Shown: positions 1-24,549 of the stretch, piece after piece
Numbering within the stretch: position 1 is the first letter of the stretch
Layout of the letters: each line of letters starts with the position of its first letter
Assembly (NCBI GenBank): GCA_037481775.1
Contig: JBBFKZ010000013.1
Span: 12,205 to 36,753 of the forward strand
Origin: Candidatus Bathyarchaeia archaeon
Lineage (GTDB): Archaea; Thermoproteota; Bathyarchaeia; Bathyarchaeales; Bathycorpusculaceae
DNA: 24,549 nucleotides
Direction: 5' to 3'
Notes under the pieces: model-generated
Databases searched by the model: none
What the model was told of the DNA's origin: nothing
What the model saw: only the letters and a program-made list of their open reading frames with translations
Made by a program: the position numbers and the translations under genes

Positions 1-169
1 AGCCTACGTCAAAACTGACGAATTCAATTATGATTCGCTGCTGGCGATTCAAAAGCGGTACCAAGCAGACATGGATTTATCCCCACGGAGAATTCTCCGA
101 AAAATGCAACGCGAGGGCTTCTGGACCGTTATGAAAAAAGCCCCGCGATACCTTCGCCGTTTTCTCTAA
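1..169 (+). CDS. 3' end of a gene truncated by the window edge (possibly the C-terminus of a radical SAM protein)
   Basis: Open frame from nt 2, AYVKTDEFNYDSLLAIQKRYQADMDLSPRRILRKMQREGFWTVMKKAPRYLRRFL, ending at TAA 167-169. The family guess is weak. Confidence 0.6.
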   Translation, partial: AYVKTDEFNYDSLLAIQKRYQADMDLSPRRILRKMQREGFWTVMKKAPRYLRRFL

Positions 170-240
170 AACATCCCTTTGCTTATGCTTAAATCATTGC
201 ACGATATTAAAAACCACTTAGCGCTAGAAGAGGATCAGTA

Positions 241-1050
241 ATGAGCAGTGCCCTACACGAGAGAATTCACGAGGCAAACGTTGCAGTCCACAGGTTTGAG
301 GCAAAATACTACGAGCTGCTTCATCCAGAAGTCTACGGCAAACAAGAGCAGAAACGGATAACAGCCGTTCTGAAAATGGTGGAGGCGCTTATAGCAGATA
401 ACCGGAAAAGGGCTTTGGATTTCGGCGCAGGCACGGGCAACTTAACCGGCAAACTCCTCAGCATAGGCTACCACGTAACCGCAGTGGACATATCCGCGGA
501 AATGTGCGCTATTTTAAGAAAAAAATACGCTGATTACCTAGAAAACAAGCAGCTGAGAGTCATCAACTCGCCTATAGAAAATGTGGCTTTTGACAAGGGC
601 GAATTCGACTTAATCGCCTGCTACTCTGTGCTGCATCATCTACCAGACTACACCGGCGCATTACAGCGGCTTGCTGCCTTCCTGAAGAAGGGCGGCGTGC
701 TTTACGTAGATCATGAAGCTTCTCCCTTCTACTGGAAGAGTGAACCGAAAAAGGCAGCGCATGTTGTTAAGCATCTTTATTTTCACTCAGCACCCGCGAT
801 TAACGCCTTCCACTTCAGGCTCATGGGACTAAGCCTCCCCTCTCTTGACTATAAATTATCTGATTACTGGCATAAGAGGGAGCATCCCTTAAACCATGAG
901 GATATACAACGCATATTTGAGAAAGAGCACTTTGACTTCTTCCAACGCGTGGATTATCATCTCAACGGAACCTGGCTCTTCAACCCAATTTTCCCACTCT
1001 ACAAGCGCATCTGCAAACCAGAAATGAGCTTCTGGATAGCCAAAAAATAA
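241..1050 (+). CDS. class I SAM-dependent methyltransferase
   Basis: Motif I ALDFGAGTG, VTAVDIS, FDLIACYSVLHHLPD and LKKGG. Confidence 0.93.
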   Translation: MSSALHERIHEANVAVHRFEAKYYELLHPEVYGKQEQKRITAVLKMVEALIADNRKRALDFGAGTGNLTGKLLSIGYHVTAVDISAEMCAILRKKYADYLENKQLRVINSPIENVAFDKGEFDLIACYSVLHHLPDYTGALQRLAAFLKKGGVLYVDHEASPFYWKSEPKKAAHVVKHLYFHSAPAINAFHFRLMGLSLPSLDYKLSDYWHKREHPLNHEDIQRIFEKEHFDFFQRVDYHLNGTWLFNPIFPLYKRICKPEMSFWIAKK

Positions 1051-1345
1051 TCAAACGCTTTAACTTTGTCGGCAAGTCTTCTTCCGAAGGGGATGAGGTG
1101 AAATTCGAGAGGTATATGGGTTTCTTGACTGCTGCATTTCGGACACGGGCGAAGCGTCTTTAACGTGTCTATGTATGTGTGTCCTTGAGGTTTGGCAGCT
1201 GGGTCTTTGTAGCTTTTTGTGGGGCTCGAACTTTAGCGGCTGGAACGTGTAGTGCCCAACATCGGGCAGCTTCCGAGTAGATGCTGTGAGAGAATAAATT
1301 GGAGGAAAAATGGAAGTCCTAGTCTTCAAGTTGCGAGAGGGCAAA

Positions 1346-2464
1346 CTATGCCTTATGCTTGAGTGTGTCCTTTAAAGTGTTTACGAGCTTCAGGTTTTCT
1401 TCGGCTGATCTGACGGTTACTCTGAAGTAGCTGTCATCAAGGCCGACGAAGGTGCTGCAGTCCCTGATGAGTATGCCTTTCCTGGCCAGTTCTTCCTTTA
1501 ATGCAGTTGACGTTATCTTTTTACCCGTTATTTTCACGAGCAGGAAATTTGTCTCTGACGGGAACACTTGCAAGCCGCTTATTTCGCTGAGCATTTTTGC
1601 GAATTGTGCTCTTTCCTTTGCGATGGTGCGCTTGGTGTTCTCGATGAATTCAACATCCTTCAACGCCGCTAGAACGGCGTAGCTTGCTAAACTGTTAATG
1701 CTCCATGGTTGCCTAATTGCCTGCAGCGTTTCTATGAGGTCTTCGGCGGCGATGCCATAGCCGAAGCGGATTCCAGGCATGCCATAGAATTTTGTGACCG
1801 ACCTAATCACGAAGAGGTTGCTATACTGCTTAACGTAGCCCGCCATTGTGGCTTCTTGCCCTTTTTCTGCAAATTCAATATAATTTTCGTCGACGCTGAC
1901 GATAATATTTCTAGTTCGGCAGAACTCGACAAGATCCAGAATGACCTCTTTACTGTAAAGCGTGCCTGAGGGACTGTGGGGATTGCAAATGTAAATTATG
2001 CGTGTATCCGCCATAACAGCCTTTTTTACCCTTTCTACATCCAGTGCGAAATCCTCTGGCAGCTTCACGAAGACAACTTCGCCGCCTACCCGCAAAACTG
2101 CCTTCTCATATTCAGTAAACGACGGCACAGGAATAACTGCTTTGAATCCGCTTGGTAAAGCGTCCGTGATCATGTAGATAAGCTCGATAGAGCCGTTTCC
2201 CAAAATAATGTTTGATTCTTCAACGCCGTGTCCCACGTACTTGGCAATTTCAGTTCTTAACTCTACAGGGTTTGGGTCTGGATAAAACCTTATTAGCTTG
2301 GCGTGCTGCTGTATGGCTTCCACCGCCTTTGGGGAAGGCCCGAGGAAATTGATGGGTCCACTGAATTCAAGCACCTTTTCGAGTGGAATGTTATATTTTC
2401 TGGCGAAGCCCCAGACGTCGCCGCCGTGGCTTACAAACCGCTTCTGTTTACACGGGTTTTTCAG
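1346..2464 (-). CDS. cobD: threonine-phosphate decarboxylase CobD / HisC-like PLP-dependent enzyme
   Basis: N-terminal HGGDVW..LEFSGPINFLG, YPDP, GNGSIELI, CNPHSPSG, VDENY and the PLP-lysine motif RSVTKFYGMPGIRFGY. The frame extends 30 codons upstream of the tracked GTG (2374) to CTG at 2464, which follows GGAGGA. Confidence 0.8.
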   Translation of the reverse strand: MKNPCKQKRFVSHGGDVWGFARKYNIPLEKVLEFSGPINFLGPSPKAVEAIQQHAKLIRFYPDPNPVELRTEIAKYVGHGVEESNIILGNGSIELIYMITDALPSGFKAVIPVPSFTEYEKAVLRVGGEVVFVKLPEDFALDVERVKKAVMADTRIIYICNPHSPSGTLYSKEVILDLVEFCRTRNIIVSVDENYIEFAEKGQEATMAGYVKQYSNLFVIRSVTKFYGMPGIRFGYGIAAEDLIETLQAIRQPWSINSLASYAVLAALKDVEFIENTKRTIAKERAQFAKMLSEISGLQVFPSETNFLLVKITGKKITSTALKEELARKGILIRDCSTFVGLDDSYFRVTVRSAEENLKLVNTLKDTLKHKA

Positions 2465-2466
2465 CG

Positions 2467-3009
2467 CTATTCCTCCATTCGTCTAATTATTTCCTTCTCC
2501 AACTCCCTGTGCGCTTTGAAATGTGCGTTGTACATGTTCACTATTTTGTATAGCCAGTACACTATTCCAAAGCCTAAAGTAATTATGGTTATCAAAGCAT
2601 ATTTTTTTATTGGTACACTCTGCGGCATAAACATTCTCTCTGGGAAAGCGCTTGCAAGAAACGCGTCTTGCCGCGTTTCATGCTTCACCAAATCTTTGGA
2701 AAGCAAGTAAACTAACACGAATACGGGGATCACCAGGACAATCGAGGCTGCCCATGCTTTTGCATTCATTTCGCGTATGCTTTCAGTAGGCGTCTGGATT
2801 TCTTTTCCCTTTTTTCTTAGGAACTCTGCGATTTGCTTTTCCAGCTCGTGTTCTCGGCGGAAATGCCTGTTCCTGCTTTCAATGATGCGATGGAACATGG
2901 GGAAAAAAGCTAATCCGAAGCTTGCTACCGATGCCAAAAACCACATGGAAAACCAGATTCTTCTATCTTTTTCCAGTATCGCCTGCATAGCCCTTTCCAT
3001 TCTGCACAA
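2467..3009 (-). CDS. small membrane protein with repeated TM-plus-His units (DUF4234-like)
   Basis: Three hydrophobic segments, each followed by a His-containing amphipathic helix. ITIITLGFGIVYWLYK resembles DUF4234. The start may be ATG at 3000. Confidence 0.75.
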   Translation of the reverse strand: MCRMERAMQAILEKDRRIWFSMWFLASVASFGLAFFPMFHRIIESRNRHFRREHELEKQIAEFLRKKGKEIQTPTESIREMNAKAWAASIVLVIPVFVLVYLLSKDLVKHETRQDAFLASAFPERMFMPQSVPIKKYALITIITLGFGIVYWLYKIVNMYNAHFKAHRELEKEIIRRMEE

Positions 3010-3035
3010 TAATTTCGCGTTTGATAGTGTTCACA

Positions 3036-3057
3036 GCCAAAGTTTATAAATTCTTTT
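3036..3057. promoter_or_regulatory. bidirectional archaeal promoter (palindromic TATA box)
   Basis: TTTATAAA at 3043-3050 with purine-rich BRE-like flanks on both strands, inside a 67-bp divergent gap. It lies 26 nt upstream of ATG 3077. Confidence 0.6.
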
Positions 3058-3076
3058 ATTCAGCATCTTTAGTCAA

Positions 3077-3784
3077 ATGGATAATGTTGATGTGCTAGTT
3101 TCCGTGGTTATTCCCGTATTTAACGAGGCGCTGACAGTAGGCAATATAATCGAGCGGTTAAACGTTGTTATGCAAAAATCAGGTTTCACATACGAACTAA
3201 TTGTTGTAGACGATTGCTCAACAGACAGCTCACTGGAAATTTCTAAAAAGCTCTACGCAAATGTTCTATCGCTGAAAACGCACATGGGCAAGGGCTGCGC
3301 CCTCAGAGCTGGCTTCGCAAAGGCACGGGGTAGCGTAATCGCAACAATTGATTCTGACGGTTCACATCGCCCAGAGGAGCTACCGCGCTTGTTGGCGCCT
3401 GTACTACGGAATGAGGCGGATCTTGTTATTGGCTCCAGATATTTAAGCCGAAATTTTTCTGTTGAGCGAAAATTTAATGTTGCTGGCGTTCGCCTATTCA
3501 ATTTTTTAATTAAACTTTTAATTGGAACAACTGTTTCTGATTCTCAATCAGGTTACCGCGTGATGAAATCCGAGGTTCTGAGGGGTATCTGTTTAAAGTC
3601 AAGGGAGTATGAGATAGAATCGGAGATGCTTGTGAAAATCGCCAAGCGCGGCTTCCGAATCATGGAGGTGCCGATAAGTTTTGATCAGCGTACCTACGGC
3701 ACATCAAATTTGGATCCCATAGTTGATGGACTTAAGATTCTTTTGTCAATTGTGTCTTCATTCATGAAGGATGGCCGGGAATAG
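3077..3784 (+). CDS. glycosyltransferase family 2 (polyprenol-phosphate glycosyltransferase, DPM1-like)
   Basis: SVVIPVFNE, VVDDCSTD, GKGCAL..GF, DSDGSH, IGSRY, DSQSGYR. Confidence 0.93.
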   Translation: MDNVDVLVSVVIPVFNEALTVGNIIERLNVVMQKSGFTYELIVVDDCSTDSSLEISKKLYANVLSLKTHMGKGCALRAGFAKARGSVIATIDSDGSHRPEELPRLLAPVLRNEADLVIGSRYLSRNFSVERKFNVAGVRLFNFLIKLLIGTTVSDSQSGYRVMKSEVLRGICLKSREYEIESEMLVKIAKRGFRIMEVPISFDQRTYGTSNLDPIVDGLKILLSIVSSFMKDGRE

Positions 3785-4773
3785 TGGATTCTACGTATTT
3801 GCCGAAGATTTCGATAATTGTGGCAACTTTCAATAATGAACAGACTATCGGTGAATGCTTAAAGGCCCTTTTCGAACTGAATTATCCACGGGATCTCCTT
3901 GAAGTAATTGTCGTTGACGGTTGCTCTACAGACGCGACTTTGCAGATTACACAGGGGTATCCAGTTAAGCTGGTTTCAGCGCCGCTCAATGCGCCAGCAG
4001 CCTATAACTATGCGCTCAAAACAGTCCGAAGTGATGTTGTCGCCTTCATCGATTCAGACGCGAAAGTTGAAAGCGAATGGCTGAACAAGCTTGTGGCTTA
4101 TTTGCGTGATCCGCAAGTGGCTGGGGTAAGCGGAGGCATAGAAACGTGGAATACGGAAAACGTTTGGGCACGGAGCATTGGTTATGACCTTAAAAGCAGA
4201 TATGCCCGCCTAAAGAGAAGTGTCAAGCGTGTTGCAACCATGAATCTTTTAATGAAGAAGCATGTTATTGAGGAAGTTGGCGGTTTCGACGAGAACTTGC
4301 CTTCACAGTATGACACTGACTTGGGTTTCAGGATAACAAGCCGGGGCTACAAGATACTTTTCGATCCAAACGCTAAATGTTACCACTTCAATAGGCCAAC
4401 TTTGGGAAGTTATTTTCGCCAGCAGCTACAGTATGGCAAGAACACTGCTAAGCTCTATCTTAAGCACGCCCACCTGGCTAGGGGCGACGAAATTACTGAT
4501 TTCGGCATGAACATCCAGCCTCTCTTGCTGCTTGCTGCCGCCGCCTTTATCCTTTTGGGCATAATCGACCTGCTGAGGCCGTTATGGTTTGCTTCAGCTG
4601 CTCTTTTCGTGCTTATGCTAATTTACTACATTATCTCTGCAGTTACGCTTTCCATCAGGTTCAAAGACGCGGCTGCCATGCTATTGGTTGTGCTGTATTT
4701 TGTGCGTGCGTTTGCCTGGTTTTCCGGCGCCGTAGTCACCACGCTTGGTTTTCTATGGGAGCGAATAAGGTGA
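3784..4773 (+). CDS. glycosyltransferase family 2 with C-terminal transmembrane helices
   Basis: SIIVATFN, VVDGCSTD, FIDSD, VGGFDE, YDTDL and RQQLQYG (QxxRW-like), followed by about three TM helices. The GTG start overlaps the upstream TAG. Confidence 0.92.
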   Translation: MDSTYLPKISIIVATFNNEQTIGECLKALFELNYPRDLLEVIVVDGCSTDATLQITQGYPVKLVSAPLNAPAAYNYALKTVRSDVVAFIDSDAKVESEWLNKLVAYLRDPQVAGVSGGIETWNTENVWARSIGYDLKSRYARLKRSVKRVATMNLLMKKHVIEEVGGFDENLPSQYDTDLGFRITSRGYKILFDPNAKCYHFNRPTLGSYFRQQLQYGKNTAKLYLKHAHLARGDEITDFGMNIQPLLLLAAAAFILLGIIDLLRPLWFASAALFVLMLIYYIISAVTLSIRFKDAAAMLLVVLYFVRAFAWFSGAVVTTLGFLWERIR

Positions 4774-4778
4774 GCTGA

Positions 4779-5972
4779 ATGGTTAGAGTATGCTTTATCT
4801 CGCCGGAGTATCTGCCTCTTTCAGGCGGCACGGGCTCTTACGTGTACTACCTTTCTAATGAGCTTATGAAACGCGGCAACTCCGCTTACATTGTTACCGG
4901 CTATGACGAAAGCGGCGACATCAAAGTCAACGAGCAGCACCGCATCTTTTTCCTCAAAACGCTCAAGATGCCCATTGTAAAATCATTTCAGTTCGCCGCC
5001 TCTGCCTCAAGGAAATTAAACAAGATGCGAGATCGGTTGCCAGTCGATATCACGCATGTTAATCTTCCGCTTGTGCCGAGCTTTGCTGTGCCAGCCGGTT
5101 TCGGAAAAGCATTAGTCACTACGGTTCATTCAACATGGAAGGGCGAGGCTGAAGCCATTAAGGGTGAGCCGTATAGCCGGCTTAACGCGAATGAGAAGTT
5201 TATGGTGAGCTTCAACTGGTTTCTAAGGCTTTTTGAGGAAAGAATGCTGGAGCGTTCAAACAAAATAATCGCGGTAAGCGACTTCACAAGACGCGAGCTT
5301 CTTCAATACTACCCGGTAAAGGCGGATAAGATTCGTGTAATCCATAATGGCGTAGACACAGACAAATTCAAGCCTGCATCTGACAAGCGCAAGGCAAAAG
5401 CAGAGCTGGGCTTAAGCACGGCGGACAAGGCGGTTCTTTCGGTGGGTCGCCTATACGCTCGGAAAGGCTTGTTTACCCTCATCGAAAGCGCAGCGCTTGT
5501 TGCCAGGAAATTTGGGAATGTCAAGTTTATAATCGCTGGGAAAGGCTTAAGCAACGAAATGGCGAAGCTAGTGAACTACGCTACGAAGCTTGGAGTTAAA
5601 GAGAACCTTGTTTTCACTGGATATTTCCCAGACAAGAAGCTTCCTCGGCTTTATCAGGCCGCAGACATTTTTGCTTTCTCGACGTTCTACGAGAATCTTC
5701 CTTTCGCGGTTTTGGAGGCTTTGTCTACAGGTTTGCCTGTTGTGACAACGCGGGTCGGCGGCATCCCGGAGATGATTGAAAGCGGCCGAAACGGCTTTCT
5801 GGTTGAGCCCTTTAACTCGTGTGAGTTGGCGGAGAAAATTTTGTTCTATCTGGAGCATCCAGCGGAGGCTGCTGAAATGGCGCTTTCCGCTCGGCGAACC
5901 ATAGAAGAAAAATTTGATTGGCGTTTAATAGTCAAAAAGGTGCTTGACGTCTACGCTGAGGCGCTAAGTTAA
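4779..5972 (+). CDS. glycosyltransferase family 4 (GT-B)
   Basis: YLPLSGG, VIHNGVD, VGRLYARKG and ENLPFAVLEALSTGLPVV (E-x7-E). Confidence 0.95.
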   Translation: MVRVCFISPEYLPLSGGTGSYVYYLSNELMKRGNSAYIVTGYDESGDIKVNEQHRIFFLKTLKMPIVKSFQFAASASRKLNKMRDRLPVDITHVNLPLVPSFAVPAGFGKALVTTVHSTWKGEAEAIKGEPYSRLNANEKFMVSFNWFLRLFEERMLERSNKIIAVSDFTRRELLQYYPVKADKIRVIHNGVDTDKFKPASDKRKAKAELGLSTADKAVLSVGRLYARKGLFTLIESAALVARKFGNVKFIIAGKGLSNEMAKLVNYATKLGVKENLVFTGYFPDKKLPRLYQAADIFAFSTFYENLPFAVLEALSTGLPVVTTRVGGIPEMIESGRNGFLVEPFNSCELAEKILFYLEHPAEAAEMALSARRTIEEKFDWRLIVKKVLDVYAEALS

Positions 5973-6931
5973 TCTGCGCTTGCGGTTTTGCCTCTATACG
6001 CGGTGGTTGCTTTTTGCAGGAGCTTGACAAAGCCTAATGAGCAAAAGAAGACTTTAGTTAGAAGCTCGTGTTTATATATCATCGCTTGCGCTTTGACGGG
6101 CAAATCTATTTTTGGCCGCTTAAACCTTCGCGCTGCCTCTGCTATTTGTAGACCCTGCACGTTTATGGCTTCAGCTTGCAGGTTTTCTTTTTCGGCTATG
6201 TAATTTAGGTACTCCACTTCTTCCAGGTTTAGGCCCATGATTTTTGAGGCGACAAGGTCGATGGCTAATGCGCAGTTGCTGGTCAACATCAAGTTCATTT
6301 TGACTGGTGTGCCCTTTGTCGGGCCGTTTCCTTCTATGGCTACCCTCGCATCCATTACTGTAAGCTTTGGCCTGAGAATTCTGTAAAGTTGGTAGAAAAC
6401 TTCGTTTATGTAGGGGTGCAGGTAAATGCGTTTGTTGCTTGGTATGCAGCCGAACAGGTTTTTTATGGCGCCGCTGTACATTGCCCACTCGTGGGTTTTC
6501 ATAAGCGCCAAGTCCACTACAGCATCTGCGTCGAGCACAGTTTTCGGAAGAAAAAGCTCTTTCAAGTGTCCGCCATCGGTTTGAAGCTTAACTTTGACTA
6601 TTTTGTCTTCTGAAAGGTTGATTATGGCGCCGCCTGCCTTTTTCACGGCTGCTTCCATGCCTGTTTTTTTGAATGCTACGCGGCAGGGGTAGTTGAATCC
6701 GTCAGATTCGCCTACTATTACTTCTGCAGCGTTGTCGCGGAGTAAACCTACAAGTTCATAAGCTAATGTGGGGCTGGTCACGACGCCTGGCACATATTCT
6801 GGGTGGCTTAGGTTGGGTTTTACGAAAATCCGCTTTTTTCCATGTAGCTGCGCCTCTTTCACCGCTTGCCTTAGAATGTCGCTTATGTCATCGTAGGTTT
6901 TGAAGATTTTGACGGTTTTCTGCTTTGTCAT
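5969..6931 (-). CDS. DUF362 domain-containing protein
   Basis: IFVKPNL, VIVGESDG, MKTH, GAIKNLFG, EGNGP.KG and AIDLVASKIMG. ATG 6931 overlaps the radical SAM stop as ATGA, so the track's longer N-terminus is overlap. Confidence 0.88.
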   Translation of the reverse strand: MTKQKTVKIFKTYDDISDILRQAVKEAQLHGKKRIFVKPNLSHPEYVPGVVTSPTLAYELVGLLRDNAAEVIVGESDGFNYPCRVAFKKTGMEAAVKKAGGAIINLSEDKIVKVKLQTDGGHLKELFLPKTVLDADAVVDLALMKTHEWAMYSGAIKNLFGCIPSNKRIYLHPYINEVFYQLYRILRPKLTVMDARVAIEGNGPTKGTPVKMNLMLTSNCALAIDLVASKIMGLNLEEVEYLNYIAEKENLQAEAINVQGLQIAEAARRFKRPKIDLPVKAQAMIYKHELLTKVFFCSLGFVKLLQKATTAYRGKTASAD

Positions 6932-8361
6932 GGGCTTTCCGCTTCCTTTGACAGTATGCATCCTGGGTCTGCGGCTAAGAAGTCGCCGTTGTGGTATGCG
7001 TTTGCTCTTGCTCTGCAGCCACCGCAAATGTACTTGTATCTGCATTTGCTGCATGCGCCTTTTAGGTTGGTTCTTTCTCGCAGTGCGTTGAAGAGTTTAG
7101 AGTTTAGCCATACATCGCTGAAGTTTTCTTTTTTCAAGTTTCCAACGTGTATGGGTAGGAAGACGCATGGGTGCACATCTCCTTGCGGCGATATTGAGCA
7201 GTAGAGTCTTCCTGCGCCGCATCCGCCTATGAAATCCGCGAGTGGCACAGCTTTTTTGCTGACTTTCACGGTTTGCATGTGCGCCATGGACATGGCTAGT
7301 TCCTTGCCGTTGCCTTGGCATTGGAGCGCTACGCGTGCCAGCTGCGGAGCAGTGGTGAGTATGGTGACTTTGAAGCCTTTTGACATTTTATCCAGCAGGT
7401 AGAGCATGAGTTTTTCTCTTTCTTCCGGAGCCAAATCTTCGTTGTAGTGCTTTTTTCCGCGCCCTGTGGGGATGAAGTTGAAGTAGGTGAATCGCGCTAC
7501 GCCGATTTTCTCCGCCAAATCAAGGATCGCCGGCATTTCTGCTATGTTGCTTTTGGTTGCGGTGGTGGCGATGCATGCGCATAAGCCTGCTTCCACGCAG
7601 TTCTTTAAGCCCTCTATCGCCCTGCTGAATGCGCCTGGGGCTCCTCTGAATGAGTCATGGGTTTCTGCTGTGGCGCCGTCGATGCTGACTTCCACGTAGT
7701 TGATTTTCGCCTGCTTAAGCTTCTCCACATTTTCTTTGGTTAGCATGGTGCCGTTGGTGGCTACAGAAACATAAAGCCCGCGTTTGGCGGCGTAGCTTGC
7801 TACTTCGAAGAAGTCTTTTCTGCTGAGTGGTTCTCCTCCTGAAAAGGCAAGCGCGGTTACGCCGGCATCCGCAAGCTGATCCACTATGACGAGGGCTTCT
7901 TGGGTGGTGAGCTCAGGCTGGGCTGCTGCGCCCGAGTTCGAGTAGCAGTGTTTGCAGTTCAAGTTGCATTTGTGCGTGAAGTCCCATACGACTAGGAATG
8001 GTGCGTAAATGCTGAGCGGTTTACGTATTCCATAATGTGTGAATGATTTTACAAGGGTGATTATGGCTCTTCTCGCATACGGATCCGCAAGCAGCTTTTC
8101 CACTTTCTCCCGTTTTATGTTGAGGCTTCGTCTGAGAAATTCGATCCAGAACCGTATTATGCGCGAGTATAAACCGTTGCACTTGCATTTTGCCGCTTTT
8201 TTGCCCACGTAATCATCCAACGCGGCTTCAAGAATCGTCCGGTTACAGGCGCCGCATTTCCTCAGCGACAACTGTAGCATTTTCTTTGTGGTGGGCAAGC
8301 TGATTATGGCATTCCAGAAACTGTCGTGACTCAGCAAACTCATTGCTTTCCCTTTTTTCAA
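6928..8361 (-). CDS. radical SAM protein with SPASM domain and Cys-containing N-terminal extension
   Basis: CNLNCKHC (CxxxCxxC), FSGGEPL, VSIDG and SPASM CGAG..GDVHPC..CSKCRYKYICGGCRARA..DPGC. The start is TTG 8361 or ATG 8343. Confidence 0.95.
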   Translation of the reverse strand: MKKGKAMSLLSHDSFWNAIISLPTTKKMLQLSLRKCGACNRTILEAALDDYVGKKAAKCKCNGLYSRIIRFWIEFLRRSLNIKREKVEKLLADPYARRAIITLVKSFTHYGIRKPLSIYAPFLVVWDFTHKCNLNCKHCYSNSGAAAQPELTTQEALVIVDQLADAGVTALAFSGGEPLSRKDFFEVASYAAKRGLYVSVATNGTMLTKENVEKLKQAKINYVEVSIDGATAETHDSFRGAPGAFSRAIEGLKNCVEAGLCACIATTATKSNIAEMPAILDLAEKIGVARFTYFNFIPTGRGKKHYNEDLAPEEREKLMLYLLDKMSKGFKVTILTTAPQLARVALQCQGNGKELAMSMAHMQTVKVSKKAVPLADFIGGCGAGRLYCSISPQGDVHPCVFLPIHVGNLKKENFSDVWLNSKLFNALRERTNLKGACSKCRYKYICGGCRARANAYHNGDFLAADPGCILSKEAESP

Positions 8362-8659
8362 CGCGTACGCGCTTGTGCTAATAGAATTGAAGTCTGGATA
8401 ATGTTAAAGATTTCTACACTACACTTTAATTCTGCCGTGCGGGTAAGAAGCGCTGTGGATCACTTGCTAGTTTAGGCATGCGCCTTTTCTTGTTTGCTGA
8501 TGCGCGCTAGTCTTTGCGGCGTTGTTGTGCTATTTTTGGTTTATACAATATGGAAATAGCTTCAAATGAAACTTGGACTAGGCACTGGCTCGCAAAAATT
8601 TTTGAGGCGAATCCGTTAAGGTAGTTTATGAAAGCGAACAAAATAGAAGGGTAAATCAT

Positions 8660-8923
8660 ATGGCAAAACTGAAAATGTTTGAAATCGATAGAGAGAATGA
8701 ATACAAGAAGTGCGGTTGCTGTAATTGGGAAGTTAGCAAGGTTTACTTAATGGTTGTGACACAAGAAGAAGCAGACAGGCTATTTAATGAAAGTGAAATA
8801 GAAGACGGAGAACCGCGTGGGCTTTGTGGTGATTGCATGTGTGCATTGTTAGCAGAAACAGGTTATACAATTGAAACAGAATCTGCGTGGTCGCACCGCA
8901 AAAAGGAACAGCCCCAAAATTAA
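8660..8923 (+). CDS. small hypothetical Zn-binding protein
   Basis: ATG start, acidic 87-aa product with CGCC and CGDCMC motifs, in an AT-rich islet. Confidence 0.75.
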   Translation: MAKLKMFEIDRENEYKKCGCCNWEVSKVYLMVVTQEEADRLFNESEIEDGEPRGLCGDCMCALLAETGYTIETESAWSHRKKEQPQN

Positions 8924-9078
8924 TCTTTTTCTTTAGTGAAGTTCATGTTTTTGACTACTCTAATATAGATTGAACTTATTGGGTGTAAAAAAGACAGAAG
9001 CTGATGTTTTTGCTATGGGATTAAATGTTATGAAAGATGTTACAGTGTTGATAATTATTTTTTTTAAAAAAAAGTTGA

Positions 9079-9189
9079 AACACGTTAAGTTTTGATTCTG
9101 GTTCAAGCACTTATAAGAAACGTGATTGGGAAGGCTATATTGAAATTCGTTGCCCAAATTGTAACGTTAAAATTGATATTATTTCCTAA
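9079..9189 (+). pseudogene. possible remnant of a Zn-ribbon gene
   Basis: Startless frame NTLSFDSGSSTYKKRDWEGYIEIRCPNCNVKIDIIS* following TGA 9076-9078, next to a T8A8 homopolymer. Confidence 0.3.
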
Positions 9190-9231
9190 GGGACTATGTA
9201 ATCACGTTTCAAAAAATAACAAGGAGAAATT

Positions 9232-9585
9232 ATGAAGAAATGGAAGAGTTGGATTTGCCCTGATTGTGGCGCCAAAGAAGGCGAATTGCATCAAGTGAGA
9301 TGCGATATGGAAATATGCCCCAAATGCCACAAACAACTAATAACATGTGGTTGCTTCAAAAAACGCTCAGAACTTCCATTCAGAATACCATACATTCTCG
9401 TTCCCTTTCATTGCGGATTGTATGGGGAGCAGTGGCCAGAGTTGTTTACAGTACCACAAGCAGAATGGGAAAAGTATGTAATACCAAATCTGCAACGTGA
9501 AGTCTTGTGCAGGGACTGCTACGAAGAGTTAAAACAAATTTTTCCGAAAGGATGGAGAAACGTAATGGATAATCAAAGGCGTTAA
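9232..9585 (+). CDS. Cys-rich multi-Zn-finger hypothetical protein (mobile-element/phage-like)
   Basis: AAGGAG RBS. Motifs CPDC..H..CD..CPKC..CGC and CGLY..CRDC. Confidence 0.8.
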   Translation: MKKWKSWICPDCGAKEGELHQVRCDMEICPKCHKQLITCGCFKKRSELPFRIPYILVPFHCGLYGEQWPELFTVPQAEWEKYVIPNLQREVLCRDCYEELKQIFPKGWRNVMDNQRR

Positions 9586-9793
9586 CCCTCTAATAAGCGC
9601 CTTCCATGAATGGTCGAGCCGCTGCTAAAGCTCATCTTTTTTCGCATAGTGACTTTTTAAAAGCAGACGCGGCAACACTAATAATTCGTGATGCTGCTTG
9701 CTTCGTGAGTTTATCCTTTTTTCGCGTCAGGGCAGAACCGATCCAGGCCTTGATGGACTATGGACTGGAAAAATGGCGCGTAGGAGAAAGATT

Positions 9794-9815
9794 AAATGTT
9801 ACTTTAGTATCATTT
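9794..9815. promoter_or_regulatory. putative autoregulatory operator of the toxin-antitoxin operon
   Basis: Imperfect palindrome AAATGTTACT-TT-AGTATCATTT (9/10 pairs) overlapping BRE/TATA-like GAAAGATTAAAT. GGTGA SD at 9827-9831. Confidence 0.55.
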
Positions 9816-9837
9816 TATATAACAGTGGTGATATTAA

Positions 9838-10032
9838 ATGAGCGTGGTCAAAACAAGAAAAGTCGGCGGCTCCTTAGTAATAACCCTGCCCAAAAAACTT
9901 GTGGAAAGCAAAAAAATCAAAGAAGGAGAAATCCTCGAAATAACCATAAAAAAAGTCAGAAAAGACGGCTTCGGAATCTTCCGAGGAATGAAACCCTTCA
10001 CAGCAGCGGACGAGCTGACCACACATGACTGA
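9838..10032 (+). CDS. vapB: AbrB/MazE/SpoVT-family antitoxin
   Basis: KTRKVGGSLVITLPK..IKEGEILEI swapped-hairpin signature. It overlaps the downstream PIN gene by 8 nt. Confidence 0.9.
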   Translation: MSVVKTRKVGGSLVITLPKKLVESKKIKEGEILEITIKKVRKDGFGIFRGMKPFTAADELTTHD

Positions 10033-10414
10033 AAAATACATCATAGACGCCTACGCATGGATAGAATACTTGATAGGAAGCGAAGCAGGCACCAAAGTCA
10101 AACATATCATAGAAGAAGAGAATAACGAAATCTACACCTCTGCAGTCACGCTCGCAGAAGTCATAAGCAAAACCGCAAGACAGAAACGAAACGTCGAAGT
10201 AGCCTACGACATCCTAATAAGTAACTCAACCGTAATTGACATAAATGAGCAACTCTCAAAAGAAACAGGAATACTCCACGCAAAAATGCGAAAAACCAAA
10301 AAAGATTTTGGGCTAGCAGACGCCTACGTGCTTGCTACTGCAATTAAAACTAACGCTAAAATAATAACAGGCGATCCACATTTCAAGGGCATAAAAGAAG
10401 CAATCATCATATAG
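10025..10414 (+). CDS. vapC: PIN-domain VapC toxin (ribonuclease)
   Basis: IIDAYAW, TLAEV, LADAYVLATA and ITGDPHF carry the conserved acidic PIN residues. Confidence 0.93.
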   Translation: MTEKYIIDAYAWIEYLIGSEAGTKVKHIIEEENNEIYTSAVTLAEVISKTARQKRNVEVAYDILISNSTVIDINEQLSKETGILHAKMRKTKKDFGLADAYVLATAIKTNAKIITGDPHFKGIKEAIII

Positions 10415-10431
10415 CCACCCGAGGAAAATTC

Positions 10432-10989
10432 TTGCGCGAATTCATTCTTTACTCACGCCTAGGCCGCACTGACTCAAACTGGATAAATCTACACGATGCT
10501 GGACGTCTAGACATCGTGCATGAATGCATAGTCGCAAGCCTCTTTCTTTCGCATGGCATACGCCGAAACGTCACTTTCCACGCTGTCCTGAACGGGCCGC
10601 CGACGCCGCCGCTACACATTGAAATTGACGGCGGGAGGCTTTATGATGTGCGCACAGACGTGGACACGTGGCAACGCATCCTCAAAAAAGTGCTTTCCGG
10701 CAAGCCACATCCAGGCATAAGCATGAGCAAAACAAGTTTTGAGGCGCTTTTGAAGGCTAAAGCGGAAACCGCCCACATATTTGTCCTTGAAGAGGGCGGA
10801 AAAGACGTCGCTGAAACTGCGCTTTCCGAGAACGTCGTGTTCGTGCTCGGAGATCATGTGGGACTACCCAAGAAGGCAGAGGCGTACGCGCTGAGGTACG
10901 GCGACAAAATCCGCTTGGGCAAGCAGCCTTACCTTGCAGCATCATGCATAACTATACTAAACTACCTTCTAGACAAGCACTCCAGGTAG
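10432..10989 (+). CDS. trmY: tRNA (pseudouridine54-N1)-methyltransferase (SPOUT, DUF358)
   Basis: MREFI, AGRLDIV..C...LFLSHGIRRNV, GPP.PP, FVLGDHVGL and YLAASCITILNY.LD. TTG start. Confidence 0.9.
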   Translation: MREFILYSRLGRTDSNWINLHDAGRLDIVHECIVASLFLSHGIRRNVTFHAVLNGPPTPPLHIEIDGGRLYDVRTDVDTWQRILKKVLSGKPHPGISMSKTSFEALLKAKAETAHIFVLEEGGKDVAETALSENVVFVLGDHVGLPKKAEAYALRYGDKIRLGKQPYLAASCITILNYLLDKHSR

Positions 10990-11025
10990 GACGGCAACGA
11001 ACCACTCCTAGAAGGTCATGTGCAG

Positions 11026-12054
11026 CTAAATTTTGCTTTTGAAGTGCTCCCAGCCCCGCGGCTCAATCACGCCCTTTCTGCCGTCAACATCCAGCAGCAC
11101 CTGCCTGTCCCGCGTTGCTTTGCCGATTGGCAGCAGGCATCCGCCCATCGCCTCGACAACCGTTTTCGCCTCAATCCAGCGTTTGGGCTTCACGGTTACT
11201 ACAAGTTCATATTCTTCTCCGCCGTAAAGCGCCAACTCCACAGGGTCAAGCTTGTTGAACTCTGCAAATCTGCGCACTTCTTCTGCTATGGGCACGCTTT
11301 CAATTACGAAGCCTACGCCGCTCATCCGCGCAAGCTCGTGCAGGCTCCAAGCCAAGCCATCGCTTGAGTCAATTGAGGCGGAAACTGCACCTGACCTGCC
11401 GAGCGCCAACCCCTCCCGCAGCCGCGCCTTCGGCATGCACACCGCATTGAGAAGCACCTCACGCAGCTCTTTTGATACTGCAAAGCCGTCCGTGAGCAGC
11501 CGTAAACCAGCAGCCGTCTTGCCGAAGAAGCCAGTAACCGCAACGATGTCGCCAGCTTTGGCGCCACTGCGCAGCATAAGCGCTTTGCCGTCGGCGACTC
11601 CGAAAAGCGAAATTGAAATAATCAGATCTGAGGCCTCGTTTGTGTCTCCGCCGATAACGTAGGCGCCATACTCACGTGCTCCCGCATTTAACCCTCGCGC
11701 GATCTCCTCAACATCCCTTCGCATTGTTCCGCTGGGCAACCCAAGCGACACAAGCAGCGCCATCGGCTGTGCTCCTTTAGCTGCGAAGTCGCTAACATTC
11801 ATGACTACCGCTTTGCGTGCTGCTTGCCACAGGCTCATACCACGCGGCACGTCAGTGCAGCCTACAAGCATATCTGTCTTTAAAACGGCAATTTGCCCCT
11901 TGTTTATATCCACAGCAGCAACATCATCTCCGAAGGGCACAGGCGAATCAGCCATGGTGCTTAAGCGGCTTCGTATAATTTCAATTATCTCCCGTTCGCC
12001 CAGCCTTTCACTTGCCTTGTCTCCGTCATCTTTAAACTCTCTAGTCTTACTCAA
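11026..12054 (-). CDS. thiL: thiamine-monophosphate kinase
   Basis: LGEREII, GDDVA, KTDML, NVSDFAAKGA, GGDT, IDSSDGL, GGEEYELV and GWEHF. TTG 12054 chosen because GGAGG lies about 10 nt upstream (the track uses GTG 12087). Confidence 0.95.
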   Translation of the reverse strand: MSKTREFKDDGDKASERLGEREIIEIIRSRLSTMADSPVPFGDDVAAVDINKGQIAVLKTDMLVGCTDVPRGMSLWQAARKAVVMNVSDFAAKGAQPMALLVSLGLPSGTMRRDVEEIARGLNAGAREYGAYVIGGDTNEASDLIISISLFGVADGKALMLRSGAKAGDIVAVTGFFGKTAAGLRLLTDGFAVSKELREVLLNAVCMPKARLREGLALGRSGAVSASIDSSDGLAWSLHELARMSGVGFVIESVPIAEEVRRFAEFNKLDPVELALYGGEEYELVVTVKPKRWIEAKTVVEAMGGCLLPIGKATRDRQVLLDVDGRKGVIEPRGWEHFKSKI

Positions 12055-12201
12055 ACTATACAATCCTCCCCCACAAAATCTCCTCACAGATGTACGCTTT
12101 AAGTGTAAGAGTGATAAAACCTTTTAAAACTGACGCTTAAGCTGCTTTGGTGCCGAACATTTAAAAATGTGTTCACAAAAGTGAATTAGCGACTGCACGG
12201 T

Positions 12202-12275
12202 GCCTCGGTAGCTCAGCCCGGTAGAGCGGCTGCCTCGTAAGCAGCAGGCCGCGGGATCAAAGCCCGCCCGAGGCT
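12202..12275 (+). tRNA. tRNA-Thr(CGT), intronless, CCA not encoded
   Basis: Acceptor GCCTCGG/CCGAGGC, D arm GCTC/GAGC, anticodon arm GCTGC-CT-CGT-AA-GCAGC, T arm GCGGG-ATCAAAG-CCCGC, discriminator T. TATA-like ATTTAAAA at about 12159. Confidence 0.95.
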
Positions 12276-12465
12276 CTGATACCTCTAATTCTGGGTCCCT
12301 CACCATAAGCACGATTTTTAAGATCACATAAAACTGCATGTGCAGATGCGTGTAACTTTAAGGTTTAAGATGACCCTAAAGTAATAGCGGGTTTGTGCCT
12401 GCATTTTTCAACGCTTAATTTTTATGCTCCTTGCGCAGTATTAACGCTATGCAGAGGTACGTCAA

Positions 12466-13365
12466 TTGAAGGTTGCGCGAAAGGTCTACTATTTCCTTTT
12501 TGCCGCTGCTATACTTGTGGTGCTTTGGGTTTTGACTGTTCCAACTATGCTGCCTGAGGGCATCCGTGAAGCCTACATAGCCTACTTTAGGATTGTCCGC
12601 GCCTTAACAATCATTGTTCTTGGCGCCTTGGCGCTTGAAATTGCGGCTTCCCTCATAACTAGGCGACTTAAACATCTTGGCAGAGAAGTTTACCTCATCC
12701 GAAACGTTGTTTTGGTTATTGGCTATATTGTGCTTGGGCTTATGATCTTGGCAGTTTTTGAGGTTACTGGCATAACTGCTGTTGCCGGAGCTACAGTCTC
12801 AGGACTTGTGATTGGCTTGGGTTTGCAGCCTATATTGGCTAATCTTTTTTCTGGCTTGATAATTCTCGGGACTGGTTTCTTGAGGCCAGGTACTCAAGTT
12901 AAGATTTCTGGGGGATTGCCTTTGACAGCGACGCCTTTTCCTGCATATAAAATGTTTAGCCGCGATGAGTTTATGCCAACTTTGCGGGGTGTTGTGGTGG
13001 AGGTGGGTTTGCTTCACACAAAAATCTTGTCCGACAACGGGGAAATGGTTAAGATCCCAAACAATTTGGCTTTCTCCGATAGCGTTGTAATGGAAGAGAA
13101 AGAGGAACCTAAGACTGTTCGCGTGAGGTACGAGTTTTCAGTGGAATACGATCCTGATATGGTGATTGCAAAAATTCAAGAAGTATTAAGCAGAGAATTT
13201 GAAAATTTTAGGGTTTATGTGGAGGAGCAAAGCGACAAGAACTACTATATAGTCCTTGTATTGGCGACAACGCCGCCAAACAGTAAAGTCAGAGATTGCA
13301 GATCGGACCTGCTAAAATTGATGATCAAAGTTCACAGAGAGATCATCAAGGCGTCCCAAAAGTAG
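12466..13365 (+). CDS. mscS: small-conductance mechanosensitive channel family protein
   Basis: N-terminal TM helices, the TM3 signature GLVIGLGLQPILANLFSGLII, and GVVVEVGLLHTKI..NGEMVKIPNN. Confidence 0.9.
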   Translation: MKVARKVYYFLFAAAILVVLWVLTVPTMLPEGIREAYIAYFRIVRALTIIVLGALALEIAASLITRRLKHLGREVYLIRNVVLVIGYIVLGLMILAVFEVTGITAVAGATVSGLVIGLGLQPILANLFSGLIILGTGFLRPGTQVKISGGLPLTATPFPAYKMFSRDEFMPTLRGVVVEVGLLHTKILSDNGEMVKIPNNLAFSDSVVMEEKEEPKTVRVRYEFSVEYDPDMVIAKIQEVLSREFENFRVYVEEQSDKNYYIVLVLATTPPNSKVRDCRSDLLKLMIKVHREIIKASQK

Positions 13366-13410
13366 CTTTGCCGCGTCTCCGCTGGATGAGTGTAGCCAGC
13401 GAGCCTCCTG

Positions 13411-13530
13411 ATTAACAGCCTCAACATATACTTTGATGGTTTTAGGGTGCTTAGCATAGGTTTGAATCCAAGAGGCAAAGCCGTTGAGGGTTTAAGTGGC
13501 TATGTCCCTCTTCAGCTGCCTCTCCAAAAA
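13411..13530 (-). pseudogene. possible decayed tyrosine-integrase N-terminal (SAM-like) fragment
   Basis: FLERQLKRDIAT*TLNGFASWIQTYAKHPKTIKVYVEAVN resembles the F..W....P.TI..Y..AV core-binding pattern. It is interrupted by stops and was recognised by eye only. Confidence 0.3.
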
Positions 13531-13954
13531 TTATTCATGCTTCCACGTTGCCCAAGGAGTCGCTGATGGGTCCTCTGTCGAATAGTATTGATGGAAAGCT
13601 TCAGTCCAGCAGCATATATGCCGCGAGTTTCACCATTCAAAATAGAAAGATCATAATCATCCAAACCAATCAACTCAAAATCTCTAATGAATGAAAAACT
13701 TGGCAACAAAGATGGAATCATAACGTCCGCATGAATTCTACTAGCACAAGAAAACTTTCACCCAAACCACAGCGATAATATCAAAGCGGCGTTCTTACAT
13801 GAAAAATGAATTGAGGACGCCAGAAATAGAGGTTCAAGGCCTCCTTGAGGTTCCTTTTCATTTTTGTGTATTTCTGTTGTTCATGTGCGCAGAAATGTTT
13901 ATAAAATATTGATAAAACCGATACTTTTGAAGCGCCTACAGGGGAAGATGAGCC

Positions 13955-14290
13955 ATGCATCTATTTCACTTTCATCGCAACGAAGACAAACTTAAATGTC
14001 CCTACAAAGGCTGCGAAAAAACTTTTGAAAAGCCCACAATCATAACTGACTCATCTACCTTCCCGCGGCAATCCTACTATGCATGTCCCCACTGCATGTC
14101 CAAGCTTGAAATAACTGTGGAAAACCTGAAAATAGTAGACGTAAAACCAGCTGAATACCCCAAAGTATTCGAGTCACCCGCCAAATGCGCTCATTTCTCC
14201 AGCCTCCTAAATGCGCAGCTTCATAACGGCCTGCTCCCAGACGAGTGCCTGCTTTGCCCCAAAGTGCTTCAATGCCGCTCCCGCAGATAA
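13955..14290 (+). CDS. small two-module Zn-finger protein
   Basis: CPYKGC..CPHC ribbon plus CAH..PDECLLCPKVLQC. TATA-like TTTATAAAA at 13898-13906. Confidence 0.85.
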   Translation: MHLFHFHRNEDKLKCPYKGCEKTFEKPTIITDSSTFPRQSYYACPHCMSKLEITVENLKIVDVKPAEYPKVFESPAKCAHFSSLLNAQLHNGLLPDECLLCPKVLQCRSRR

Positions 14291-14478
14291 CCAACAACCC
14301 CGCCCTTTTCATGTAAGCATGCAGTGAACTGTTTACTTTTTTCAAAAAGGAGTGCACTGGGCAAAAAGCTCAGCCTTTGCCGCTTAATGCATAACCGTTT
14401 TAGATGCCCAAAACAAGCTATTAGAAACAAAACTCTTAAAACCAAGTAATAACTGAAAAATGACGACGCTTAACATAC

Positions 14479-14556
14479 GGGGCTGTCGGCTAGTTTGGTC
14501 TAGGCTTGTAGACTTGGGCTCTATAGACCCCGGTTCAAATCCGGGCAGCCCCACCA
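14479..14556 (+). tRNA. tRNA-Pro(TGG), intronless, CCA encoded
   Basis: Acceptor GGGGCTG/CAGCCCC-A-CCA, anticodon arm GTAGA-CT-TGG-GC-TCTAT, T arm CCCGG-TTCAAAT-CCGGG. Confidence 0.96.
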
Positions 14557-14622
14557 CTTAATGTTAGATTGCAAATTTTTAGGCGACAGAAATTTAAGCA
14601 TGTTAGCGCTCAGAAAATACTT

Positions 14623-14967
14623 ATGTCAGACAAACTAGCTGAGTACCTTACAAACTATATCCGAGAAAGAATTGGCGTATACAAAAAATATATTATAGCT
14701 GCCTTCAACAGCAAAGATCACTGCATCTGGTACCTTGAAAGCAGCGCAGGCATGCCCGTGCCCTCATCCGACCTGAAAAACTGCGAGCTCCTGCGAGACG
14801 CCAAAATCTTCACGGAGGACACACGCATATCACGAAACGGCCGCAACATCTACAAAGTTTTCTGCTTAACAGACTTCGGCAAACAACTCGCCAAAGCAAT
14901 GCTGAAAGAAAACCAGATCACGCCCGAAGCTGAGGAACCCGCCCTCGACGAAGCAGACAAAAAGTAG
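14623..14967 (+). CDS. hypothetical protein, probable winged-helix fold
   Basis: Wing-like RNIYKVFCLTDFGKQLA and an acidic tail. ATG 14623 lies about 25 nt after TATA-like TTTAAG, consistent with a leaderless transcript. Confidence 0.75.
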   Translation: MSDKLAEYLTNYIRERIGVYKKYIIAAFNSKDHCIWYLESSAGMPVPSSDLKNCELLRDAKIFTEDTRISRNGRNIYKVFCLTDFGKQLAKAMLKENQITPEAEEPALDEADKK

Positions 14968-15006
14968 CACAGCGGCATAAGGCTTAAAGTTGCCATACGC
15001 ACGCAT

Positions 15007-15028
15007 GCAAAAACCCGCCCGTTTTTGC
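15007..15028 (+). terminator. hairpin downstream of the hypothetical gene, possible terminator
   Basis: Perfect 8-bp stem GCAAAAAC-CCGCCC-GTTTTTGC, 40 nt after the stop, followed by T-rich DNA. Confidence 0.35.
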
Positions 15029-15128
15029 CGTCTATTCTATTGCAGGGTCCGACCGCCTAGGCGCGTGTTTTGTGGTGCTGTTTTAGCATTTTCTTGATTT
15101 TTCTATTCTATTTATGTGTAGACGCCAA

Positions 15129-15178
15129 GCAAAAGTTTAAATTTGATATTGGTAATTTGCGTGGGTTGTTTAACAATC
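15129..15178 (+). promoter_or_regulatory. hppA promoter with an inverted repeat at the predicted start site
   Basis: BRE/TATA GCAAAAGTTTAAAT (15129-15142), TTGTT-T-AACAA palindrome at 15166-15176 and GAGGT SD before ATG 15223. Confidence 0.5.
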
Positions 15179-15222
15179 AAAATCAAACCACAAATGATAC
15201 AGTAAACATGTGAGGTCTATTA

Positions 15223-18200
15223 ATGGCTAGTGTACTTTCACCTTTGGAGTACGGTGCATTATATGCAGTTGTAGGCATCGCAATAATAGCCCTCGTCTAT
15301 GCTTTCTTCCTTCGAAAGCGAATTCTTAAGGAGCCAACAGCGGCTGGGCGTGTAAAGGAAGTTTGGGAAGGCATTCGCGCTGGAGCAAACGCCTATCTTC
15401 ATGTCCAATTCAAATCCATGCTGTTGCTCATTGGCTTCTTAGCAATTTTCCTCTACTTTTCCGCTTCGCTTGATAATAGCCCGCTTTTCGTGGCGATCGG
15501 CCGCGTCGGCGCCTTCCTTATGGGCACATTCTTCTCTGCCATGGTAGGCTACATCGGCATGAACATGGCTGTCCAAGGCAGCATACGCGTGGCTGAAGCA
15601 TCAAAGAAGGGATTTCGCGAAGCACTGCGTATTGCATACCGCACTGGCACAATCACGGGCATGCTTACAGACGGTTTAGGTCTGCTCGGCGGCGTCGCCA
15701 TCTTTCTCATATACGTTGACCACTCGCCCGATGTGCTGTTAGGCTTCGGTTTCGGAGGCACATTGCTGGCGCTTTTCATGCGAGTCGGCGGCGGCATCTA
15801 CACAAAAGCCGCTGACGTAGGCGCTGATCTCGTAGGCAAAGTTGAACGCGGCATCCCAGAAGACGACCCAAGGAATGCCGCGGTAGTCGCTGACCTTGTA
15901 GGCGATAACGTGGGCGACTGCGCAGGCATGGCTGCAGACATCTTTGAGTCTTACGAAGTGACAATGGTTTCAGCGCTAATACTTGGATTAGCCATCGCCA
16001 CGCAAGGCCCCATATTCGAGGCGAAATGGATTGTTTTCCCCATCCTAGTACGCGGCATCGGCGTCATCAGCACGCTCATCGGCACTTACATGGTAGCCAA
16101 GTGGCCTGACAAACTAACAAAAGGCGACGCCTTCAAAGCCATGGACTTATCATACGATCTTTCAAGCGTCATTTCCGCTGCATGTTTCCTTGTGCTATCC
16201 ATAGTGTACGTGAATGATATACGCGTGTTCCTTGCAACCACCGTAGGCATAATTCTTGCAATAAGCTTCAACAAACTCGCAGACTACTTCACCAACCCAA
16301 GCAGAAACCCTGTTGACGGCGTAGCAAAATCCAGCAAAACCGGTCCTGCAACTGTAATTTTGCAGGGTCTTGCACTTGGCTTCGAAAGCACCGTTTGGAC
16401 CATCTTCCTCATAGCTTTGACCATAGTCGTTTCCATGCTGATATGGACTGGTGCAGGCTTCTTATTCGCTTCCTATGGCATAGCGCTGGCAGGCATAGGC
16501 ATGTTGACGCAGACTGGAAACAACGTTGCCATGGACACCTTCGGTCCAATAGTTGACAACGCAAATGGCATAGGCGAAATGGCCGGGTTGCAGGGTCACT
16601 CAAGAAAGATCCTTGCAGACTTGGACGCATCAGGAAACACAACCAAGTCGGTGACGAAAGCCATAGCTATTGCCTCAGCAGTAGTAGCCGCCATCTCACT
16701 GTTCTCATCCTTCACAGAAACGGTGCATGTAAACCTCGACATAGCAACGGATCCGCTGGTCTTTGTAGGCCTACTAATAGGCGGTGCATTGCCCTTCCTG
16801 TTTAGCTTCATATCCATAAGAGCTGTGGGCAGAGCAGCAGGCAAGATCATCGAAGAAGTCAGAAAGCAATTCCGCATTCCAGGCGTAATTGAAGGCACCA
16901 AGCTGCCTGACTACGCCAAAGTCGTAGGCATCTGTACATCCGCGGCACAAAGAGAACTTGCAACCATAGCCATCATCGCTATCCTAACACCTCTAGCCGT
17001 GGGCTTAACCCTCAGCCCCTCAGCATGGGGCGGCTTCCTTGCAGGAGTAATCTTGACAGGACAACTTCTCGCTGTTTTCATGGCAAATTCTGGAGGCGCA
17101 TGGGATAACGCCAAGAAAAAGATTGAAGACGGATGCTACGGCGGCAAGGGCTCCGAAAGCCACAAGGCTTCAGTTATAGGCGACACGGTCGGCGACCCCT
17201 TGAAAGATACAGCTGGTCCCGCGTTGAACCCCATGATAAAAGTCATAAACCTTGTATCGCTTCTCTTTGCGGGCTCGATACTGGCTTTGAAGAATAGCTT
17301 CATAATTCAAGTGCCTATCCTAAACATCGAGATCCCAATAGTTGCTGCAGCGCTTGCGATAATTCTCGTCATCATAATAGGCGTAGCCATATTCTATAGT
17401 AAACGTGAGACAAAAGAAGAAGCGCAAATCCGCGACATAGACGCACCTATATTCGAAAACGTAATAGTCAATCCAAACCCGGTAATGGCAAATGCCCTCT
17501 TCATCGTAAATGGCGTTTTGGACGACTCAAGAACAGGAGGATCACGAATTGTTTCAGCAGAATACAGCTTTGACGGCGCCTCATGGTTCCCAATGGCTGC
17601 TGCCGATGGCAAGCTGGACACGCAGCTTGAGCAGTTAACCGCGAAAACCATGATTGAAAAACCAGGCATATATCCGCTTATAGTGCGCGGCGCAGACGAA
17701 ATGGGCAACGTAACCGCACAAGAATGCGGCACAATCATCGTTTATGATCCCGCTGCTGGCTCCGCGATCGGCGAAGGCTGGATTGAATCTCCTGAAGGCG
17801 CATACACAGAAAAGCCGCAAGCCGAAGGCAAAGCCACCTTCCAATTCACAGCTGGCTACCAGAAAGACACGGGTACACCTGTAGGTCAAGCTGAATTCGC
17901 ATTCCCCGCGGCAGAATTAACTTTCAGAAGTGAACGCCTCGATTGGCTCGTGATCACAGACAAAGCAGTGCACTTTACAGGAACAGGGCTGCTCAACGGC
18001 ACGAAAGAATGCGCCTTTGCGTTAATTGCAATGCCAGAAAATGCTGCAGAAGGCAAACCTGCAAAATTCCGGCTAACCCTCTGGGAAAAACAAACAGGTC
18101 AAGTAATCTATGACAGTGACTTAGGCAACCCTGACAGCGCCTATCCCATAACGAAAGTTGCCGGCGGCACCATAACCCTCAAGGCAAAGGCTCACAGTTC

Positions 18201-18252
18201 AGCTAAAAAGAAATCTCGTAAAGCCGATAGCACCGGCCAAAACGCAGATTAG
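15223..18252 (+). CDS. hppA: membrane-bound cation-translocating pyrophosphatase (K+-independent type) fused to C-terminal beta-sandwich domains
   Basis: GGGIYTKAADVGADLVGKVE, EDDPRN, DNVGDCAG, GNTTK, GGAWDNAKK and GDTVGDPLKDTAGP. 17 hydrophobic helices, then about 280 soluble residues. Confidence 0.97.
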   Translation: MASVLSPLEYGALYAVVGIAIIALVYAFFLRKRILKEPTAAGRVKEVWEGIRAGANAYLHVQFKSMLLLIGFLAIFLYFSASLDNSPLFVAIGRVGAFLMGTFFSAMVGYIGMNMAVQGSIRVAEASKKGFREALRIAYRTGTITGMLTDGLGLLGGVAIFLIYVDHSPDVLLGFGFGGTLLALFMRVGGGIYTKAADVGADLVGKVERGIPEDDPRNAAVVADLVGDNVGDCAGMAADIFESYEVTMVSALILGLAIATQGPIFEAKWIVFPILVRGIGVISTLIGTYMVAKWPDKLTKGDAFKAMDLSYDLSSVISAACFLVLSIVYVNDIRVFLATTVGIILAISFNKLADYFTNPSRNPVDGVAKSSKTGPATVILQGLALGFESTVWTIFLIALTIVVSMLIWTGAGFLFASYGIALAGIGMLTQTGNNVAMDTFGPIVDNANGIGEMAGLQGHSRKILADLDASGNTTKSVTKAIAIASAVVAAISLFSSFTETVHVNLDIATDPLVFVGLLIGGALPFLFSFISIRAVGRAAGKIIEEVRKQFRIPGVIEGTKLPDYAKVVGICTSAAQRELATIAIIAILTPLAVGLTLSPSAWGGFLAGVILTGQLLAVFMANSGGAWDNAKKKIEDGCYGGKGSESHKASVIGDTVGDPLKDTAGPALNPMIKVINLVSLLFAGSILALKNSFIIQVPILNIEIPIVAAALAIILVIIIGVAIFYSKRETKEEAQIRDIDAPIFENVIVNPNPVMANALFIVNGVLDDSRTGGSRIVSAEYSFDGASWFPMAAADGKLDTQLEQLTAKTMIEKPGIYPLIVRGADEMGNVTAQECGTIIVYDPAAGSAIGEGWIESPEGAYTEKPQAEGKATFQFTAGYQKDTGTPVGQAEFAFPAAELTFRSERLDWLVITDKAVHFTGTGLLNGTKECAFALIAMPENAAEGKPAKFRLTLWEKQTGQVIYDSDLGNPDSAYPITKVAGGTITLKAKAHSSAKKKSRKADSTGQNAD

Positions 18253-18428
18253 CAGCCAACGCTTAACCATCTGAAACCCATATTTTTTCTTTAATTTCAA
18301 ATAGGCAAACAAAGCTATATTTCTGCATCCGACTGAATCTTGCGCATAAAGTGCTGCGTAAAGGCTCTTTCGCTGCCGCAGATTTCATATATTGGCGAGA
18401 AAGCCCGCGTTCTTTAGACGTGGGAGTG

Positions 18429-20411
18429 TCACAAGATCAGTGCTAAAAGTCGGAAGGCAACTCCTCCCAAGAGTATCGCGAATACAATTTCGAATATTGT
18501 TATAAGAAGCGCCTTCTTCAAACTGAACTCCTTGACCAGCGCCGCTATGGTTGCTATGCATGGAATATAGAACATTGCCACCAAAGTGAAAACAACCATC
18601 TGCACTGGCGTCAGCACTTGGGCGAAGTTGGTTGTTCCCAGAAGCGTTGCCAGCATAACCAGCGAAAGCTCTTTTCTCAGCACGCCAAATATCAGCGTTA
18701 TCCCCGTGATGGCGGGCAAGCCTAGCCACGCTACGGTTATGGGGCTTAGCGCTGCGGCTACGGGCTCCAGTAATCCGGCCACTTCCGCAAGCTTCAGCGC
18801 GAGGCTTCCAGCAATTATCAGTGGAAAAGCTATTTTTATAAATTCAGCCACTCTAAACCAAGTTTGCTTCAGTATGGTTTTAACGTGCGGCCACCGGTAG
18901 TCATGCATTTCCATGATTAGCGCCGTGGGTTCGCCGGGAACGACTTTGAACGCCAATCGGCCAAGCAAGAAGATTATCAGGAAGTTGAAGAGGTAAAGTG
19001 CCAGTGCCCAGTGGATGCCTAAAAAGTTGCCTACGAGGCCGAGTATGATGACGGTGGTTGCAGCGCACGGCACAAGAGTCGTGACAAACGCGGCGAGCAA
19101 CTTTTCCCGCTGAGTTTCCATTATTCTGCATCCCAAGCAAGCGGGCACGTTGCAGCCGAAGCCGAGCATGAGTGGGATGAATGCTTTTCCATGCAGGCCC
19201 ATTTTGTGCATGATGTTGTCCATTAGGAATGCGATACGGCTTAGGTATCCCGAGTTTTCTAGGAAATAGAGTATGAGGTAAAAGGGAATTATGTAAGGCA
19301 AGACTATTGTGATTCCCGCGATGAGGCCCTGAATGACGCCGCCCCAAAGCAAATCGGCGGCGATTCCTGTTCCGAAAGCGCCTGTTACAAGCGGCTCTAA
19401 GCTGTAGAGCAGATCGCTAAGTAAGCCTGAAGTGTAATCTCCGAAAGTGAATATGCCGTAGAAAATTAGCACCAGCGAAAAAATCATTGTCACGTAGCCT
19501 GTTACTTTATGAGTTGTAAAGTTATGCAGGCGTTCTCCTAAAGTGGGCTTTATGGGCGGCACTATTGACTGCACCGATCTAGCTATACAGCCGGCTGCCT
19601 CATAGCGCTCAGAAGTTATCACAGTTGAGCATCCGTGACCATGAAGATGCTCAATTTCTGCTGCAAGCTTCCTTGCCATAGCAACTACTTGCGGTGCTAC
19701 CCGTTTAATCTCTCGTTCTATTTCCTCATCTCCTTCCAGCAGCTTGATAGCCGTGTACCGCCTTGGATAGACAAACTCAACATCCTTCATTGCATCCGCA
19801 AGTAAGCTGATTTTTTCTTCTATTTCCTCGCCATACCATATCTGAGTGGGCTTTCTCCCCGGTTTCGTTTCACCCACTTCAATGGCTTTCTCTAGGAGCT
19901 TGTCGATGCCTATGCCTTTCACAGCGATTGTTGGCACAACGGGTACTCCCAAAACTTGCTCCATCTTTCGAATGTCTACATGGATTCCCTTGCTTTTTGC
20001 GATGTCCATCTGGTTCAGCGCAATAATCATCGGCGTTTCCAGTTCCATAAGCTGTAAAGTGAAGAAGAGGTTTCGCTCAAGCACCGAGGCGTCTACAACA
20101 TTTATAACCACGTCTGGCCGCTCAACTGCTATGTATTTTCTTGAGATTACTTCCTCAAGCGAATATGTGGAAAGCGAGTATATTCCTGGCAGATCCACAA
20201 CATCTATTGTGTAACCTTTGAACTGAAGAGTTCCTTCTGCTTTTTCAACTGTTTTTCCCGGCCAGTTGCCTATGTGCTGATGTAAACCAGTTAAGTGATT
20301 AAAAATCACAGATTTGCCGACGTTAGCGTTTCCAGCTAAGGCTATCTTAAGGTGTCGGCTGCCTTTTTGGCTTATGCACTCCTTGTTTGATGGGCAAGAG
20401 TGGAATGCCAT
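18429..20411 (-). CDS. feoB: ferrous iron transporter B
   Basis: G1 GNANVGKS, G2 GNWPGKTVE, G3 DLPG, G4 NQMD, then ENSGYLSR, GFGCNVPA, FYIPCIAT and multiple TM helices. Confidence 0.97.
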   Translation of the reverse strand: MAFHSCPSNKECISQKGSRHLKIALAGNANVGKSVIFNHLTGLHQHIGNWPGKTVEKAEGTLQFKGYTIDVVDLPGIYSLSTYSLEEVISRKYIAVERPDVVINVVDASVLERNLFFTLQLMELETPMIIALNQMDIAKSKGIHVDIRKMEQVLGVPVVPTIAVKGIGIDKLLEKAIEVGETKPGRKPTQIWYGEEIEEKISLLADAMKDVEFVYPRRYTAIKLLEGDEEIEREIKRVAPQVVAMARKLAAEIEHLHGHGCSTVITSERYEAAGCIARSVQSIVPPIKPTLGERLHNFTTHKVTGYVTMIFSLVLIFYGIFTFGDYTSGLLSDLLYSLEPLVTGAFGTGIAADLLWGGVIQGLIAGITIVLPYIIPFYLILYFLENSGYLSRIAFLMDNIMHKMGLHGKAFIPLMLGFGCNVPACLGCRIMETQREKLLAAFVTTLVPCAATTVIILGLVGNFLGIHWALALYLFNFLIIFLLGRLAFKVVPGEPTALIMEMHDYRWPHVKTILKQTWFRVAEFIKIAFPLIIAGSLALKLAEVAGLLEPVAAALSPITVAWLGLPAITGITLIFGVLRKELSLVMLATLLGTTNFAQVLTPVQMVVFTLVAMFYIPCIATIAALVKEFSLKKALLITIFEIVFAILLGGVAFRLLALIL

Positions 20412-20424
20412 AAAAGTTCACCTG

Positions 20425-21147
20425 TTAGCTTGATGCGTTTTCTGGTTCCACAAAAATTTTTGAGGCCACGCCTTTCCCGATGGCAAGTTTTGAATCCCGC
20501 ACCGCCAGCTCTACGGGTCCTCCCAGCGGCGCGATTCTGACGACACATATTCTTGTACCCGGCGTAAGCCCCATGTCCAGAAGGCGCTGAACCATGTTGC
20601 GGCCGCCTCTGATGAAGACGATTTTGCCGTGCTGTCCCTCTTTTAGGCTGCTTATAGCGACTAGTCTTTGATCATGTTTTCCCGTTTCTTCTAGGCCTTT
20701 TTCATGTAGTTGTAGGCATTCGGCGCAGCTTTCTATCTGGAGATCGCATGGCGGAATCATTTTTCCATCGTCTGGGCATCGATCGGGATGCTTTAGGAAT
20801 CTGCATAGCGATTCTTCTGCTTCGTCCGAAAGTGAATGCTCCATCTCGCATGCTTGGCTGTGGACTTTTTCTTTGTCAATTTTCAAAATGTCATGTAGAA
20901 AGCGTTCTAGTAAGCGGTGTTTCCGAGCTATTTTTTCAGCGATTTGGCGGCCTTCATTTGTTAGGTTTGTTCCGTGGTATGGTGAATATGTAATGTAGCC
21001 TTTGTTGGCGAGTTTTTTTAGCATCTCAGTTACGCTGGCTGGCGCGATTCGTAGTACTTGTGAAATTTTTGTGGTGCTTACTGCTTTTCCGTTTTGGGAT
21101 AGGTCGTATATTGTTTTTAGGTAATCTTCGCTGCTTTTGTGTGGCAT
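20425..21147 (-). CDS. DtxR/IdeR/MntR-family metal-dependent repressor with C-terminal FeoA domain
   Basis: EDYLKTIY, PASVTEMLKKL, RKHRLLERFL and ACEMEH, then FeoA-like RLLDMGLTPG..APLGGPV. GGTGA SD. Confidence 0.95.
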   Translation of the reverse strand: MPHKSSEDYLKTIYDLSQNGKAVSTTKISQVLRIAPASVTEMLKKLANKGYITYSPYHGTNLTNEGRQIAEKIARKHRLLERFLHDILKIDKEKVHSQACEMEHSLSDEAEESLCRFLKHPDRCPDDGKMIPPCDLQIESCAECLQLHEKGLEETGKHDQRLVAISSLKEGQHGKIVFIRGGRNMVQRLLDMGLTPGTRICVVRIAPLGGPVELAVRDSKLAIGKGVASKIFVEPENASS

Positions 21148-21159
21148 ATGCTCACCAAT

Positions 21160-21175
21160 TTTAGGCGTGCCTAAA
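21160..21175. promoter_or_regulatory. DtxR-family operator 1
   Basis: Perfect inverted repeat TTTAGGC-GT-GCCTAAA at the predicted transcription start of dtxR-feoB. Confidence 0.85.
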
Positions 21176-21205
21176 TTGAGGATGCCGCTTATGCTCCTAA
21201 TAAAC

Positions 21206-21223
21206 TTTTAGGCACACCTAAAA
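21206..21223. promoter_or_regulatory. DtxR-family operator 2
   Basis: Perfect inverted repeat TTTTAGG-CACA-CCTAAAA overlapping the BRE of the minus-strand TATA box (TTTATTA, 21198-21204). Confidence 0.85.
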
Positions 21224-21355
21224 ATCAAGCATCATGCCCAATTAAAAGAAAACAAACACAACTTCGTCCCTCATCCTTCCTATAAGGCAAACACGCTAGT
21301 AAGGGCTAAATATTTCCAAGTCTATTTCGGTTGCGTCAAAGAGGGAACAAACAAG

Positions 21356-22699
21356 ATGGATGACTTTGGGGAACTCTTCCTCAAACTAGTCGACGCAACT
21401 CGCAAGCATGAGCAATACCGCGACGTAGAATGTATAAACCTAATCGCCAGCGAAGGCCTTAAGTCGCCAGCCGTAAAGCAAGCGCTCAGTTTAGCCTCCG
21501 ACTTAGAGGGCAGATATGCAGAAGGTGAAAACGACCTAGAAGGCCATGTTAAAAAGCGCTATTACCAAGGTCAAAAGTACATGTCTCAAATAGAAGATTA
21601 CACAACAGATCTCATGAAAAAACTGTTTAATTGTACATGGGCCGATGTGCGCCTAGTTTCTGGCACCCACGCCAACCTAGCTACCTTCAAAGGCTTATCT
21701 ACAACGGCAAAAAACCGGAAAATGGTTGTTACGCCGTTAAGTTGCGGAGCCCACATATCTCACGACTATGCAGGGCTCGCGGGCTCAGTTCTCGGGCTTG
21801 AAAACATAAATCACGTTTATAATATAGAAGAATTCAATATAGACCCAGAAAAATCCGCTCATGTGATAAGAGCCGCCAAACCTGGTATAGTGACCTTTGG
21901 CGGTAGCCTCTTCTTGTTTCCGCATCCTGTTAAAGAGTTGAAAGCCGTGGCTGAGGAAGTCGGTGCGTACGTAGCCTACGATGCATCCCATGTGCTAGGC
22001 CTCATCGCCGGCGGTGTCTTCCAAGATCCATTCAGCGAAGGTGTCGACATCATAACTTCCTCGACACACAAAACTTTCCCTGGACCACAGGGCGGCGTTA
22101 TACTTGGAAACGCAAAGGACGCACGAATGGAAAAAGCAATAAAAGCCATTCAATTCGCCATCTTCCCCCTCAGCGCTTCAAACACTCACTTGGGCCGATT
22201 ACCTGCGCTCGGCGTAGCCGCATTGGAAATGAAGCTTTTCGGCGCGGAGCTGGCGAGGCGGATAGTGAAGAATGCACAGACCGCAGGGCAATACTTGTAT
22301 GAGCACGGCATCAAGGTCCTATGTGAGAAAAAGGGCTTTACGCAGTCGCATCAGATAGCCGTGGATGTCTCCGATTTCGGTGGCGGCAAGAAGGTAGCGC
22401 AGGACCTTGAGGACGCCAACATAATCTTGAATAAGAATCTGTTACCCTACAATAATCAGAATGACCGTGATAACCCGTCAGGCTTGCGCATAGGCTTCCA
22501 GGACGTTACAAGGCGCGGCTTCAGAGAAAGCGAGATAAAACACTTATGCGATCTAATGATCAGTGTAATTAAGGGTAAGCGTAAACCAGCTGAAGTCAAA
22601 GAGGACGTTATCGCATTTAAAAAAGAATTCAACCAGGTGAAATACGGCTTCCAAAGCTTGGAAGAGGCAATAGCCTATTTGCAAAAAAGCTTGGGATAG
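21356..22699 (+). CDS. glyA: serine hydroxymethyltransferase (archaeal type)
   Basis: INLIASE, RYAEG..RYYQG, GAHISH, YDASHVLGLIAGG, the PLP-lysine motif STHKTFPGPQGG, NKNLLP and SGLRIG. Confidence 0.96.
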   Translation: MDDFGELFLKLVDATRKHEQYRDVECINLIASEGLKSPAVKQALSLASDLEGRYAEGENDLEGHVKKRYYQGQKYMSQIEDYTTDLMKKLFNCTWADVRLVSGTHANLATFKGLSTTAKNRKMVVTPLSCGAHISHDYAGLAGSVLGLENINHVYNIEEFNIDPEKSAHVIRAAKPGIVTFGGSLFLFPHPVKELKAVAEEVGAYVAYDASHVLGLIAGGVFQDPFSEGVDIITSSTHKTFPGPQGGVILGNAKDARMEKAIKAIQFAIFPLSASNTHLGRLPALGVAALEMKLFGAELARRIVKNAQTAGQYLYEHGIKVLCEKKGFTQSHQIAVDVSDFGGGKKVAQDLEDANIILNKNLLPYNNQNDRDNPSGLRIGFQDVTRRGFRESEIKHLCDLMISVIKGKRKPAEVKEDVIAFKKEFNQVKYGFQSLEEAIAYLQKSLG

Positions 22700-22740
22700 A
22701 CGCGGACCCACAGCCTAATTGAAAATGGGGATGTAATAAA

Positions 22741-23925
22741 ATGAAAGTCTTACTGAACGATGGGCTAGAACAAGAGGGTATACAATTATTTGAGGCGCTT
22801 GGAATAAAAACGGACACAAAAAAGCGCGATTCAAGCCAGCTGATCAAGGATGTAGGCGACTTTGATGCTTTAGTCGTAAGAAGCGCCACCAAAGTTACCC
22901 GCGAAGTTATCGAAGCAGGCGCTAAAGGCAGGCTGAAGATTATCGGGAGAGCAGGCGTCGGCTACGACAACATCGACGTGGCTGCAGCATCAGAAAACGG
23001 CATCGTCGTAAAGTCCGCGCCTTACGGAAACACCAACGCAGTGGCGGAATTAACCATACTTTTAATGCTTGACATTTCAAGGCATGTCTCTCAAGCGCAT
23101 CACTCGCTGAAAAATGGAATTTGGGAAAAAGCCAAGTTTAGAGGAACAGAAATTTCCCATAAAACACTAGGCATACTCGGTTGTGGGAGAATTGGGCAGC
23201 GGGTCGCCGAAATAGCCCGCCGTGGCTTCGACATGGACATTATAGGCTATGACGTGAGGCCTTGCGCTACTTCAATCATAAAATTCATGTCCAAAGAAGA
23301 AGTGCTGTCCAAAGCTGACTATGTGAGCATACACACTGGTGGCTCTGAGGTTATAGTGGATGAAAGAGAGCTTAGATTGATGAAGCCAACAGCCTACCTC
23401 ATTAACACTTCAAGAGGCGCTAACATCGATGAGGCCGCATTATACAAAGCGCTGAAAGAACGGCGAATTGCAGGGGCAGCGCTCGACGTGTATGCAGTGG
23501 AACCTAAAGCTGATGGTGCAGAATTCAGGAGCAAACTGCGAGAGCTTGACAACGTAATTTTCAGTTCGCATCTGGGCGCTTCAACCATCGAGGCGCAAAA
23601 GGAAACTTCCCTCGAAATCGCCCGTGCTGTAGCAGGCTACCTGCTAGGCGGAGACTTCGCTAATGCAGTAAACGCGGGAGAAAGCATAGAGCTTGAAGAG
23701 AAACCCGTTTATACCCTCTTCATCCATCATCGTGATGTTCCAGGCGTCTTCGCCAAAATCGACAAAGTCCTAGCTGACAACAACATAAACATCCGCGCAA
23801 ACTACTCAAGACAAATTGGAAGCGGCGGCTACGCGGTTTCAGTTTATGTGCTGCATCAGTGCGTCACGCCCGAGATTATAGAAACGCTGAAAAAAATCGA
23901 GAACGTCTGCAGCGTAAAAACATAA
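22741..23925 (+). CDS. serA: D-3-phosphoglycerate dehydrogenase with C-terminal ACT domain
   Basis: VRSATKV, GRAGVGYDNID, GCGRIG, INTSRG, ALDVYAVEP and SHLGASTIEAQ, then ACT domain HHRDVPGVFAKI..NINI. Confidence 0.92.
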   Translation: MKVLLNDGLEQEGIQLFEALGIKTDTKKRDSSQLIKDVGDFDALVVRSATKVTREVIEAGAKGRLKIIGRAGVGYDNIDVAAASENGIVVKSAPYGNTNAVAELTILLMLDISRHVSQAHHSLKNGIWEKAKFRGTEISHKTLGILGCGRIGQRVAEIARRGFDMDIIGYDVRPCATSIIKFMSKEEVLSKADYVSIHTGGSEVIVDERELRLMKPTAYLINTSRGANIDEAALYKALKERRIAGAALDVYAVEPKADGAEFRSKLRELDNVIFSSHLGASTIEAQKETSLEIARAVAGYLLGGDFANAVNAGESIELEEKPVYTLFIHHRDVPGVFAKIDKVLADNNINIRANYSRQIGSGGYAVSVYVLHQCVTPEIIETLKKIENVCSVKT

Positions 23926-24119
23926 CACATGATATAAAGTGCCAAAAAGGACGTGACAACCGCTTTTCGTAAACTCTCCCGTTTTTGTTCTAAAAGTGAT
24001 TTGACTTTTTTCTTCTTTAATAGTTTTCCAGCTTTTGGATGCATCGCAAAAATTTATTGCGCTTCTTTGGTTACAAAGTAGCATACGTATATAAGCGTAT
24101 TTCTTTCTAGGAATAGTTA

Positions 24120-24549
24120 ATGAGACTTGGTGTTCTGTTTTCAGGCGGTAAAGATTCAACACTTGCCTTGCATAAGGCCGCGGAAAACGCGGAAATAGCA
24201 TGCCTAGTTACGTTGGTTTCTGAGAATAAAGAGAGCTTCATGTTTCACACTCCAAACATAGACCTGACCGCGCTTCAAGCTGAAGCACTGGGTTTGCCGC
24301 TGATAAGAAAAGCCACAAAAGGCGCCTGTGAAGAGGAGCTTAAAGACTTGGAAGAAGCCATAACGCAAGCAGTTAGGGACTTTAGTATTGAGGGTGTTGT
24401 TACAGGTGCTGTGGAATCTGCTTATCAATCCCGGCGCATTCAAAGCATCTGTGATCGCTTGCATATTGTCTGCATTAATCCGCTCTGGAAGCGAAACCAA
24501 AAATCTCTCTTGGATGAGTTGGTGGCGAAAGGTTTCGTAGTAATCATCT
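24120..24549 (+). CDS. diphthine-ammonia ligase (Dph6) / DUF71 ATP pyrophosphatase family, 3'-truncated by the window edge
   Basis: Not in the ORF track because no stop falls in the window. Translation MRLGVLFSGGKDS..SFMFHTPN..QAEALGLPL..GVVTGAVESAYQ..NPLW. Confidence 0.93.
   Translation, partial: MRLGVLFSGGKDSTLALHKAAENAEIACLVTLVSENKESFMFHTPNIDLTALQAEALGLPLIRKATKGACEEELKDLEEAITQAVRDFSIEGVVTGAVESAYQSRRIQSICDRLHIVCINPLWKRNQKSLLDELVAKGFVVII

Follow-up and report, generated by a model that had tools for sequence, protein, structure and literature searches.

Membrane-bound pyrophosphatases (mPPases) are described in reviews as single-domain proteins with subunits of 70–81 kDa and 15–17 helices (PMC6882861). 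They are homodimers (PMC5150537), and the N-termini of their even-numbered helices are cytoplasmic (PMC8657866). In the K+-independent subfamily, whose members are reported H+ pumps, Lys replaces Ala at position 12.46 to give GNTT-K (Belogurov and Lahti, cited in PMC6882861). An 810-aa mPPase of Paucibacter (Burkholderiales) has a C-terminal OmpA-like domain, which would lie outside, because the sections of that paper covered here mention no extra helix (PMC11210485). The protein described here is 1009 aa long.

Its gene lies in a window of 24,549 nucleotides, which is the full length of archaeal DNA analyzed. The features, with positions counted from the first nucleotide of the window, were as follows.

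14623..14967 (+): small conserved upstream gene, ~114 aa, possibly winged-helix.
15223..18252 (+): whole fusion gene, a single ORF of 1009 aa, stop codon included (ORF list and translation).
15283..17268 (+): mPPase core, residues 21–682, with 16 helices, the catalytic motifs and the K-site motif GNTTKSVTKA (PF03030 and alignment).
17224..17292 (+): helix 16, residues 668–690, with its end outside (hydropathy).
17293..17331 (+): outside loop 16-17, residues 691–703, containing no Lys or Arg.
17332..17397 (+): helix 17, IPIVAAALAIILVIIIGVAIFY, residues 704–725 (hydropathy), also found in orthologues of ~740–785 aa.
17398..17430 (+): charged linker SKRETKEEAQI, residues 726–736, predicted to be cytoplasmic.
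17431..17751 (+): module 1, residues 737–843, an Ig-like/PKD-like/E-set beta-sandwich (AF2 model, VIA-align).
17752..18189 (+): module 2, residues 844–989, a small up-and-down beta-barrel-like domain (AF2).
18190..18249 (+): disordered basic C-terminal end, residues 990–1009, containing KKKSRK (pLDDT <60).

One ORF encodes an mPPase core, helix 17 and a two-module beta tail, which is the architecture that an earlier note on this DNA had read as an mPPase joined to a 17th helix, an Ig-like module and a second beta-rich module. Helix 17 is followed by SKRETKEE and then by 283 more in-frame residues; the tail has a mass of ~28 kDa.

The protein matched PF03030 (H_PPase) over profile positions 1–645 of 645 with 770.2 bits (cut-off 29.7, E 2.5e-231), and hydropathy gave 17 hydrophobic segments, 16 of them within the core. 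The catalytic motifs are conserved: GGGIYTKAADVGADLVGKVE, PEDDPRN, VGDNVGD, DNAKK and GDTVGDPLKDTAGP all align with the solved plant enzyme. At the K-site, GNTTKSVTKA replaces the GNTTAAIGKG of the K+-dependent plant enzyme and carries the K+-independent signature, and GNTTK..TK was present in all 13 of the 17-helix forms checked. By the Lys at the A/K 12.46 site, a K+-independent-type H+ pump is the favored assignment. The label "sodium-translocating", like other database names of these proteins, is generic. With NCBIfam, the equivalog model NF001952 (782 positions) aligned with residues 6–732, through helix 17, and scored 882.5 bits, under its cut-off of 912; NF001960 was passed (737.6 versus 546 bits) but covered the core alone. 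NF001952 is the nearest NCBIfam model for the 17-helix short forms.

Support for the junction was sought in metagenome assemblies. An independent contig (run X4, contig record 10) bridges positions 17228–17470 with one mismatch, and contigs of run X3 tile 16900–18300 with zero differences. The junction, for which the earlier note had proposed to confirm read coverage over 17330–17500, is thus supported by contigs. In run X1, which may be the source of the assembly, the whole stretch lies inside one 18.5-kb contig. The runs containing the stretch carry hot-spring, sediment and groundwater labels, and none of those listed is recorded as RNA, which bears on expression neither way. An assembly or gene-calling artefact that fused a pump gene to an adjacent secreted-protein gene finds no support beyond the fragmentation of the source genome (54 contigs) and is already refuted, because the independent contig bridges the junction and the same architecture, in an identical continuous frame, is shared by 14 separately assembled genomes and at least 66 protein clusters from several sources.

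Of 332 genomes of the source family, 12 (from four genera) had the full junction, as did 13 of 401 genomes of an order sample, which added two genomes from a second family. The 14 Bathyarchaeia genomes represent five genera and two families of one order; no fusion outside the order was found among a class sample of 401 genomes. The public protein collection contained at least 66 clusters of 989–1023 aa, among the 120 of 149 junction matches listed. Several long or partly matching candidates were rejected: an 836-aa frame that matches part of the tail (G007) is an ordinary PKD-repeat protein and not a pump, a 982-aa frame (G311) is a short form with upstream read-through, and the lengths of P0263 and P0271 (859 and 861 aa) are explained by N-terminal extensions, not by other tails.

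Short-form orthologues of ~740–785 aa stop about 13–45 residues past helix 17/YSKRE, and SKRE(T)KEE is conserved in short and fused forms alike. Helix 17 and SKRETKEE therefore predate the fusion, since these orthologues end just after the motif, and the short form looks like the ancestral state. In a tree with 142 other units, the 17 mPPase-linked tails grouped as a single clade (SH-aLRT 100), and a single fusion clade was not rejected on the core tree (p-AU 0.161); the tail was captured once, although the fusions are counted elsewhere in the analysis as one or two events. Values of dN/dS were 0.055–0.21 for the tail and 0–0.066 for the core, at synonymous distances behind the tail values of 0.2 to >1; for the least saturated pair they were 0.089 and 0.016, respectively. 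The tail is under purifying selection. Among the grounds on which the earlier note would have given up its reading, only the existence of orthologues ending after helix 17 was borne out; the junction is supported, the fusion is not unique to this assembly and the extension is not neutral, so that, with the fusion widespread and its tail under purifying selection, the reading is not refuted on these grounds.

Within genera the fusion is patchy (4 of 10, 1 of 7 and 1 of 5 genomes) and many relatives keep the short form, so the tail is dispensable in the lineage. This patchiness would suit a passenger that is tolerated, does nothing at present and persists only through slow loss, as would a 770-aa cluster (P0227) that ends after a linker of the fusion type, and may therefore be a secondary loss. 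We consider a passenger very unlikely, given dN/dS of ~0.06–0.2, intact full-length frames in all 14 genomes and at least 66 clusters, and a confidently predicted fold.

The AF2 model of the tail (mean pLDDT 89.4) consists of two beta modules and a disordered basic end. In VIA-align, module 1 (model residues 9–118) gave Z-scores of 12.0 (6fhn), 11.6 (4pw3) and 10.7 (4xed, a PKD domain; rmsd 2.5, 97 aligned). The PKD profile PF00801 reached 12.5 bits on module 1 (E 0.15), below its cut-off of 23.5, so that the PKD connection drawn in the earlier note stands at the level of fold but not at that of sequence. Module 2 modeled alone (pLDDT 94.4) is a small up-and-down beta-barrel, which replaces the beta-sandwich first proposed for it. 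Its best VIA-align matches (Z 8.2, 3rwx; Z 8.1, 7n34, the Cap15 barrel), with a single chain counted at Z ≥8, are at the program's stated background level, and no specific structural relative is therefore claimed; Foldseek against the PDB gave no match at E ≤1e-3 and the ESM Atlas no usable named match. For module 2, Pfam gave no match in the tail or in nine homologues, and the sub-threshold profile matches in the tail (Pfam and NCBIfam) were PKD (E 0.15) and the OmpL47 barrel (E 0.012). The post-COAP-1 model (NCBIfam NF041523), to which the second module of the secreted unit bears a weak resemblance, found nothing in the pump tail at E ≤1, while four of five scanned secreted homologues scored 18.6–38.9 bits, under its cut-off of 40.

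Among the best matches to module 1 is the Ig-like dimerization domain of sulfite oxidases/dehydrogenases (Z 11.3–11.6). The tail might on this basis be mainly structural, the two tails of a dimer associating or packing on the cytoplasmic face and stabilizing the pump in hot or harsh habitats without sensing, which would fit obligate homodimers (PMC5150537) and the habitat labels of the metagenome runs. The E-set match is generic, however, with many unrelated Ig-like domains within 1–2 Z units, and relatives of the same family manage on the short form; we regard this possibility as unlikely. A prediction with two copies of the tail (residues 9–266, with alignment, without controls) gave a score of 0.00 and a mark of 0.42, which argues neither for nor against self-association.

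The tail belongs to a very large family. A threshold of E ≤1e-3 gave 7112 matching cluster representatives and one of E ≤1e-30 gave 701, far more than chance allows, and in most of the best 150 phmmer matches the alignment covered query residues ~10–262, that is, both modules contiguously over the full length. In 143 of 147 matched proteins the unit ends no more than 15 aa from the C-terminus, and its partner domains include PKD, Kelch, LTD, nuclease and beta-helix; the earlier note had recognized the module pair from C-terminal parts of secreted or surface PKD-containing proteins, and these positions and multidomain partners bear that out. An N-terminal hydrophobic stretch was present in 88 of 142 proteins with non-pump units. 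The pump tail departs from this secreted setting, as it follows helix 17 of a pump and does not have the Cys pair conserved in module 1. The pump tails keep 57 positions that are conserved throughout the family; the fusion-specific conserved positions are 12, six of them in the linker. With nearly all family-conserved residues kept and few fusion-specific ones added, the tail may still do the job it does outside the cell.

Helix 17, one continuous segment of 22 residues, contains the top 19-residue hydrophobic window of the whole protein (Kyte-Doolittle 3.32). Lys and Arg account for 0 of 50 residues in outside loops versus 43 of 309 in inside loops, and the first 25 residues past helix 17 contain four. 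An intact Cys pair occurs in 109 of the 142 non-pump units versus 0 of 17 pump-linked units, and the first position is Cys in 0 of 60 parsable fused clusters among the matches listed. The Cys argument is statistically weak, because one or two events account for the fusions, both Cys are missing in 28 of 142 secreted units too, and of the two secreted sisters nearest to the pump tails one, P0024, is also without the pair. In the window's genus the last 22 residues carry a net charge of +4 to +6, and in the alignment this basic end is missing from secreted homologues. Helix parity, hydropathy, the Lys/Arg bias and the lost Cys pair strongly suggest a cytoplasmic tail on the catalytic side: helix 17 would return the chain from outside to inside and the tail would therefore be displayed in the cytoplasm near the catalytic funnel. 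The placement of the modules on the catalytic side, which the earlier note had deduced from helix 17, is thereby supported by parity, hydropathy and charge.

The tail would instead be extracellular if helix 17 were not a single crossing, for example if it and the hydrophobic stretch ahead of it folded into a re-entrant hairpin; the unit would then keep its secreted-protein role, for instance by binding a component of the envelope or of a substrate, and anchor the pump to the cell wall, as is assumed for the OmpA-like domain reported on the Paucibacter enzyme. All 142 other units sampled sit in secreted-looking multidomain proteins, the family-wide conserved residues are retained, and the presumed periplasmic domain of the Paucibacter enzyme, as far as those sections of PMC11210485 describe it, is a precedent for an extra C-terminal domain on that side. 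Helix 16, however, already terminates outside, so that display there needs no additional helix, whereas helix 17 is one strongly hydrophobic segment set between a Lys/Arg-free loop and SKRETKEE; moreover, the Cys pair is gone from all pump-linked tails and a basic end has been added in the fused forms. An extracellular tail is, in our view, quite unlikely.

We judge as probable an account in which this conserved Bathyarchaeia fusion arose by gain of the helix first and a single tail capture later, yielding a cytoplasmic accessory module. An mPPase with the K+-independent signature would first have acquired helix 17 and SKRETKEE, helix 17 bringing the chain from outside back to the cytoplasm; in a later single event, the unit of Ig-like sandwich and small beta-barrel would have been joined past SKRETKEE. 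Held on a short charged tether by the catalytic funnel, the tail would bind a ligand or partner protein and tune or localize the pump, taking no part in catalysis. A regulatory or docking role of this kind is one that we infer, and the ligand sensor, scaffold or oligomerization unit suggested in the earlier note are putative roles. The tail could, more tentatively, be a built-in cytoplasmic sensor whose barrel binds a metabolite or partner and gates PPi hydrolysis and proton pumping via the tether beside loop 5-6, a version we find doubtful as it stands. It would, if true, be the first mPPase with an allosteric regulatory domain, derived from an extracellular binding unit moved inside by one helix; the small upstream gene, possibly winged-helix, could be a further part of that PPi-homeostasis circuit.

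That small upstream gene adjoined the fusion gene in 8 of 8 loci examined, was adjacent in all 11 fusion genomes in which it was detected, and was the sole neighbor common to all fusion loci. It also occurs beside a third, tail-less mPPase type in four other genomes and is thus not tail-specific. It is linked to mPPase genes in the lineage and may lie outside the pump as such. A soluble pyrophosphatase neighbors the fusion in one clade. A scan for promoters and terminators, with bacterial consensus patterns, gave counts at the level of shuffled sequence.

Bathyarchaeia are an abundant uncultured group of sediments and hot springs, and the fusion together with its neighbors, which are the conserved small gene and the soluble pyrophosphatase of one clade, points to unexplored pyrophosphate energetics in them. 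As mPPases are treated in reviews as single-domain primary pumps without a dedicated regulatory domain, a natural variant offers a handle on regulation or positioning. The fusion would be a clear case of topological repurposing: one added helix would have moved a unit of extracellular proteins into the cytoplasm. Characterizing module 2 would annotate thousands of proteins, because the family of 7112 cluster representatives (E ≤1e-3) is without a Pfam model or a clear solved structure.

The architecture had been thought undescribed, and no published description of an mPPase with helix 17 and a two-module tail was found in the literature, the supplements of PMC11210485 (Figs S3, S4) aside, which may list further long mPPases. 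Compared with canonical mPPases (Vigna radiata, 4a01; Thermotoga maritima, 4av3; a K+-insensitive proton pump, 8b37), the 16-helix core is homologous over its full length (E 2e-126 to 7e-111) and the catalytic motifs are shared, and Lys occupies the K+ site, in agreement with the K+-independent class; all 11 solved mPPase sequences align no further than query residue 682–687 and have neither helix 17 nor a folded extra domain. The Bathyarchaeia 17-helix short forms share helix 17, SKRE(T)KEE and GNTTK..TK with the fusion and differ by the absence of the folded tail. The Paucibacter mPPase, as described in the sections covered, resembles the fusion in having an extra folded C-terminal domain; it is bacterial and its OmpA-like domain comprises ~110 residues, whereas the archaeal fusion adds two beta modules (PMC11210485). 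With the C-terminal unit of secreted proteins the tail shares 36%–45% identity across the two modules, the inter-module VYDP junction and the 57 conserved positions; that unit mostly keeps its Cys pair, whereas the pump tail is without the pair, follows a transmembrane helix and has a basic end added. The CBS domains of family II soluble pyrophosphatases and the Ig-like cytoplasmic domain of Kir/KirBac channels are folded cytoplasmic domains that bind ligands and modulate activity. Although not homologous to the tail, they offer a possible analogy to its putative role.

The fused pump, comprising the mPPase core, helix 17, a charged linker, module 1, module 2 and a basic end, is encoded by a single gene.

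15223-18252, plus strand, fused mPPase gene (one ORF, 1009 codons)

The Pfam H_PPase model was matched end to end by residues 21-682 (E 2.5e-231); beyond it, no curated Pfam or NCBIfam family scored above threshold, NCBIfam matches were weak, and Pfam PKD reached 12.5 bits on the tail against a cut-off of 23.5. Helix 16 is followed by a 13-residue loop, the 22-residue segment IPIVAAALAIILVIIIGVAIFY, SKRETKEE and 283 residues. The top 19-residue hydrophobicity window of the protein lies in IPIVAAALAIILVIIIGVAIFY (Kyte-Doolittle 3.32; tail maximum 1.29), and the ORF contains the 17th helix and ~280 in-frame residues that the earlier note had read after the core. That note had also called for read support at the junction, where the fusion could be an artefact. 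A 243-nt contig of run X4, a run without a possible-source flag, covers 17228-17470 with one mismatch, and run X3 tiles 16900-18300 completely with zero differences, both supporting the junction; the whole stretch is also within one 18.5-kb contig of run X1, which may be the source of the window DNA. The junction is no assembly artefact.

The AlphaFold2 model of the tail, built on a 39-sequence alignment (mean pLDDT 89.4, pTM 0.79), contains two all-beta modules followed by a basic disordered end. Module 1 (residues ~737-843) is a standard Ig-like/PKD-like/E-set sandwich, in line with the Ig-like module read earlier; structural matches included a xanthanase module (Z 12.0), the sulfite oxidase/dehydrogenase dimerisation domain (Z 11.3-11.6) and an archaeal PKD domain (Z 10.7), with many Ig-like domains near-tied. 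Module 2 (residues ~844-989), modelled alone at pLDDT 94.4, is predicted to have nine strands in an up-and-down arrangement and not the beta-sandwich suggested earlier. Its best structural matches were all small beta-barrels: a putative Bacteroides outer-membrane protein (Z 8.2), the Cap15 cyclic-dinucleotide receptor barrel (Z 8.1) and, at Z 5-8, 8-stranded outer-membrane barrels and avidin-, YceI- and haemophore-like barrels, all at the stated background of the structural comparison tool, so that module 2 is best described as barrel-like, with no clear relative among solved structures. Foldseek gave no match to module 2 at E<=1e-3, and scans of the tail and its secreted homologues found no Pfam model for it. 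The NCBIfam model post-COAP-1 gave below-cut-off matches in 4 of 5 secreted homologues and none on the pump tail; among the papers listed for post-COAP-1 or choice-of-anchor P, all of them on an internet protocol, neither name occurred.

The side of the membrane on which these modules lie was judged from topology, charge and cysteine content. Structural papers describe mPPases with 16 helices, the even-numbered ones starting in the cytoplasm (PMC8657866); the end of helix 16 is thus outside, and a single added span brings the chain back to the cytoplasm. When the fused pump is modelled with 17 helices, K+R residues number 0 in 50 outside-loop residues and 43 in 309 inside; none is in the 16-17 loop and four are among the first 25 residues past helix 17. 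Of 142 non-pump units, 109 have the module 1 Cys pair intact, whereas none of the 17 pump-linked units does; the first position is Cys in 0 of 60 parsable fused clusters. This loss fits a reducing compartment. It is not decisive, because the fusions represent one or two events, both Cys are absent from 28 of the 142 secreted units, and one of two sister sequences also lacks both. Helix parity, K+R bias and Cys loss together make it very probable that helix 17 places the tail in the cytoplasm, on the catalytic side, as had been predicted; an extracellular tail is the unlikely rival placement. Past the barrel, pump tails have a short extra end that is absent from secreted homologues and is basic in the window's genus. 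Two short-tail 17-helix pumps of the same subfamily (P0263 and P0271; 859 and 861 aa) have an N-terminal extra stretch of ~110 residues that starts like a signal peptide; this addition differs from the tail and presumably lies outside.

Pairwise Nei-Gojobori dN/dS was 0.055-0.21 for the tail (29 pairs with finite values) versus 0-0.066 for the core, and 0.089 versus 0.016 in the least saturated pair (dS ~0.2), values that argue against a functionless passenger and for a tail maintained by selection. Between the window protein and a diverged orthologue, identity was 46% in the tail and 70% over the whole protein. Pump tails retain 57 positions conserved across the entire secreted family; only 12 positions are conserved in fusions yet rare elsewhere, six in the linker and the others being L766, K808, K813, E826, T900 and P970.

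Two mPPase genes are present in the genome of the window (1.82 Mb, 96.7% complete): the fused gene and a second, plain pump gene with a 690-aa frame. Probing 332 genomes from 70 genera of the family with the junction (residues 640-830) separated three C-terminal states: plain pumps of ~690-710 aa, with matches confined to probe positions 1-49; pumps of ~740-785 aa, with matches extending through helix 17 (positions 1 to ~93-108); and frames of 1008-1046 aa covering the entire probe, seen in four genera (12 genomes). Fused frames were found in 6/6 genomes of the window's genus (its own counted) and in 4/10, 1/7 and 1/5 genomes of the other three genera. An order sample (401 genomes) gave 13 full junction matches in all, including two new fused genes in a second family, while a class-level sample (401 genomes) gave no fusion outside the order; there, 5/6 genomes of another family had the short form with 17 helices. 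A search of the public protein collection with residues 660-800 (E<=1e-10) returned 149 proteins; the 120 matches listed comprised 66 clusters of 989-1023 aa with coverage of 99-100%, one 658-aa fragment and short forms, annotated only with PF03030 and generic names. The 770-aa protein P0227, a single cluster on a 2.7-kb contig, has a fusion-type linker (…SKRETKEEEKARDTEGPIASD…) and ends after ~40 residues; it may represent secondary tail loss or a broken gene.

Helix 17 is older than the tail, since ...YSKRE (mostly SKRETKEE) directly follows it in every 17-helix form, short or fused; short forms end 13-45 residues later. An exhaustive search with the tail retrieved 7112 cluster representatives at E<=1e-3 (701 at E<=1e-30). 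Among 147 retrieved proteins with a unit match of >=200 positions, the unit was <=15 residues from the C-terminus in 143 and pump-linked in only 5; its other partners include Kelch, fn3, LTD, nuclease, beta-helix and PKD domains and a T9SS sorting tail, which bears out the recognition of the pair from C-termini of secreted or surface PKD-containing proteins. All 17 pump-linked tails group as a single clade (SH-aLRT 100) in a phylogeny of 159 units, and their sisters are two secreted proteins (support 87). In the pump-core tree the fusions fall into two clades, each with good support, and the branching does not settle whether these are sisters; constraining them to a single clade costs 3.7 log-likelihood units and is not rejected (p-AU 0.161). 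The simplest reading of these trees would be one capture of the tail, then vertical descent with losses or transfer within the order. No second copy of the unit was found in the window's own genome, where the one match is the fused pump.

Directly upstream of the fused pump is a small gene.

14623-14967, plus strand, small conserved gene (~105-114 aa)

It occupies this position, on the same strand, in 8/8 fusion loci examined, where other neighbours differ. In the order sample it was present in 65/401 genomes, restricted to 7 genera, and adjoined the fused pump in 11/11 fusion genomes where found; in the two remaining fusion genomes contig ends truncate the pump genes. Among the matches listed, it is far from the pump or on a different contig in 8 short-form genomes. 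In four genomes examined it is tail-to-tail with a third mPPase type (719-728 aa, 16 helices, K-site motif GNTTKALTKG, no tail) that shares ~40% identity with each of the two pumps in the genome of the window; its neighbours are the small gene, an eRF1-like gene and an amino-acid-kinase/PUA gene.

L038:1884-4040, plus strand, third mPPase type, related genus
L039:1702-3885, plus strand, third mPPase type, related genus
L037:4371-6527, minus strand, third mPPase type, related genus
L040:1845-4013, plus strand, third mPPase type, related genus

The small gene matched no family above threshold. Sub-threshold matches (PadR, E 0.057; a wHTH model, 0.14; DUF2513, 0.017) and low-scoring Atlas neighbours (MarR- or ArnR-type winged helices) hint at a winged-helix family, and these small proteins appear to form an mPPase-associated family confined to 7 genera of the order. 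Membrane and soluble PPases are clustered in the second fusion clade, where a soluble family I pyrophosphatase gene lies just downstream of the fused pump at five loci (L030-L034); it is absent from this position in the window's genus and in genome G434.

L030:1719-2252, minus strand, soluble family I inorganic pyrophosphatase (PF00719, E 2.3e-49)

Elsewhere in the window, two genes overlapping by 4 bases resemble a VapBC-type toxin-antitoxin pair in layout.

9606-10028, plus strand, unannotated 140-aa ORF
10025-10414, plus strand, PIN-domain gene

On the minus strand, 18429-21147 encodes FeoB (660 aa), preceded by a 240-aa protein in which a DtxR-type iron-dependent repressor (N- and C-terminal domains) is joined to FeoA, and 5969-8361 encodes a radical SAM/SPASM protein (477 aa) overlapping the start of a DUF362 protein (361 aa); three glycosyltransferase genes (3077-5972) adjoin the latter pair.

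The catalytic motifs of the fused pump align with those of the solved plant enzyme, whose K+ site reads GNTTAAIGKG; the corresponding residues of the fused pump are GNTTKSVTKA, and GNTTK..TK is common to 13/13 17-helix forms checked. Ala-to-Lys at 12.46 gives a K+-independent enzyme, and K+-independent mPPases are proton pumps (PMC6882861), so that with Lys at this site the fused pump is expected to pump H+. The labels 'sodium-translocating' and 'K+-stimulated' in databases are generic names. The plain paralogue (locus L001, G000:C10) has GNTAKAITKG, also with Lys at the K+ site, and both pumps of the organism therefore have the K+-independent signature. The supported arrangement is a ~28-kDa tail that would be attached to the cytoplasmic end of helix 17 by a tether of ~11-16 charged residues, short enough to hold it near the catalytic funnel, where loop 5-6 shuts the active site (PMC5150537). 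That the tail acts purely as a structural brace is less likely. An accessory role, in which it would bind a putative ligand or partner and thereby tune or localise the pump, is favoured because the unit is a widely reused, probably binding-type module with its conserved residues kept, because the tail is under selection, and because it would sit where loop 5-6 movements govern catalysis.

Sequences of fused mPPases are public, yet their annotation stops at the pump domain. Literature searches found no paper on a membrane-bound or proton-translocating pyrophosphatase of Bathyarchaeota/Bathyarchaeia; among the matches listed for Bathyarchaeota with pyrophosphatase or hppA, none was on the subject by title and abstract, and for 17-transmembrane pyrophosphatases the relevant text of PMC6882861 offers the general phrase '15-17 transmembrane helices'. 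These searches found no description of the fused architecture. None of the solved mPPases extends past query residue 687 of the fused pump, and reviewed mPPases are single-domain subunits of 70-81 kDa with 15-17 helices (PMC6882861). The only extra mPPase domain we found in print is the C-terminal OmpA-like domain of the 810-aa Paucibacter enzyme and its Burkholderiales relatives (PMC11210485).
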